The notes under the pieces: generated by a model
Seen by the model: only the letters and a program-made list of their open reading frames with translations
What the model was told of the DNA's origin: nothing
Database searches by the model: none
Shown: positions 1-64,000 of the stretch, piece after piece
Numbering within the stretch: the first letter of the stretch is position 1
Layout of the letters: each line of letters opens with the position of its first letter
Source of the DNA: a virus
Lineage: Duplodnaviria > Caudoviricetes
DNA: 64,000 nt
Strand: one strand, 5' to 3'
IMG/VR virus record: IMGVR_UViG_3300014204_000177
Location: 5,761-69,760 of that record
Program-made: the position numbers and the translations under genes

Positions 1-758
1 AATCCTTTTTCCAGTTGATACCATTCTCTGTACTGTCTGATATCTTCCTTCTCGAATACCATGCCACTGTACTTTTGGAACCTCTGCATGTTGCATTCCC
101 GTTTAACCATATCCTTGTATGCCTGAGTATCACGATCAAACTGCATCTTAGATAGGTCACAGATTTCTTGGGCCACCTTCATGCGTTCCTGAAGTCCGGC
201 AGTATGTTTGATATGGATTGCTTTCTGATTGACTTGATCTTCAAATCGTGTCGATAATGAAGCAGTCAATGTATTCCAGCATACCACCCGGATAGGCGTG
301 AATTGAATCCATACCGCCATTGTACCATCATGGGTATTGGATAGTAAGATATACTGGTTCACCTTGTCACCTTCAACGATCTCAGCTTCCTGCTTCATCT
401 TTGCCAGCACCCAGATTGACTTACCTTCTCTGAGGCTTCCAGCCGCATCCAGTTCGGCGCTCCCATCTTGGAGCAAGTTATCGAACCAGTTGAATGCTTC
501 CTTGTTTTGCAGGATGTTGTAGTTGGCACCGACAATACCCAGTATTTTCTTATCTGTGTTTCTTACCAATGCTTTGTAATCCGGGGCCATCAATACGCTT
601 TCATCTGTCGTTGCGTACACTGAGGCAGGTTCTACTTCCCAGTCTAGTCCGGCATATACCAGACCTTCTTCCACTGTTGGGGCTTTGGGTAGTACGTTAC
701 CCATCTTGTGCCATGCGGGTACCCTGACGTACATTGCAGTTTCGACTAATGCGCTCAT
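1..758 (-). CDS. DUF932/DUF945-family phage protein (partial, runs off window start)
   Basis: Not in the ORF track; translated by hand: MSALVETAMYVRVPAWHKMG...AGLDWEV...ILQNKEAF...AGSLREGKSIW...YILLSNTHDGT...FTPIRVVCWNTL...IKHT, motifs typical of the family. Confidence 0.85.
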   Translation of the reverse strand, partial: MSALVETAMYVRVPAWHKMGNVLPKAPTVEEGLVYAGLDWEVEPASVYATTDESVLMAPDYKALVRNTDKKILGIVGANYNILQNKEAFNWFDNLLQDGSAELDAAGSLREGKSIWVLAKMKQEAEIVEGDKVNQYILLSNTHDGTMAVWIQFTPIRVVCWNTLTASLSTRFEDQVNQKAIHIKHTAGLQERMKVAQEICDLSKMQFDRDTQAYKDMVKRECNMQRFQKYSGMVFEKEDIRQYREWYQLEKG

Positions 759-958
759 TACCAAAATCCTCCTTCATGTAAAATCCATATTTCAATAGCC
801 GCGCCGATACTAGAACATATTACTAGGTTCGGCTTTTTTTCGATTCCGGTTTTAATTGCGTTGGCTATCACGTTCAACAACATAATAACTAACATTGTGT
901 ACTGGGGCCAATGCCACATTTCCATATTAGTTACCCTTGAAAAAGTGTCGAACTTCAT
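758..958 (-). CDS. small membrane protein
   Basis: 66 aa with two hydrophobic stretches; abuts neighbouring genes. Confidence 0.5.
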   Translation of the reverse strand: MKFDTFSRVTNMEMWHWPQYTMLVIMLLNVIANAIKTGIEKKPNLVICSSIGAAIEIWILHEGGFW

Positions 959-1439
959 CCTTGTGGAGATTCCAGAACTCTTTCAGTGCTTCCCCGGACC
1001 AGCTATTGATCAGTTTGCTAGCCAACCACCCGATCAGTACCATCAGGATAGCATCCTTGAACCCGAATGATTTCTTCTCTGCCATGTCATTTTCCTCCTG
1101 CTTTTTATTAATTATTTTTTGTTCTTCTCTAGCTTTGTCTACTCCGTTTTTCCAGTTTTTACTGGTTTCTTCATACTCTTGCTGGTTGTACGGTTTCATG
1201 CCCACCTGTGATTGTGATTGGGCCATCATTAATTGTTGTGCGTATCGTTGATAGTCTTTATACGGCATGTTCATTTGTGCTTTGGCAAGTTCAGCCAACC
1301 GTTGTTCTTCCATAGATATATTTAATGAGGGGTAAATATCTGTCTTATATTCTTGCACTCTTTTCTTCTCACTTTCAATGTAGTCGAGAACATTACCAGA
1401 ATTAAATCTATCATCACCGAAGTATTTTGGTACTCCCAT
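927..1439 (-). CDS. hypothetical protein
   Basis: 170-aa ORF with upstream GGAGCAGGA RBS, downstream of a consensus promoter. Confidence 0.55.
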   Translation of the reverse strand: MGVPKYFGDDRFNSGNVLDYIESEKKRVQEYKTDIYPSLNISMEEQRLAELAKAQMNMPYKDYQRYAQQLMMAQSQSQVGMKPYNQQEYEETSKNWKNGVDKAREEQKIINKKQEENDMAEKKSFGFKDAILMVLIGWLASKLINSWSGEALKEFWNLHKDEVRHFFKGN

Positions 1440-1477
1440 TATCCTGCTCCTTCCAGTTGTATTTCTCCTATATGTCT

Positions 1478-1506
1478 ATTATACCATACTTTGAGTCAAA
1501 TGTCAA
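1478..1506 (-). promoter_or_regulatory. sigmaA/sigma70-type promoter
   Basis: Minus strand TTGACA-17 bp-TATAAT, perfect consensus. Confidence 0.8.
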
Positions 1507-1590
1507 CCCCTGATCGCTATAATAACCATAAAAACAAACAAGGCACAAACCATATACATTACTACATCAGCCATATTGCTACCTCCCTAT

Positions 1591-1623
1591 AAAAAGAGCG
1601 CCCAAACCGGACGCTCTCTTTTT
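1591..1623. terminator. intrinsic terminator-like hairpin
   Basis: AGAGCG-loop-CGCTCT flanked by A5 and a T-run. Confidence 0.5.
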
Positions 1624-1732
1624 GTTTAATCTAAAAACATTTTACAAAGTATCGCGGCAATACCTAGTACGACTAACAGTACCATAAACACTTCTATGAA
1701 TGATAGAAATGCAAGATACATTAACTCAGCCA

Positions 1733-2065
1733 TTACCGCATTGCACCAACCGGAATTCGGAATGCTTCTTCGGCCTTTTCTACATTGCAGTCACAGTCGA
1801 AGTGGAGATAGTCATAGCCGATACTTCTACCTTCGGCCCGATGCAGGGCAATAACCAATCCGATAGGTTTTACAAATCTGTCTTCAAAACTGCACAGAGC
1901 AGTACCGACACGCAGTTTACCCTTCTTGTTGGTTGTCACAGCAACAGATACACCAGTTCTTGGGTCAGAATAAAGTAATGTGCTTTTCCTCCTATTGTTG
2001 ATCTCGTCAAGTGCCTTGTGAACGATCTCTACCTGTTTCTCTGTCAGTGCTTTATACATAATCAT
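1733..2065 (-). CDS. hypothetical protein
   Basis: 110-aa ORF with RBS, co-oriented in the operon. Confidence 0.6.
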   Translation of the reverse strand: MIMYKALTEKQVEIVHKALDEINNRRKSTLLYSDPRTGVSVAVTTNKKGKLRVGTALCSFEDRFVKPIGLVIALHRAEGRSIGYDYLHFDCDCNVEKAEEAFRIPVGAMR

Positions 2066-2071
2066 TCTCCT

Positions 2072-2575
2072 TTAAATTTTAATTAATTTTTGTAAGTGAA
2101 TCGGTTTATACTGTTGTAGTTCTGGGGCATATAGGATATGTTTACCATCGTTGAATACGGTATATGTGCCACCGAACTCCGGGACACCATCATACCCTAA
2201 GTTGTGTAAGTGACCGTGTACATTTCTTTTGTGGACTCCACCGCATATAAATGTTGGTTCATGCGTTAACAATGTATCCCCTAATGTGATAGCGTCAAAC
2301 ACACCATCGAACCCGCATAACAGATATTTGGTGTCAGTCCAGTGATCGTGATTACCACGGACTAGGTACTTTTTGCCCGGAATCTGTTTTAGTATATCCT
2401 TTAGCTGTTGTTCTGTGCCAAAGTGTACATCACCTAAATGATAGGTAACATCTTCCGGTTTTAGCATGTTGGACCAGTTGCCAATTAAAAGTTCAAGATA
2501 ATTAGCCGGACGTTTGCAATATTCCATTATTGCATTATGGTAGAAGTGAGTATCCGAGATAATAAATCGTTTCAT
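2072..2575 (-). CDS. calcineurin-like metallophosphoesterase
   Basis: Motifs SDTHF, HLGDV, GNHD, H-E-P, HGHLH. Confidence 0.9.
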   Translation of the reverse strand: MKRFIISDTHFYHNAIMEYCKRPANYLELLIGNWSNMLKPEDVTYHLGDVHFGTEQQLKDILKQIPGKKYLVRGNHDHWTDTKYLLCGFDGVFDAITLGDTLLTHEPTFICGGVHKRNVHGHLHNLGYDGVPEFGGTYTVFNDGKHILYAPELQQYKPIHLQKLIKI

Positions 2576-2586
2576 TCTTCCCTCCT

Positions 2587-3123
2587 TTATTTTTGTAATC
2601 CCTTGGGAACGTCATCCTTTTCGATTGTCTGTTTAAAACACATATTGGCGGCAGTATGGAAGATAACAATACCTTCAGGATTCATAAATTCCGGTGATGC
2701 TACACTTCCTTGACTTTTTAACACCATAAGACAACCATTAATTTTCGCCGTATCGAATTCGCCTTGGTACAGTACGGGAACAACATGACAGCATTTCGGT
2801 CTTACATCTGGGTCGGCCCATCGTGCTACGTTGAATAGTGAAAAGCGTTTTTCCTTCAGGCCATAGTTACGTTGAATACCCATACCCCACCATTCTCCGT
2901 AATGACTTCCCGGCCCCAGTTTACGCAGTTCTTCTTCGTGTTCATACGCCCATCGTGCAAAACCATGATTGTCATTTTTTGGTGTAATCCAACAGGTACG
3001 GCTACCTACAAGGAACTGGTTATCGTCGGTAATACAGATTACAGAGCAGGTCCCGTCGATTTTTTCAGTGACGATAATTTCCCGGTGTAGTCTTGCAATT
3101 TTTGGGAACTCTCTAAATTCCAT
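2587..3123 (-). CDS. RNA ligase, Rnl2-like nucleotidyltransferase domain
   Basis: Motif I EKIDGT, III YGEWWGMGIQ, IIIa FSLFN, IV EGIVI, V FKQT. Confidence 0.85.
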   Translation of the reverse strand: MEFREFPKIARLHREIIVTEKIDGTCSVICITDDNQFLVGSRTCWITPKNDNHGFARWAYEHEEELRKLGPGSHYGEWWGMGIQRNYGLKEKRFSLFNVARWADPDVRPKCCHVVPVLYQGEFDTAKINGCLMVLKSQGSVASPEFMNPEGIVIFHTAANMCFKQTIEKDDVPKGLQK

Positions 3124-3142
3124 TATATGCCTCCTTTCAATT

Positions 3143-3214
3143 TGGATGTGGCTATGGGAATCGGACCCATCTCAACAGTTTTGCAGACTGTTACACTCCC
3201 AGAATGAAGCCACA
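3143..3214 (-). tRNA. tRNA-Cys(GCA), atypical
   Basis: TGTGGCT/AGCCACA acceptor stem, U73, encoded CCA, anticodon loop CT-GCA-AA; T-loop reads TCCGATT and the D-loop is shrunken. Confidence 0.8.
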
Positions 3215-3265
3215 ATTTGGTGCGGAAGTCAAACGGAGATTCTCCTGTGTACATCAGGGAATATT

Positions 3266-3337
3266 TGGTTGCGGGGATGGGGGTCGAACCCACTGTTTCA
3301 GGCTTATGAGGCCCAAACCATTACCGAATGCCCCGCG
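3266..3337 (-). tRNA. tRNA-Met(CAT), initiator-type
   Basis: C1:A72 mismatch, loop CT-CAT-AA, T arm TGGG-TTCGACC-CCCA, CCA end; D arm weak. Confidence 0.8.
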
Positions 3338-3341
3338 ACGA

Positions 3342-3665
3342 CTATTTGAGTATGCAACTTCTTGCCCATTCGTAGTAAGTCCAGAAAAACCTTTTGAAAC
3401 ATTCTTCATAAGTCATACCATAATTATCCATCCAGTAGTTGATTTTTTCGTCCATGTTCTTATTGCATGAACTCCAAGGCCAGTAACTAACTTGATCGTG
3501 CATGTCATATGGATTGACTAATAACCTGTAACCCCTCTTACCATTTGGTATATCCTGAGTCCGTCTTGCTTTCTTTGCGGCATATCTTTTCATAAATACC
3601 ATTCCATTATGCCTTGAACTTGGACACGCTTTAAATATTGGTGTTTTCTTATATGATCGTGACAC
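3342..3665 (-). CDS. hypothetical basic phage protein
   Basis: 107-aa ORF (MSRSYKKTP...) between tRNA genes. Confidence 0.6.
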   Translation of the reverse strand: MSRSYKKTPIFKACPSSRHNGMVFMKRYAAKKARRTQDIPNGKRGYRLLVNPYDMHDQVSYWPWSSCNKNMDEKINYWMDNYGMTYEECFKRFFWTYYEWARSCILK

Positions 3666-3687
3666 CCCATCACATCCTCAAATACTG

Positions 3688-3764
3688 TGGAGCCACCGGA
3701 GGGGAGTCGAACCCCTCTTCCAACTGTTTACAAGACAGAGACACATCCGTTGTGCTTCGGTGGC
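3688..3764 (-). tRNA. tRNA-Thr(TGT)
   Basis: GCCACCG/CGGTGGC acceptor stem, loop CT-TGT-AA, T arm AGGGG-TTCGACT-CCCCT, CCA end. Confidence 0.85.
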
Positions 3765-3767
3765 ATT

Positions 3768-3847
3768 TGGTGGAGCCGCCCGGAATCGAACCGGGGTCCA
3801 ATCAGTTGCGCTTTGGCTTTACTGACTGTCTAAACCTTATCGGCCCC
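3768..3847 (-). ncRNA. 80-nt tmRNA-like RNA consisting only of the tRNA-like domain
   Basis: GGGGCCG/CGGCTCC-ACCA acceptor with G3:U70 and A73; stemless D-analog ATAAGGTTTAGAC; 7-bp P2a-like helix AGTCAGT/ACTGATT closed by 14 nt; GGAC then T arm CCCGG-TTCGATT-CCGGG. Confidence 0.75.
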
Positions 3848-4067
3848 ATTTTTCATAAATATCTTCAAATAATCTTTCTGTGGATGCGTTCGTTGCTTTA
3901 TCAGCATTCTCAACATTTTCCAGTTTGCTACTGGCATAGTAACTTATCCAGACTTGATCTTCAATATCGAGTTTTGATTCAAAGGGTTTGGCATATATAC
4001 GCCCAATAGCAAACGGGTTTGTGGTTTTCAAAACGTATATTTCTCCAAGTTTTACCATTTCATTCAC
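3837..4067 (-). CDS. hypothetical protein
   Basis: 76-aa ORF downstream of a consensus promoter; last codons overlap the 5' end of the tmRNA-like RNA. Confidence 0.55.
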   Translation of the reverse strand: MNEMVKLGEIYVLKTTNPFAIGRIYAKPFESKLDIEDQVWISYYASSKLENVENADKATNASTERLFEDIYEKWGR

Positions 4068-4082
4068 CGTCCTTATGCTTAT

Positions 4083-4111
4083 ATTATATCATAGTTTCGT
4101 TTGTTTGTCAA
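4083..4111 (-). promoter_or_regulatory. sigmaA-type promoter for the tRNA/RNA-ligase unit
   Basis: TTGACA-17 bp-TATAAT on minus strand. Confidence 0.8.
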
Positions 4112-4389
4112 TCCGTTTTAAGCATTGTTGGGCAATTTTTTTCAATCACAAAGGCATTGAATTTTTTACCAATTAGTTTGTTTCCGTCTTTATCGACTCT
4201 AACAGGCTGATGATCTATGGCATAATTAAAATCACCATTGGCAAATCCTAAAGGTATGCAAGGCCCAGAATATACGGCATGTAAACCATCATCGTCATAA
4301 TATCCCTGTGTTTTCCCGCATTCGCACTTCTTAACGTGTTTTCGCAAGTTAAATACACTATGACATTCCTTACAATATAAAAGCTTCAT
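4108..4389 (-). CDS. hypothetical Cys-rich (Zn-binding) protein
   Basis: CxxC...CxC motifs; ATGA overlap with the upstream gene. Confidence 0.6.
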   Translation of the reverse strand: MKLLYCKECHSVFNLRKHVKKCECGKTQGYYDDDGLHAVYSGPCIPLGFANGDFNYAIDHQPVRVDKDGNKLIGKKFNAFVIEKNCPTMLKTD

Positions 4390-4700
4390 ATCGCCAATTC
4401 CTCCACAATCGTCATAGCCTCACAAAGATACCAGATACTCCCCTGTGCTTTTGTCCGCTGAATAATTTTCATAACTTTGACTTCAACCTTGCACCAAACC
4501 CTGTCTTTTTTTGACAAATGTGGTGCTACTGGCTCGGAACAACAATGCCAGCCGGGACGTACCGCAAACCCTTTAGTTGGATGTGCTTCATATTGGTAAC
4601 TCTTACCAATCTCTAATCTTTGTTTTCTGTTAATGAATAATGGCCCCAAAGTACCATCTTTTCTTTTGCGAAATAATTTGTACCCAATCATCTTCTTCAA
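4386..4700 (-). CDS. conserved-looking phage hypothetical protein
   Basis: 104 aa, GYKLFR...GFAVRPGWH...WCKVEV. Confidence 0.6.
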   Translation of the reverse strand: MKKMIGYKLFRKRKDGTLGPLFINRKQRLEIGKSYQYEAHPTKGFAVRPGWHCCSEPVAPHLSKKDRVWCKVEVKVMKIIQRTKAQGSIWYLCEAMTIVEELAI

Positions 4701-4878
4701 CCCTCCTAACTCTTGGATAATCCCTGTATTTGGTATCCCTGCACATATGACAGGAACATACTGTATTATTCTTACATAACCAGCCCGGATATTGTGTTAC
4801 CCACCCAGTCCATTTGATGCGCTTTAATCGTTTTGCTATGATGCGTTGGCGCTGATATCGATTAAAAGCCAATGACAT
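4630..4878 (-). CDS. hypothetical basic protein
   Basis: CSCHMC motif; follows the NADAR gene. Confidence 0.5.
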   Translation of the reverse strand: MSLAFNRYQRQRIIAKRLKRIKWTGWVTQYPGWLCKNNTVCSCHMCRDTKYRDYPRVRRVEEDDWVQIISQKKRWYFGAIIH

Positions 4879-4879
4879 T

Positions 4880-5308
4880 TTATCGCCCCCTGTATACTGC
4901 TCTCACTTCCATCAGAATTTTACCCAGTTTATTTTGTCCCTTACCCTGACATACACCCCAGTATGTGTCACCCCATGTATTTCCTTCGATCAGTTCTGAG
5001 TCACCCGTTTCCAATAATGACTGGCATAATGTTGGATTTTGGAACTTTCGTAATATTAGAATATACATAATGTCATCCTTAATTTCATCCCAGTATGGGC
5101 GCAATGTCAGTTTTTTCCCTAGCTTTTTTGCTTCCCCTGCTGTTAGTTTAAAATTGGCAAATGGTTGACGTTCTGCTATATCGTTTGTCTTATATGCTTG
5201 ATAAGCATGTTCAACTGATGCGTAGTATGTATCCTCTACGCGAACCACAGAGGGATAGAAATTAGATAGAAACCGATATTTTCCTGTGAACTTGTCAATC
5301 TTATCCAT
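4880..5308 (-). CDS. NADAR (YbiA-like) family hydrolase
   Basis: FLSNFY, EHAYQAYK, AKKLGK, W-DEIK, LIEGNTWGDTYWG, GQNKLGKILMEVR. Confidence 0.92.
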   Translation of the reverse strand: MDKIDKFTGKYRFLSNFYPSVVRVEDTYYASVEHAYQAYKTNDIAERQPFANFKLTAGEAKKLGKKLTLRPYWDEIKDDIMYILILRKFQNPTLCQSLLETGDSELIEGNTWGDTYWGVCQGKGQNKLGKILMEVRAVYRGR

Positions 5309-5676
5309 GATTTGTCACCTTCCTTATAAGTCGAAAAAATCCACAGTAAATATCATTATTATTACTCCTGTAAATAAACCTACGAGGAATTCCATTATTT
5401 ATCACCTTCCAATACCTTTGTCATAAAGCCTAAATCTTCCAGAATACCTTCACAGTCATACATGATTTGTGGTAATAATTCCCTGATTTCCGGTTCATCA
5501 AAATCTTCGCAAATGATTTCCAGTTTAATGATCTTTGCCATTATTTCCTCCTACACTTATAGGGAATGCCAATACAGACACTCCCTATAAAATTTCTTTT
5601 GTATTTTTTGTTTACAGGTGTTTGACAAATGGCATTTTTTTCAGTATTATATGGGGAGGGTAGTGTGTTTAACAAA

Positions 5677-5868
5677 TTAGATTCCGGCTTTACCTGCATT
5701 TTGCTGTTTCATCCAGTCCATAAACAGCTTTGCATTCCGTGGGTCGGCATGATTCATATTGACTGTCACGCTATCCATAACGTGCATAGGCCGATTGTCA
5801 TTGAAATATTCCACGAACTCACCCTTGATCTTTTTACCAGTAATTGGGTCTACTGCATTGTATTTCAT
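5677..5868 (-). CDS. hypothetical protein
   Basis: AGGAGG RBS and consensus promoter upstream. Confidence 0.6.
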   Translation of the reverse strand: MKYNAVDPITGKKIKGEFVEYFNDNRPMHVMDSVTVNMNHADPRNAKLFMDWMKQQNAGKAGI

Positions 5869-5895
5869 TGTGTACCTCCTTATATTTATACCTCT

Positions 5896-5924
5896 ATTAT
5901 ATCACATTTTTAACTATTTGTCAA
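5896..5924 (-). promoter_or_regulatory. sigmaA-type promoter
   Basis: TTGACA-17 bp-TATAAT. Confidence 0.8.
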
Positions 5925-6088
5925 GCGTGGCACAAACCAGCATCGATCAGACTTTGGGCAGTTCTACCATAAAATCCCTGTAATTGCCAGCACAAACCTG
6001 AGTCAATTAAACCCTGAAACAACTTGATTGTACTATCAGTGTCTAGCGTACCGTCCTCAAATGCCATCATCAATCCAACTTCATCCAT
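5921..6088 (-). CDS. small phage protein (55 aa)
   Basis: Below the ORF-track cutoff: MDEVGLMMAFEDG...LFQGLIDSGLCWQLQGFYGRTA; GAAGGAG RBS. Confidence 0.65.
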   Translation of the reverse strand: MDEVGLMMAFEDGTLDTDSTIKLFQGLIDSGLCWQLQGFYGRTAQSLIDAGLCHA

Positions 6089-6318
6089 TATCGGTCATCT
6101 CCTTCTACTAATTCAGCAATTTGGACTGTCGCAGTTCTGCCATTGCTTCCACCAGTTTTATATACCCGGATAACATCCTGCCCTTTATCATTGACTGAGC
6201 ATACTACTTTGCATCCGATATTCCATCATCTTGTATGGGAATACATCCCAGAATTAGGTGTACCCATGCGTGATGCTCCACCACGATTTCCTTGAATTTC
6301 TGCATAAAAACGTGCCAT
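6088..6318 (-). pseudogene. small phage gene interrupted by an in-frame TGA at codon 31 (6226-6228)
   Basis: MARFYAEIQGNRGGASRMGTPNSGMYSHTR*WNIGCKV...YKTGGSNG...; RBS AAAGGGG; frame continues 45 codons to a TAA that overlaps the next start codon. Confidence 0.55.
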
Positions 6319-6393
6319 AATTTTCCCCTTTCAGCCTATCTCTTCAGTGTCAGGCGGCTAGTCCTGACAGACAGGGATTGCTCCCTGTTTCGA

Positions 6394-6696
6394 TTAGCTT
6401 AAATCCTCACTTTCAAAGAATTGTTCTACTTCTCTTTCAATATCTGCTATAGTTTCCTCAAATGCTTCACTGGTAAATGGATAATCTAGGAAATACGGTC
6501 CTACTTCTGCTTCCGAACCTTCCACGATTGAACCCAGTTTGATACCTGTGGCTGTTGTGTCAATCCATGCACCACAATCGGTTGATTCGTATATTTCCCT
6601 TTCAATAGTCCCAAAAGGTATGTCAGGTTCCAATTCCAGATATTGTGCTAATTCAGCTTGATTATTGATTTTCACTGTTTTATCCTCCTGCTTCAT
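6394..6696 (-). CDS. hypothetical acidic protein
   Basis: 100-aa ORF in the early gene run. Confidence 0.6.
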   Translation of the reverse strand: MKQEDKTVKINNQAELAQYLELEPDIPFGTIEREIYESTDCGAWIDTTATGIKLGSIVEGSEAEVGPYFLDYPFTSEAFEETIADIEREVEQFFESEDLS

Positions 6697-6708
6697 ATTA
6701 TACGCTTA

Positions 6709-7161
6709 TTAATCTGAATAGTCAAGCACTACTAGCGAACCGTCTTTTCGCCGTCCAAAATTGAATATACACCTGTCACTAAAGATATTTGATAGTTTCT
6801 TTTTTTGTGCTTCTCTTAATACGTCATCTTCTATTTTTTCATAATCCCCGTAACTGTCACAATCACCATAACAATTATCAACCCGTTCCACCAACAGATA
6901 TTTGAAAGTTTTGGAAGCTGAGTAAATTTGTGTGACTTTATGGCTTTGTCCTCTAGAATTAAGATTTTGATAAACTTGATATTCTTTGTAATTGGCTTTA
7001 TATTCCGTTTTTCTACCGTTCCAAGTATGATCGACTTTTAGAACAAATTGATCATCAATAGCATATACCGATCTACTTCTACCACAACCAATTTCTTCCA
7101 ATATTCCTGCGTTGTACTCTTTCATTGCTTGTCTGAGTATTTTAGTATAGTTCACAGTCAT
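6709..7161 (-). CDS. minimal protein-kinase-like protein (paralog 1)
   Basis: IGCGRSRSVY Gly-loop, VLKV, helix-C Glu (EYQVY), LLVERV, D-x4-N (DRCIFN), VVLDY. Confidence 0.7.
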   Translation of the reverse strand: MTVNYTKILRQAMKEYNAGILEEIGCGRSRSVYAIDDQFVLKVDHTWNGRKTEYKANYKEYQVYQNLNSRGQSHKVTQIYSASKTFKYLLVERVDNCYGDCDSYGDYEKIEDDVLREAQKKKLSNIFSDRCIFNFGRRKDGSLVVLDYSD

Positions 7162-7166
7162 CCCTC

Positions 7167-7586
7167 CTACATTGAATAATCAATGATAACTAATTCACTA
7201 TCGGAGAATCTTCGGCCTATATTGAACATCCAGTGATCACTGAATAATTCAAATAGTCCAGCGTTTTTTGCTTCAATCCAGTCTGCACGTTCATAATGAT
7301 CATTTCTGAAACAGTCATCAACCTTTTCAGATAAGAGGAATGTGCCATCGGCTGAGATTGCATAGGATGCGGCAAACTTATGAGCATTGCCATTTTGTAA
7401 GGCATACTGGTAATTATTGTATTCATCACGATTATATTCTGGTGCATATCTTGTCACCTTTAAGACATATTCTTTGCCGACATGATAAACAATACGACTA
7501 CTACCTGAACCAGCTTTTGGTAATTCATCCTTATTATAGGCGATAATAGCCTTTTTTAATATTTCATCATGCGTCATATCGTTCAC
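7167..7586 (-). CDS. minimal protein-kinase-like protein (paralog 2)
   Basis: GSGSSRIVY, VLKV, EYNNY, LLSEKV, DHWMFN, VIIDY. Confidence 0.7.
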   Translation of the reverse strand: MNDMTHDEILKKAIIAYNKDELPKAGSGSSRIVYHVGKEYVLKVTRYAPEYNRDEYNNYQYALQNGNAHKFAASYAISADGTFLLSEKVDDCFRNDHYERADWIEAKNAGLFELFSDHWMFNIGRRFSDSELVIIDYSM

Positions 7587-8119
7587 GCTCCTTTATATGC
7601 CGGGAACATAGTCTTAAATCCTGCGGGCAAAGGTGGTGGGCATCCCCATGAATTCCAGTATATTCGTCCACCGTGACTACCAGTATTGTCGGGTAATTGA
7701 CCGTAGTCAATGACTTTTTTCTCGCCGTTGATCATACCAACATTTCCCTTATGCAAGTCACATAGATATTGCATCCATAAGTTACTAAAATTGTATAATG
7801 GTGTTCTACCGACTGAGGATGCTCTCTCCATAATAACCCAGTCACCATTTTCATGGTATGCTATGATCTTTGCCAAAACATCATGGTAAGGTTTATCAGT
7901 CGAAGAGTTAAAGGTATAGATTTCCAATAGATTTTGAATCTTGTAATTGGGTTTATTTGGGAACTTGATCACATATTTTTTACCCAAAGAATACACAGTT
8001 CTGAATGTTCCCCGGCCTAGTCTTGTGCTTTTCCGGTCCATTGCTTCCTGCAATGTCTTTTGACGAATACCAAGCTGTTTTGCTAGTGTATCACTATACC
8101 CGATGATCACGATTGTCAC
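7583..8119 (-). CDS. minimal protein-kinase-like protein (paralog 3)
   Basis: LGRGTFRTVY, VIKF, LEIY, VIMER, DLHKGNVG catalytic loop, VIDYG. Confidence 0.8.
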   Translation of the reverse strand: MTIVIIGYSDTLAKQLGIRQKTLQEAMDRKSTRLGRGTFRTVYSLGKKYVIKFPNKPNYKIQNLLEIYTFNSSTDKPYHDVLAKIIAYHENGDWVIMERASSVGRTPLYNFSNLWMQYLCDLHKGNVGMINGEKKVIDYGQLPDNTGSHGGRIYWNSWGCPPPLPAGFKTMFPAYKGA

Positions 8120-8275
8120 TTCCTTTCGTATTTGGGTACTGGTGGGAGGCTTATTTGGAAGAACCTCCCAGAAACCTTACTGCATAGAGTTATATAAACT
8201 GTTGCAGTCCAGTATTAGCCAATATACCACGATAACGCGACATTGATAAACAGCAGGATGAATATTTCCTTCATA

Positions 8276-8620
8276 TTATTTCACCTCTATACAGGATTTG
8301 TCAGCCCAGTTAAAGATTGCCTGTTGCTGGTGGATTGAACCGAGATAAAGAGCATTGTCTTTTTCCGGTACATAAATTGAGATATCAATAAACCAATCAT
8401 TTCCATCATTCCATATACCGACATAATGAGGATGACCAGTTTCTTCAATCCAATCTTTGGCAATTTTAGCGGCTTTACCCAGTTCAATTTTGACATCTTC
8501 TTTGCTGACACGGTTATTAGTGATTCCAACCTGATATCCCTGTTTGAATGTTACCAGATTAAGGGAATGATCGAAAGTAGCTCCAGCCTTTAACTCTTCA
8601 ATACTCTTGTATGTTAGCAT
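8276..8620 (-). CDS. hypothetical protein
   Basis: 114-aa ORF with AGGAGG RBS. Confidence 0.6.
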   Translation of the reverse strand: MLTYKSIEELKAGATFDHSLNLVTFKQGYQVGITNNRVSKEDVKIELGKAAKIAKDWIEETGHPHYVGIWNDGNDWFIDISIYVPEKDNALYLGSIHQQQAIFNWADKSCIEVK

Positions 8621-8817
8621 GTTTTTTGTTCCTCCTTTAATTTTTGTTCTACAATCTTAATCCTGTTTTGTGTTTGTTTACAAAAATTGTCATAATATTC
8701 GAATTCTCTTGTACCTATTGCCGCTGAACGATGGCCTGTAAAATAAGTGTAAGATTCTTGCAGTTCTGCTAGTATATCGAGATATATTGCTCTATTTTGT
8801 CTTTTCATTTGTACCAC
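8614..8817 (-). CDS. hypothetical protein
   Basis: 67-aa ORF overlapping the next start. Confidence 0.5.
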   Translation of the reverse strand: MVQMKRQNRAIYLDILAELQESYTYFTGHRSAAIGTREFEYYDNFCKQTQNRIKIVEQKLKEEQKTC

Positions 8818-8882
8818 CTTCTTTTTGATTTTATTGTATCATGCTTCGGAATTGTTTGTCACTAGGACCACGGTCCTATCTT

Positions 8883-9254
8883 TTATACTTTGTCATATTC
8901 CCATTTTTTCCTAAATTGCATTGATTCATAATCTCCTAAATCTTTTTCATATTTTTGATGATATAACACTAGTTGATCTATGCAATAGGTATAGGCCGAT
9001 TTTAATTCTGTTTCATCATACTCAGTATAATCCTTATTGGCAATTCTCTTCCAGATATACAAGAATGTTACAGAATACATACGATATAGCAGATGGCTTG
9101 TTTCCAGTAAATTTCCTTCTTTCACAATCCTATCCATCTCTTCCACGCTTATGGTGGAATTGGCAATAGCTGGCGATACCATTTTAAGGGTTATGCTTCG
9201 GGCTTTGTCGCTTTTAATACCATTTCCCATTAATTTCCTCTCCTTCCTTTGCAT
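8883..9254 (-). CDS. hypothetical protein
   Basis: ORF in the early run; true start probably the ATG of MGNGIK. Confidence 0.5.
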   Translation of the reverse strand: MQRKERKLMGNGIKSDKARSITLKMVSPAIANSTISVEEMDRIVKEGNLLETSHLLYRMYSVTFLYIWKRIANKDYTEYDETELKSAYTYCIDQLVLYHQKYEKDLGDYESMQFRKKWEYDKV

Positions 9255-9435
9255 CCTGCGTCATACGCTCTAGTCTGTATATCCGGTCCCGCATTTCCCT
9301 AGCATTAACCCAGTTATTTTCTGGATAATCTGTGTTAAATTTGGGTAATTCTAGGTATCTTCTAAGACTTTGCAATTCATCCAGTATTTGGGTTAAGTTC
9401 TCTTTGTTCTGTGCTACCTGCTCATATAATCTCAT
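9214..9435 (-). CDS. hypothetical protein
   Basis: 73-aa ORF. Confidence 0.55.
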   Translation of the reverse strand: MRLYEQVAQNKENLTQILDELQSLRRYLELPKFNTDYPENNWVNAREMRDRIYRLERMTQDAKEGEEINGKWY

Positions 9436-9441
9436 TATGCT

Positions 9442-9666
9442 TCATCTCCAATTCTTTTCATTATTTACAATTTTTGACTCTAATTCATCTAGTAAATCAT
9501 GGTAAGATGTTTTGTCGAAGTCGCATATATATTCGCGGATTATTGGCCTTGCTTGTCTGATGGCCCGATCTGCTACAATGAATTTCCCTCTAATTGGAAA
9601 TAGGTTTGATTCATCTTCTTGTCTGTGAATGCGATTGACTTGTATTATATCCGATCTAGTAAGCAT
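9442..9666 (-). CDS. hypothetical protein
   Basis: 74-aa ORF with AGGAG RBS. Confidence 0.55.
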   Translation of the reverse strand: MLTRSDIIQVNRIHRQEDESNLFPIRGKFIVADRAIRQARPIIREYICDFDKTSYHDLLDELESKIVNNEKNWR

Positions 9667-9892
9667 TTATTACATCTCCTTTCAAATATGGGTAAGACTG
9701 GATATTATCAAGCCGTCCAGTCGCGGCATTCTATTAATGGACCAATTCACTATATAATTGTTGAACTTGTACAGGGTTATTCCAATCAATTTCAGCCCCG
9801 GATATGATATCTACTATATCGGCATTCGTGTAGAAGCTGTTACGCTTCAAAGCAATACAGAATTCTTTCATTGTCATTATTTTCCATCTCCT

Positions 9893-10333
9893 TTAATTGC
9901 TATAGTCTAGTACACAATATGACCCGTCAGCTTTGCGCCCGTAATTGAATATACAGGAATCATCAATCAATCGGAATATTCCAGCCGCTTTTAATTCATC
10001 TTCATATTTCGATTTGTCGCTATAGTCTATAACATTTGTCCAAGATTGATTGTCACCAAAACACGGTATAACCCTTTCTGCCAGTAGATATTTCCCTTCA
10101 TCGGATATACAGTAAGACGCTGAATATTTGTCACCAATACCTTCTGTGCATTTGTTCTGATATATTTCGAATTCTCTTTGGTTATAGTCGCAATAACAGT
10201 CATTCCGAGCGACTTTCAACACATGTTCTTTGTCAATAATATAGACATCTCGCGTACTACCATGACCGATTTGTTGAAGCAATCCCAGTTTATACTTGAT
10301 TACAGCACGTTTAAGAATTGTTTCTTTCTTCAT
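9893..10333 (-). CDS. minimal protein-kinase-like protein (paralog 4)
   Basis: IGHGSTRDVY, VLKV, REFEIY, LLAERV, DSCIFN, CVLDY; N-terminal helix shared with paralogs 1 and 2. Confidence 0.7.
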   Translation of the reverse strand: MKKETILKRAVIKYKLGLLQQIGHGSTRDVYIIDKEHVLKVARNDCYCDYNQREFEIYQNKCTEGIGDKYSASYCISDEGKYLLAERVIPCFGDNQSWTNVIDYSDKSKYEDELKAAGIFRLIDDSCIFNYGRKADGSYCVLDYSN

Positions 10334-10494
10334 GGCCTTTTACTCCTTTTTTTGTTTCGGGTCTTTCAACCTGTCTTTATTTTATCAAATTGGCCGGACA
10401 ATACATCAGACTTTAGTCCTATTTTTTGCCGCAAAATTATTTTATTGATCTTATTGTCAATACTACTATACCACCATAAGGAGGATAGAATAAC

Positions 10495-10914
10495 ATGTCT
10501 AGGAAACCTACGAAAAAACAAGTCGCTTTTGCTGAACAATACGCTATTACTGGCAATGGTAAGCAATCTGCTGAGATAGCAGGATATACTGGAAGCGATA
10601 ATGTATTAAGATCTATTGCTTCTGAGAACTTGACAAAACCTAGCGTCATCCATTTATTGGACGACAAAAAGACTGATCTGGTGGAATTATTCAGAGATAA
10701 TGCCCAGACATGCTTCCAAGTGCTCATGGATATAGTAAATAACGATAAAATGTCAGTATTCGCTCGTCTATCAGCCGCTAAAGACATACTGGACCGCGCA
10801 GGATACAAGCCGACTGACAAAACCGAGGTATCTGGCGAGGTTATGCTGTCTACCGAGCACACCAGAGCGATAGCGCAACGAGCTAGAATGCTAATTCAGA
10901 ATAAATCTGAATGA
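10495..10914 (+). CDS. terS: terminase small subunit
   Basis: KQVAFAEQY...GNGKQSAEIAGY...ASENLTKP...ARLSAAKDILDRAGYKPTDK; AGGAGG RBS. Confidence 0.85.
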   Translation: MSRKPTKKQVAFAEQYAITGNGKQSAEIAGYTGSDNVLRSIASENLTKPSVIHLLDDKKTDLVELFRDNAQTCFQVLMDIVNNDKMSVFARLSAAKDILDRAGYKPTDKTEVSGEVMLSTEHTRAIAQRARMLIQNKSE

Positions 10915-11256
10915 CGTGACGCATACGCGACACTAATAGCCAACAATAAGGATGACCAATAATATACAATATATGGTAATTATGTCAGTGATCTCCGAAG
11001 GGATAGGACCATTCAGTCAGCTCAGACGGGACAAGGCATACCGGGGCTTCGCAACCAGACTCTATGCGCGCAACGTATATATGTATAGGAAAAAGAGTGA
11101 ATATAACTCCCACCAAAAATTAACCACTTTTAAAATCCCAAAAAAATTTCCAAAATTTTAAGACCCTTTTAAACAACTGGTAAAAAATAACAATGGCGGT
11201 AAATCAACTTCAAATGAGGTTCGCCCATCACGCTATAAGAATGGAGATATCAAAAA

Positions 11257-11448
11257 ATGGACACTTCAAAAGACCAATTCACATTTAATTCCAGATTTTG
11301 TGAAGAACATGACACTGAATTCATTGAAATTGACATAACTGAAGTAGAATATCCGTTCCATTGCCCAAATTGTGGGGCAAAACTAGCCGATTCTATAGAA
11401 GAAGCTAGGCAAATGCCCAGACATGTCTGTGGTAGACCAATAAACTAA
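11257..11448 (+). CDS. Zn-ribbon protein
   Basis: CxxH...CPNCG; GGAG RBS. Confidence 0.55.
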   Translation: MDTSKDQFTFNSRFCEEHDTEFIEIDITEVEYPFHCPNCGAKLADSIEEARQMPRHVCGRPIN

Positions 11449-11472
11449 CGACCAAGAGGGGAGATTCCCAAA

Positions 11473-11643
11473 ATGACCTGTAATTTATGTAATAGTGACA
11501 ACCTTCAACTGTCTTTACAGGTATGTTTTCAAGAAAACGTATCGGATACTGAAGTGGTGGACCCAAGTCAGATCACTGAAACTTACTATCAGTGTTTGGA
11601 ATGCGGTCATGTCCAGCAAGTTTATAGATTATACAGAAAATAA
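11473..11643 (+). CDS. small Zn-ribbon protein (56 aa)
   Basis: Hand-translated MTCNLCNS...QCLECGH; GAGGGGAG RBS. Confidence 0.55.
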   Translation: MTCNLCNSDNLQLSLQVCFQENVSDTEVVDPSQITETYYQCLECGHVQQVYRLYRK

Positions 11644-11658
11644 TTCTTTGAAGGAGGG

Positions 11659-12183
11659 TTGGATATGAATTTAAGAACCCCACCGAATCCAATCTCTCGC
11701 GCATATTGGTGGGAAGCATACAATATCGTCAATCAACTGTGTACGCTGATTACAACTGGGACAACGGCTCCGGTAAGTTGGAATGATTTAACAGGAGTTC
11801 CTCTTACCTTCACCCCTACGCCTCATACCCACACCAGTTATGCTTCGTATACGCATTATCACAACAATTATGTAGCTGTTTCAGCTACTATTTCATGGAC
11901 TTCGGTAACTACCACCCCTACTACCTTATCCGGCTATGGCATTACCGATGCTTCGTCAGCCACCCACACCCATAGTGCTTATGAAACATTTTTGGGTGTA
12001 CCTGTTTCTGATGATATGGTTTTATCTTCTAAGGTGGATGGTACTAGAAGTTGGGTAGTACAAGCCAGCGGAGGTACATCCTGTTTTGAAACAGATATAA
12101 ATGGTGATTATATGCCAGCGACTACACCTATTGCAGATACTATATTTGAAGTAGACGGTTTTGGCGATATTGAACCAAAATAA
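11659..12183 (+). CDS. fibre-like virion protein
   Basis: Contains the PTTLSGYGITDA phage fibre repeat and HTH motifs; likely start ATG 11665. Confidence 0.6.
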   Translation: MDMNLRTPPNPISRAYWWEAYNIVNQLCTLITTGTTAPVSWNDLTGVPLTFTPTPHTHTSYASYTHYHNNYVAVSATISWTSVTTTPTTLSGYGITDASSATHTHSAYETFLGVPVSDDMVLSSKVDGTRSWVVQASGGTSCFETDINGDYMPATTPIADTIFEVDGFGDIEPK

Positions 12184-12242
12184 ATTACGCTATAAGCGTA
12201 ATGACATAATTTTACAAATTATTAAATTACGGAGGTGAGTAA

Positions 12243-13271
12243 ATGGCAACAAAGAATATCGTACCGAGAGATACTGGCGAAGGTGGACTGGGTACTTCTG
12301 CCAAACATTGGTTAAATGCCTATGTTGATAATATTGTGTCAACTTCGGTTGCAAGTTTTACCCACACTCATACCGCATATCTAACTGACAATACTGCCCT
12401 AGCAACGAACAGTGTACAATCAAGCGCCTTTTCAACTTACGACCATTCACATTCGGCGTATCTAACATCGAATACGGCGCTGGCTACTAATAGTGTCCAG
12501 TCCAGTTCGTTCGCTACATACAACCACACCCACAGTGCCTACCTAACGGCAGTAGCAACTACTTACGCAACATGGGGAGTAGATACGGCATATGCCAGTT
12601 ATACCCATTCACATACTGCATATTTAACTGTAAATACTGCCCTAGCCACCAACTCGGTTCAGGAGAGTGCGTTTTCCAGCTATAATCATACTCATAGCGC
12701 CTACCTCACCACCAACACCGCCTTGGCTAGCAATAGCGTCCAGAGTAGTTCTTTTGCCACTTATAACCACTCCCACTCTGATGTAACGTCATCGGCACAT
12801 GGGTTTATGACAGATACCCAGTACGACAAACTTCAGAGTGCTATTACTTCCGCTGGTACATCTAGTATAGGTTTTACTTTACAGGTTATGACCCTGATGG
12901 TATCGACACCAACAGACGGAGCGATCAATTATTTCGGTAATGCCCCGGTAGCCCCCACCACTGCAGCAGATATTAACCGTATATATGTTCCATTCGATTG
13001 TACTGCCAAAATAGCAAAAGTAGTATATAGAGCATTAAATGTAGGAGATACGGCGGCATTTAGTATTTACTTTAGAAAAAATAATTCAACTGCGGCAGAA
13101 ACTTTAATTGATACTAAAACAGCTACAGCGATTAATACCCTGTTTAGTAATGACAACTTAAACATTACCATGTCTGCTGGTTCATACTTTGAAATTAGAT
13201 CAGTATATCCTACATGGGCTACAACCAACCCCCAAAATGTTCAATGGGGAGGATACATTTATTTTGAATAA
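12243..13271 (+). CDS. fibre protein with tandem 27-aa HxH repeats
   Basis: Five copies of H(T/S)H(S/T)AYLT-x-NTALATNSVQSS-x-F-xx-Y (third copy divergent) plus a sixth HxH; Ser/Thr rich. Confidence 0.65.
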   Translation: MATKNIVPRDTGEGGLGTSAKHWLNAYVDNIVSTSVASFTHTHTAYLTDNTALATNSVQSSAFSTYDHSHSAYLTSNTALATNSVQSSSFATYNHTHSAYLTAVATTYATWGVDTAYASYTHSHTAYLTVNTALATNSVQESAFSSYNHTHSAYLTTNTALASNSVQSSSFATYNHSHSDVTSSAHGFMTDTQYDKLQSAITSAGTSSIGFTLQVMTLMVSTPTDGAINYFGNAPVAPTTAADINRIYVPFDCTAKIAKVVYRALNVGDTAAFSIYFRKNNSTAAETLIDTKTATAINTLFSNDNLNITMSAGSYFEIRSVYPTWATTNPQNVQWGGYIYFE

Positions 13272-13286
13272 CGGAGGTCGGATAAT

Positions 13287-14108
13287 ATGCCTAATTTTAA
13301 TCAATTTAACCCCTATCAACGCCAAATGCAACGTGGTTTAATGCCACAACAGCAGGAACAGGACCCTTGGCAATCTATTGCTAATATAGTAAATGCTTTC
13401 CAAATGTCAACGCCAAACTCACAGGAAAGACAAGGGACAACTAATGCTGATACTTCAGCTTTCCCCGCACAATCTCCGCAAAATCCACAAATAAATTCCG
13501 CACAACCTGCGTCAAATGCTGGTAGTTATGACGATTATATGGGACGTATCATGCAACGCATGGGCGCTACTGGAAACCCTGATCAACAGTTATCCGGTAC
13601 TCGTCCTATCGCTGATCGTATCGCTACCATTATGTCTGAGAATAACCCCTTGCCACAGGACAAATTTGACCCGAATCGCAAGATGTATTCCGATCAGGAA
13701 CAGATGGATTGGCAAGCACAGCAGGACCAACCTGCACAGCGGATTGCTTCCGCAGTTCTGGAAGACACTCCAATGGCACCTCCGCAAATTGAGGCACCTA
13801 TCCAGCAGACCCCAGAGCAAGCCACGTTTCCTACAGCTAACCCGATTAATAGTGGGAATAGTGGTATGGACCCGGAAGCTATGTCTCAGGGTATGGGAGT
13901 CAGTCAAAGAACTCCCGGTGGAGTACAACATGAAGATGTAATCAACAATATGCCTGATCAAGTTCGTCAACTCTGGGAAGCGGCCCAACAGCCGAATGCT
14001 AGCTATACGCTGAAACAAAAAGCCCAGAACGACTATAACAATCTACTGAGACAGTTGCAAGGTAGACAAAAACAGGGACTTAGTTTCGGGTACGGTAGCG
14101 GGAGGTAA
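13287..14108 (+). CDS. Gln/Pro-rich hypothetical protein
   Basis: 273-aa ORF, GGAGG RBS. Confidence 0.6.
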   Translation: MPNFNQFNPYQRQMQRGLMPQQQEQDPWQSIANIVNAFQMSTPNSQERQGTTNADTSAFPAQSPQNPQINSAQPASNAGSYDDYMGRIMQRMGATGNPDQQLSGTRPIADRIATIMSENNPLPQDKFDPNRKMYSDQEQMDWQAQQDQPAQRIASAVLEDTPMAPPQIEAPIQQTPEQATFPTANPINSGNSGMDPEAMSQGMGVSQRTPGGVQHEDVINNMPDQVRQLWEAAQQPNASYTLKQKAQNDYNNLLRQLQGRQKQGLSFGYGSGR

Positions 14109-14113
14109 TCCTT

Positions 14114-14608
14114 ATGGACTACATCAGCAACCCCGGAGGTTACGAACAAGACTATGTACCACCGCGCCCGGACCCTCGATCAGTATTGATTGATACGATC
14201 ATCAATGGTAAAAATACCATCCGTCAACGACTGGGAGAAGTTGAGGGTGCCGATAAGGTAATGAGAAACTATTCCCTGTTGAATGACGAGAATGGATTTA
14301 TGGCTTTTATTCGTGATGCCGCTATGAAACAAAAAGTAGCATTGGACAGTCAAAACGGTGGACAATGGCATTCACTGGCACAGATAGGCCACAAACTAAT
14401 GGGGCCAACCAACGCCGAACAGATCATCCGGGCGGCAACCGGAATATCATCCACCCTACTACCGGATTCACTCCTAAAGTATGGCGCTGATGCTATCCAA
14501 TATGGGTCTATCCCAAATGTCCAGTCAGTTACCCCGATGATGGCTACGCCACAGTTAATAAAAGATATTATGGAGCAGATGACTGCCGCCAAACAGAATG
14601 AGGGTTAA
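14114..14608 (+). CDS. hypothetical protein
   Basis: 164 aa, GGAGG RBS, directly upstream of terL. Confidence 0.6.
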   Translation: MDYISNPGGYEQDYVPPRPDPRSVLIDTIINGKNTIRQRLGEVEGADKVMRNYSLLNDENGFMAFIRDAAMKQKVALDSQNGGQWHSLAQIGHKLMGPTNAEQIIRAATGISSTLLPDSLLKYGADAIQYGSIPNVQSVTPMMATPQLIKDIMEQMTAAKQNEG

Positions 14609-14611
14609 TTA

Positions 14612-16054
14612 ATGGATAATGAACTGATAGAAGCATTCGAGATAGCAGAACGATCTATAGTAGATTTTCGTGCCATATTCTTCCCCAGTGAACCAGAAAA
14701 ACTTCCACCCGATTTCCATTACGAATGGAGCGACATAATTCTCAATGGGAAGCAACACTATGTAGTTGAAGCTTTCCGTGAGTCTGGGAAGTCCCAGATT
14801 GTTATTCGCGCCCATTTAATCTATCGTTTAGTATACCCTTCCAAAGAATGTAACTACATAATCCTGATATTGGCTAACCAAAAATTGGCATCCAAGAGAC
14901 TGAAAGAGACAGCTACTATGTATTTGTCGGACCCAGTGCTTAGTGCCAATATGGTTAAAGTCAATGAGCAGAGTGAAAAAGCCTTTGAGGTTGTTGTCAA
15001 AAACAAAGCCGGAGAACTTGTGACCATGCGCTATGAAGCATACGGTAAAGGTTCCTCTATTCGTGGACAATATTTTGGTTCTGATAGACCGAAACTTATT
15101 GTCATAGATGACCCGCAGGACTTGGAAGATTCTCTCAGTGACATAACCCAGATCAATGACTTCGACTGGTTCCTTTCGGACGTCTATTTCCTAGGTCAAG
15201 ATGCCCGTATATTTATGATCGGCAATAACCTTGGTTCCAAATGTCTGGTAGAACGAGTAATAGAGGGAGCCAAAGAACTAAAGTTCACCGTAAAACGAAT
15301 ACCAATTATGGACGAGAACGGACATTCGGCATGGCCCGATAAATGGCCTATCTCCGAAATTATGGATGAAAAAGAACGGTGGACCACTCTGGGTAAACTG
15401 GATGTGTGGTTCCGTGAAAAAATGTGTATCGCCACATCACCGGAAGAACAGATTTTCAAACAAGAATACTTTATGTACTATGAGAATGAGAAGGAAATTC
15501 CTCTCGATCTTTCAGTATACACAACTGTTGACCTTGCTATTTCCGAAAAAGCGGAAGCCGACTATAGCGTAATTATGACCGTAGGGGTCAGTAGGGACAA
15601 TCACTGGTTCATTCTGGACTGTATTTATAAAAGATGTGACCCCTCTACCCTGATGGATGATTTATTTATGGTCGTGGCAACTCGACGGCCTTTAATCGTG
15701 GGAATAGAACAAGTGGCATATCAGAAAGCTTTATCTCATTTTATTATGAAAGAGATGCCAAAACGAAATATATTCTTCACAATTAAGGGGCTTATGGCAG
15801 AACGGAAAAAGAACCTCCGTATTCAAACGATGCAACCGAGGTTTGCAACCAGAACCGTATGGTTCCCAAAAAATGCTCCGTTCCTGACGGAACTGGAAGC
15901 AGAACTCGTATCGTTCACCGTTGCGCGGGGATGCCGTTCAATGCACGACGATTTAATAGACGCACTAGCTTATATGGAACAAATCGCCCTAGCCCCGGCT
16001 GGTGGCTATGGTGATACCCAAGATGACGATATTCCTATTGCTGGTAGCATGTAA
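14612..16054 (+). CDS. terL: terminase large subunit
   Basis: Walker A AFRESGKS, Walker B LIVIDDPQ, nuclease TVDLA...DYSV, IEQVAYQ, HDDLIDA. Confidence 0.93.
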   Translation: MDNELIEAFEIAERSIVDFRAIFFPSEPEKLPPDFHYEWSDIILNGKQHYVVEAFRESGKSQIVIRAHLIYRLVYPSKECNYIILILANQKLASKRLKETATMYLSDPVLSANMVKVNEQSEKAFEVVVKNKAGELVTMRYEAYGKGSSIRGQYFGSDRPKLIVIDDPQDLEDSLSDITQINDFDWFLSDVYFLGQDARIFMIGNNLGSKCLVERVIEGAKELKFTVKRIPIMDENGHSAWPDKWPISEIMDEKERWTTLGKLDVWFREKMCIATSPEEQIFKQEYFMYYENEKEIPLDLSVYTTVDLAISEKAEADYSVIMTVGVSRDNHWFILDCIYKRCDPSTLMDDLFMVVATRRPLIVGIEQVAYQKALSHFIMKEMPKRNIFFTIKGLMAERKKNLRIQTMQPRFATRTVWFPKNAPFLTELEAELVSFTVARGCRSMHDDLIDALAYMEQIALAPAGGYGDTQDDDIPIAGSM

Positions 16055-16071
16055 GAAAGGTTGGTGAGGAT

Positions 16072-18177
16072 TTGGTAAATAATGACTTATTGCGTGGTAT
16101 AATGGCAAAGGTCCGTGATGAACTGGACCATGCCGATAGTTATTACGACTCAGTAGTTTCAGTGGACTGGGTGCGTCGATACGAAGAATATTATGCCACG
16201 GAAGAATACTACAAAAAGAAATTTGATCGCCTTTCCACCAAATCAAATCTGGTATCAACCGATGTTGCCGATACTATCGAATGGGCGTTACCGTCATTAA
16301 TGAAGCTATTCTTTGGTTCGGAAAAGGTAGTCTCCATCGTCGGAGTCGGCGGTGAAGACGAAGAACGGGCCAAGATCATGGAAGAATTGGTATCCTATAT
16401 TATCAACCGGAAGAACGATTCTTTCAATATTTTCTATGACTGGTTTAAAGATGCCCTTATCACTGGTATGGGTGTCATTAAGGTTTATTGGGAACGTGAG
16501 GAAAAGCAAGTACCGCAGGAACAGATTATGTCGTTCGAAGCGGCGCAGGTATTTGCCCAAGACCCCAATATCCAGATACTTGAAGAACCAACGGTTGTCA
16601 ATAAACTTGGAGACGTAAAGATCAAATACATGACCACGGTAGTTGTGGTAAACCAACCCAAGATAGAAAACATTGTTATGAGTGAACTTCGGTTCTCTCC
16701 CAATGCCAAGAAACTTGCAGATTGTCCTTTTATTGCTCATAAGAAACGAGTGACTATTGACCACCTCCGCAAGAAAGAACTCTCTGGGGTATATACCAAT
16801 ATCAAAGCTATAGCGTCAACTGGTAATGGTTTTATTACCGATCAGGTTGAAGAACTATTCAAGGACGATATGAGTCTCTGGCAATCTTCGGAAATAGCCA
16901 AACAGGAAGTTGACATATACGAATGTTATATGGATATCGACCTAAACAATGATGGACTGTTGGAAAAAGCTATCGTCACGACCTGTAATGATCAGGTTAT
17001 TCGGCTGGAAGAAAATACAATGGGACGGCATCCGTTCTTTGATTTAATTCCTATGAGTGACCCCCACCGTATTTGGCCCAAACGTAGTATGGCAGATTTG
17101 ATTGCTCAACTGCAAGATTTGAAGACCGCCCTACAGCGCCAGATTATGGTAAGTGTCAGTCTGTCGAATGACCCGAAAGTTGTGGTTGCTGAAGATGCAA
17201 TCAACCTACAGGACTTCATTCAAGGGCGTAACTATATCCGTAAGAAACCCGGCGTATTAATGTCGGAAGCTTTCTCTGCTATTCCTCCGTATCCTCTGCA
17301 TGAGTGGACATTCCAGTATCTAGAGTATATCGAAGGACAGAAAGAGAACCGAACCGGGATAACACGCTACAATCAAGGCTTAGACGCGAGATCACTAAAC
17401 AAAACTGCAACCGGGATATCAGCAATTATGGGAGCCAGCAATCAGCGTTTGGAATTAATTGCCAGACGATTTGCTGAGACTGGCGTAAAGGACGCTATCC
17501 GGTTTATTATCTCTCTGGTCCAACGGTTTATGGATACCAACACGGTTATCCGTATCGCCAACAAACCAGTTGAAATAACACCTGACGATCTCGAAGGTAA
17601 CTTCGATTTGATTATCAATGCTGGTGTAGGTATTACGACCAAAGAAGCAACCATGATGAACATTCAAACTTTGTTGACGGCTATGCAACAGGTAGCGGGT
17701 ATGGGGATACCGATTATCACCCCAGATAATGTCTACAATCTGATGAAACGCTGGATACAAGAAATGGGATTCAAAAATGCTGACGACTTTGTTACCGACC
17801 CTAATGTGATCAAACAACAGATGATGCAACAGGCATTAATGCAACTACCTCCCGAACTGCAACAAGCCGCCATGATGAATGGTGGAATAATTCCGTTTGA
17901 GATTTTGATGCAGATGCCGCCTGAGATCGCCATGAGTATCCCAGATATCCTATTACCCCCACAAGCCATACAGATGAAACAACAGGTTATGGCACAACGG
18001 CAAGGAGGACAGAATGGACCTAACGGACAAGCAAATGCGCCAGTCCCTAATCAGGGAAATAGAAATGGGGGAGCAAGCCAAGGTAGCACTGGTGGAACTG
18101 AAGGAATGGTTGGCAACCTACCAAGGACTGACAATCGATTTACTCAGATCAGCCAAAGGCCCAGAGGAACTCCTTAG
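16072..18177 (+). CDS. portal protein (podovirus type)
   Basis: 701 aa after terL; VSTDVADTIEW-LPSLMK-F, DALITGMG, RTGITRYNQG, TATGIS motifs; Gln-rich tail. Confidence 0.88.
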   Translation: MVNNDLLRGIMAKVRDELDHADSYYDSVVSVDWVRRYEEYYATEEYYKKKFDRLSTKSNLVSTDVADTIEWALPSLMKLFFGSEKVVSIVGVGGEDEERAKIMEELVSYIINRKNDSFNIFYDWFKDALITGMGVIKVYWEREEKQVPQEQIMSFEAAQVFAQDPNIQILEEPTVVNKLGDVKIKYMTTVVVVNQPKIENIVMSELRFSPNAKKLADCPFIAHKKRVTIDHLRKKELSGVYTNIKAIASTGNGFITDQVEELFKDDMSLWQSSEIAKQEVDIYECYMDIDLNNDGLLEKAIVTTCNDQVIRLEENTMGRHPFFDLIPMSDPHRIWPKRSMADLIAQLQDLKTALQRQIMVSVSLSNDPKVVVAEDAINLQDFIQGRNYIRKKPGVLMSEAFSAIPPYPLHEWTFQYLEYIEGQKENRTGITRYNQGLDARSLNKTATGISAIMGASNQRLELIARRFAETGVKDAIRFIISLVQRFMDTNTVIRIANKPVEITPDDLEGNFDLIINAGVGITTKEATMMNIQTLLTAMQQVAGMGIPIITPDNVYNLMKRWIQEMGFKNADDFVTDPNVIKQQMMQQALMQLPPELQQAAMMNGGIIPFEILMQMPPEIAMSIPDILLPPQAIQMKQQVMAQRQGGQNGPNGQANAPVPNQGNRNGGASQGSTGGTEGMVGNLPRTDNRFTQISQRPRGTP

Positions 18178-18295
18178 TGTGCAAGCACGACTTTTCGCTG
18201 TAGAAACCCTGTACGCCCATCTTTACGCTAAACTTAACAATGAAGATGTGGCAAAAAACGAACTCGAAATATTAGACTCAGAACAATCCAGTTAA
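18014..18295 (+). CDS. small protein overlapping the portal C-terminus
   Basis: AGGAGG RBS 5 nt before the ATG; 164-nt overlap in a different frame. Confidence 0.6.
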   Translation: MDLTDKQMRQSLIREIEMGEQAKVALVELKEWLATYQGLTIDLLRSAKGPEELLSVQARLFAVETLYAHLYAKLNNEDVAKNELEILDSEQSS

Positions 18296-18325
18296 TGGAA
18301 TTCTGATAATTAAAGGAGATTTATA

Positions 18326-19399
18326 ATGACTATTGATAATACTAACAATGGGACAATTCCGCAAGGAGACCCCGTTGTAGAACAACAGATTCCTGTTACC
18401 GAACAGGTTCAGGAGACTGTAGAACATCAGGAAGCAAAACCGGAACTCAGAGAAGTTCCTGAATTCTTGCTGATGAACGGACGCATCGTTATGGGGAATG
18501 AGCTAATCGCTGATAGTACCCCGGAACAACTAGCTGAAATGGGATTCAAAGTTCCTACCCAGACGGAGGGCCAACCGGAAGGACAACAGGAACAAGTAAA
18601 AACAGAACAGCCAGAAGGACCGCAGATGTACACCTCTGACGAAATGCGTGACCTCACCTTCGATAAGCTTGACCCTACCCGCATCCCGCCTGAACTGATG
18701 CCCTTCTACAAATCAATGCAAGCAGGGTTTACCCGTTCAATGCAAGCAAATGCGGAGCAGAAAAAGCAATACGAAGCATTCATTCAGAGTCAACAGCGCC
18801 CCGCACCGCAACCACAAGCCCCGCCTGACCCAATCCAACAGGTTAAATTCAGACATGAACAATTAGCTAAGGATGCAATGGCAGAGTTTGAAAGCATCTA
18901 CGGGGAGTATTTTGACAATGACCCAATACACCGAGTGGCCTTATCTGATATCGTCGCTAACCGAAAGGCAATGGAATATGCTCAACAGAACAAAGTGTAC
19001 GAAGTACAGTCCGTTATGTCTGAGTATGTCAATGACCCCGAATGGTCAAGCATTGACAAATTTGCCGCCGATATGTTACAAAAGATGCCCTTCAATGTTT
19101 CGCAAGCGATTCAGGCTAAGATCGCACAAGGAGATACCAAGGTACTGAACAAGTTTTTGGCGGCAGTTCGCGACGAGTTTCGCAATCTGCAACACCCAAA
19201 ATCTACTCCTGCACCCGCACCCGTAGTACCGATAGTACCTATCCAAGTACGTCCTCAACTGAAGCCGCCCTCTGTGGAAGGTGGAGGCCCATCAATGTTA
19301 CCGGGAGTTAGACCAAAACCAGACTATGCCGCCCTCGGAAAAATGACAATGGACCAACAGGCCCAATGGTTTAGAGACAGAGGTCTCGATAAACAATAA
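18326..19399 (+). CDS. capsid scaffolding protein
   Basis: Acidic, E/Q/P-rich; lies between portal and major capsid gene. Confidence 0.75.
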   Translation: MTIDNTNNGTIPQGDPVVEQQIPVTEQVQETVEHQEAKPELREVPEFLLMNGRIVMGNELIADSTPEQLAEMGFKVPTQTEGQPEGQQEQVKTEQPEGPQMYTSDEMRDLTFDKLDPTRIPPELMPFYKSMQAGFTRSMQANAEQKKQYEAFIQSQQRPAPQPQAPPDPIQQVKFRHEQLAKDAMAEFESIYGEYFDNDPIHRVALSDIVANRKAMEYAQQNKVYEVQSVMSEYVNDPEWSSIDKFAADMLQKMPFNVSQAIQAKIAQGDTKVLNKFLAAVRDEFRNLQHPKSTPAPAPVVPIVPIQVRPQLKPPSVEGGGPSMLPGVRPKPDYAALGKMTMDQQAQWFRDRGLDKQ

Positions 19400-19420
19400 T
19401 TTTTATGGAGGGAATAAACA

Positions 19421-20617
19421 ATGGCTGGAGCTAACAGTTCATATACTTACGAAGCTGAAGGAAACAAGGAAGACGTTTCCGATATTATCGTAAATATCAG
19501 CCCAGACGAAAACTTGCTTATCAACAAGTTTGGCAGAGTCGATGTAACCGCCGTTAAACACGAATGGCTTACTGATGACCTGCGTCCTGCCAAGACGAAC
19601 AAACAGCTTGAAAAAGCTTCGTTCACTTCGCAAGACACCTACGCTCGTCGGCGTATGTCCAACAATGTTCAGCACTTTATGGCTGGATACTTTGTGACGG
19701 ACGCACAGGAAAAGGCCGCCAAATATGGGGTTAAATCGGAAATTTCTTACCAAATGGTAAAAGCTTCCAAAGAGACCGCCAGAGATTTGGAATTCACGGT
19801 TCTCCTGTCAAATGCGGTTACGGATGCCGCTACTGCAACCGAACCTACAATGGGTGGAGTTAAATATTTTAACGAAACCGCATCGTTGCATTCGGCTACA
19901 GTTTCCACTGGTCATGCCACCAATGCTGGTATCTTGACCGTTAGTGCCAATCACTCGTTCCACGTTGGGGAACAGGTTACAGTCTATGTCGCTTCTTCGG
20001 GAGCAACCATTATGACTGGCACCGGGATTACCGACTGCTTCACGGCTTTCATCGGTAACACCAGTTCCAACACCTTTACAGCGGCAGGGACAACCTTCTG
20101 TCTGTATGCAACTCCGCAGGATGCCATGAACGTAACTGGCGCTCTGACTTGGACGGTTTCCGGTTCTACGACTGCGGCTATCTCGGTAACGACTGGTCAC
20201 ATCGTGAAAGCGGACGGTTCGATCACTGAAACCCATGTGAACGACATGATGCAAAAACTGTGGACTCGCGGTGGGAATCCCGATATCGCTCTTATGAGTG
20301 GTAAACGGAAACGCGAAATCTCTGCTTGGACGGCTGGCGTTCAAAAGACCAAAGACATGGAAAATAAGAAACTCAGTTCCATCGTTGATATCTATGAATC
20401 CGACTTCGGCGTTATCGAACTTGTACCTCACCGTCAAGCTCTGAATAGCCGCATCGAATTCTTGGAATTGCAATACTGGAAACTCGGTTATTACATTCCT
20501 TTCCATGTTGAGGACACCCCCCGAAGTGGTACCTTCACGGAGAAATCCATCGTCGGTTCCGTCACTTTGGAAAACAAATGCCCCGTTGCCAACGGCTCAA
20601 TTATCGGCATTTCCTAA
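19421..20617 (+). CDS. major capsid protein (DUF5309-like) with an internal insertion
   Basis: GNKEDVSDII-NISP-E, HEWLTDDL, N-VQ-F, KE-ARDLE, YESDFG motifs. Confidence 0.85.
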   Translation: MAGANSSYTYEAEGNKEDVSDIIVNISPDENLLINKFGRVDVTAVKHEWLTDDLRPAKTNKQLEKASFTSQDTYARRRMSNNVQHFMAGYFVTDAQEKAAKYGVKSEISYQMVKASKETARDLEFTVLLSNAVTDAATATEPTMGGVKYFNETASLHSATVSTGHATNAGILTVSANHSFHVGEQVTVYVASSGATIMTGTGITDCFTAFIGNTSSNTFTAAGTTFCLYATPQDAMNVTGALTWTVSGSTTAAISVTTGHIVKADGSITETHVNDMMQKLWTRGGNPDIALMSGKRKREISAWTAGVQKTKDMENKKLSSIVDIYESDFGVIELVPHRQALNSRIEFLELQYWKLGYYIPFHVEDTPRSGTFTEKSIVGSVTLENKCPVANGSIIGIS

Positions 20618-20671
20618 TCTAAAGGGTTGGGGGTTTTAATTAACCCCCTCCCATATTAAGGAGGATAAACC

Positions 20672-21103
20672 ATGTCAAAAGCAATGTACTATGGTAGCGC
20701 ACAGTCTACCCTTGTACCCAATGCTACGTTTGATGGCGTTCCGGCAATCGCTAATCAATTTGTAAAATGCGATAGCGCATCCGGCTCTTATAACGTACCG
20801 TTGATTGCTCCGGCATCGGGCCAGAAATTGGAAGTAGTTGGCTTTGGAATTTTGTATTCCGCTACTGCGGCTGGAACTCAGTCGGCAACTCTTAACTTGG
20901 TTAAGGGTGTATCGACTGCTGGCTCCACTATCGCCACTCTTGCAATTACTGCCGCGAATACCGGAACTCTCGCTACGGCGGCTGTAACAGCGGCCTATGC
21001 AAAAATCACAGATGCAGATCAAGTACGCCTGATCGTTTCGTCCACCATGTCAGCACATGTGGGCTTTACGGCTCTGGTGTTCTATGGTCTGGGTATAGAG
21101 TAA
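20672..21103 (+). CDS. putative capsid decoration/minor head protein
   Basis: Ala/Thr-rich beta-type protein directly after the major capsid gene, strong RBS. Confidence 0.55.
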   Translation: MSKAMYYGSAQSTLVPNATFDGVPAIANQFVKCDSASGSYNVPLIAPASGQKLEVVGFGILYSATAAGTQSATLNLVKGVSTAGSTIATLAITAANTGTLATAAVTAAYAKITDADQVRLIVSSTMSAHVGFTALVFYGLGIE

Positions 21104-21109
21104 CATATC

Positions 21110-21137
21110 GGGGGCATTAATTTGCCCCCATTTTTTT
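21110..21137 (+). terminator. intrinsic terminator
   Basis: GGGGCA-TTAATT-TGCCCC followed by CA and T7. Confidence 0.65.
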
Positions 21138-21148
21138 GGGAGGGTAGT

Positions 21149-21475
21149 ATGTCTGAAACATTAATTTATGATAGAAACGGAATTAAACAATATATGTACG
21201 AGGAAGGTAATAAAATCTTCTTACGAAATGTTATAGACGAAGGTCCAACACTACAGGCGTTATTCGAAGAACGTAAAGACAATGATACCAACGGGTATAC
21301 CCCCGGACGCAGTTTGCGTAAAATAGGTGGGATACCTGCTTACAAGTTTAGACAAGAACCATTACTACGCGAATATATGATGGCTAAACATGATGACCCA
21401 GTATATGCTTCCAGATGTATTCGTTTATGGATGAAAATAAATCAATTCAATTCAGTTGATAAGGTTGTGATTTAA
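21149..21475 (+). CDS. hypothetical virion protein
   Basis: GGAGGG RBS before ATG 21149 (the ORF track starts it at 21122). Confidence 0.6.
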   Translation: MSETLIYDRNGIKQYMYEEGNKIFLRNVIDEGPTLQALFEERKDNDTNGYTPGRSLRKIGGIPAYKFRQEPLLREYMMAKHDDPVYASRCIRLWMKINQFNSVDKVVI

Positions 21476-23308
21476 ATGCCGTTTATTAATTTTATTCCCG
21501 GTCCCAAAGGTGATACTGGTGAACAAGGCCCCGCTGGACCTCCCGGTGCTGACGGGGTTGCGATAGGCATTCCCGGTGCCGCCGCTACAATCACTGTAGG
21601 AGAAGTCACTGTAAACACAGCATCCATTACCGCCAATGTAACCAATACGGGCGACCAATATTCCGCAGTCCTGACATTCGTAATCCCACTAGGGCCAGCA
21701 GGTCCGCAAGGCCCTGCCGGACAAGATGGAGCAGACGGAACAAATGGAATCGACGGTACTAATGGATTAGACGGCGCTCCCGGAGACACTGGACCCGCTG
21801 GACCACAGGGAGAACAAGGTATTCAAGGTCCTGCTGGTGAAACTAGTGGAATAGTAGGCCCAACCGGACCTCAAGGAGAAACGGGAGCGAAGGGGGATGA
21901 CGGACCCCAAGGACCCCAAGGACCGCAAGGGATACCGGGAACTGCTGGTGCCACTGGACCGCAGGGACCTATTGGAGTTACCCCTACATTTACAATAGGA
22001 ACTGTAACCGAAGGTATAAATGCGGCTGTTACTTTGACTGGAACGCCTCCTGCTTATGTATTAAACTTTGTTATTCCTACGGGTAGTGTTACGCCACCTC
22101 CTTCTGGTGAAATTATTGAAGCAACAGCGTATGCTACAGCAAATGGAGTTACCGATGATACTGCGGCTATTCAGTCGGCATTGAATGCTATCACAACTGA
22201 TGGTGGTACCGTCCATTTTGGCGCACATACATATAGTGTCAATATGGTTACTGGACTTAAACCAAAAAATAATTCCAATGTGAAATTAGACGACAATGCT
22301 ATACTACTGGGTAGAACACAAACAGCCGCCAATGGTGGTATGTTCCAGATTGAACAGAAACAAAATGTTACCATATCTGGGGGAACTATTGACGGTAATC
22401 GTGCTAACTCTCCGTCCGGTGGGGCCAAAATTATGGGTGTCTGGATTGGCGGCGGTTCTGGTATCACCGTTAAAGATATGACTATACAGAATTGCACAGG
22501 TGATGGGGTTTATATTAGTACCATGACCGTAGCCGGAGGTCGTACAACTATCCCAACTAGTATTCTTGTGGATAATGTTATCTGTGATAATAATAAGCGT
22601 CAGGGTTTATCTCTGATTGCAGGTAATAATGTTACCATACAAAGTTCGTCATTTACCAATACAAATGGTGCTTCTCCGGGTGCAGGTATTGATATCGAAC
22701 CAAATACTAGCTCGGATACATTCACTAATATCCTGTTAAAGAATATCACTACATCCGGTAACGACGAAGGAGGTATTATAGCCAACTTTATGTATGGTAT
22801 CAATACTACATCTCCTTTGAGCATCACCATTGATAACCATAGAGATAATTATGGTGGTACAGCGGCAACAGGAAGTCGTAGAGGGATATGTATTCGAGGC
22901 CCACTATCCACAGAGGGTATAACATCAAATAGTTCCCAAGGTACGTTTATAGTTAAAAATTGTTATTGGGAAAGCAACTATATTACGGGTGTTGGTACTA
23001 CTGGACAGATTGGTATAGTTGTAAACTGTGACCGAAGAGGATTCAGTGTATCGTTCGATAATTGCACATGGAAGAATAGTGCGCTTGCCGTTGGTATGAA
23101 AGTCCAAGGTGATGCTGGAATCCAAGTTGGTAATGTCACATTTAACAACTGTAAATCCATATCCTCTAACGGGATTATGACAGCTATGTTCCAAGTCGCG
23201 TCTTCGGTTACTCTAAGTAATTCATATCCTTGTCGTTTCACTGGTTCCACAATGACTGGTTTGACTAACTTGGGTGTAACTAATGGGACAGGTATTATCG
23301 TCAGCTAA
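21476..23308 (+). CDS. collagen-repeat fibre with right-handed beta-helix (pectate-lyase-like depolymerase/tailspike)
   Basis: Long Gly-X-Y runs, then [16 protein letters not shown] and parallel beta-helix repeats ([24 protein letters not shown]). Confidence 0.8.
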
Positions 23309-23366
23309 GGAAAATCTATAACGAATGGAGGGGGCTTCGGCCCCCTTCCTAAAGGAAGGTGACACA

Positions 23367-24185
23367 GTGAGAATAGAATATGTATCCGCAGTTGGAACAT
23401 ATACAGCAACGTTTACCTACCCGATGCACTATGTATATATCGTCAACGATGGTACCGACCCATTGAATCTTAATCTTAACGGCGACAATATTACGTTGGT
23501 CGAAAATAGTGCTTGGTATGGCGATACAGATCAGTTCCTTAGTTTCATAGTCACCGGGACTAGCGAATGGAGAGCAGAAGTCCGTGGGGAGGACCCCCTA
23601 GGAAGTCTGACTGCAAATGAAATTTTTATCGGTGTGAAATATGAACTGGGAGATTTGCCACCTACTAAGGTATCCAGTTACCAGTTTATTGATGCACTGA
23701 ATTTTACCTTGAATATGATCGGGATTGCCCTGTCAAACCTTGACAGTTCTCTTATAATGAAGGAATATCCATTTGATGGAACTACCCTCAATATTACGAC
23801 TGCCGGGGTGACATTGCCTACCGACTTCCTATCCATAGTCTCTGTAACTGATTCCAGCGACGACCCTTGTACGCCCGTAGTGGTAAGTCAAAGGGTATTA
23901 GAGTCTGGTCAATACAAGATCATGGGAAGCAAAATATACGGTGATATAGCCGGAGCCAATATTATCTACAAAGCTAGCATCCTTCAGGTAACTGAGGAAA
24001 CCGATATGGTTTATCTGCCGGATAACTTTGAAGGTCTTCTTCGTAAATATGTCAAGGCAATTATTACCAACAAGATCGATTCTGCTGATGCGGCTGTATT
24101 GCCAATGCTACAGCAGGAAGTATACAACTTGGTTGGTGGACGAGAATACACAGAGATTTATCGCGAACCACCGTTTATGGTTTAA
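23367..24185 (+). CDS. head-tail adaptor-like protein
   Basis: Position after the head genes and ...LPTDFL... segment; likely GTG start 23367 behind AAGGAAGG (the track's ATG 23325 lies in a GGGGGC-TTCG-GCCCCC hairpin). Confidence 0.6.
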   Translation: MRIEYVSAVGTYTATFTYPMHYVYIVNDGTDPLNLNLNGDNITLVENSAWYGDTDQFLSFIVTGTSEWRAEVRGEDPLGSLTANEIFIGVKYELGDLPPTKVSSYQFIDALNFTLNMIGIALSNLDSSLIMKEYPFDGTTLNITTAGVTLPTDFLSIVSVTDSSDDPCTPVVVSQRVLESGQYKIMGSKIYGDIAGANIIYKASILQVTEETDMVYLPDNFEGLLRKYVKAIITNKIDSADAAVLPMLQQEVYNLVGGREYTEIYREPPFMV

Positions 24186-24197
24186 GGAGGGGATTGC

Positions 24198-24677
24198 ATG
24201 TTAGTTTCAGACTTTTTAGTACAGATACGATATAGAATCTCTGACAAGACCGAAGCGGGATATGATAATGATGAATTATGCCGTTATATTAATGATGGTA
24301 TTTTATGGCTATCAGATAAGTTAATGCAAAAAGGCGACCCCGAAATGATTAAACAACTTTCTGTAACAAATACCGCCAATGTCACTATACCCACTGACTT
24401 CTTGGAATTTGCTGGTAAGTTTCCTATTAAGGTCACAACTAATGGAACAGAGTGGCAAAATATTGACCCACATGATGACAACATTACGGTAGAATATTTC
24501 TCTAAGAAAGCACCGATTGTAGATATTAGTAGCACAATTCCATTTAAAGATCGATTTATACCAATCCTGTTGATGTATGTATCAATGTCGGCGCTTAACC
24601 GCAACGAGTTCGACCTAACGCAAGACGCTGGATTATTGAAAGATCATATGAACGGTCTGGGTTTGGGGAGTGAATAA
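24198..24677 (+). CDS. head-tail adaptor-like protein (paralog)
   Basis: IRYRISD...EL-RYINDG...IPTDFL. Confidence 0.65.
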   Translation: MLVSDFLVQIRYRISDKTEAGYDNDELCRYINDGILWLSDKLMQKGDPEMIKQLSVTNTANVTIPTDFLEFAGKFPIKVTTNGTEWQNIDPHDDNITVEYFSKKAPIVDISSTIPFKDRFIPILLMYVSMSALNRNEFDLTQDAGLLKDHMNGLGLGSE

Positions 24678-24679
24678 TA

Positions 24680-26131
24680 TTGAGAATCTCTACTAAACAC
24701 CAAAATATGCAAAACTTGTTTATCGACGACTTCAGTGGTGGATTAAATCTTGCCGCACCGGAAGAAAATATCGCAAATAATGAATTCTCTGAACTGACAA
24801 ATTTTGAGTATAACCCAGTAAATGGTGGATTGAAAACAGCCGATGGGTTATTGAACGTATATACTTCAGCGCAAACTATCGATTCATTATTTTATGATGA
24901 AGTAAACGATAAGTTTGTATATCACAATACGGAACTGAACTATGTGTTTAATACCGACCTAACCGACACAGCCTTTGTCGGTATTTTATCAGGGTTGGAT
25001 GCTCCAATGTATTGTAAATTTGGCGACGAGGTTGCTATAGCAAGTGGCGGCGTTCTCCAAATATACGATGGTACAAGCTTGACCGATGTTGAATATCTGG
25101 ATACGGTATCAGAACTTGGTGGGAATCTTATTGCAACCATTGTTACTGAACGTGCTGGTAGGTTGGTTATCGCTAATAATCAAACTGATATACTGTATTA
25201 TTCAGGAATTGGTGACCCGTACAGTTGGAATTTCGCCGGAGAAACTCAGGATGATGCCAAATGGTTACAGGTCGGTTATAAGGATGGCGGCTATATTGTC
25301 GGTATCGTTCCCCTATCTTCGGACTTACTGGTATTCAAATCTAATGGTAAAGTTTTCCGTGTGATCAATGAGTACCCGGACTGGGTGGTAGTGGAATTGT
25401 CTCGTAACTCAGACTGCGTTAATAAGTTTTCCTGCATTCAGGTTATGAATGATGCCTACTTCCTAGGGCCAGCCGGAGGGCTTAAAGCTGTTTCAACAGT
25501 CCAAGAGTACGGTGCTATGAACCAATGGGATGCCGGATATAAAATTAATCCGGTTTTACTTGGTGAGGTGGACATTAATGCCTCTCTGTATTATATCCCC
25601 CTTCGGAAACAAGTTTGGATAGTGTATAATAATACAGGTTATGTGTATCTATGGAGTACACTCACCAAAGCATTTACCAAAAGGATGATGGTATCAAGAC
25701 CTACGGGAATTGTTAATGATCAAGGATATGTGTATATATCTCGCGATACCAACATTTTTCGTATCAGTCCAGACACTAATAAAGATAATGGTGTTGAGCA
25801 GGTTTGTACGATCAGGCATAAGAAATTCACTTCATTGAATAGCTTTCTCGTCAAGCGTATTGTTATTGGTATGAATAATATTAATTGCAGTACAGATGCT
25901 ACCTATATTATGGGTAGGTTTTCTGTTAAACTGCCTCCGGGCGGTAATGGAGAGGTTGTCAATGAAGATTTGGATATCGTTATCACCGATATAGACCCAA
26001 TTAATACCAATAACTTTATGATCACATCCTGTCGCTTAAACTATCGCGTCGATAAAATCGACGGCAAGATCGTTTCTGATCAGGGGATTCGTACCCCGAT
26101 CTATATTAAATATTTAGTAGTGGAGGTGTAA
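24680..26131 (+). CDS. tail nozzle/stabilisation protein (P22 gp10-like)
   Basis: DFSGGLN start, beta-propeller-like repeats, LYYSGIGDP-SW, DGGYIVGIV. Confidence 0.75.
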   Translation: MRISTKHQNMQNLFIDDFSGGLNLAAPEENIANNEFSELTNFEYNPVNGGLKTADGLLNVYTSAQTIDSLFYDEVNDKFVYHNTELNYVFNTDLTDTAFVGILSGLDAPMYCKFGDEVAIASGGVLQIYDGTSLTDVEYLDTVSELGGNLIATIVTERAGRLVIANNQTDILYYSGIGDPYSWNFAGETQDDAKWLQVGYKDGGYIVGIVPLSSDLLVFKSNGKVFRVINEYPDWVVVELSRNSDCVNKFSCIQVMNDAYFLGPAGGLKAVSTVQEYGAMNQWDAGYKINPVLLGEVDINASLYYIPLRKQVWIVYNNTGYVYLWSTLTKAFTKRMMVSRPTGIVNDQGYVYISRDTNIFRISPDTNKDNGVEQVCTIRHKKFTSLNSFLVKRIVIGMNNINCSTDATYIMGRFSVKLPPGGNGEVVNEDLDIVITDIDPINTNNFMITSCRLNYRVDKIDGKIVSDQGIRTPIYIKYLVVEV

Positions 26132-26132
26132 T

Positions 26133-27158
26133 ATGGCTTATTCAATTCAATACCCTATCGATAAGAATACAGATTTTACTGGCGTAGCTATCGGCTATCT
26201 TATGGATGAATTTGCCTATATTTACAGTCAGTTCAATACTGGTCTTAATCTATTGGGAAGCCCTACAGCGCCCACCGTGGCGGCTGACACCAACTCTACT
26301 CGTATTGCTACAACCGCATTCGTTATGGGGCAAATAGCTACAACTCCTGCGGCGGCTCTCGCTGATGGTGGACCATCAACAGTTGGTACTTCAAACAAAT
26401 TTGCTAGAGCAGACCATACTCATGCCCTGCCTCCCGGTGGTTGTTTCGTTCCTATCGGTGCTATTATTATGTGGGATGGTAATGCCGCTTCTATCGCTTC
26501 TATCCCTTATGGGGTATGGGCAATATGTGACGGTACCAATGGTACTCCCGACCTGCGCGATAGGGTACCCATGGGTACTTACACAGTCGCAGAATTAAAG
26601 GCACAGGTTGGTTCATTTTCCCATACCCACGCCGCCACCACTTCATGCGTCAATAACGCTATTGGTGTTTCGGGTACGGTAAGTGGTACGGTTGGTGGAA
26701 CTACCAGTGCTTCCCAACCCTCAGTATCGGTTACGGTTAATGCTCATACATTGTCTGCCGCAGAGATGCCAGTCCACGGACATAGCGTAGGGGTAAGTGG
26801 GTCTATTGGTAATCATACCCATACGGTTGGTGTTCCTAATGTCTATGGTGGTTTTGAGGGTTCCGCTATGGTACTTTCGGGTCCATTATACACAACCAGT
26901 AACTCAAACTTTAGTACCTCTGCCTCTGGCGCACAAGCCGTGTCAATATCGGTAAGTCAGTCGAATGCTGGTAGTGGAGGCAGTCATGCCCATACTGCTA
27001 GCGGAGCGCAATCCGCACACAGTCATACTTGGAGTGGTAGTTATAGCGCAAACTATGCAAATACGGTTTATTCTAATGTTAGCGCCAATACCAATATCAC
27101 AGCACAAACAGTTGTTCCTCCGGCTACCGGACTATACTTTATTAAGAGAGTAGCGTAA
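26133..27158 (+). CDS. tail fibre with collar domain and HxH repeats
   Basis: GSPTAPT...NSTRIATTAFV, VPIGAIIMW...AICDGTNGTPDLRDR, several HxH motifs. Confidence 0.8.
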   Translation: MAYSIQYPIDKNTDFTGVAIGYLMDEFAYIYSQFNTGLNLLGSPTAPTVAADTNSTRIATTAFVMGQIATTPAAALADGGPSTVGTSNKFARADHTHALPPGGCFVPIGAIIMWDGNAASIASIPYGVWAICDGTNGTPDLRDRVPMGTYTVAELKAQVGSFSHTHAATTSCVNNAIGVSGTVSGTVGGTTSASQPSVSVTVNAHTLSAAEMPVHGHSVGVSGSIGNHTHTVGVPNVYGGFEGSAMVLSGPLYTTSNSNFSTSASGAQAVSISVSQSNAGSGGSHAHTASGAQSAHSHTWSGSYSANYANTVYSNVSANTNITAQTVVPPATGLYFIKRVA

Positions 27159-27160
27159 AC

Positions 27161-27574
27161 ATGAATAAAACTTATGAAGAATACAAACAATACTTTGAAG
27201 AAAAAACCGGAGACAAGTGCATTACCCCGGAAGGGTTCAGTGTATACTATCTCCCGAACCGTGGATTTGCTGAATACGCAATCCATAGCGGGTGGAAAAT
27301 GTTGATGATATGTAACGTCAGTGGTGATGGTAGATTCTGGTATGATGTTGGTAAACTGTTATGCCGACTCCATAATATGAAATACCTAGGTGCCTTGACT
27401 TCTCATAATATCAATGCTTTTGCCAGATTGTTCGGATTCCGTCATCCAAAGATCGACGGTAATCTGGTTACATTTACCAACGAAGCAGGAGAAACCATAG
27501 TTTTTAGACCAGAGTATATTGATGATCAGAAGAAACAGGTCTGGTCAGCAACAGTGGAGGTGTCAAATGTTTAA
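27161..27574 (+). CDS. GNAT-like protein preceding the ejection genes
   Basis: 137 aa; position typical of podovirus acetyltransferase-like genes. Confidence 0.45.
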   Translation: MNKTYEEYKQYFEEKTGDKCITPEGFSVYYLPNRGFAEYAIHSGWKMLMICNVSGDGRFWYDVGKLLCRLHNMKYLGALTSHNINAFARLFGFRHPKIDGNLVTFTNEAGETIVFRPEYIDDQKKQVWSATVEVSNV

Positions 27575-29297
27575 GTTCGATCTACAGCGATTCGGCAAGG
27601 GTGGTACTTCAGTCAATTATGCCCCTCCACAAGAGAAACAAATGTCTGAACAAGAAAAAGGTTTACTGCAACAGCAATATGACTTCAATGATAAAATCAA
27701 AACACCAATGTTTAATCTTGTGGATATGGCGAATACGGCCTTAAACGGTACGTCATTCAATCCGGCAGTTGACTACAAACAAATGTATGATACTGCCAAC
27801 CAACAACAAACCAATGCTATGAATAGTTATAATCAAAACGTCAGTAATTTCCAGAACTTAGCGCCGGAATATCAGGCACAGCAGAACAAGTCTGCCGCCC
27901 TAGCTGACGAATCCAAAAATATGAATGCTGGTTATCAGTCCCAACTTCAGGGAATCAATGGTAAATACGATAACCTTGACCAAAAGTACGGGGCTTTAGA
28001 CCAACAGTATGGTGCTATCGGGCAGAAGTTCAACAATCTGGACCAATCATACCAAGATTTGAATGGACAATATAGTGCCTTAGATCAGAAGTATGCCGGA
28101 CTGGACCCCAAATATGCAGAACTAGCTCCACAGTATCAAGCTTTGGCTAGAGGTGAACTACCTTCAGCATATGTCGATAACAAGAAAGCTGTACTAGCCG
28201 ATGTTATTGGCGGTACCCTAGGTGAAGCCTTGAACGCAGGTTCTCGAAAGGGCGTTATCAATAGTTCAATTTCCAACGATGTGAATAACAAATTGGGAAC
28301 TTGGGCCAATCGATCAATGAATGAATCATTCAATAATGATATCAATACGGTATCCGGTCTAATCGGAGCGCAAGGTAATATCTACGATAAGCAAGCTTCG
28401 CTCTACGGTCAGGAAGGTAACGTGTACGGACAACAGGGAACATTGCTTGGGCAACAGGGTAATATGTATACCCAACAGGGCAATATGCTTGGACAACAGG
28501 GCAACCTGTACGGTCAGGAAGCTTCGCTCTATGATAAGCAAGCTGGAAATATCAACAGTGCCGCCACTATTGGCAATACTGATATTACCAATCGTAACCA
28601 AATGCTCTCTGATCAGACAAATCTTATCGGTAATCGGCAGAATGTATATGGTCAGGCCGGACAGATGAATCAAACACAGATTCAAAATGCTCTAGTCCCA
28701 ATGCAGACTGCTACACAGGCACAGGATGCTTCACTGTCGTATCCCGGTAAATTAATCCAAATGGCACTCGGTACTTATCAACCCGGAGCAGACCTGTATA
28801 AAACAGAAGAAGCTTCGCGGTTGGCAATGTCTACCCCCGGTCAATACTATGCAACACAACAGGCATCCCCTTGGGGAGCTATCGGTAGTATCGGTGGTAG
28901 TCTGATTGCTTGTTTCCCTGCCGGAACTAAAATCTGCGGTCAGTTCTGTGAAGATATCCTAGTGGAAAATCTGAAGGTAGGCGACACAATCTGTACCGTT
29001 CGCAATCGCAAAATGACCCCAGACAAAGTAACAATTATTAAGAAAACACCCGATCAGGATGTTTTGGAAATAGAATTTGAATATGGGTTTGTTCGTTGTA
29101 CTCCTACACAGGGAGTATTTACGGATGAAGGTATCGTTGATGCTGGTAAACTGGTAGTAGGAGATTTTGCTATCACGGCCTGTGGGCTGAAAAAGATCAA
29201 GAGAATATCCGAACTGCCTAAACAAACAGTATACGATATCGGTACCAAAGATTTCCATACAGTATTGGCAAACAGTGTATTAATGGAGGTGTGGTAA
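27567..29297 (+). CDS. internal virion (ejection) protein with N-terminal LQRF motif, heptad repeats and C-terminal Hint domain
   Basis: GGAGG RBS before ATG 27567: MFKFDLQRFGKGG...; CFPAGT Hint start at 28911 running to the stop. Confidence 0.75.
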   Translation: MFKFDLQRFGKGGTSVNYAPPQEKQMSEQEKGLLQQQYDFNDKIKTPMFNLVDMANTALNGTSFNPAVDYKQMYDTANQQQTNAMNSYNQNVSNFQNLAPEYQAQQNKSAALADESKNMNAGYQSQLQGINGKYDNLDQKYGALDQQYGAIGQKFNNLDQSYQDLNGQYSALDQKYAGLDPKYAELAPQYQALARGELPSAYVDNKKAVLADVIGGTLGEALNAGSRKGVINSSISNDVNNKLGTWANRSMNESFNNDINTVSGLIGAQGNIYDKQASLYGQEGNVYGQQGTLLGQQGNMYTQQGNMLGQQGNLYGQEASLYDKQAGNINSAATIGNTDITNRNQMLSDQTNLIGNRQNVYGQAGQMNQTQIQNALVPMQTATQAQDASLSYPGKLIQMALGTYQPGADLYKTEEASRLAMSTPGQYYATQQASPWGAIGSIGGSLIACFPAGTKICGQFCEDILVENLKVGDTICTVRNRKMTPDKVTIIKKTPDQDVLEIEFEYGFVRCTPTQGVFTDEGIVDAGKLVVGDFAITACGLKKIKRISELPKQTVYDIGTKDFHTVLANSVLMEVW

Positions 29298-29615
29298 ATG
29301 CAGGTAATTAAAGAATCCAATGGGTTTACCGACCTTCTGAATGGTTTTGCTCAAACGTGGGGTCCGAAATATATGCAGGATTCCTCAGATCAAGATCGTG
29401 GTACACGGCAACTTGCCGCTTATAAAGCTATGTATGATCAATGGGTCCAAAGTGGCAAGAAAGGACCGCCCCCGGCAATGCCCAACCAACAGCAAACGTC
29501 ACTACAACCTGATCAAGCTAGTGCCTATGATCAACAGGCGCAACAGCCCCAGAACGCCGGAAAGACATTTTCCGACCTACTGACTCTGTTGACTCAGTGG
29601 AGAAGTGGGCGATAA
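29298..29615 (+). CDS. internal virion protein (Gln-rich)
   Basis: Position in the ejection cluster, GGAGG RBS. Confidence 0.55.
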   Translation: MQVIKESNGFTDLLNGFAQTWGPKYMQDSSDQDRGTRQLAAYKAMYDQWVQSGKKGPPPAMPNQQQTSLQPDQASAYDQQAQQPQNAGKTFSDLLTLLTQWRSGR

Positions 29616-29617
29616 AT

Positions 29618-30790
29618 ATGGCGTTCCAATGGACTTCACAAGCAAGCAATCCTAATATCAACCCGGACGTAAAAACTGCTTTGGATAGACTTGCGGAACT
29701 GGCATACAATCAGGCCGGAGTTAATCTCTACGGTACAAGTGGGGCTAGAAATTGGGGCAACAATTCCCTGCACGAACAACGGAATGGCGCAAATGCCGCC
29801 GATGTATATTTTGGTTCGGACGAGTCCGGTACAGAATTCGACAACCCGGAAGCACGTTCCTCAATTACCCCCATTCTTTCTAAACTAGCGCAAGGTGTGG
29901 GTCTGAACTTTCTGGATGAAGGAAACCATCTGCATTTATCCAATGCTCAAAATGGTGCTTCTAATTATAGTGCAGACCCCGCCCCCGACGATGGTTCGGA
30001 AGCGTATGCCAAATCGCCCTATGCCAACCTCAAAGCACCACAGTTATATAACCAGATAATGTCAAAATATAATGCCAAACGGGAAGTTCCCAAGGCTATG
30101 GATTCTGCCGCCATGCAACTTCAAATGATGATTGCCGCTGGCGAAGGTGGAAAACTGCGCGGTAGTGATTATCAAGCAGTAGCTCCGTATGCTCAGAGTT
30201 TGGCACAGGCCCACGCACAAGACCAAAAGATGCTGGCAGATATCCACAATCGGGAATTCGAGCAACAGGCCAATGCTGAACTAATGGCAGGTCTGGGTAT
30301 CCTTAACCAAGACGGCAAGAACCCACAGGAGAGTTTCGCTCTAGGTACACTGGCCCCGGCACTGATGCCGTTTGTCAAGGCTACAAACCTTGATGCAGGA
30401 CAACAGGCGACACTGGCACAGCATAAAGCGAATGCGGCACAATCCGAAAGTCACTTCCAGCAATCTAAAGCACAATCAGCTTCCCAGTTTGACACCACCA
30501 TGCAATACCGAAAGGAACGGGATGCCCAAGTCATGGCGGCTAAAGGTCAGGGTGGAGGTGTACCGTTTGGGTACGACACCAATATTAAGGCCGTCAAAGA
30601 GACCTTGAAAGAATTGGATGGTCTAGATGGGCTATCTGATGTGGAAAAGAAAGCTAGTTGGCCTAAACTCTATGACATGATTCAATCCGCTGTAACCCAA
30701 ATGGAATCTCAGCCGGACAAGGGTCAGAACTTTAAGAAAATGATTCTGGATAAAGTCCAGAAGCTTTACCCGCAAGGACCACCCCAGTAA
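29618..30790 (+). CDS. internal virion protein with N-terminal M15-type Zn peptidase domain
   Basis: TSGAR...SLHEQ...AAD...EGNHLHLS resembles the M15 SxH...D...HxH motifs. Confidence 0.65.
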   Translation: MAFQWTSQASNPNINPDVKTALDRLAELAYNQAGVNLYGTSGARNWGNNSLHEQRNGANAADVYFGSDESGTEFDNPEARSSITPILSKLAQGVGLNFLDEGNHLHLSNAQNGASNYSADPAPDDGSEAYAKSPYANLKAPQLYNQIMSKYNAKREVPKAMDSAAMQLQMMIAAGEGGKLRGSDYQAVAPYAQSLAQAHAQDQKMLADIHNREFEQQANAELMAGLGILNQDGKNPQESFALGTLAPALMPFVKATNLDAGQQATLAQHKANAAQSESHFQQSKAQSASQFDTTMQYRKERDAQVMAAKGQGGGVPFGYDTNIKAVKETLKELDGLDGLSDVEKKASWPKLYDMIQSAVTQMESQPDKGQNFKKMILDKVQKLYPQGPPQ

Positions 30791-30802
30791 GGAGGGATTT
30801 AA

Positions 30803-33800
30803 TTGGCTAAAGGTGCAAAAGACCCGAACGAAGTAGTAAACTTTATGCAGTCACTCGACGATTATGTAAGTAATTGGCAACCTGCACCCATAAAGCCTGA
30901 AGTCAGTAATCCCGCCGAATTCGGGAAGGCTGCTGGACGCTCTGCTACCAACCTAGTCGGAGGTCTTGGATGGGGAGCGCAAACCGTTGGTGACATGACC
31001 GGACTGGATAGCTTATCTGAACTGGGAAAAACTCTCAAACAATTTGAGGATACTACCAACCAGAAATACTTCCAGCCCGGATATAATGGCCCTGTATTAG
31101 ATGTACAAAACCCTGACTATTGGTTCAAAGGTGGAGCCGCATCTGATACTGGTAATCTTATTGGTTCAATGGTAGGATTCTTCATTCCCCAAGTGGGAGC
31201 CGCCAAAGCATTACAGGCAGTTGCCGGAGTAGGTAAACTAGCCGGAGCCGCCAATTCCGCTATTGGTGCTGGTAAAATGGTTGAAGGTATAGCCTTGGCA
31301 GATAAAGCCCGGAAACTACAACAGGGTGCTGAACTGGTTGCTGGTTTCGGTGCTGGTATGTTAGAGTCTGCTGGTGAAGCCAGAAGTCAAGAATCACAAC
31401 TACTGCAAGATCGGGCCGCTGGCAAAATACAAGTATCTGACGAACAGATTCAAGATTCTGCCAAAAGCGTCTTTGGATGGAACTTACCAATAACTGGCGT
31501 GGGTGGCGCTTTGACTAGCGTACTCGCAAAACCGGGAGGTAAGCTACTGAGCAAGGAAGCTCGTACCGCATTACAGGGCGTTCAAAATCAATCCTTAGTT
31601 CAAAGTGCCAGTAAGATTGTTGATCAGGTACGTCAAAAGACTGCCGTTCAACTCTTCGGTACTGGATTCAGCGAAGGACTACAGGAATTTGAACAGCAAG
31701 CTATACAGGAAAATCAGATGCCCGGAGCCGTTTCTGACGGTATTATGGGTACACCCTATTCATTAAATCCCACAGAAGATCGTGTCAAGTCTGCTGTCTT
31801 GGGTGCTATCGGTGGTATCGGTGCTGGTGTTACATTCCGCGCCTTGGGGAGTCGTTATGCCAAAGGGCCGGAAGAACAAGCAATTCTTGATCAGGTTGAG
31901 AAGGGAATTAAACAAACCGAAGAACAATCGACTAAAGATTTACAGCAACGTACTAAGGAAGAAATTGATAGACTGCGTATCTTTAAGGAGATGGACCAAG
32001 AAGGGTTTACTCCGCAAGAACAATTATCCCCGGAAGAAAAGATCGGATTCTATGATACCGCCAAAGATTCGGGACACATGGATGAAGACCTGATCAAAAC
32101 TATTGACGGTCTGGATGGAGATGCCAAAATCAAGGCAATCGACTCTATCCTTGCCGACCCTAATATTATTGACAATACCGATATCGTGGAACGTATGATT
32201 CAGAAACGGGCTGAACGGGATGCCGTGGCACCGGAGCCGGAAGTACCGGAACAGGTTATTCCTCAACCGGATATCACACCTCCTGATCATCAGCTTCCTC
32301 CCCCTAGTCAGATCGTTCCGCAGGTAATGCCTCCGGTAAATATCCCGATCAATCCCAAGACAGGTCCGGTAACACCACAAGTGATTCCGTTACCTGCTCC
32401 ACAGGTTGTACCGCCTACGGTAGCCCCCGCGCCCGTAGCCCCGGCACCTGTAGCACCAGCCCCAGTAGTCCCACAAGTTACTCCGAAGCAACAAACTCAA
32501 ACCAAAAATGTGGGTGGGGCTAAACTCGAATACAATAACCTTGATATCTTCAATCGCCGTTGGGATAAAATACCTAATAGTGAAGTGGAAAAACAATTTA
32601 CTTATTGGTGGCAATCACCCTTAACCCCTACAGACATTAAAGACAATATCGCCAAAACGTATGTTAATGATCAAGGTAGGTTAAAATTATCATTACCAGT
32701 TGAAACAAAAAGACAATTATTAAAAGACAACAATCTCCCAGTTAATGAATTCCGTTTAGACGCATATAAATCCAAAACCTCATACACCAATGACCTGCGT
32801 CAAGCGTCAAAGATCGCCCCGGATACTGAAAAACATCCTGATGTGACTGCTGGTAAACTGGTCAATTTTGCTCGTCTTGAAGATTATGACGGGTTCGCTA
32901 AACTATTGCCAAAAGCTTCTAAACAGGCCATTGAAAAAGCCAAACCGTTGATTCGTCAATGGGATGACATAGCAACTACCGAAGGATTATTTTCTTCTAA
33001 AGAAGTTGGGATGGCAGATAAAGCCAATGGTGATATTATCGAAAAACTGGATACCGATATGCGGGAATTCGTGGAGAAGAATACCGGGAAACCAGTTACC
33101 GTAACACCCGGCATTAATGACCTATCTGTATCCAAATATAAACGGTGGGAACGTGACGGCAGAATTCAGAAAGGTCTGAATGAACTGTTCACTATTCTGG
33201 CGAAACGTCACTATGATGCTACCGGATTGACCACGATTTTTGGAGTCAATCCTGCACATCCAGAACTTGGTAAAGAAATGTTTGAAAAACGCCAATCGGG
33301 TTTTAAACCGGGAGAAGGTCGTAGAACTACTCTTGGAGTCAACACAGGGTTAAACTACGCTACCCATAAATCTTACCTGATGATGTATAAGGGTGCCAAT
33401 GCGTTTGTGGTAACACATGAGTTTGCTCACGCATACCTTCGTAGTATGGATGAAACCCAACAGCGTCACTGGATGAACTTCGTAGTTGAAGCCAAATCGA
33501 AAGGGTATGTATTCCCAGAAAGTCATTTACCTAGTCAAAAACTACCGGGACCATACAACCCAATGCCACCTTATACTTATTTCCACGAAATCTTTGCTGA
33601 TCATATGACGATGATGTTGGTAAAGACCGATAAGGAAATTGCTAAATTTTTCAAGGGAGACCCAGTATTTCAATCCCCCAACCTGTTCTATAACCTCCTG
33701 ACTGGATTACGGATGATGAAGCCAATCGTTCAGGAAGCTTATAATCATGGAGGGAAGATAGACCCTAAACTTAAAAAGTTACTGCAACCCGACACCTTGA

Positions 33801-36800
33801 AGAATCTGGAAGAACTTTACAACGATGTACGGACTGGTAATTTGAAAGTCAAGGACGAGATTGACAGAGGGCCTTTAGCATCCGAACCGACATATCTTGA
33901 AACAGACGAAGACATGGACAATAACAAGAAACTGGGTTTCTATTCTGCACTATATAACCATGTCAATGGATTAAACTTTACTTCAATCCCTGCCAAAGAT
34001 TTATTGCAAAACCTATATAATGATAAAACCAATACCTCTAAAGTGTCTGGTGTTAAACTGGAAGAAATGGAAGATATTGGTCTTATCACTTGGTTGCAAA
34101 GTCAGACTGGCAAAGTAAGCAGAAATGATATTTTGGACTTTATTCGCAAGGGTGGAATACAGCTAGAAGAGATTAATAAAGGTAAGCTAAAATGGAAGGT
34201 CAAAGATCATCAACTACAATATATATATGATAATGAACAGGACGCTCGAAAACATTATAATAAAATAATTGATCGCGATTTAGCTAAATCATTAGTTAAA
34301 GTGATGGACCACGGAGATCAAATCATTTATGAGGATAAGACGGATTCAGAAGAAGACCCTATCCTTCTTACTTATAATAAGATCACCGAAGGGCCTGACG
34401 CTGGTAAATTTGTATCAGCAGACGCTATCAAAAACAATAATCCAAATTCTAGAAAATGGGATAAAGATATCTTACTGTCAAAACTTATCCGTATGCAGAA
34501 AGAAACTGTAATTGACGAGTACCAAGTCAGAATAATGCAAACAGATAGGACCTCTAAATATAGCCAATATAATATCCCCGGTGGCACTAATTACCGAGAA
34601 ATCCTATTAAGGTTGCCAAATAATAATGGATATTATAAAGGGCTACATTGGGAAGAGAAAAATGTATTAGTACACATCAGAACTACTGATCGTATCGTTA
34701 ATGGTAAAAAGACTATATTTATCGAAGAAATTCAATCTGACTGGCACCAAAAGGGACGTACCGAAGGTTATGTTGGTTATCCGAGTGAAGATACCCAAAA
34801 AGAATTAACAAGACTTCGAGAACAACTAAAAGGCCTAAACGAAGATACTGAAAAAATCATCGGTAAATATGGAGGAAAAGAAAACGTATACAAAGCATTA
34901 AGGGATATTAAAATCAGAGAATATGACCCCGAAAACTGGGATAGAATAAACTCCGATATCCAAAAGTATAACCATTTAAGCACTATCAGGGAAAATGTTA
35001 GAGAAGATATTAAATGGTATATGGATAGGGGCGTAGACAACGCCCCCATGAAAAAAACCTCTACTTGGGCTATGCTGGCAATGAAACGAGTATTTAATCT
35101 TGCCGCTAAAGAAGGTTATCAACAGGTAATGTGGACAGATGCCTTAGTCCAGATAGACCGTTGGACCAATAACACTAGAGGTGTGGTTGATCGCATCCAA
35201 TGGACTAAAGCAGTTGATCGCCCCGGTACCTATTTAATCCAAGGGTCAAAAGATACAGAAGAAGTTATCTCTAAAACCGTTGATTCTGACCAAGAACTAG
35301 AAGAACTACTTGGTAAAGAAATGGCAAATAGTATTATCAACGATACTAAAAATAAAGGTGTTTTAGAGGGCGATAGTATTGTTGTTGGTGGTAAAGGATT
35401 TGAAGGATTCTATGATAAAATTCTTACTACCGAAGTTCAGAAGTACCTCAAAAAATTCGACCCAACCGTTAAGGTAGAAAAAACTGCCATTACCGAAGAA
35501 GGAGAAAAGTTTGGGGCATGGTCTGTTGACTTCACTGATGCCATTAAACAGGGGATACAAAATGGTCAACCCCTTTATATGGAAGGTAACATCAAACCAG
35601 ACAATAGCCGACAGAATCTACTGGATGTAAAGCAAATTAACTTTACTCCTAACTCCATGCACTTTGAACGTAACCGACTGAATGCCCAACATCTGCGTGA
35701 TGCTGGATGGACGGAGACGGCACAACCGGACGGAACTATTCAGTTCTCCCGGACCAACCCGAATCCATTGCAGAACCGTGAACGTATTGTTCCGGGTATT
35801 GCCCAGACAACGCAACAACAGATATCCCCCAAAACTATGCTTGGCAAAATCAAACAGGCCACCTTCAAAATCTTTAGTGAAAACTACAAGAACTGGGTGG
35901 ATGATCAGTTTGGGTTTAAGGAGGCTGGCATACTCAATCCTACCATTAAGGAGGATATGCGTAAGCTTGGCATTCATGCCGCTGTAGCCACCAGAGGGTG
36001 GACAGGACATGCCCAGAAACTTATCCGCTACGGTGCCAAAGGTGTGGACTTGCGGGATGGTCAAGGCAAGATTGATATTAAACCTATCACCCAAATCTTC
36101 GCTAATTTGAACGAAGATGAACAAAAGAGTCTCGATCAATATCTGATCGCCAAACGTGTCATTGACTTAGCCAACCGGAAACATTCCATTGAGCAGGGAC
36201 TCACGATACAGGAGTCAAACGATATTATCAACAATACATCCCAGAAGGTTAAGGATGCCGCCAGTGATATCGTAAACCTGAACCGTTACCTGTTGAATGT
36301 ACTGGTGGACGGTGGACTGGTCAGCGAAGAGGGCTACCAGTTTATGATCAAGCAAGACCCCAACTATGTACCATTGATGAAAGACTTCTCCGAAGAAGAT
36401 GCCGAAAACATCGTATCCGGTATCAATTCCAAATCGTTCGTCAATATCGGTAATCCAATCCATAAGATCGGTTCTAGTGAGAAGTCAATCATATCCCCGT
36501 TGGAATCAACGCTGAAGCATGTATACCAGTTCTATAGCAAGGCTGAGTTCAACCAAGTTGGTCAGCACTTTGCCGGACTAGGAAACCAACCTCATATGGC
36601 TGGTTTGATTAATCGCGTGGGCGCTCCTTCATCTAAGAAAGAGAATATCTTTAAAGTCTGGGTGTTGGGTAAACCGCAGTATTATGAGACTACCCATAGT
36701 TTGGCACAAGCTGTAGGTAACATGAACGTACCACAATCCAATATCTTATTCAGTCTACTGGAAAAGCCAGCGACTTGGTTGCGGATTGGCGCTACGGCTA

Positions 36801-38230
36801 CCCCTACGTTCGCTTTCCGTAACTTCTTCAAGGACCAGTTTACTGCGTTCGTATTCTCACATCATGGGTATATCCCGTTTTATGACGCAATCCGGGCGTT
36901 CACCGACATATCCAAACAGAATGGCATCTATCAGGAATATCTGGATAGTGGCGCGGCCCATGCCGATATCATGGGTATTGACCGCAACTACCTACAGAAA
37001 GACCTTCATGCCATTTATAGCAAGGAATCATTCAAACGGATGGTTTCTCACCCGCAGGAGATTGTCACCAACCTGTTCCATATCATGCAGAACTTTTCAG
37101 AAAAGGTGGAAGTTTCCACTCGACTAGCTGAGTACAAAAATGCAAAAGCTGGTTATACTGGAATGGTTTCTCGTATGACTAAAACCAATATCCAACCAAT
37201 GACTGGTTACGAACTGGCAAATGAAGCCAGAGATATCACCTTGGACTTCTCCCGCGCCGGAGTGTACGGCAGAAAGATCAACCGTTATATCTCATTCTTC
37301 AATGCTAATATCCAAGGTTCGGACAAACTGGTACGCGAATTCATAGCCCACCCCGGCGACACCAGCATGAAAATGGCAATGATATCCTTATTGTCTGGTA
37401 TGCTTTATTTCGCCAATGAGGGTGATGATCGCTACAAGGAACTACCACAATGGGAAAAAGACTTGTTCTGGATTATACCCGGAGAGAAAAGTATGGCTCG
37501 ACTTCCGAAACCTTTCGAAGCTGGCTTGTTATTCGGTACTACAGTTGAGAGATATCTTGATTGGATGCGTACCGGAAACCCGGAAGCTTTCAAAGGATTG
37601 CAGAAGAATCTCGGTCAGGCATTCACTCCCGGCTTTATCCTGACAGCCCTACAGCCGATTATGGAAGTTGCTATGAACTACGATATGTTCCGTGACCGGA
37701 CGATCATTCCGCAGTCTGAGCAAGGCAAAGACCCGCAGTTACAATTCGGCCCGTACACCAGTGAATTCTCCAAAGTTATCGGTAAGTATATGGGAGTATC
37801 TCCCAGAAGTATCGATCACGTTATTGAAGGTTATACTGGTACACTGGGTAAAGAAGCATTGGGACTTACTAATAAAATGGTGGAAGGTGGTAATAAACTG
37901 CCGCAACGTACACCTATGGAATGGTTGCCAGTGGCATCTGCGGTCAACGTAACGCCTTACCAGAGTCCCGAATCTATCCAACGTCTGTTCGATAAGAACG
38001 AAGAATACGGCAGAATCAAGTCCCTTCTCGATAAGAAGCTGATCAAACCTAGTGAATACCCGGAAGCTAAACACGATGCGGTTAAAGCCGCCATTCGTGA
38101 AATCCGCGATATTCAAAAGGAAGCAAAAGATGTGCTTGATTCCAAAACCTTGACTTCAGAACAGAAACGTGTACGCATGGATAGAGTTAAGATCAGAGAA
38201 ATGAACATAGCAAAACGGGCATTGAAATAG
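30803..38230 (+). CDS. giant (2475 aa) internal virion / polyvalent protein with zincin motif and LPD38-like C-terminus
   Basis: THEFAH...HEIFAD; YSQYNIPGG-NYREILL...EEIQSDWHQKGR; C-terminal DFSRAG...FFNANIQG...LPKPFEAG. Confidence 0.8.
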   Translation: MAKGAKDPNEVVNFMQSLDDYVSNWQPAPIKPEVSNPAEFGKAAGRSATNLVGGLGWGAQTVGDMTGLDSLSELGKTLKQFEDTTNQKYFQPGYNGPVLDVQNPDYWFKGGAASDTGNLIGSMVGFFIPQVGAAKALQAVAGVGKLAGAANSAIGAGKMVEGIALADKARKLQQGAELVAGFGAGMLESAGEARSQESQLLQDRAAGKIQVSDEQIQDSAKSVFGWNLPITGVGGALTSVLAKPGGKLLSKEARTALQGVQNQSLVQSASKIVDQVRQKTAVQLFGTGFSEGLQEFEQQAIQENQMPGAVSDGIMGTPYSLNPTEDRVKSAVLGAIGGIGAGVTFRALGSRYAKGPEEQAILDQVEKGIKQTEEQSTKDLQQRTKEEIDRLRIFKEMDQEGFTPQEQLSPEEKIGFYDTAKDSGHMDEDLIKTIDGLDGDAKIKAIDSILADPNIIDNTDIVERMIQKRAERDAVAPEPEVPEQVIPQPDITPPDHQLPPPSQIVPQVMPPVNIPINPKTGPVTPQVIPLPAPQVVPPTVAPAPVAPAPVAPAPVVPQVTPKQQTQTKNVGGAKLEYNNLDIFNRRWDKIPNSEVEKQFTYWWQSPLTPTDIKDNIAKTYVNDQGRLKLSLPVETKRQLLKDNNLPVNEFRLDAYKSKTSYTNDLRQASKIAPDTEKHPDVTAGKLVNFARLEDYDGFAKLLPKASKQAIEKAKPLIRQWDDIATTEGLFSSKEVGMADKANGDIIEKLDTDMREFVEKNTGKPVTVTPGINDLSVSKYKRWERDGRIQKGLNELFTILAKRHYDATGLTTIFGVNPAHPELGKEMFEKRQSGFKPGEGRRTTLGVNTGLNYATHKSYLMMYKGANAFVVTHEFAHAYLRSMDETQQRHWMNFVVEAKSKGYVFPESHLPSQKLPGPYNPMPPYTYFHEIFADHMTMMLVKTDKEIAKFFKGDPVFQSPNLFYNLLTGLRMMKPIVQEAYNHGGKIDPKLKKLLQPDTLKNLEELYNDVRTGNLKVKDEIDRGPLASEPTYLETDEDMDNNKKLGFYSALYNHVNGLNFTSIPAKDLLQNLYNDKTNTSKVSGVKLEEMEDIGLITWLQSQTGKVSRNDILDFIRKGGIQLEEINKGKLKWKVKDHQLQYIYDNEQDARKHYNKIIDRDLAKSLVKVMDHGDQIIYEDKTDSEEDPILLTYNKITEGPDAGKFVSADAIKNNNPNSRKWDKDILLSKLIRMQKETVIDEYQVRIMQTDRTSKYSQYNIPGGTNYREILLRLPNNNGYYKGLHWEEKNVLVHIRTTDRIVNGKKTIFIEEIQSDWHQKGRTEGYVGYPSEDTQKELTRLREQLKGLNEDTEKIIGKYGGKENVYKALRDIKIREYDPENWDRINSDIQKYNHLSTIRENVREDIKWYMDRGVDNAPMKKTSTWAMLAMKRVFNLAAKEGYQQVMWTDALVQIDRWTNNTRGVVDRIQWTKAVDRPGTYLIQGSKDTEEVISKTVDSDQELEELLGKEMANSIINDTKNKGVLEGDSIVVGGKGFEGFYDKILTTEVQKYLKKFDPTVKVEKTAITEEGEKFGAWSVDFTDAIKQGIQNGQPLYMEGNIKPDNSRQNLLDVKQINFTPNSMHFERNRLNAQHLRDAGWTETAQPDGTIQFSRTNPNPLQNRERIVPGIAQTTQQQISPKTMLGKIKQATFKIFSENYKNWVDDQFGFKEAGILNPTIKEDMRKLGIHAAVATRGWTGHAQKLIRYGAKGVDLRDGQGKIDIKPITQIFANLNEDEQKSLDQYLIAKRVIDLANRKHSIEQGLTIQESNDIINNTSQKVKDAASDIVNLNRYLLNVLVDGGLVSEEGYQFMIKQDPNYVPLMKDFSEEDAENIVSGINSKSFVNIGNPIHKIGSSEKSIISPLESTLKHVYQFYSKAEFNQVGQHFAGLGNQPHMAGLINRVGAPSSKKENIFKVWVLGKPQYYETTHSLAQAVGNMNVPQSNILFSLLEKPATWLRIGATATPTFAFRNFFKDQFTAFVFSHHGYIPFYDAIRAFTDISKQNGIYQEYLDSGAAHADIMGIDRNYLQKDLHAIYSKESFKRMVSHPQEIVTNLFHIMQNFSEKVEVSTRLAEYKNAKAGYTGMVSRMTKTNIQPMTGYELANEARDITLDFSRAGVYGRKINRYISFFNANIQGSDKLVREFIAHPGDTSMKMAMISLLSGMLYFANEGDDRYKELPQWEKDLFWIIPGEKSMARLPKPFEAGLLFGTTVERYLDWMRTGNPEAFKGLQKNLGQAFTPGFILTALQPIMEVAMNYDMFRDRTIIPQSEQGKDPQLQFGPYTSEFSKVIGKYMGVSPRSIDHVIEGYTGTLGKEALGLTNKMVEGGNKLPQRTPMEWLPVASAVNVTPYQSPESIQRLFDKNEEYGRIKSLLDKKLIKPSEYPEAKHDAVKAAIREIRDIQKEAKDVLDSKTLTSEQKRVRMDRVKIREMNIAKRALK

Positions 38231-38278
38231 AGGGGGTTTTGCCCACCCCCTTAGTTTAGTGTAGGGGAAGCAGATTAA

Positions 38279-38695
38279 ATGACAGTAGAGTTACATACGG
38301 GAGATTTTGATAATCAATGTTTTAATAATTTTCAACGACATGACTTGCTGATCAATCAAAACGTAACGGACATTAAAGATATGCAGTTATCCATGAAGGG
38401 TATTCCTGAACAGCTACAGTATATGAACAAACAAATCGAAGAAATGTGCAGACTAATGCGAGATGGCGAAGCACGATACCTACGCAAAGAGGAATTCAAT
38501 CTGGATAAAAAATCCATATGTGATGATATCGCCCAAAACAAAATAGATATAGCCAAGTTTGTGAAGGATGCAAAGGACGATATTGACAAGATTACTAAAA
38601 AAATCGAAGGGTTCTATGTTTGGACATTAGCCACATTATCAGCGGCCCTACTGGGATTAATTATATTCCTTATTCAAGGACATATGAAGGTGTAA
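38279..38695 (+). CDS. coiled-coil protein with C-terminal TM helix (lysis-cassette associated)
   Basis: C-terminal hydrophobic segment; first gene of the lysis region. Confidence 0.55.
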   Translation: MTVELHTGDFDNQCFNNFQRHDLLINQNVTDIKDMQLSMKGIPEQLQYMNKQIEEMCRLMRDGEARYLRKEEFNLDKKSICDDIAQNKIDIAKFVKDAKDDIDKITKKIEGFYVWTLATLSAALLGLIIFLIQGHMKV

Positions 38696-38696
38696 C

Positions 38697-38978
38697 ATGG
38701 GAACATTAAAAGACTGGAAGAAGGGTATATTCTTCGTCAACGGCGAACCTAGCCGGACCTCCCTATTTCTCTTCACGTTTTTCATCATAGCAGTTGTTGG
38801 TCTATTACGGGTAATATTCTTCAATGTGGAACTTACCACCAATATGAAAGACCTTTTGGAATTTATAATTGCTATGGTAATACTTGGTAAAGTCAGTGAC
38901 ACAACCATCGACAGAATGTTTAATTCCCCTAGTCCTCCTATAAAGAAAAACCCAACCGGAGGTGAAGGAGGTGTCTAA
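38697..38978 (+). CDS. putative holin
   Basis: Two TM segments, charged C-terminus, precedes the endolysin. Confidence 0.6.
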   Translation: MGTLKDWKKGIFFVNGEPSRTSLFLFTFFIIAVVGLLRVIFFNVELTTNMKDLLEFIIAMVILGKVSDTTIDRMFNSPSPPIKKNPTGGEGGV

Positions 38979-39318
38979 GTATTTTGCGCTTGATGAATTT
39001 GCTTGTCACTGTGGTTGCGGCTTTAATTCTATTAATCCCTTGTTACTGGCGCTCATGGACGATATCCGAGAGAAAGCTGGCGTACCTATTATCGTTACGT
39101 CTGGTTGTCGATGCGAATACTGGAATCGGCATGAGGGCGGTGAGGAAAATAGTCAGCACCTATACGGTAATGCTTGCGATTTTACTTGCGAGGAAATCAG
39201 CATGGAACAGCTCGCTCAATGGGCCGAAGAATTGCAAGCTGATGGAGTGGGTAGATATTCGACATGGATTCACGCAGATTGTAGAGAGGGGCGCACCGGA
39301 GGAAAGTATCGTTGGTAA
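38962..39318 (+). CDS. peptidase M15A-family endolysin
   Basis: FACHCGCG, VTSGCRC, SQHLYGNACD, GVGRYSTWIHADCR...RW. Confidence 0.9.
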   Translation: MKEVSKYFALDEFACHCGCGFNSINPLLLALMDDIREKAGVPIIVTSGCRCEYWNRHEGGEENSQHLYGNACDFTCEEISMEQLAQWAEELQADGVGRYSTWIHADCREGRTGGKYRW

Positions 39319-39328
39319 TAAATTACCA

Positions 39329-39357
39329 TTGACAAAATAATTTATTTATGATATAAT
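39329..39357 (+). promoter_or_regulatory. sigmaA-type promoter of the HNH gene
   Basis: TTGACA-17 bp-TATAAT. Confidence 0.8.
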
Positions 39358-39360
39358 AAT

Positions 39361-39446
39361 ATGGGATAGTTCTGTTTAGCTAACAGTACGATAAAGGCAA
39401 CTTCGCGCCCTTCCCATTATAAATTTTGCGAAGTTAAGCGAAGGAG
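39361..39446 (+). promoter_or_regulatory. structured RNA leader (candidate pseudoknot) upstream of HNH
   Basis: ATGGGA/TCCCAT, CTGTT/AACAG and GGC/GCC helices; loop AACTTCGC complementary to GCGAAGTT next to the RBS. Confidence 0.5.
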
Positions 39447-39452
39447 ATTATT

Positions 39453-39959
39453 ATGTCATTTCCAAGAAGATTAAACCAATATACCCATTATGAAAATTAT
39501 ACTATCGGAAAAGCCTTTAATACTGGGGTAGAATTTATCATTGATAAAGAAGATTTTAATAAAATTTGTCATTATACGTGGCGCGAAAATCATCATGGAT
39601 ATATCGAAACCAAAATAAATCATGGCTCAAAAAGAATATTTATTCATAGAATAATTATGGGAATAGAAAATGTCGATTGGAAAATTGAACAATGTGACCA
39701 TATTGACAGAGATAAAAGAAACAATAGAAAAAGTAATCTTCGTATTTGTTCTTTTAGTGTAAATCAAATTAATAAATATCCAAGGAAAGATAATATCACA
39801 GGGACGACTGGCATCACTTATGATAAAAGGTGTAAGAATAGTTGGAGGGCGTACATAAATTATAATGGGAAAAGAATATATTCTAGTGTAGTTGCTACTA
39901 AAGAAGAATGTATTAAGGAGAGGATAATACTTGAAAACAAATATTACCCCGATTTATGA
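39453..39959 (+). CDS. HNH-AP2-type free-standing homing endonuclease
   Basis: IHRIIM...DHIDRDKRNNRKSNLR...N; AP2-like WRAYI; AT-richer than neighbours. Confidence 0.88.
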   Translation: MSFPRRLNQYTHYENYTIGKAFNTGVEFIIDKEDFNKICHYTWRENHHGYIETKINHGSKRIFIHRIIMGIENVDWKIEQCDHIDRDKRNNRKSNLRICSFSVNQINKYPRKDNITGTTGITYDKRCKNSWRAYINYNGKRIYSSVVATKEECIKERIILENKYYPDL

Positions 39960-39962
39960 CAG

Positions 39963-40379
39963 ATGGTAAACGATTATTTTCTTGGTTTAGCGCAACAGGC
40001 ATCAGAGATTTGTGGCATAGACTATCGCTGGATTTACAGTCAATGGGTACACGAAAGCACTAACGTCGATACTGGGGTACCATTTGAATCAGAACTGGCG
40101 ATTGATAACCATAATCTAGCAGGACTGACCCAGTTTGAAGACAATGGTTGCCCACAACCAGATGGTAGATTTTACTATATCAACTTCCCTACATATGAGG
40201 CATACGCCAATTACTTTGGGAGGTACATAAAAAAATACTACCCAGAAACCCTTTCTGCACAAACTATTCCAGAATATGCAGAAGCGTTAAAAAATGGGCA
40301 GTATTTCGGCGACACATTAGAGAACTATATTTCAGGCATGGAGAATGCTTTTAAGGAGGCGTTTGAAAATGGCATGTAA
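39963..40379 (+). CDS. glucosaminidase (GH73-like) cell-wall hydrolase
   Basis: QWVHES, NHNLAGL, Y--FPTYEAY, YAEALKNGQYF. Confidence 0.75.
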   Translation: MVNDYFLGLAQQASEICGIDYRWIYSQWVHESTNVDTGVPFESELAIDNHNLAGLTQFEDNGCPQPDGRFYYINFPTYEAYANYFGRYIKKYYPETLSAQTIPEYAEALKNGQYFGDTLENYISGMENAFKEAFENGM

Positions 40380-40402
40380 GAAGGGAAAGAAGGGTCGATA
40401 AG

Positions 40403-40771
40403 TTGAATGAAAATGCGAAAAATTATATCATCGTTATTGCTTTGTGTATTATTGTTGGTCTATCCGGGTACTTGCTCGGCGGCTACATACACTCTAACGG
40501 AACAGGAAATGACGCGATTGGAGCAAATTATCAGCGAGTCCAGACAGACCTTAGAAATCTCGACACTAAGCTTGACGGAATCTCAAAAACAGTTATTGAA
40601 AGTGCAGGGCGAATTGAATCTAGCGCGGCAAGAATTGAACGAAGTCAAAACGATATTGGTGAAGTTGAACAGCGAATTGGTGCAGACAAGGCTAGACTTG
40701 AAGCAAGCAAACGAGGACTTGACGAAGCTCAATCAATCCTTCAGAGATCGCGAGAAAGAGCTAAACAGTAA
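40403..40771 (+). CDS. i-spanin-like (Rz-like) protein
   Basis: N-terminal TM helix followed by a coiled coil. Confidence 0.65.
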   Translation: MNENAKNYIIVIALCIIVGLSGYLLGGYIHSNGTGNDAIGANYQRVQTDLRNLDTKLDGISKTVIESAGRIESSAARIERSQNDIGEVEQRIGADKARLEASKRGLDEAQSILQRSRERAKQ

Positions 40772-40853
40772 GATCAGTTCTCTTAAAGGAGAAAGGTTAC
40801 TCTGGCAAATCTTGGGTATCGGCATGGTTGGCTTAAAGATTGCTGGAAAGTAA
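40407..40853 (+). CDS. second spanin-like protein overlapping in the +1 frame
   Basis: Signal peptide (…CSA|ATY), long leucine heptad coiled coil, hydrophobic C-terminus. Confidence 0.65.
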   Translation: MKMRKIISSLLLCVLLLVYPGTCSAATYTLTEQEMTRLEQIISESRQTLEISTLSLTESQKQLLKVQGELNLARQELNEVKTILVKLNSELVQTRLDLKQANEDLTKLNQSFRDREKELNSKISSLKGERLLWQILGIGMVGLKIAGK

Positions 40854-40874
40854 ATTTAAGGAGAGTGCAGTATA

Positions 40875-41234
40875 GTGGGAGTTCAAAGAACTTTTGCAGA
40901 CTTCAGAGTTTCAGAGGTAACAATTTCGAGTGGTGGGACACTCAGTACGGCATTGGATATGACAGGTCACTCATATGTGGCTATTGAAATTCCCAGTACG
41001 TTTACCGGGACGGTTGTATCATTCAAGGCATCTATATCAGCAGATGGGACTTTCTATCCGGTCTATGATCAGGATGGTTCGGAAGTCTTAGCCACGGTAA
41101 AATCAGCCGGGGGTACCTTCGTGCAGAACTATCACCAGTTGTGTATGCTCCGGCATCTTAAACTGGGGTCCGGCCCTGCTACGGCGGCTGTTACCCAAAC
41201 GGCAGATGTAACCATTAAGGTCTTGATGAAATAA
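40875..41234 (+). CDS. hypothetical beta-sandwich virion-type protein
   Basis: 119 aa, GTG start behind AGGAG RBS. Confidence 0.55.
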   Translation: MGVQRTFADFRVSEVTISSGGTLSTALDMTGHSYVAIEIPSTFTGTVVSFKASISADGTFYPVYDQDGSEVLATVKSAGGTFVQNYHQLCMLRHLKLGSGPATAAVTQTADVTIKVLMK

Positions 41235-42424
41235 TGAAAGTCCAAGATATGGGGAGTGGACTGCCTAGATCACAGTTGCTACTGTTGTCAAATATCCCCA
41301 AGAATACTGTAGGTGTCAATTTCGCATTTGCTACCCCGATCATCAGCGAAATGAGTAATACCTCCGGTACAACTTATATGTCGCTTACCTCCACAGCAAC
41401 CCATTACCTTAGTATGTGTGGGTTAATGACATACAATAGTAATATTATAGTCAATATCACCCCGGTGAATAGTAGGCGGTTTATGCTTGGTTCCTCTTCA
41501 TCCCGGTTCGCCATTTTCGATACAACGACAACTGCGGTAATCACTTTCGGCGGGAATGCTATCACGGCATCAGTCACGAATAATGGAGACGGCAGTTATA
41601 AGCTGATATTGAGTGTAGATATCGGTGGTGGAGATTCCAGATTGTGGTTACTACCGGATACCGCGACTGCCTACGCCACAGCTTCACATGCCGGGGATGC
41701 AACCAAAGGCTTCACACTGGGGCAATATCAAATTAATCCAACCACCGCCACGGTTACTTATGCAACACCTACCGGAATACCGGGGATTTTACAGGACTAT
41801 AGCGGGAAAGGAAACAATGGCGCTCTAGGTGCAACGACTGCGGCAGAGACTACGGACCCGATTTACTGTAATGGTTACATGGCATTCTTTACGGCTGGCG
41901 CTCAATCAATTTCATTTGGAAGACCCGCCCAGTTGGAACGCAGTTTACCATTCTCATTTAATGGTGCTTTCTACCTGACAGAAGATAATACCTATGATGC
42001 TATATTATCCAAATGTACATCAAAAGATACAGCGACCAGTACCGCCAGTCTTGGTTTTGCCTTGGTAAAGACTTCAGCTAACGTAACCACACTATTAGCA
42101 TATGGGGTTACTGGTGGGTGTACGGTAGTCACCTCTTCAGCAATCGTCACAGGTTGGCATTACCTAGCAGGAGGGTGGGATGGCACCTCACTTAATCTAC
42201 GCATTAATAGCGTGGTTTATAGTGCCGTGGCTATGGCAAACTACGCACCGGATGTAGCCAACAATTTGACATTTGGTAAAATTTCCTACTCAGCGTCCAC
42301 CTATCTGACAGGTTGGTTGGGTGCATTAACAGTATATGGCAAATATAATAAGTTCCATTTTGAACGACAGGTCTATAAGACTCTGAAAAAGCAAATGGCA
42401 ACGGCTGGTATAACAATTCCATAA
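41234..42424 (+). CDS. LamG/concanavalin-like lectin-domain protein (receptor-binding candidate)
   Basis: DYSGKGNNG, GWHYLAGGWDG--L-L-IN, LTFG...W-G-L motifs. Confidence 0.7.
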   Translation: MKVQDMGSGLPRSQLLLLSNIPKNTVGVNFAFATPIISEMSNTSGTTYMSLTSTATHYLSMCGLMTYNSNIIVNITPVNSRRFMLGSSSSRFAIFDTTTTAVITFGGNAITASVTNNGDGSYKLILSVDIGGGDSRLWLLPDTATAYATASHAGDATKGFTLGQYQINPTTATVTYATPTGIPGILQDYSGKGNNGALGATTAAETTDPIYCNGYMAFFTAGAQSISFGRPAQLERSLPFSFNGAFYLTEDNTYDAILSKCTSKDTATSTASLGFALVKTSANVTTLLAYGVTGGCTVVTSSAIVTGWHYLAGGWDGTSLNLRINSVVYSAVAMANYAPDVANNLTFGKISYSASTYLTGWLGALTVYGKYNKFHFERQVYKTLKKQMATAGITIP

Positions 42425-42430
42425 ATGACT

Positions 42431-42458
42431 AAAGGGAGGCGCAAGCCTCCCCTTTTTT
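42431..42458. terminator. terminator at the convergence of late and replication transcription
   Basis: GGGAGGC-GCAA-GCCTCCC followed by a T-run and preceded by AAA. Confidence 0.85.
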
Positions 42459-42508
42459 GTGTCTTTTTATGAAAATAACGACCTCCTAGGAAGCCCGTAG
42501 AGCCACGT

Positions 42509-42946
42509 TTATGTAGGGGCCTTTACGTTCTTACCTAGCTTTTTTGCTTGCTTGACTTCCTGTTTCCGGTACTGGTCCATTTCATAAATTACATCGGTCA
42601 ATGCCGCTGTAGAGTATTCCATTTCCCTTAATATGGAGGTTCTTAATGCAAATTGTGTATCACATGATAACTGTTCCGACTGGTCCATAGCAATATCCAA
42701 AACATGACGGGTATGAATATGCAACAGTTCATGTAAAATAGCTTTCTCTTGTTCCTCTACATTAAACCCATCAAAGAAATTTGACGCAATCCGAATCCAC
42801 GCTATATGATCGAAATGCGCCGAACGCATATCCGCTAGGGCATCTTCCCCGGCAGGTTCTTTAAGTATGTGAACGGTCCAATGTTGAAGGTGTAATACCT
42901 TACTCCAATAAACTACGCTTTTCCCAATATCTTTCATATTCTTCAT
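42509..42946 (-). CDS. HExxH metallopeptidase-like protein
   Basis: ILHELLHIH motif. Confidence 0.6.
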   Translation of the reverse strand: MKNMKDIGKSVVYWSKVLHLQHWTVHILKEPAGEDALADMRSAHFDHIAWIRIASNFFDGFNVEEQEKAILHELLHIHTRHVLDIAMDQSEQLSCDTQFALRTSILREMEYSTAALTDVIYEMDQYRKQEVKQAKKLGKNVKAPT

Positions 42947-43542
42947 ATCAGATTCTTACGATCATCCTTTTGCGGATAGTGCTGTATCGTATACAACAAC
43001 ATGATCACATTGGCTCCCGCATGGGCGATATGCGATAACCCGGATTCCGGGTCTTTATCTTCACCGTCCATGAAAGCGTATAGGTGACGTAGCGCCGAAC
43101 CGATCAACTTACTCCACTTCATTCCTTTTTGGTAATTCCCCCTACCGTACTTCCCGGCACCGTATTGGAAGACTCTGGCAATATCAGCCAAAGGTCCGAA
43201 CGGCAACCATTGCAGTTCCGGCTTGTCAGTATCAAAATGTCCGGCATCATCAGCTTCTTCCGGTTTACCATGCAGGATATCGCGAGAAAAGTATTCTTGC
43301 TTCAGTGGTTTCTGAGCAATCATAAAACAAGCCGGATGATACCAACCATCATTCCAGTATGCCGCCGTACCAACTTCAATCGTATCGCCACAAGCCGAAC
43401 ATTTTCTTGGTACTGCCGGACCCCCCACTACACATTTTTCTTCGTGTCTAATATCAACAGGTTCGCACCCTTCCCACGATGGTACATCATGTCCTCTATG
43501 TCCCGGCATTTCAATCACCCCAATGCAAATTAATATATTCAC
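42943..43542 (-). CDS. dATP/dGTP diphosphohydrolase-like (DUF5664) with N-terminal Zn finger
   Basis: FQYGAGKYGRGNYQKG...SALRHL...GEDKDPESGLSHIAHA; CSAC...HPAC. Confidence 0.85.
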   Translation of the reverse strand: MNILICIGVIEMPGHRGHDVPSWEGCEPVDIRHEEKCVVGGPAVPRKCSACGDTIEVGTAAYWNDGWYHPACFMIAQKPLKQEYFSRDILHGKPEEADDAGHFDTDKPELQWLPFGPLADIARVFQYGAGKYGRGNYQKGMKWSKLIGSALRHLYAFMDGEDKDPESGLSHIAHAGANVIMLLYTIQHYPQKDDRKNLI

Positions 43543-43966
43543 AGACTTCCTTCAGATTATCAGTAGTGAAAATCTTAACCGAAGCATGGACCAACCAAGG
43601 ATGGTTGACATACTTTTCGGTTGTCCAAATCACTACTGGTTTACCGATAGAACGGGCGTAGAAAATTTCACTGGACGTTCCAATATAATTATAGGTATCG
43701 CTACGCATTTCGGCAAGCAGTACGTCACAGCGTTGAATATCGCGCAGGTCACTGATTACAATTTCGTTGGCACCCAAGGTTTTATCTCCCTGATAACTGC
43801 CGCCGTCATACGCTCGACGCAGTTTACCGTTTCGGAAAGGATTGATACAGGTGTTGTCGTAATTGAAAAATTCTCGTTCAGCTTCGCTACGCCATTTTTC
43901 GGCATACTCCAAACCCATACCTCCACCACCAGCTAAATATATTTTCAAACTTGTATACACCTCCAC
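43511..43966 (-). CDS. nucleoside 2-deoxyribosyltransferase-like protein
   Basis: KIYLAG, INPF, DLRDIQRCDVLL, IGTSSEIFYA...KPVV. Confidence 0.8.
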   Translation of the reverse strand: MEVYTSLKIYLAGGGGMGLEYAEKWRSEAEREFFNYDNTCINPFRNGKLRRAYDGGSYQGDKTLGANEIVISDLRDIQRCDVLLAEMRSDTYNYIGTSSEIFYARSIGKPVVIWTTEKYVNHPWLVHASVKIFTTDNLKEVCEYINLHWGD

Positions 43967-44394
43967 GATTTACCAAGCAACAATCTAGAAATAGATTCTT
44001 GACTACAATTAAATTGTTCTCCTATTTCTCTTTGTGAGAATCCTTTTTGGTATAATTCTTTAATTACTGGAATATCAGATGGTATTAGTTTATGCGTCTG
44101 AACTCTTTCACCTGAGATACCCCTACCTTTATTATCTCTATCGGCAGAATTATCTTTTGCGGTTCCCACAAATAAATGTTCTGGATTAACACATGATGGA
44201 TTATCACATTTATGCAAAACCCACAACCCTTGTGGTATTTCGCCTATAAATATTTGATAACTGATTCTATGTGCCATATCATTACGACGAAGAGAGTTAA
44301 TCCAAAACTTACCATATCCATCTTTGTCTGTATTTCCAGTCCATTCCCAACAATCGTCAGTTTGATAAATTTTACTTAAAAATCTTTTCTTCAT
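43945..44394 (-). CDS. HNH homing endonuclease with C-terminal HTH
   Basis: CWEW, GYG, AHRISY, VLHKCDNPSCVNPEHL--GT--DN. Confidence 0.9.
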   Translation of the reverse strand: MKKRFLSKIYQTDDCWEWTGNTDKDGYGKFWINSLRRNDMAHRISYQIFIGEIPQGLWVLHKCDNPSCVNPEHLFVGTAKDNSADRDNKGRGISGERVQTHKLIPSDIPVIKELYQKGFSQREIGEQFNCSQESISRLLLGKSWRCIQV

Positions 44395-45164
44395 TAAGTT
44401 TGAATTCCTGTCGGCAATTCCACGGTGATATTCTTCAAGTCAGCATTCAATGTGACTATCGGGCATCCCATAGTTTTAGGGCTCATACCCTTCATCACAC
44501 TATATTTCTCGCGGCCTTGGTAACTGGCAGAACATACATAGTGTCGGACTACTGGGACCATGTTGCCGTGGATAATATCTCGCCGGAAGAACACGCCGGG
44601 GAACTGTGTTGCCCAGTGCGTATGTCCCATAAAGTATACATCAGCGTCACAAATGTTTGACATGCGATACAAAGAGTTGGAGATCGCCCCAATCGTTTGG
44701 GCATTGCTTGTACCATGCAGTCCGTAGAAATTCCATACGGCAGGATTGCCCCATTTATCTTCACCGACTGCGATACGGAATGAACATTCATCAGGGAAAT
44801 AGTGGATATTCAAAAACTTACATAAGTCTAATATAGGATTCGCGTCTTCCTTACTTCGGTTCTCATGGTTACCTCTACAACCGCCGATAATTTGTGGGGC
44901 TATAGGACGTAGCAATTCTTCCGCTACATATTTCTGTTGCCCCGGTGGAATTGATTGCGCATAGGTATCGCCAACGGAAGCTTCGATATCGTAAGTCAAT
45001 ACGTCACCATGAAGGACTACCCTAGCGAAAGGGTCAGCCAAGATTCGCTCTCGATCTTCCATAAACTGTTTTTTAGCCCACTGGTTACAACCAATGTGTA
45101 AATCTGACATAAGGTATATGTGAGCTTCCTGATTCGGTATACTCCCGGCATTAAATAGCTCCAT
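44394..45164 (-). CDS. calcineurin-like metallophosphoesterase
   Basis: SDLHIG, HGD, GNHE, LHG, MGHTH. Confidence 0.85.
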   Translation of the reverse strand: MELFNAGSIPNQEAHIYLMSDLHIGCNQWAKKQFMEDRERILADPFARVVLHGDVLTYDIEASVGDTYAQSIPPGQQKYVAEELLRPIAPQIIGGCRGNHENRSKEDANPILDLCKFLNIHYFPDECSFRIAVGEDKWGNPAVWNFYGLHGTSNAQTIGAISNSLYRMSNICDADVYFMGHTHWATQFPGVFFRRDIIHGNMVPVVRHYVCSASYQGREKYSVMKGMSPKTMGCPIVTLNADLKNITVELPTGIQT

Positions 45165-45338
45165 TTAGTCTATAAACTCCGGGTCAATTTTTGCAGTATA
45201 TTCGCAAGTAAAACCGGGATACTTTTCCAGTACCTTCATTAGATTTCTTGCGGATACGGTGTGATTCCCAAACACCAGTAAACCATCAATGTAGATATCC
45301 TGCCAATCATCGTTGACAAATTCAGATTTGATGTGCAT

Positions 45339-45764
45339 TTATTTCCTCCTATAGTAGAAGTTTGCTTCATTGTCTATCGGATATATGATAGATACATGCT
45401 TCATTTTATTAGCCCTATGCCGAATACGTTTGATATAGGTGGATACCGCCTGTTTAGAGATACCCAATATATCAGCTATTTGTTGCATGGTTAATTTATT
45501 CACAGCATACAGCCATATAATTTGACGATACTTCGGTGATAATTCGTTCATTAAGTCTACTAAAAATTGTCTGCGTTCTTGCCGATTTTCTTCTTCAATC
45601 ATTATTTCTTCGGGGGTTAATGGATTAACGACAGTACCCATAGGGGGTGGATTATTGTGGTTGCTCTCATAAGATCGCCACAGGTATTCCATTTGCCGGA
45701 TACCGTCTTGTTCGCTAATCTGTTGCGTTATTACTTGGTGGACAATAATCTGAATTCGGTCCAA
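45339..45764 (-). CDS. sigma-70 region-4-like HTH transcription factor
   Basis: LSPKYRQIIWL...TMQQIADILGISKQAVSTYIKR. Confidence 0.7.
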   Translation of the reverse strand: MDRIQIIVHQVITQQISEQDGIRQMEYLWRSYESNHNNPPPMGTVVNPLTPEEIMIEEENRQERRQFLVDLMNELSPKYRQIIWLYAVNKLTMQQIADILGISKQAVSTYIKRIRHRANKMKHVSIIYPIDNEANFYYRRK

Positions 45765-46050
45765 AAGTATGCCTTTTATCCGGTGGCGCTAAGAGTCCAC
45801 GTTCAGCCATTGTGGTAATCTTATCCGCTTTCCATTTACTTGATACGATAATGCCACCGTCAATATGTTTACCTTTTACTGGTTCTTTTTCTGCATTATG
45901 ACTTCCGGTATACCGTACATCGTGGGAGACAGACATAAAGTAAGCTTCGGCTTTATCTTTATCTCCATATACTCCCACATTAAAATATTCCCCACTATTG
46001 TTTAGATCAACCAGAAAGTAGTGGATTTGTTCCAGATGAACCGAGTCCAT
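45715..46050 (-). CDS. hypothetical protein
   Basis: ORF between dUTPase and the sigma-like gene. Confidence 0.45.
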   Translation of the reverse strand: MDSVHLEQIHYFLVDLNNSGEYFNVGVYGDKDKAEAYFMSVSHDVRYTGSHNAEKEPVKGKHIDGGIIVSSKWKADKITTMAERGLLAPPDKRHTFGPNSDYCPPSNNATD

Positions 46051-46462
46051 TTAATCCTCTTGCTGTATCTTCTACAACTGTTGCTTCTACCAGATTCACT
46101 GGGACTTTATTGACAATTTCTGCCTGTACAATCCGATCATTCTTTTCAATGGTTGCTGGCTTGTCACCGATATTATCAATCAGCGCACAAACTACGTTAC
46201 GGAATCCGGCATCAATCTTACCTACCCCGTTAGATAAACGGAGTTTTGTCTTTGCCGCAATACCAGAACGGATATACAGATTCATTACTTTGCCGGAAGG
46301 GATATTAAAGATCAATCCAGTAGGTACGATTGCCGACCCTCCCGGTGGAATGGTTACGCCTTGATAAGCGCACAGATCAAAACAGGCATCATCTTCGTGA
46401 TTGTAGCGCGGAGGGATAGCATCAGGCGCTACTCTGATATATGGTAAATTCATTGGTATCAT
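46007..46462 (-). CDS. dut: trimeric dUTPase
   Basis: ACFDL, RSG, GKIDAGF, RIVQ, RG--GLGSSG. Confidence 0.95.
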   Translation of the reverse strand: MIPMNLPYIRVAPDAIPPRYNHEDDACFDLCAYQGVTIPPGGSAIVPTGLIFNIPSGKVMNLYIRSGIAAKTKLRLSNGVGKIDAGFRNVVCALIDNIGDKPATIEKNDRIVQAEIVNKVPVNLVEATVVEDTARGLNGLGSSGTNPLLSG

Positions 46463-46815
46463 TTGGTTGCCTCCAAATATTCTATTTTCAAATTCTTATC
46501 CTGCATTAGTTCATCCACCCTACGCTGTATTTCACGTTCCATATCTACCACACCTTGTAGGGCAAACGATACTTTTAATTTATGCCAGTTCTTCCATTCC
46601 TTGGTTTGCATTAAACGTTCCAAGGCTATTTTTTTATTCTGAGACTGACTGCGTTCGGTTTCGGAATAACCAACTGCCCCACTTTCGATATGGGTGAGGC
46701 GAACAGCGGAAGAAGTTTTATTCTTCTTTTGTCCACCCTTCCCGCTACCGCGAGTGAATTCTAGTTTAAAATCATCCTTGGTTACAGAGAATAACAGTTT
46801 GCGTTCTTCTTGCAT
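46459..46815 (-). CDS. RF-1 domain peptidyl-tRNA hydrolase (ArfB/PrfH-like)
   Basis: FTRGSGKGGQKKNKTSSAVRLTH...RSQSQNK. Confidence 0.88.
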   Translation of the reverse strand: MQEERKLLFSVTKDDFKLEFTRGSGKGGQKKNKTSSAVRLTHIESGAVGYSETERSQSQNKKIALERLMQTKEWKNWHKLKVSFALQGVVDMEREIQRRVDELMQDKNLKIEYLEATK

Positions 46816-46817
46816 AA

Positions 46818-49049
46818 TTATTCACACTTGCTGTAACCGCAATTATAGCATGAGTTACACTTACCTTCAGGGCGTAAAGTTTTTGAGTGGCATTCAGGGC
46901 ATTCCGCTAATTCGCTTTCAACAACCTTGATTGGTGCGTCTACCGATAATTCAATAGCTTCAGCGATACAAGCCGCGCAGGAATTATTGATATCCTTTTC
47001 ACCCTGACGTTGCAGGACATTACACGCCGGACACAGACAGGACTTCAATTCAGATATGATTTTATCCCTTGATACACCACAGCGCAATGCCAGTGAGGTC
47101 ATTTTAGTGATCGCATTACGGTTTGCCTGACACCCACCTTCGGACCCAGTGAACACTTCGAATATTTCGCCGTCCACCTTACCAACGATAGTGTAGAAAT
47201 TCTTACTACAAGCAGTATGCCCAGTGACAATATTCCCCGGCACAACCTTACGCGAACCGCGACTCTCAGGTGTTACCGAATTGAATACGATCTTTGACTT
47301 GGGGGTTTCTTCCTGTTTCGGTTCACTCTTTAGGATAGAAGTACGACTACATCCATCACGGAATACGGTGATACCCTTGCATCCTTGCTTCCAAGCATCT
47401 ACATACAAATTGCGAATATCATTAACCGTTGCGTCATTACGCAGGTTTACAGTTGACGATATGGCATTATCCACATAGACTTGAATTGCGGCCTGAGTAT
47501 TGATTCTGGCTTGTGGTGAAATATCTTCCGAATCAACCACATACGGAAAGAATTTTTGCAGGTCTTCCTTATTATGGTACAACCCCCAGTTACGTTCTGT
47601 CATCAAGTCTTCCACACTCTTAGCGAATACATGGAATGTCTTTCCACTCTTTTCCAGTGAATGTGTGGTACGTTCATAATCTACCCGGAACAATGGTTCG
47701 ATACCACCGGACAGGCCACACATCGTAGCGATAGTTCCAGTTGGCGCTATGGAAAGAATTTGGGCATTGCGTAATCCGTTTACCCGAATCATCTCTTTTT
47801 GAGGTTTACCGAGATTTTGAAATATTTCAGATTTTTCGATAAGAGATAAGTTGTATTTGCCGAAAGGTTCTTTTTCTCCAGCTATTTCGGCGGACGCTTC
47901 GATAGATGCTCCCTGTATGAACTGAAATAATATGCGAGTAAATTCGATTGCTTTGTCTGAGCCATACTTTAGTCCCAAGGCTACCAGCATATCCGCATAA
48001 CCAAATACTCCTAATCCTATTGCCCTCCAATCAGTGATACACTGTTTATTTTCAGTGAGAGGTTGAGTATCGTAACCATAATCAAGCGTTTCATCCAAAG
48101 CCCGTACACCCAATCTAACTAGGTATTTTAATTTACCCCAATCAATACTGGGGTTCATTTGGAAAGGATTCTCAACACAGTTGTATAGATTGATACTACC
48201 TAGATTACAGGAATTGAAAGCATTTCCAAAATACTCAGCGCAGGGGTTTGATATATCGATCTTGTATTCATCAAACCCGGACACCAAAGTATGCTTACGG
48301 ACATTATCAATAAAGATAGCTCCCGGTTCAGCAAAGTCATAATTCACTTGACAGAATTGATCGAATAATTTCTTTGGGTTTGGGTAATGTGTAATGATCT
48401 CCCCAGTAGATTCTACTTCGAACTGGCACCCCCATTCCATATCGTTATTTACTTTGGACATAAAATCATTGTTCCACAGTACCGATAGGTTGCAAGCTTG
48501 TAAAGCTACGTTGTTCTGTTTTGCATTTATAAAGTCTCCGATATCCGGGTGAGTACACGATAACCCCATAAGGAGAGCCGCCCGTCTGTTATTAGCTCCG
48601 ATAACGCTACCAGTAGAGTTGTAGATATCCAGATAAGAAACAGGGCCAGTAGATGTTTTTGCCGCATTGTGAACTTTCGCTCCTTTTGGTCTTAATTTAT
48701 CCAGCGAAATTCCACATCCACCACCATAAGAATATATTCGGGCCGATTTCGCATTGACCCCAAATATCGATTCAAGATTATCTTCCGGAGAGGGAAGAAT
48801 ATAACAGTTACTCATGGTAGCCTTAAACTTTCCTTTAGCTCCAGCGGCATATAAGGACCGTCCGGCAGGGAAAAAGTCAGCGTTCTTTAAAGCGAGTCTG
48901 ATATCTTCAGGATTACTAAAGATCGAAGCAACACGTTCAAAGAATTGTTCCGTGGTGGTTTCGTCCGAGTGCATATACTTTTTGCGTATAATAGTTTCAC
49001 CCAGTTCTGTTTTATACCACGGCGTATATCGGTTCGTATTAGAAGTCAT
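46818..49049 (-). CDS. nrdJ: class II (B12-dependent) ribonucleotide reductase
   Basis: SNCY, GGGCG, HPDI--FI-AK, SNPCAEY...CNLGSINL, IAPTGTI, KGITVFRDG, C-terminal Zn ribbon. Confidence 0.93.
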   Translation of the reverse strand: MTSNTNRYTPWYKTELGETIIRKKYMHSDETTTEQFFERVASIFSNPEDIRLALKNADFFPAGRSLYAAGAKGKFKATMSNCYILPSPEDNLESIFGVNAKSARIYSYGGGCGISLDKLRPKGAKVHNAAKTSTGPVSYLDIYNSTGSVIGANNRRAALLMGLSCTHPDIGDFINAKQNNVALQACNLSVLWNNDFMSKVNNDMEWGCQFEVESTGEIITHYPNPKKLFDQFCQVNYDFAEPGAIFIDNVRKHTLVSGFDEYKIDISNPCAEYFGNAFNSCNLGSINLYNCVENPFQMNPSIDWGKLKYLVRLGVRALDETLDYGYDTQPLTENKQCITDWRAIGLGVFGYADMLVALGLKYGSDKAIEFTRILFQFIQGASIEASAEIAGEKEPFGKYNLSLIEKSEIFQNLGKPQKEMIRVNGLRNAQILSIAPTGTIATMCGLSGGIEPLFRVDYERTTHSLEKSGKTFHVFAKSVEDLMTERNWGLYHNKEDLQKFFPYVVDSEDISPQARINTQAAIQVYVDNAISSTVNLRNDATVNDIRNLYVDAWKQGCKGITVFRDGCSRTSILKSEPKQEETPKSKIVFNSVTPESRGSRKVVPGNIVTGHTACSKNFYTIVGKVDGEIFEVFTGSEGGCQANRNAITKMTSLALRCGVSRDKIISELKSCLCPACNVLQRQGEKDINNSCAACIAEAIELSVDAPIKVVESELAECPECHSKTLRPEGKCNSCYNCGYSKCE

Positions 49050-49187
49050 TTCTTTACCTCCACCATATCTTTACCACATGGACATTTGACTCCTGTAGGC
49101 CGAACCAACATAGTCATTGTTTTGCCGCATTTAGGGCATTTATATTTTATCTCTTTCATTTTAAATCCTCCCGTAGCCTATACTTCT

Positions 49188-49216
49188 ATTATACCACATT
49201 ATTCTGGTGCTGTCAA
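49188..49216 (-). promoter_or_regulatory. sigmaA-type promoter upstream of nrdJ
   Basis: TTGACA-17 bp-TATAAT. Confidence 0.8.
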
Positions 49217-49331
49217 TATCTTAGACTTCATATCCTCATACACATTTTTCCACTGTGAGTCTGGGAATACTTTTGCCAATAATTCGATTGACTTGTAGAA
49301 GACGATACTACGATGATTTGAGAACCAGTTT

Positions 49332-50837
49332 TTAAACTCGTCCATGTTCAATGGCGTGTCTTGCATTGATTAGTTCACCTCTTAATACATTGGTTAAATC
49401 TCCCATGACTGCAAACCATTCCTGATGACTGACATTGTAGCCATTAGACAGGGACATTTCAAATTGGATATGGTATGCTTGCGTGAAGTGCATCAGCAAC
49501 GGCAGGATACATTGTTTAGAAAAAACCATTTCCCGCAGTTCCGGCATGTTCTTTTCTATCCCCTCCGAACACAGTTGCATAATTTCGTTAGCTTCCTGTA
49601 TCGCAGAGTCGATCTTACCGAGTAGATGTTCCGTCGAACTGGGTGTAAAACTGGCTAGGGTATCCGTAATAGTTTGCCGGATAGACGAAGCAGGAGCCTC
49701 ACAGAGCGACGAAAATTCTTTTAGGGTACCTATGGTAGCCCCCTGTATCTTTGCCCCACCTTCTGTGCAGTTGTAGCACTTCCCTTGGTACATTTTAAGA
49801 TCATGTTCGTATGCTTTCAGGCAGTCATACCAGATTTGGTGTGTTTCCACTTCCGGTTCGACGTTACCGGGAACTTTAATGCGTGACATGTTGAGGTGAT
49901 TCTGGGACTCACCTTCAAACAATGGCGCATCGTCAGCATGTGTCTTGTCTCCAACGAATGCCAAATCTTGTCCGACGAGAGCAATCGGATTGCAACCCAA
50001 TTCTTCCGCGATTTTAAAGGCCATATTACCAGATGACTGTTCCACTTGTAGAATCCCACGTTCAATGTCAAGCCATTTGAAGTGGTCGAAGTTGCGATAG
50101 ACAATAACTCTGGGGCCGGGATATCCCATATAAACTTCTTTTGGTACAACCGGACAGGCGGCGAGATAGATTCCATCAAGTTCATCATCCTTCCAACGGT
50201 TCAGCATTGCCACGGTTTCAGGAATACGTTCCAAGGATGCAACCAAATGGGGCCGGATACCGAATTCCAGTAGTGGTTTCAATGAAGCATCTGCCGCAAT
50301 GATAACAGCCTTATCCTGTAATTCCTTTAACAATGGAAGCTGTTTAGTCAACGAAGGTCCAGTGGCAACCACGATAGCTGGCTTATCCTTGAAGGTATCC
50401 TTCAACATATTGATACCCGGATTATTAATGATCTCGTTGATGTTGTGGAACATGTTGGAAATACCAATCAAAGAATCCTCCGGGTCATTACCATATCTCA
50501 ATATAGCTAAACGCAGAGCCACAATTAACATCCCGGTCATTGCCTTGGCATAGTTTGATTTCACATTGGGACCAAATACTTCGGCAGTCGGAAACCATAC
50601 AAAGCGATTCTGCTCCACAAGGAAGCTGTATAGAACACTATAAGCATCCTCCACTGGGAGATCAAGGAAAATCTTAATAGGTAGATGTGACTTGACAATC
50701 GCATCAATATGACTGACATATTTCTTGCGGTCAGTCTCGAATACGATAGCAAACTTGGTATCATTCTTTCTCCATTTTTTATTGATATAATTGAACAAAT
50801 CGGCATCAATACCGAAGAAGATTGCAATATTTACCAC
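49332..50837 (-). CDS. Maf/DUF115 (motility-associated factor-like) glycosyltransferase
   Basis: PAIVVATGPSL, IIAADAS, SSGNMA...LGCNPI-LVGQDLA, NCTEGGA. Confidence 0.85.
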   Translation of the reverse strand: MVNIAIFFGIDADLFNYINKKWRKNDTKFAIVFETDRKKYVSHIDAIVKSHLPIKIFLDLPVEDAYSVLYSFLVEQNRFVWFPTAEVFGPNVKSNYAKAMTGMLIVALRLAILRYGNDPEDSLIGISNMFHNINEIINNPGINMLKDTFKDKPAIVVATGPSLTKQLPLLKELQDKAVIIAADASLKPLLEFGIRPHLVASLERIPETVAMLNRWKDDELDGIYLAACPVVPKEVYMGYPGPRVIVYRNFDHFKWLDIERGILQVEQSSGNMAFKIAEELGCNPIALVGQDLAFVGDKTHADDAPLFEGESQNHLNMSRIKVPGNVEPEVETHQIWYDCLKAYEHDLKMYQGKCYNCTEGGAKIQGATIGTLKEFSSLCEAPASSIRQTITDTLASFTPSSTEHLLGKIDSAIQEANEIMQLCSEGIEKNMPELREMVFSKQCILPLLMHFTQAYHIQFEMSLSNGYNVSHQEWFAVMGDLTNVLRGELINARHAIEHGRV

Positions 50838-51775
50838 AGTATAAAATCATCCTTTTTAAAGTTTTGCGGGGCGGTTTGCTTTAACGCCTCGTCCCATCTG
50901 CTAGCTGACATACCGTAGCCGGGGCGCTTAGTTATAATATTATTTTCTGTGAATTTCTCGCCCATAAAAATATCAGTTTTAGCGACGATAGATTTGTATG
51001 CCAGCCGTCTCTTGTTATGTAACGTAGGGTCAATATCCCATTTATATGGCATATGCAGGATTGACTCCCATTGACGGAAGTTTTGAATATCCTCCATATC
51101 CATAGACCACGCATGATCTTGCCCTTGCTTACGCTTATCATCAGTAAAATGAACTTCCAAAGTAGTGGCACCCAGAGTCACCGCATGAGTCAAAGGTGTC
51201 AGCATCGGGTCCAAAATGAAATGACTTGATAAACCAAACGTACCATTCAACTGTCGAATTTTATCAAACTCAGATTTAAAACTACGGATACATTCCAATG
51301 GGGCCGGATATAACAGAATACAGTGTAGGTGAGTAGTAATACAACATTCTCGTTTAGCCGTTACTATCTCTCTTTCGGTAGCCGAACCCAAAGATGCAAT
51401 CAAGCGTAGTTTGCTATAGGTCAGTGTGCGTAACATTGGTATATCCGTCAATTCACTAGAAGCGATCTTGATAAAATCCGGGCATAATTCAATAGCTTGC
51501 TTGGCAGACTCTACACCGAATGGAGCAATCCCCCACTTGATTCCTTTTTGGTTACACCACCAAACGATATCTTTCCATTCTTGTGGTGTAAAAAATTTCT
51601 GCTTGGCAAACGCCACATAATCATCAGAGGTTTTAATGGCAATTTCTTCCGGTGTATATAACTGAAACTTAACCGCAGTTGCTCCAGCCTTGGTAGCATC
51701 CAGACACAACTTCTTGCATAGGTCTATCTTTCCTTCATGGTGCATACCGATTTCGGCAATTAATTCAACAGTCAT
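50831..51775 (-). CDS. neuB: NeuB/PseI-family nonulosonic acid synthase with SAF domain
   Basis: IAEIG-HH-G, GATAVKFQ, IKIASSELT, GAT--EVHFT-D, KRPG-G. Confidence 0.9.
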   Translation of the reverse strand: MTVELIAEIGMHHEGKIDLCKKLCLDATKAGATAVKFQLYTPEEIAIKTSDDYVAFAKQKFFTPQEWKDIVWWCNQKGIKWGIAPFGVESAKQAIELCPDFIKIASSELTDIPMLRTLTYSKLRLIASLGSATEREIVTAKRECCITTHLHCILLYPAPLECIRSFKSEFDKIRQLNGTFGLSSHFILDPMLTPLTHAVTLGATTLEVHFTDDKRKQGQDHAWSMDMEDIQNFRQWESILHMPYKWDIDPTLHNKRRLAYKSIVAKTDIFMGEKFTENNIITKRPGYGMSASRWDEALKQTAPQNFKKDDFILW

Positions 51776-52722
51776 ACAATGGTCAGCCCCCTAGAGAATC
51801 CGGCCCAGATTGTACACTCTTTACAGGCACCGGGGTACACTCCATGTTTATGCTTTTCTCGTAGGTCGGCTAATGCTTTACCCTTCCAGATGGTTGACAA
51901 ATCATCTACATCGGTATTACCCAAAATCAAGCTGTGATTCCAGTCCACGTTACAAGCCGATACAGTATGGTCAGCGTTAACCGCCATTGCGTACCACAGG
52001 ATAGGACAGGGGAAACGCAGGTCTTGCATCGGGTCAGTGACACCGATATCAATAGCCCCGGACCAGCTATGTACTCCGGTAATCTGAGCAAACTTACCCC
52101 ATCGGTCAACAAATGTATCTAGTTGTTCGGCAGAAGTATCCTCAGTCTCCACGGTCTTTACCCGGATGTTGGTATCATGGGCATGGGCGATAATATAGTT
52201 GTCGGTATTATGTACCACCCGTACAAATTCATCCCGCTGTTTCAGTTTCAAGAATTCTTTACGGTTGTTGGCATCCAAACTTACTGTAAGGTCATCAATC
52301 TTGGTGGTAAGTCTATCCAATAAAACCGCATTAGTATTCATATGTACAGTGTTAAACTTCCCTGACTTCATAGCATACTCAACCATTTCGTTGACTTGTG
52401 GATGAATCAGGGTTTCTCCATCTTTATGTAGATTCAGCATTACCCGACCAGAAGGGCATTCGTCAATCAGTTTTTTGAAATGTTCCAGTGTCATCGTCCG
52501 AATGTTGGTAGGCCGGGGGCAGAAGGTACATTCCAAATTACAACCATTCGTATTTTCAATATTCAATACCAACGGGAAGTTAGGGTCATACAACTTTTCC
52601 ACTACCTGCGGTTTCATACAGGTCATTGAACCCAGTTCATATAGGGGATGTAGTTGTTTGTGGTATTGTGCTGTCGGTCCTTTAGCCATTATCTTCCTCA
52701 ATCCCATCACAGATGATATCAT
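51772..52722 (-). CDS. radical SAM/SPASM-domain protein
   Basis: CNLECTFC; C-terminal CP...C...GN...W...C--C. Confidence 0.88.
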   Translation of the reverse strand: MISSVMGLRKIMAKGPTAQYHKQLHPLYELGSMTCMKPQVVEKLYDPNFPLVLNIENTNGCNLECTFCPRPTNIRTMTLEHFKKLIDECPSGRVMLNLHKDGETLIHPQVNEMVEYAMKSGKFNTVHMNTNAVLLDRLTTKIDDLTVSLDANNRKEFLKLKQRDEFVRVVHNTDNYIIAHAHDTNIRVKTVETEDTSAEQLDTFVDRWGKFAQITGVHSWSGAIDIGVTDPMQDLRFPCPILWYAMAVNADHTVSACNVDWNHSLILGNTDVDDLSTIWKGKALADLREKHKHGVYPGACKECTIWAGFSRGLTIV

Positions 52723-52879
52723 TCATAATATTATCAAGTTCAAAACCAACATCAGTAGCAATCTCCATTGCTTCTTTAGCTGTACTATTAGTTGCCGCCA
52801 CCCCTAAGAGTCTTCCTATTACCCCATTTAGTCTATAGCTTTGTTCCTCAATTCGTTCAATGAGCTTATCTTTTGTCAT
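52682..52879 (-). CDS. hypothetical protein
   Basis: 65-aa ORF inside the cluster. Confidence 0.5.
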   Translation of the reverse strand: MTKDKLIERIEEQSYRLNGVIGRLLGVAATNSTAKEAMEIATDVGFELDNIMNDIICDGIEEDNG

Positions 52880-52883
52880 TTTA

Positions 52884-53624
52884 TTACTTCCTTCCGCTAT
52901 ATTCTCCGTATGTTATATTGTGTACTCTCCACACGCCATCATCGTCTTGCCAGAAGTTACTATTCATACTCCACTGGCCCTTGGGACAATCGATATGATT
53001 TAGTCCATCGACAGAAATTTGACTCTGTTTCTTTTTGACAGGTTTTGTCAGTATAGCATTCTTGCCATGGTAACGATACCGATATAGAGGAATATCAATG
53101 TAAGCGATTGACATTTCATGCTTGATAAAGCGAGTACGGAAGTCGATATCCTCCCGGTCAACCTTATTGTAACCGCCAATCTTTTTGAATACTTCCGTCC
53201 GATACATCACACCACAAGCTATCGGAGTTGTCAATGGTGAACGTCGATCTAATACCCGAAGTCCTTCATCCACAATAAAGTGATCTGACTCCACGGCATC
53301 CACGAAGGTATTAAAGTCAAGATACAATCCCAGTATCCGGGCAGTATCACGGTGAATACAATCGTCGGCATCCAGAAACATCACATATTGTCCTGTTGCT
53401 TCGGTAATCCCTGCGTTGCGACATTTAGCAATACCAACATTATCCAATAGTTGAACGTGCTTGATATATGGCGAGAACGCCTTGATAACGGTAACGCTAT
53501 CATCAGTGGAAGCGTCATCCACTACAATAATTTCGACAGGTTCGGTCTGATCAAGACAGGAACGAATTGCTCTCGCCACATATCTCCCATAGTTATAGTT
53601 GGTTATAATGATACTTGTTTTCAT
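52884..53624 (-). CDS. GT2-family glycosyltransferase
   Basis: SIIITNYN, VDDASTD, RNAG, FLDADD. Confidence 0.92.
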   Translation of the reverse strand: MKTSIIITNYNYGRYVARAIRSCLDQTEPVEIIVVDDASTDDSVTVIKAFSPYIKHVQLLDNVGIAKCRNAGITEATGQYVMFLDADDCIHRDTARILGLYLDFNTFVDAVESDHFIVDEGLRVLDRRSPLTTPIACGVMYRTEVFKKIGGYNKVDREDIDFRTRFIKHEMSIAYIDIPLYRYRYHGKNAILTKPVKKKQSQISVDGLNHIDCPKGQWSMNSNFWQDDDGVWRVHNITYGEYSGRK

Positions 53625-54697
53625 TTACATCTCTCCAAAGTTTTTCTTAAAGCCTGATATGATCGTTCAGGCAAGGCCATATTGTTGGACAGGGCCACGA
53701 TTCTGGGTTGTAGGTATTCAGCCGTTGGGCATATACCATACCCACAAAAGATTTTTTCCATTGCTGGCTCCTGATATGTAAGCTTCCATGCGGCATACCC
53801 ACCTTCGCCACCGAATGCACGATAGGCGGTAAGGAAATTCTTGGGACGTTCATGTAGGAACGGTTTCGCCCAGTAGTTACGTCCATACTTGAATGTTTGT
53901 TGCGGCATGGTAAACTGGTCAAGGATAAAGCCGAATCCATCAGCAATAATATCCCGATGTTCGATCAGTTCGTCCAAGTGTCGCAGTTGACCATACAATA
54001 CCGCCGCCTGAAAATCAGACATGCGGTAGTTGAACGAACGATACATTTCATGTCGGTCTGCGTCAGGGTCCGTCTTATCAATCGGGTAGTTACCATATCC
54101 CAGACTATGGAAACTATTACACCAATCATATTTATCTTTTTGGGCATGACCAAACAACAATGCCCCACCCTCTCCACAAGTAATAATCTTACTAGCTTGA
54201 AAGGATAGGGTGATAAAGTCCGAGAAGTTATCAAGGACCGGGACCGACTGCGCGGCATCGTGAATCAAAGGTACCCCAAGTTGAGCCAAACGTGGGTCAA
54301 TGGGATGCCCGTATAGGGACACAGCGATAATCGCGCCGAACTTATGTTTATGTGAACTGAAAGCTTCCATACGATTCTTAACTGCTTCATAACTAATGGT
54401 CCAGTTATCGGCATCCACATCACAGAATACAGGTTGTCCACCAGCTTCTTGAATGGCAATCGTAGTTGCCGCCATTGTCAGCGGGGTAGTGAAAACCAAT
54501 TTGCCAGTTACATCCAGTGCTTCCAATGCGGTATGGATAGGTGCCGTTCCGTTACAGAAACAAAGTGCTGGTTTATTAAACCGTTTGCACAGTTCAGCTT
54601 CCGCTTTTTTAACCATTACTCCATTGTGAGAGGTCCGGCATCCGTTCTCCAATACCTTTTGAATAGCATCGAATTCGTAAATTCCGAATCTACTCAT
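53621..54697 (-). CDS. DegT/DnrJ/EryC1/StrS-family sugar aminotransferase
   Basis: NGT, HDAAQS, SFQASKIITCGEGG (PLP lysine), NYRMSD. Confidence 0.92.
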   Translation of the reverse strand: MSRFGIYEFDAIQKVLENGCRTSHNGVMVKKAEAELCKRFNKPALCFCNGTAPIHTALEALDVTGKLVFTTPLTMAATTIAIQEAGGQPVFCDVDADNWTISYEAVKNRMEAFSSHKHKFGAIIAVSLYGHPIDPRLAQLGVPLIHDAAQSVPVLDNFSDFITLSFQASKIITCGEGGALLFGHAQKDKYDWCNSFHSLGYGNYPIDKTDPDADRHEMYRSFNYRMSDFQAAVLYGQLRHLDELIEHRDIIADGFGFILDQFTMPQQTFKYGRNYWAKPFLHERPKNFLTAYRAFGGEGGYAAWKLTYQEPAMEKIFCGYGICPTAEYLQPRIVALSNNMALPERSYQALRKTLERCK

Positions 54698-54858
54698 GGT
54701 ATTTTTACTCCTTTAATTTCACTACACAATCTTTCATGTACAGTGAACCGTCTTCCAAAATTTTGATAGAACTGGTTTGTCGAAAAGCTATTTCCGAAAT
54801 CCCTTTTAGTATCATCAATGTGCGTAGTTGCTCTTGAAAGTCCTGTAAAATTTCTAGG

Positions 54859-55560
54859 TCACTCATTTAAAAATCGCCTCCAAAACATTAAATCTTCAGG
54901 TACATCTATCGTAGCAATCGTGCTAGATAGGTCCGGTTCATTGCGGTCAAGACAGAAAGTTTTAGCTCCATGCGCCTTGGTAAAATAGTTAGACATGTGT
55001 TCGCGTTCTGGTCCCATAGCATTATTGTAACCACGCATCAGGAACTCCCCGGTAAAACACTCATGGTTCATTCCGTATGGTTGGTTCTTTGTATAAACGT
55101 AATCATAACCATCAGTGATTAATTTACGGATACACTGAATGGCAAGATTTGGTTTGCGGAACGGGTCATCTGCCGTATACCGATAGATATAATCAAAACC
55201 AAACTGACCAGCGCATTTGTAATACCGATCAAACAAATCATCCTGACTACCATAGAATACAAACAGGGCATTATTGGAAGTAGTCATAGTACCGTCACCA
55301 TTTGACATTGATATCATAGTTGGTAACAGTTTCTCTATATCTTTTGGTTCAGTCTCCGGCATAGCCACCACAATTTTGGTATCATAGAAGTGCATCAACC
55401 GTAGCGCCATAATACTGGCCCTGTCAATCACCATATCCAGTACCGTCTTCTGTTTAAATAGGGGTAGTATAACCTTATTAGGTAGGCGGGTACTGTTCAA
55501 TCGTGCTTGTATAATAATACCAACCTTGATACCTGGATTTAATGGTTCTGTGATATCCAT
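54859..55560 (-). CDS. SpsF/PseF-like cytidylyltransferase
   Basis: IIIQARLNSTRLPNKV, GSQDDLFDRY, RYTADDP, TIDVPEDL. Confidence 0.88.
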   Translation of the reverse strand: MDITEPLNPGIKVGIIIQARLNSTRLPNKVILPLFKQKTVLDMVIDRASIMALRLMHFYDTKIVVAMPETEPKDIEKLLPTMISMSNGDGTMTTSNNALFVFYGSQDDLFDRYYKCAGQFGFDYIYRYTADDPFRKPNLAIQCIRKLITDGYDYVYTKNQPYGMNHECFTGEFLMRGYNNAMGPEREHMSNYFTKAHGAKTFCLDRNEPDLSSTIATIDVPEDLMFWRRFLNE

Positions 55561-55760
55561 TACTGTATTAGACTTCCCATAATATTCAAGGTGATCTTCC
55601 CTTTATGGACGGTCATCTCCACTTGACAATCAGGCAGACTATCAAGTTCTTTGGTATCCAATTCGATCTTACCGCCACTCTTTTTGACCAGCACGAACAG
55701 GATTGCCTTGAGAGTTTGCAGACGTTGAAATTCCTCCGTTAAATCTTCCATTACCGACAT
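55560..55760 (-). CDS. hypothetical protein
   Basis: 66-aa ORF overlapping the next start. Confidence 0.5.
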   Translation of the reverse strand: MSVMEDLTEEFQRLQTLKAILFVLVKKSGGKIELDTKELDSLPDCQVEMTVHKGKITLNIMGSLIQ

Positions 55761-56124
55761 TGTTTTCTCCTTTTAACCATACTTCCTTACAGTCGTAATA
55801 TACCCTGACAAGGAAATTGATTTTTGTTTTACAGTCATCCACCATTTTTATGAGTCGATTAAAGTTCTTCCATTCGGCTAATACTTGTTCATTAGCCTTG
55901 GCAATTAAAGCACCCTTGGCGGCAGACTCATTAGAGTCCAGCGCCACCTTGGATTCATACCACTTGGCATACGCCTCCTGATCGTTACAATCCTGTTGCC
56001 ATTTGAACTTTTCACCTTCGTAAAACTCAGCAAGTACCGAAGCAGTTTCCATTAGCCGAAAAGCCCCGGCAGGGTCATTATCTGCGAGGGCTTTATATTC
56101 GGTTTTCAATTCTTCATAGTTCAT
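55669..56124 (-). CDS. hypothetical helical protein
   Basis: Likely start MNYEELK (56124); coiled-coil character. Confidence 0.5.
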   Translation of the reverse strand: MNYEELKTEYKALADNDPAGAFRLMETASVLAEFYEGEKFKWQQDCNDQEAYAKWYESKVALDSNESAAKGALIAKANEQVLAEWKNFNRLIKMVDDCKTKINFLVRVYYDCKEVWLKGENNVGNGRFNGGISTSANSQGNPVRAGQKEWR

Positions 56125-56350
56125 AGCAATCCCACCATCTGCCCAATAGGGTAAATATATCATTGAGGGCTACCTGTGCATCTGCATAAGTATCCTTGCG
56201 GACAAGGACTGCGGTTTCTGAGTTGTCATATACTGCCAACACGGTGTAAGTATAATCTGATTTACCTTCCGGCAGATACTTGTCAATCACGAATTCCCGA
56301 ACCTTATTGATATCGACGATTCTATTTTTGCCTTGTGTTTTAAGAAACAT
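56114..56350 (-). CDS. hypothetical protein
   Basis: 78 aa, AGGAG RBS. Confidence 0.55.
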   Translation of the reverse strand: MFLKTQGKNRIVDINKVREFVIDKYLPEGKSDYTYTVLAVYDNSETAVLVRKDTYADAQVALNDIFTLLGRWWDCYEL

Positions 56351-56361
56351 ATTTTTCTCCT

Positions 56362-56730
56362 TTATTGCAGGATATCGCTCTTGACAGCTTTCTTTACTTT
56401 ATCCAAGAGATTTTCCTTACGCGCAGGGCTACCATTGACTTCGACTGAGATAGCATCCTTAATTTCATCCGGCATTTCTTTGCGGATTTGCGCCAAACCT
56501 TCAGCCATTTCTGTGGCAATATCCATCAGCGGAGTGATATCGGCACCGTCCATCAGTTCAGTCAGTTCCCGTTTTGCCGAAGCAATCTTGAACACCGAGA
56601 CAATAACCATCATACTTACCAGAGGATTCAGGTTATTTTCTTTAGTAAACTGATCGATCTTTCCTTGAACCTTATCCCGCAGGGCGTTGGATGTAGCATT
56701 TTGTTTTAACCATTCTTGACCTTTTCCCAT
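56362..56730 (-). CDS. hypothetical protein
   Basis: 122-aa ORF. Confidence 0.55.
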   Translation of the reverse strand: MGKGQEWLKQNATSNALRDKVQGKIDQFTKENNLNPLVSMMVIVSVFKIASAKRELTELMDGADITPLMDIATEMAEGLAQIRKEMPDEIKDAISVEVNGSPARKENLLDKVKKAVKSDILQ

Positions 56731-56735
56731 TTTAT

Positions 56736-57383
56736 TTACCCTCTTTTCATTGTTTTTATTGTTTCCATACTGATCGCGAATATAAACGGTTGCTTACCTT
56801 GTTTCATAGCTACGAAAGAAGCATTATCCTGTTCAAACCATCTATGTAATTTTTTAAGTCTCAGGTCTGGTATCTCCTTATCGGTGCCAATCGGAAACCC
56901 GTTAAGGAATTGGTGCATCTTCTCCATATCTACTATGTAACAAAAGCCATCTATTTTAGTACCGCCATCGGCGGCGTATCTATAATAGGTTTTGAGGTCT
57001 GCTCGATACTTTGACTCTACCAGATACCTCTTACCGTCAATATATAAGTGAACATCACTCTCCAAACTGAAGTCCTCTGATGCTCCCACTACATTGACAC
57101 CTTTGAACATACCAGACCCAAGAACTTGTCCTGATTCAAAACCCCAACGTGTGAATAGATTTGCTACTCCCTTCTCAGCGGCCTTGCCGTGTCTCTTTGC
57201 GGCCCGGATTCTCTTTGTTCGTTCCGGGTCTTTGGCGGCCTTTTTAGCCGCCTTGCGTTCTGCAATCTCACGCAGTTGTCGCGGTGAGCGAACAGTAGGC
57301 TCTATCGGTTGATAGTCGCTATAGTCTGAACAAAAATCACAGTCAAAAGAGTTACGACAGTTTGATTGAACTACACATTTCAT
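56736..57383 (-). CDS. PD-(D/E)XK Holliday-junction-resolvase-like nuclease
   Basis: GKAAE, GSG, SDV, LVESK; N-terminal Cys cluster. Confidence 0.7.
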   Translation of the reverse strand: MKCVVQSNCRNSFDCDFCSDYSDYQPIEPTVRSPRQLREIAERKAAKKAAKDPERTKRIRAAKRHGKAAEKGVANLFTRWGFESGQVLGSGMFKGVNVVGASEDFSLESDVHLYIDGKRYLVESKYRADLKTYYRYAADGGTKIDGFCYIVDMEKMHQFLNGFPIGTDKEIPDLRLKKLHRWFEQDNASFVAMKQGKQPFIFAISMETIKTMKRG

Positions 57384-57514
57384 TCCCAGTGGTCCACTTC
57401 AAATTCTATTGCGTCTCCATCTTCCCATTCGAGAAACGCCTGATCTAACGCTTCGGATTCACTGTCTGCTTCAATCTCACATGCGACAGTCACATAGATA
57501 ATATACTTACGCAT
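57380..57514 (-). CDS. small acidic protein (paralog B)
   Basis: Hand-translated MRKYIIYVTVACEIEADSESEALDQAFLEWEDG..., 44 aa. Confidence 0.55.
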   Translation of the reverse strand: MRKYIIYVTVACEIEADSESEALDQAFLEWEDGDAIEFEVDHWE

Positions 57515-57656
57515 CTTCTATGGTCTTCCAAGTGGAAATTATTAACTGTGTAGGCATACCATCTTTCCAGTTTTTGAGTGCTTCCTTGTAAGCTTCGGTA
57601 TCATCTTCGGCATCCACTTCAATAAAGACATTTACGTTGACGCTGTATCTACGCAT
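57507..57656 (-). CDS. small acidic protein (paralog A)
   Basis: Hand-translated MRRYSVNVNVFIEVDAEDDTEAYKEALKNWKDG..., 49 aa. Confidence 0.55.
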   Translation of the reverse strand: MRRYSVNVNVFIEVDAEDDTEAYKEALKNWKDGMPTQLIISTWKTIEDA

Positions 57657-57949
57657 TATATTTTACCTATAAACCGTGTATTCCCCGATGTGTCAATGTG
57701 ATTATTCGGGACAAATGTCAACGCTTCGGCTAGAGCATAACTCCCATCAGGGTTTCTCTGTTGTGTGGTAACTTGGACGATACATCCACCGTAAACATTA
57801 CAAACTTTTGTCGATTTCATCCAGCCTTGTTCCTGCGAACTGGCTTTGCAAAGTAAGGCAAACGTATCACCATTACCATATACAACAAGGTCAGTAATAT
57901 TTGCTTTGGCTCCGCGAACTTCGGTAATTCCCAAATCTTTCTCTTTCAT
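57656..57949 (-). CDS. conserved-looking phage hypothetical protein
   Basis: GWMKSTK...GCIVQVTTQQRNPDGS. Confidence 0.6.
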   Translation of the reverse strand: MKEKDLGITEVRGAKANITDLVVYGNGDTFALLCKASSQEQGWMKSTKVCNVYGGCIVQVTTQQRNPDGSYALAEALTFVPNNHIDTSGNTRFIGKI

Positions 57950-58749
57950 TATTCCTCCTCATTATCCGACAATAGGACAACATCACAGGGGTTTCCACGG
58001 AAACCACACTTTTTACAAAGTCCATTGTTATCCGAGGCAGGAAGGAAAACCCCTGCTGTAATTCCTTTTTCAACTTCGTTATACACATTGAGGTAATAAG
58101 CGATTGTCCGGTCATCCATTGGCATTTGATCTACGATAAACCCCTTATGGGACCATTTCTTTTTGCCGGATGGCATCTTCTTCCCGGTCCACTGTTGTTT
58201 CACCATAATTACTTTAGGAAGTTTACGGTATTCCTCCATATAAGCCATAGCATAGGTTGCCATATTAAGCATATATTCACCAGTAACAGCAGAACCCCAG
58301 AGGCCACGACCAAATTTGTAATCATATACTCCATCCTCTGTTTCCAAGTCAGCTACACACATGATATCCATGCCACTGGCCCGTTTAATATTATAGTGTT
58401 TTTCAGTAGATACTGGTTGCAAATCTTTGAACAATTCAAAGAAGTCTTTACAGGCAAGTATACCTTGTTCTCGAAGGTGGTCAGGGTCATCTTCACCCCA
58501 TACATTGATGATCGGTGCTGTTCCTGCGAAGTTATCGGTAAACCGGGATATTAACGTATCAACGCTGACGGTTTTACCTGCCATTTTATCCTTCCAAAAA
58601 TCATCAACCGATTTGTGCATTGCCGAACCATAAACAGTTGCGGCATATTTAGTGGGATTGGTCAGGCCCATTACCTTTTCGTAAAGAACCTGACGACCAC
58701 ATTTACGGTAACTTTGACAGGTTGAAGGGGAAAGATGCAACACTGGCAT
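57949..58749 (-). CDS. PD-(D/E)XK (RecB/Cas4-like) exonuclease
   Basis: LSPS...C, YGSAMH, VADL...DYK, Q/M--Y, C--C...C. Confidence 0.85.
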   Translation of the reverse strand: MPVLHLSPSTCQSYRKCGRQVLYEKVMGLTNPTKYAATVYGSAMHKSVDDFWKDKMAGKTVSVDTLISRFTDNFAGTAPIINVWGEDDPDHLREQGILACKDFFELFKDLQPVSTEKHYNIKRASGMDIMCVADLETEDGVYDYKFGRGLWGSAVTGEYMLNMATYAMAYMEEYRKLPKVIMVKQQWTGKKMPSGKKKWSHKGFIVDQMPMDDRTIAYYLNVYNEVEKGITAGVFLPASDNNGLCKKCGFRGNPCDVVLLSDNEEE

Positions 58750-60212
58750 TATAGTTCCACCTTCTCAATGTCTTGCAACTGGGTATTGCCACCACTCATT
58801 ATCTGGACGATTGCTTTCACCAGATTGTCATTGAATCCGTGGACGTAAATCACATTCGGATTCTTCGAAATTTTGGTGTGGGTAGCAGTCAACTGCCAGA
58901 TGATCAGGGTTTTACTGCGGTCCCATCTGCTTTCAAGATTGTCACACTGTTCGTTATCGGTGATAATAAGGGTATGTTTCTGACCAGCATATTGACGGGC
59001 AATCGTCTCGAAACGAGTACCGCCGTGGCATTGTGACGATTCGATACTCTTGGCGAATTGCATCAGTTCGTCGGTGTCCCGGCGTACAAGGTGACATTCA
59101 CCAGATACCGAATAGACTTTATTGGAATCATCGGACATTGCGATCATAGCGCCGAACACGGAAGCGATTTGGGCGGCGGTCAGTGACGGGGTTACGTCAT
59201 TACCATCCATCGAACCGGATACGTCCACATTGACCATAACATCCTTTACTCCTTCGAACCGACTACCTTGACGCAGGATAGATTCCAAGGCCCGTTGGAT
59301 GGGGCGATTGGTGATCATATCTCTGGCAGAGATAATCTTGAACGGGAGCATACGGGATTTCTTATACAGTTCGTAGTTGGCTACCCGCATTGCCACTTGG
59401 TTTTCAATCGAACCGATATTCAGCCCGAAGGTACGTTCGATAGTGGCAAGGTTTTGGACCAGAGCCATATAGGATAGTTTCGGAATGATCGCATTGAATA
59501 CGTTCATCCGGTCCACTTCGCTAATGGTACCGAACTGATGTTTCAGTTCTTCCAACTGAAGTCCATGACGTTCAATCGTGTACAGAACTGCGGCATCCAC
59601 TTTACCGTTTCTCAACGATTCGAGTACACCGTTCAGAGCAGAAGCACGTTCAAAGGTAGGGGTTCCGGTGGCAATATAGGTGAACCGATCAGATACATCC
59701 GGTCCAGCAGGATTCGGGTGAGCAACCTTCAGCACTTCGTACAACTTGCCGCGATACCGACAGGCATTATACTCATTGACATTGGTGTTCAACCAGCTAT
59801 TGATCGCCTGTTTTACAGTACGGCCCAGACCTTGGCGAATCCCGGCCTTACGGCACAGGTTCACAAAGTCATTCAGGTCTTTCGGATTCTTCACAACCTT
59901 GTCGAACACTTTGGCGAACAACGGTTTGTTATAGATGGACAGGTATACCAGAGCCAATACAGGTTGCAGTTTCATACCGCATTCATTCCGGGCATAGACT
60001 GCGGCCTTTGCGAGAAAAGCGGGGTCTGTTTGCGCGGCACAACGGTAGATATCTTTGGAGTCACGGATAATATCCGCTTCCGTAGTATACAGGGTATTAC
60101 CGATCAGTCCGGTACACAGCATATTGACCACCTTTTCTTTAGTGGACAAAGCGTAACCAGTACCTCCTTGATAAGTGGTGATCGGTTGTTCATACAATTT
60201 TTTAACAGTCAT
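58749..60212 (-). CDS. rsr: Ro60/Rsr-family TROVE-domain RNA-binding protein
   Basis: GGTGY, AAVYAR-E-GMK, GLGR--K-AI--W, HPNP, MALVQNL, MLPF, vWA MIDAS DVSGSM, GGT, IITDNE. Confidence 0.92.
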   Translation of the reverse strand: MTVKKLYEQPITTYQGGTGYALSTKEKVVNMLCTGLIGNTLYTTEADIIRDSKDIYRCAAQTDPAFLAKAAVYARNECGMKLQPVLALVYLSIYNKPLFAKVFDKVVKNPKDLNDFVNLCRKAGIRQGLGRTVKQAINSWLNTNVNEYNACRYRGKLYEVLKVAHPNPAGPDVSDRFTYIATGTPTFERASALNGVLESLRNGKVDAAVLYTIERHGLQLEELKHQFGTISEVDRMNVFNAIIPKLSYMALVQNLATIERTFGLNIGSIENQVAMRVANYELYKKSRMLPFKIISARDMITNRPIQRALESILRQGSRFEGVKDVMVNVDVSGSMDGNDVTPSLTAAQIASVFGAMIAMSDDSNKVYSVSGECHLVRRDTDELMQFAKSIESSQCHGGTRFETIARQYAGQKHTLIITDNEQCDNLESRWDRSKTLIIWQLTATHTKISKNPNVIYVHGFNDNLVKAIVQIMSGGNTQLQDIEKVEL

Positions 60213-60236
60213 TTTACAGCACTCCTTATTATTTAG

Positions 60237-60301
60237 TGGGGAAATATTATCAAGTTACTTTTTCGAATTAACCATACGATGTAAACTTGATTAGCACCCC
60301 A
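60237..60301 (-). ncRNA. Y-RNA-like unit 1 (65 nt, stem only)
   Basis: TGGGG/CCCCA and ATCAAGTT/AACTTGAT helices; short insert. Confidence 0.7.
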
Positions 60302-60317
60302 AAGAGAGAAGGATTTC

Positions 60318-60444
60318 TGAGGGAATAACCGGAAGATACTTATGCGCCGTTCTCCCAGACTGAACTACCACCGCATTACTGCGGGGAGCAGGATTCGAAC
60401 CTGCGACCTGCGCCTTGCCAGATGTAATCTTCACAAGCACCTCA
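60318..60444 (-). ncRNA. Y-RNA-like unit 2, YrlA-type permuted tRNA mimic
   Basis: AGGTC-GCAGG-TTCGAAT-CCTGC T arm, closed acceptor hairpin CCGCA-GTAA-TGCGG, then D arm TAGTTCAGTCTGGGAGAAC; GCGC/GCGC anticodon-stem remnant. Confidence 0.85.
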
Positions 60445-60454
60445 AAACTTTATG

Positions 60455-60592
60455 CGGGGGAATAGCAGGAAGAGACGGTTCGCGGCGTAATACTACCGCG
60501 ATAAGTGTCATCTAAGTGTGAAAAAAGAGATTCTGAAGCCTCCTGAGTAAATTCAAATGTATTAATTTGATGTACTCTTCCACAGCACCCCG
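60455..60592 (-). ncRNA. Y-RNA-like unit 3 (non-tRNA cargo)
   Basis: CGGGG/CCCCG and GAAGAG/CTCTTC helices; internal hairpins TCAAAT/ATTTGA and CGCGG/CCGCG; no T-loop. Confidence 0.7.
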
Positions 60593-60602
60593 AACATTTT
60601 CT

Positions 60603-60675
60603 TGGAGGGAACGGCAGGAGTTGAACCCGCTGGAAACCGTTTTGGAGACGGTACCGCGACCACTCGCTCGAACCC
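60603..60675 (-). tRNA. tRNA-Trp(CCA), degenerate
   Basis: ACCGT-CTCCAAA-ACGGT anticodon arm, GCGGG-TTCAACT-CCTGC T arm, CCA end; two U-U mismatches in the acceptor stem. Confidence 0.7.
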
Positions 60676-60683
60676 AAATTTAA

Positions 60684-60814
60684 ACGGAAGAAATATCGAC
60701 AAGTTTATTTTAGCGTCCTACCATTAGACGACCCCGCCATGTGGTGGCGGTGGCTGGAATCGAACCAGCATGACTCGTTCATAATACGATGTAAACTTGT
60801 ACAGGCACCTCCGT
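60684..60814 (-). ncRNA. Y-RNA-like unit 4, YrlA-type permuted tRNA mimic
   Basis: GCTGG-TTCGATT-CCAGC T arm, CCGCCA-CCACA-TGGCGG closed acceptor, D arm GTCGTCTAATGGTAGGAC. Confidence 0.85.
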
Positions 60815-60828
60815 ATGTGAATAATTTT

Positions 60829-60942
60829 ATAAGGGAAATAGCGAAAAGTTTAGTGTGTTTGCCATGTACACAAATCGCCCGAAGACGATTTTGGAGTCGA
60901 ACCAATATCATAGTATGATGTAAACTTTTCAAGCACCCTTAT
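60829..60942 (-). ncRNA. Y-RNA-like unit 5, YrlA-type permuted tRNA mimic
   Basis: TTGG-TTCGACT-CCAA T arm, AATCGTC-TTCG-GGCGATT acceptor hairpin, TGTGT-ACATGGCAA-ACACA D arm. Confidence 0.8.
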
Positions 60943-60952
60943 GGATTCGCTA

Positions 60953-61030
60953 GAGAAATATTGTCAAGATTATTTATAGGTTCTCACCTACTTTCAATTT
61001 CAACAGTTGATGTAATCTTGACAGGCACTC
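60953..61030 (-). ncRNA. Y-RNA-like unit 6 (short cargo)
   Basis: GTCAAGATT/AATCTTGAC helix; two small internal hairpins. Confidence 0.7.
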
Positions 61031-61044
61031 CCACGAAATGTCAA

Positions 61045-61146
61045 TAGAGGGGATAACGTAAAGTTTAGTAACTAGCACCACGCATTAAGGGAATCGAACC
61101 CACTCGTCTTTTTTGCAGAAAGATGTAAACTTCACAGGCACCTCTA
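61045..61146 (-). ncRNA. Y-RNA-like unit 7 (anticodon-like arm plus T arm)
   Basis: TAGAGG/CCTCTA; TCTTT-CTGCAAA-AAAGA hairpin followed by GGG-TTCGATT-CCC. Confidence 0.75.
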
Positions 61147-61241
61147 CCGTAGATTCATAAAGATATGGAACAATAGGATAAACAGTAACAGGAGACCGAA
61201 TGCTACTTGATAAGCATTAAACAACCACATTACTAGGTCCA

Positions 61242-61868
61242 TTAGTTTTTGTTTTTATAAAAGTCCTTCACTTGGGTTTGACCAGAGGCACGACTGGTAG
61301 AGTACGATTGGGTACTATGCGTATGCAGTTTGCTTGCATCATTCATACCTTGCGGTGTGGCACAGAACATAGCCATATTCCCGATAAGGATTCCAGTCTT
61401 CTGAGATACCACAGCCAAGTCCTGATTGGCTCCCAAATAAGTGAACGTCCAGTGTCCTCCTTCTTGCAATTCTTTTACGATAGATGCAAGGCGTTCAGAC
61501 GAATACTTTTTGGATGAATTTTCTTCACCGTCCGAGATAATGGTACACAGGTAGGCATCATCCGGTTGGGTATCCTTCTGAGTAATTGTTTCAATAGCCA
61601 GCCCCACAGCGTCATACATTGCGGTCCATCCATGAGGGATATATGTAGTTTTATCCAGCTGGAATAGGGCATCGGCAGATTTATTGGCAAACAGGATAGT
61701 TGGTTCGTTCGAGAATACGATCAGCGAAACGAATACTTCACTGTCTTCAGTCTGCATACTTTTGATTGGGGCGATCTGATCATTGAAAGCGTCGATTGCT
61801 TCTTGCCGCATCATATCCATTGAACCTGATTGGTCCAGAACTACGGCGACATATGTTCTTTTTGTCAT
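61242..61868 (-). CDS. vWA-domain protein (TerY-like)
   Basis: VVLDQSGSM MIDAS, TAMYDAVG, ISDGEENSS, YLGANQD. Confidence 0.88.
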   Translation of the reverse strand: MTKRTYVAVVLDQSGSMDMMRQEAIDAFNDQIAPIKSMQTEDSEVFVSLIVFSNEPTILFANKSADALFQLDKTTYIPHGWTAMYDAVGLAIETITQKDTQPDDAYLCTIISDGEENSSKKYSSERLASIVKELQEGGHWTFTYLGANQDLAVVSQKTGILIGNMAMFCATPQGMNDASKLHTHSTQSYSTSRASGQTQVKDFYKNKN

Positions 61869-61901
61869 AGTAATTTCACTCCTTAATCTGTCTCTATATA
61901 T

Positions 61902-61930
61902 ATTATACCATATTTTGAATCATTTGTCAA
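61902..61930 (-). promoter_or_regulatory. sigmaA-type promoter for the vWA - Y RNA - Ro60 unit
   Basis: TTGACA-17 bp-TATAAT, with AGGAG RBS before the vWA gene. Confidence 0.8.
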
Positions 61931-61949
61931 GCGTTTACCTGAAATATCT

Positions 61950-62288
61950 TTAAGTTATATCCGTTTTTTCGTTGGTAAATTCAGATACCATTTGCTCCAT
62001 GTGACGATCAGCGTCCATAACACGAAGTAGTTTACCAAGGTCAGCTTCCAAAGATACCTTAATCTTTTCAAGGTCTGCCTTTTCCCGGCGAAGTTTTAAT
62101 ATTTCCTCTTTTTGTTCCTGAACATGTTCAACCAAAGCTATACCTATCTCTTTAGCGGCGGCAACCATACCCATACGCCCAGAGATATCATAATCCAACC
62201 GGACAATATTAGTTTCTTCTTCGATAGTCCCAGTCACTTTATGGTTAACATATTTAGTTCCAAATCTCCACCATTTCTCTTTCATCAT
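61950..62288 (-). CDS. hypothetical coiled-coil protein
   Basis: 112 aa; ATGA overlap with the primase-helicase. Confidence 0.55.
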   Translation of the reverse strand: MMKEKWWRFGTKYVNHKVTGTIEEETNIVRLDYDISGRMGMVAAAKEIGIALVEHVQEQKEEILKLRREKADLEKIKVSLEADLGKLLRVMDADRHMEQMVSEFTNEKTDIT

Positions 62289-63985
62289 ATCTTCTCCCTT
62301 ATTCTAGATGTTGTTACGTCTAAGTGCAACCGGAGTTCATCTGCCGTAGCACCGCGACGATGTTTTAAGATACCCAACATAATATCACCTTCGAGGTCAA
62401 TCTGTTGTTTGAAGGAGATACCGGGGTCTTTTCCGGGTAACCACAAACCATATATGGTATCAGCCGATGCTTCGATATCTCCGGCCCCTCTGATCATATT
62501 CATTGTGGGTTTTGTCCACTGGTTCCCGGTACGGTTCAACTGAGACAGGATATACGGTGTGATCATCAGGTCTTTAGCCATAGCCTTAAACCCTTTGATC
62601 GTGGCGCTAAGATGTTCATAATCCTGAACACCCTTCATATATTGCAAGTAATCCACATAGATAACGTCAACAGGTTTATCAAAGATACGAGTTGAAGCAA
62701 ACTCAGTACGCTTCCGAATATCGTCGATGGATAAATAGTTGGTATCCACGATAAACAAGTGACGCTGTAAAGCATCCTTCACTTTAAGTACGTCAGGGTT
62801 GCCAGCCAAAACCATTTCTTCAACTTCACGCAATGGTTTACCAAGGAATCCGGCAATCATGCGTTCATATAATTGTCCTGCCAGCATCTCCATCGAATAG
62901 AACACCACGTTCATCTTGTCACGGATAGCCTGAGACATTGCCATCTCGCCAGCCAATGCGGTCTTAGCCACGCCGGGGTAGGCGGTGATCAAAACTGGTT
63001 CAGATTTACGAGAGAAGTTGATCATCTTATCCAGAGTAGGATATCCTGTTGCCACCTTACCAAATTTAATTACGTCTTTGTATTGCGCTAATGCTTCGTC
63101 CGGTCCCTTGAATTCCTTGAGTAAGGAATCATTGTTCTCACCTTCGGCGGCATTCAGGAAGATATTAACTGCTTCGATCTTTTGGTCCCATTTGTTTGCC
63201 AGAAACTTGGCAATATCAGCCTTAACCATCGGATTGGAAACCGACTTGATAAACTGATCGACGATCACATATTCCTGATCTTGGGAGATTGCAGTATCCA
63301 GTTTCATCTGTAATACATACAGGTCAATGTTGACCGTGGGTAGTTCTGCAATATCCTTATGGAGTTTCAGCATATCGTTGAAGTCTTTGATCGGTCTTAA
63401 TCCATCGTGGAACTGGAAGTTCTCTACCGGGAACTTGACTACCCGAACCGCCAACTGCGGAGCATACTGACGGAACTTTTCACGAATGCGCGGTATTGGT
63501 TTCTGACCTTCTTCGTCATTGTCAGCCGCCAGATACACTACGAACCCTGCATCCTTGGCATTGGCAGAGATAAGTTCTATTTGCGCTTTGGTGATATCGT
63601 TCCCACAGTAGGCCACACACGGTACTTTCTGTTGCCATGCTGATGCGGCATCCAGATAACCTTCCGCAATATAAATGAAATTGGTAATCTGCTTACGGAT
63701 GCGTGAGAAATTATACAGGGTGGCACCCTTTTCATACACATCTGAATTGGTTTCATTTTTATACTTGGCTTTTCTGCCGTCAAGAAATCTCTTGGTAATA
63801 CTGACCAAACGATTATAGTGATCACGAACTGGTAATGTTACACAGTTGTCATCGGCACCGAACTCGAACTCGTCAATAGTCTGCTGGTTGAACCCACGTT
63901 CTTTGGTAAGGTAATCAATAACCTGCGGCAGTTTCTTGATATAGCGTTGTGCTTCCTCAGTCTTTATCTGGGTGGCGCTTTTCAT
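62285..63985 (-). CDS. bifunctional primase (TOPRIM)-DnaB-like helicase
   Basis: YL--ERG, IYIAEGYLDA, DND-EG, KDFND; AYPGVAKT, VFYSMEM, VDYLQ, LSQLNR, GDIEASAD, KHRRG. Confidence 0.88.
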   Translation of the reverse strand: MKSATQIKTEEAQRYIKKLPQVIDYLTKERGFNQQTIDEFEFGADDNCVTLPVRDHYNRLVSITKRFLDGRKAKYKNETNSDVYEKGATLYNFSRIRKQITNFIYIAEGYLDAASAWQQKVPCVAYCGNDITKAQIELISANAKDAGFVVYLAADNDEEGQKPIPRIREKFRQYAPQLAVRVVKFPVENFQFHDGLRPIKDFNDMLKLHKDIAELPTVNIDLYVLQMKLDTAISQDQEYVIVDQFIKSVSNPMVKADIAKFLANKWDQKIEAVNIFLNAAEGENNDSLLKEFKGPDEALAQYKDVIKFGKVATGYPTLDKMINFSRKSEPVLITAYPGVAKTALAGEMAMSQAIRDKMNVVFYSMEMLAGQLYERMIAGFLGKPLREVEEMVLAGNPDVLKVKDALQRHLFIVDTNYLSIDDIRKRTEFASTRIFDKPVDVIYVDYLQYMKGVQDYEHLSATIKGFKAMAKDLMITPYILSQLNRTGNQWTKPTMNMIRGAGDIEASADTIYGLWLPGKDPGISFKQQIDLEGDIMLGILKHRRGATADELRLHLDVTTSRIREKI

Positions 63986-64000
63986 TGCCTTGTACTTTTC

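Follow-up and report, generated by a model that had tools for sequence, protein, structure and literature searches.

A predicted tmRNA gene reduced to its tRNA-like domain in an uncultivated tailed phage, and its relatives in other phages

Trans-translation, a drug target, is the main pathway of ribosome rescue and quality control in bacteria. A phage tmRNA that consists of the tRNA-like domain only (TLD-only) is a kind of RNA already in the literature. The entry "Mycobacterium phage DS6A (TLD only)" appears in Hudson, Lau and Williams (2014; PMC4131195), and this RNA is recorded in the tmRNA Website as tmID 11587 under "Standard, no CDS", a label that the 2025 tmRNA database paper gives to 9 sequences overall (PMC11915505). 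Where PMC4131195 and PMC11915505 cite Mao et al. 2009, they relate that a DS6A-like molecule strongly inhibits E. coli tmRNA whether or not it can be charged, "perhaps acting by titrating SmpB" (PMC4131195). The published record is this one phage and one inhibition experiment, and in the literature we found no paper describing a wide family of phage mini-tmRNAs.

In organelles, tmRNAs without a CDS are presumed to act with SmpB and without tagging (PMC11915505). Laboratory constructs of the same domain have also been studied: PMC3895274 credits Shimizu and Ueda (2006) with the observation that a TLD-only tmRNA accepts peptide in vitro, and PMC8363625 describes a crystal structure in which truncated tmRNA is bound to the ribosome together with SmpB and EF-Tu. 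The locus described here adds a member of the DS6A kind from an unrelated phage. The original prediction for this locus knew of no phage description, and on this point the DS6A entries (PMC4131195, PMC11915505) correct it.

The RNA gene and its genomic setting

The window, by which we mean the whole 64-kb stretch of DNA that was analysed, comprises bases 5761-69760 of a 69,760-nt IMG/VR record from a landfill metagenome. The record is about 76% complete, and its terminase, portal, major capsid and tail fibre genes identify a tailed phage whose portal and terminase share no more than 31% identity with those of cultured phages. Two sequencing runs contain the sequence, both of DNA (landfill and groundwater), with no RNA run among them. 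Read as the reverse complement, window positions 3768-3847 run GGGGCCG, AUAAGGUUUAGA, CAGUCAGU, the 14-nt AAAGCCAAAGCGCA, ACUGAUUG, GAC, CCCGG-UUCGAUU-CCGGG, CGGCUCC and ACCA, and make up an 80-nt TLD-only "mini-tmRNA" gene with the following parts:

3768-3847, minus strand: predicted mini-tmRNA gene with encoded CCA (RF00023 at 67.1 bits, fold, family covariation)
3841-3847, minus strand: 5' strand of the acceptor stem, GGGGCCG, RNA positions 1-7, in which G3 pairs with U (G3:U70) (sequence)
3829-3840, minus strand: stemless D-loop analogue of 12 nt, AUAAGGUUUAGA, which contains the tmRNA GG and GA (alignment to the tmRNA consensus GAucuGGaUUCGAC)
3821-3828, minus strand: 5' strand of helix 2a, CAGUCAGU, 8 bp including the conserved C:G (fold; double changes in the family)
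3807-3820, minus strand: AAA internal loop, stub GC(C)-AAAG-(C)GC and an A, in place of helix 2b, the pseudoknots and the tag template (family loop anatomy)
3799-3806, minus strand: 3' strand of helix 2a, ACUGAUUG (fold; covariation)
3779-3798, minus strand: GAC linker and T arm CCCGG-UUCGAUU-CCGGG; the preceding G closes helix 2a, giving GGAC (model alignment; covariation)
3768-3778, minus strand: 3' strand of the acceptor stem, CGGCUCC, discriminator A and CCA (sequence)

Searched against the whole 64-kb window, the Rfam tmRNA model RF00023 matches the element at 67.1 bits (E 5.8e-24; gathering cut-off 47 bits) and is the top-scoring model of the tRNA clan for this interval, which receives no tRNA or tmRNA call from ARAGORN. 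The match spans model positions 1-374, reaching both ends of the model, with 306 internal positions replaced by 12 nt. The minimum free energy fold consists of the acceptor stem, the P2 hairpin and the T arm (-32.6 kcal/mol, z = -3.6), a stability far beyond chance. The 7-bp acceptor with G3:U70, A73 and a CCA end carries the alanine identity features, and the T arm has the 5-bp stem and 7-nt T loop of a tRNA-like domain. In tmRNAs the D-loop analogue is a single strand of 10-13 nt, whose 19-GA-20 pairs non-canonically with the GA of GGAC, and helix 2a has 8 bp with a conserved first C:G pair (PMC1168896); the element has a 12-nt single strand with GG and GA, together with GGAC and a helix 2a of that length and first pair. 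Only 14 nt separate the strands of helix 2a, with no mRNA-like domain (resume codon, tag frame and stop), and pseudoknots PK1-PK4 and helices 2b-2d and 5 are gone with the 306 deleted model positions. The features of the DS6A type are all present, namely a phage-borne RNA of 65-95 nt with a full TLD, a helix 2a closed by an internal loop and stub, and no CDS. Based on the covariance-model match, together with the family covariation and universal alanine identity elements described below, we predict that 3768-3847 (minus strand) encodes a working TLD-only tmRNA.

The original prediction had parsed the interval exactly as its reverse complement reads, and had proposed a tmRNA reduced to its tRNA-like domain. 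The alanine identity, stemless D-analogue, P2a helix and GGAC that it named are all found here, as is the absence of a tag frame, pseudoknots and anticodon arm, the last seen in a 14-nt interior set on an 8-bp helix with no 7-nt anticodon loop. An ordinary tRNA-Ala, which it had named as the competing reading, did not score better. Its account of the interior holds in part: 14 nt do replace the message domain, but they are not a plain loop, since an A-rich internal loop followed by a capped stub of 2-4 bp is found across the family.

The surrounding region of the minus strand contains the following features:

4083-4111, minus strand: predicted sigma-70 promoter with TG extension, TTGACA-17-TATAAT, preceding the RNA gene by about 235 nt (12/12 consensus match)
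3837-4058, minus strand: ORF of 73 codons between promoter and RNA gene, its UAA stop at RNA positions 9-11 (sequence)
3688-3764, minus strand: tRNA-Thr(UGU), 3 nt beyond the CCA of the mini-tmRNA (ARAGORN; RF00005 at 40.8 bits)
3269-3337, minus strand: sub-threshold tRNA-like gene between the 107-codon ORF and tRNA-Cys, with a CAU anticodon loop (CUCAUAA) and weak D arm (RF00005 at 23.5 bits; no ARAGORN call)
3143-3214, minus strand: tRNA-Cys(GCA), in the same leftward cluster (ARAGORN; Rfam)
2587-3123, minus strand: RNA ligase (Rnl-type), directly 3' of the RNA genes (PF09414 at 55.4 bits; phrog_548)
2072-2575, minus strand: calcineurin-like metallophosphoesterase (PF00149 at 31.2 bits; phrog_547)

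The order along the minus strand is promoter, 73-codon ORF, mini-tmRNA, tRNA-Thr, 107-codon ORF, tRNA(CAU)-like element, tRNA-Cys, RNA ligase and metallophosphoesterase, with tRNA-Cys and tRNA-Thr being the only ARAGORN calls. This arrangement suggests that the mini-tmRNA belongs to a predicted early sigma-70 operon shared with the two tRNAs, the RNA ligase and the phosphoesterase, the last of which is likely to be the end-healing partner of the ligase. DS6A, for its part, encodes an RtcB-like RNA ligase at 49300-50502, while the ligase beside the RNA genes in the window is of the Rnl type. A second perfect 12/12 sigma-70 promoter with TG extension lies in the same leftward early region, at 5896-5924 (minus strand) in addition to the one at 4083-4111. 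The presence of two such promoters hints that the -35/-10 recognition of the host is canonical, and hence that the host is probably not a member of the Bacteroidota.

The 73-aa product of the upstream ORF is putative and had no homologue beyond itself. Processing of the mini-tmRNA at its 5' end would strip the mRNA of this ORF of its stop codon, making it a ribosome-rescue substrate itself. We considered an upstream ORF stop inside the RNA gene as a feature of the family and rejected it: the overlap occurs in 23% of cases versus 11% at control positions, a weak enrichment attributable to tight gene packing.

No SmpB and no tyrosine integrase were found in the 69.8-kb record (about 76% complete), and no other tmRNA-like message domain came up when the window (E up to 10) and the entire record were scanned with Rfam. 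Neither the window nor the remaining 5.8 kb contains a credible non-genic short frame ending in ...[LVIFYM]AA* or ...A[LVIF]A*; the matches to such tag termini lie within genes or within a hammerhead ribozyme.

Several other features of the window deserve mention. The hammerhead is of type II, at 6330-6395 (minus strand; 38.3 bits, cut-off 37), about 2.5 kb from the mini-tmRNA, and one of the related phage contigs (L007) has a hammerhead at 974-1038 (minus strand; 44.1 bits) about 1.3 kb from its own mini-tmRNA; this shared proximity is possibly a coincidence. A TROVE-domain (Ro60-like) protein is encoded at 58749-60212 (minus strand; PF05731 at 59.4 bits) and is followed by weak YrlA (Y-RNA-like)/tRNA-like matches at 60342-60412 (32.9 bits) and 60690-60792 (24.2 bits), with an echo of the tmRNA model at 60742-60812 (18.5 bits). 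Judged by these matches, the region 58749-61146 (minus strand) looks like a phage Ro60/Y-RNA module. A giant protein of 2475 aa at 30803-38230 (plus strand) has a C-terminal LPD38 domain as its sole Pfam match, which, together with the roughly 70-kb genome and podovirus-like portal matches, suggests an N4-like virion protein.

A family of related elements in phages

To define relatives, a strict IUPAC pattern was used that describes a TLD with merely 15-45 nt between GAC and GGAC and holds GGGG and UCCACCA fixed. It matched 50 IMG/VR contigs and yielded 39 further distinct sequences of 67-90 nt. In a MAFFT alignment of the 40 distinct elements, the helices are paired in 95.4% of cells, whereas column shuffles reach 70% and sliding the partners gives 55.6% at most, and the covariation score over the three helices is 0.613 versus at most 0.124 in controls. 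Double changes occur at 6 of 7 helix 2a (P2a) pairs and 3 of 5 T-stem pairs, and the T stem is paired in 100% of cases. The sole apparent acceptor mismatches are in 9 sequences beginning GGGGUGG, and these vanish when the 5' end is moved one base upstream, where the base is G in all nine. Of 20 sampled members, 18 pass the cut-off of the Rfam 15 tmRNA model. ARAGORN calls overlap just 13 of 158 elements and are mostly spurious.

Because the first pattern had fixed GGGG and UCCACCA, a second scan left the acceptor unconstrained and imposed just GG.UU.GAC, GGAC and a T arm whose loop is UUCGAUU. This matched at least 119 IMG/VR stretches. Among the matches listed, 91 of 93 distinct elements have a perfect 7-bp acceptor stem, and within these 91 G1:C72 is found in 91, G2:C71 in 90, G3:U70 in 91 and A73 in 91, while CCA is encoded in only 31 elements. 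The AlaRS identity set therefore appears to be invariant while the remainder of the acceptor stem is free to vary, which argues that the mini-tmRNAs must be charged. Taken with the covariation, this pattern points to selection both on structure and on alanine identity in the family. A metagenome scan for the subtype UUUAGAC...AAAGCC found 23 more elements. The architecture is common to the window element, DS6A and more than 100 elements from IMG/VR or metagenomes, and the window element is an ordinary member of its family.

The part that replaces the message domain has a consistent anatomy. The modal length of helix 2a in the family is 8 bp, equal to that of the window element, and the helix is followed by an asymmetric A-rich internal loop with mostly 3-6 nt on its 5' side, often AAA, and 1-2 nt on its 3' side. 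Beyond this loop is a stub of 2-4 bp with a small cap. The Rfam consensus and E. coli tmRNA have the same order of parts: helix 2a, a "GAa" internal loop with a 1-nt bulge on the 3' side, and helix 2b. On the strength of this correspondence, the natural mini-tmRNA appears to consist of the TLD, the 2a/2b junction and the first pairs of 2b. The window loop AAAGCCAAAGCGCA recurs with one base changed in two other carriers, as AAAGCCAAAGUGCA in L267 and as the G-ending AAAGCCAAAGUGCG in L045, and the acceptor, helix 2a and T stems of both differ from those of the window element despite the nearly identical loop.

Two ideas about this loop were rejected. A tag of zero length, consisting of the alanine and an immediate stop (UAA directly after helix 2a), does not describe the family, in which only 51 of 109 distinct arms have a stop at the junction; the other junctions are GAA, AAA and others, and the conserved feature is the A-rich loop. 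Pairing of the loop AAAGCC with the D-loop GGUUU had no covariation at its middle position, as judged by eye on aligned sequences.

Among 185,579 bacterial and archaeal species, with one genome each, the strict pattern matched only 4 contigs, all from MAGs. Comparison with the 50 IMG/VR contigs under the same pattern suggests that the mini-tmRNA is essentially phage-specific and rare in integrated form, and TLD-only tmRNAs appear to be common in uncultivated phages. Searches for close relatives of the window phage found none that carries the gene: nothing was matched when the region was compared by blastn with 50,697 phage records, relatives identified through the RNA ligase (53-61% identity) are without a mini-tmRNA, and so are those identified through phrog_1017, across 791 kb.

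No protein family recurs in more than 16 of 158 carrier loci by all-against-all clustering of ORFs within 3 kb, and the neighbour proteins of the window do not recur at carrier loci, with the exception of the RNA ligase (3 of 157). The lack of a recurrent neighbour suggests that the RNA works with host factors and not with a dedicated phage protein. A tRNA gene lies within 200 nt in just 32 of 158 carrier loci, always on the same strand, and 116 of 158 are without any tRNA gene. In carriers L006, L022, L024 and L035 the motif TGTCAAC/G ends about 9-10 nt before the 5' end of the RNA, and may be a phage-specific promoter or processing signal.

Possible roles of the RNA

We consider it probable, with modest confidence, that the mini-tmRNA out-competes host tmRNA. 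The RNA would be transcribed early from the sigma-70 promoter at 4111-4083, together with tRNA-Thr, and excised by tRNA-processing enzymes. Host AlaRS would charge it with alanine via G3:U70 and A73, and host SmpB and EF-Tu-GTP would bind it. It would then take the place of host tmRNA in entering ribosomes that have stalled where a broken mRNA ends, and would receive the nascent chain. Since the mini-tmRNA contains no template, the chain would carry no ssrA degradation tag, and host trans-translation would be out-competed in a dominant-negative manner. For the RNA of the window we infer expression, charging and an effect in the host. That a charged RNA would compete at non-stop ribosomes and leave the chain untagged is suggested by an alanine identity that does not vary, an intact acceptor/T stack for EF-Tu binding, the missing template and the dependence on host SmpB.

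This competitor role is consistent with the end-to-end RF00023 match (67.1 bits) and the 18 of 20 sampled relatives passing the cut-off, with the covariation in the 40 elements (0.613 versus at most 0.124; 95.4% of cells paired), and with selection on charging as read from G1:C72, G3:U70 and A73 in 91 of 91 of the acceptor-free matches listed. It also agrees with reliance on host factors (no SmpB in the record, no recurrent neighbour family), with phage specificity (50 IMG/VR contigs versus 4 MAG contigs), with the 12/12 predicted promoter upstream and tRNA-Thr 3 nt downstream, and with the same helix 2a, AAA loop and stub in the DS6A element at JN698994 28478-28560. Blocked ribosome rescue could harm the phage too, however, because some phages need trans-translation, and the part of the genome that the record does not cover might encode a phage SmpB or a tag piece. 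The inhibition of E. coli tmRNA by a DS6A-like molecule (PMC4131195, PMC11915505), the peptidyl transfer to TLD-only tmRNA (PMC3895274) and the ribosome structure with SmpB and EF-Tu (PMC8363625) argue for competition, but the account in PMC4131195 also holds that a chargeable RNA was not needed for inhibition. Inhibition without charging, set beside a strictly conserved alanine identity, suggests a natural role beyond inhibition and favours a productive, tag-free rescue.

In such a rescue, which we regard as possible but doubtful, the charged mini-tmRNA with host SmpB and EF-Tu would enter non-stop ribosomes and accept the peptide, and the peptidyl-Ala-RNA would exit by drop-off and peptidyl-tRNA hydrolase, or by hydrolysis of the ArfB/RF type. 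Ribosomes would be recycled for phage mRNAs, so that the gain would be extra capacity when host or defence nucleases cut mRNAs, and not inhibition. The G3:U70 and A73 found in 91 of 91 among the matches listed fit a need for charging, which is reported to be dispensable for inhibition, and mitochondrial and some plastid tmRNAs without a tag frame have nonetheless been retained together with SmpB (PMC11915505). The company of the window gene, with tRNAs, an RNA ligase and a phosphoesterase, suggests translation upkeep under RNA damage, although the association with an RNA ligase is seen in just 3 of 157 carrier loci. The family conserves no stop codon that might serve as a "template", a junction stop being present in 51 of 109 distinct arms, and we know of no release mechanism for a peptidyl-TLD without a stop codon. 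Tentatively, then, phage mini-tmRNAs might be a third natural mode of ribosome rescue, template-free, and not mere inhibitors. If this is true, phages would have fast, tag-free recycling of ribosomes while mRNAs are being cut, and the invariant alanine identity (91 of 91 among the matches listed) and the 2a/2b loop would be functional requirements.

It is unlikely that the RNA is purely a sponge that titrates host SmpB off tmRNA, with aminoacylation and ribosome entry irrelevant. The SmpB-side elements, GA/GGAC and helix 2a, are present, and the inhibition described in PMC4131195 from Mao et al. 2009 occurs with chargeable and non-chargeable molecules alike; yet a sponge has no need of the alanine identity, the 7-bp acceptor and the 5-bp T stem that form the EF-Tu-binding stack, which are invariant in 91 of 91 among the matches listed. 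Three further readings (a split tmRNA, an attP remnant or pseudogene, and a tRNA or other use) are improbable even when taken jointly. Permuted two-piece tmRNAs exist (PMC11915505), and the element might be the acceptor half of a split tmRNA whose partner is a phage tag-coding piece elsewhere or the message domain of the host, but its helix 2a is closed by a hairpin and leaves no free arm for a coding piece, and the searches of the window and record described above found neither another message domain nor a credible tag frame. We think a split gene highly improbable. Our confidence is lowest of all in a non-working gene, whether an attP-type fragment of host ssrA or a tmRNA pseudogene decaying after an internal deletion. 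Integration into tmRNA genes is common, and the 3' ends of these genes are often found in phages (PMC11915505), but here the 5' and 3' halves are both present and perfectly paired, the helices covary over at least 90 distinct versions, the record has no tyrosine integrase and the element is almost absent from bacterial genomes. The location in a tRNA cluster and the alanine identity would suit an ordinary or aberrant tRNA-Ala, or an alanine-charged minihelix acting off the ribosome, such as one that donates alanine for cell-wall or lipid modification. This, too, we consider very improbable, given that the element has no D stem, no 7-nt anticodon loop and no ARAGORN tRNA call, that the tmRNA model wins the tRNA clan at 67.1 bits, that the tmRNA-specific GAC/GGAC and an 8-bp helix 2a are present, and that tRNA genes are missing altogether from 116 of 158 carrier loci.

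SmpB titration and tag-free rescue, the functional options of the original prediction, are those that the literature would support for such molecules, and it is by inference that they are extended here. A widespread, phage-specific RNA that keeps the parts for charging and for SmpB and EF-Tu and drops the tag template would imply that many phages manipulate trans-translation. To the published record the window adds a member from an unrelated phage, in a predicted early sigma-70 operon with tRNAs and RNA-repair enzymes, and the family data (invariant alanine identity, no conserved stop codon, no phage protein partner) sharpen the question of inhibitor versus tag-free rescuer.

Comparison with known tmRNAs

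Canonical SsrA (RF00023) has in common with the element helix 1 with G3:U70 and ACCA, the D-loop GG/GA, an 8-bp helix 2a beginning with C:G, GGAC and the T arm. Unlike SsrA, the element is without helices 2b-2d, all the pseudoknots, the resume codon, the tag frame and helix 5, or 306 of 374 model positions. Jakobid and oomycete mitochondrial tmRNAs (RF02544) and the CDS-less plastid tmRNAs of Mallomonadaceae, of about 65 bp (PMC11915505), are reduced to the tRNA-like part in the same way. Most of these organellar genes, however, are permuted and in two pieces, and their partner is a nuclear SmpB that has co-evolved with them, whereas the window element is an unpermuted phage gene that would need the SmpB of its host. 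Engineered TLD fragments have the same domain content as the window element and demonstrate that an RNA of this kind can bind SmpB and EF-Tu, move into the A site and receive peptide (PMC3895274, PMC8363625), but they are laboratory constructs, and the natural family additionally keeps the 2a/2b internal loop and stub.

DS6A is the nearest described system. Its element, like that of the window, is phage-encoded and about 80 nt long. The acceptor with G3:U70, the D-loop analogue without a stem, helix 2a and the T arm occur in both elements, neither has a tag frame, and both have an A-rich internal loop and a short capped stub, reading AAAACCGCACGCGGUA in DS6A and AAAGCCAAAGCGCA in the window. 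The two share no sequence identity outside the conserved tmRNA positions. DS6A is an actinophage siphovirus with an integrase, whereas the window phage is an unrelated landfill phage of about 70 kb in which no integrase was found. The DS6A element does not encode CCA and scores 43.2 bits against RF00023, below the Rfam cut-off, while the window element encodes CCA and scores 67.1 bits.
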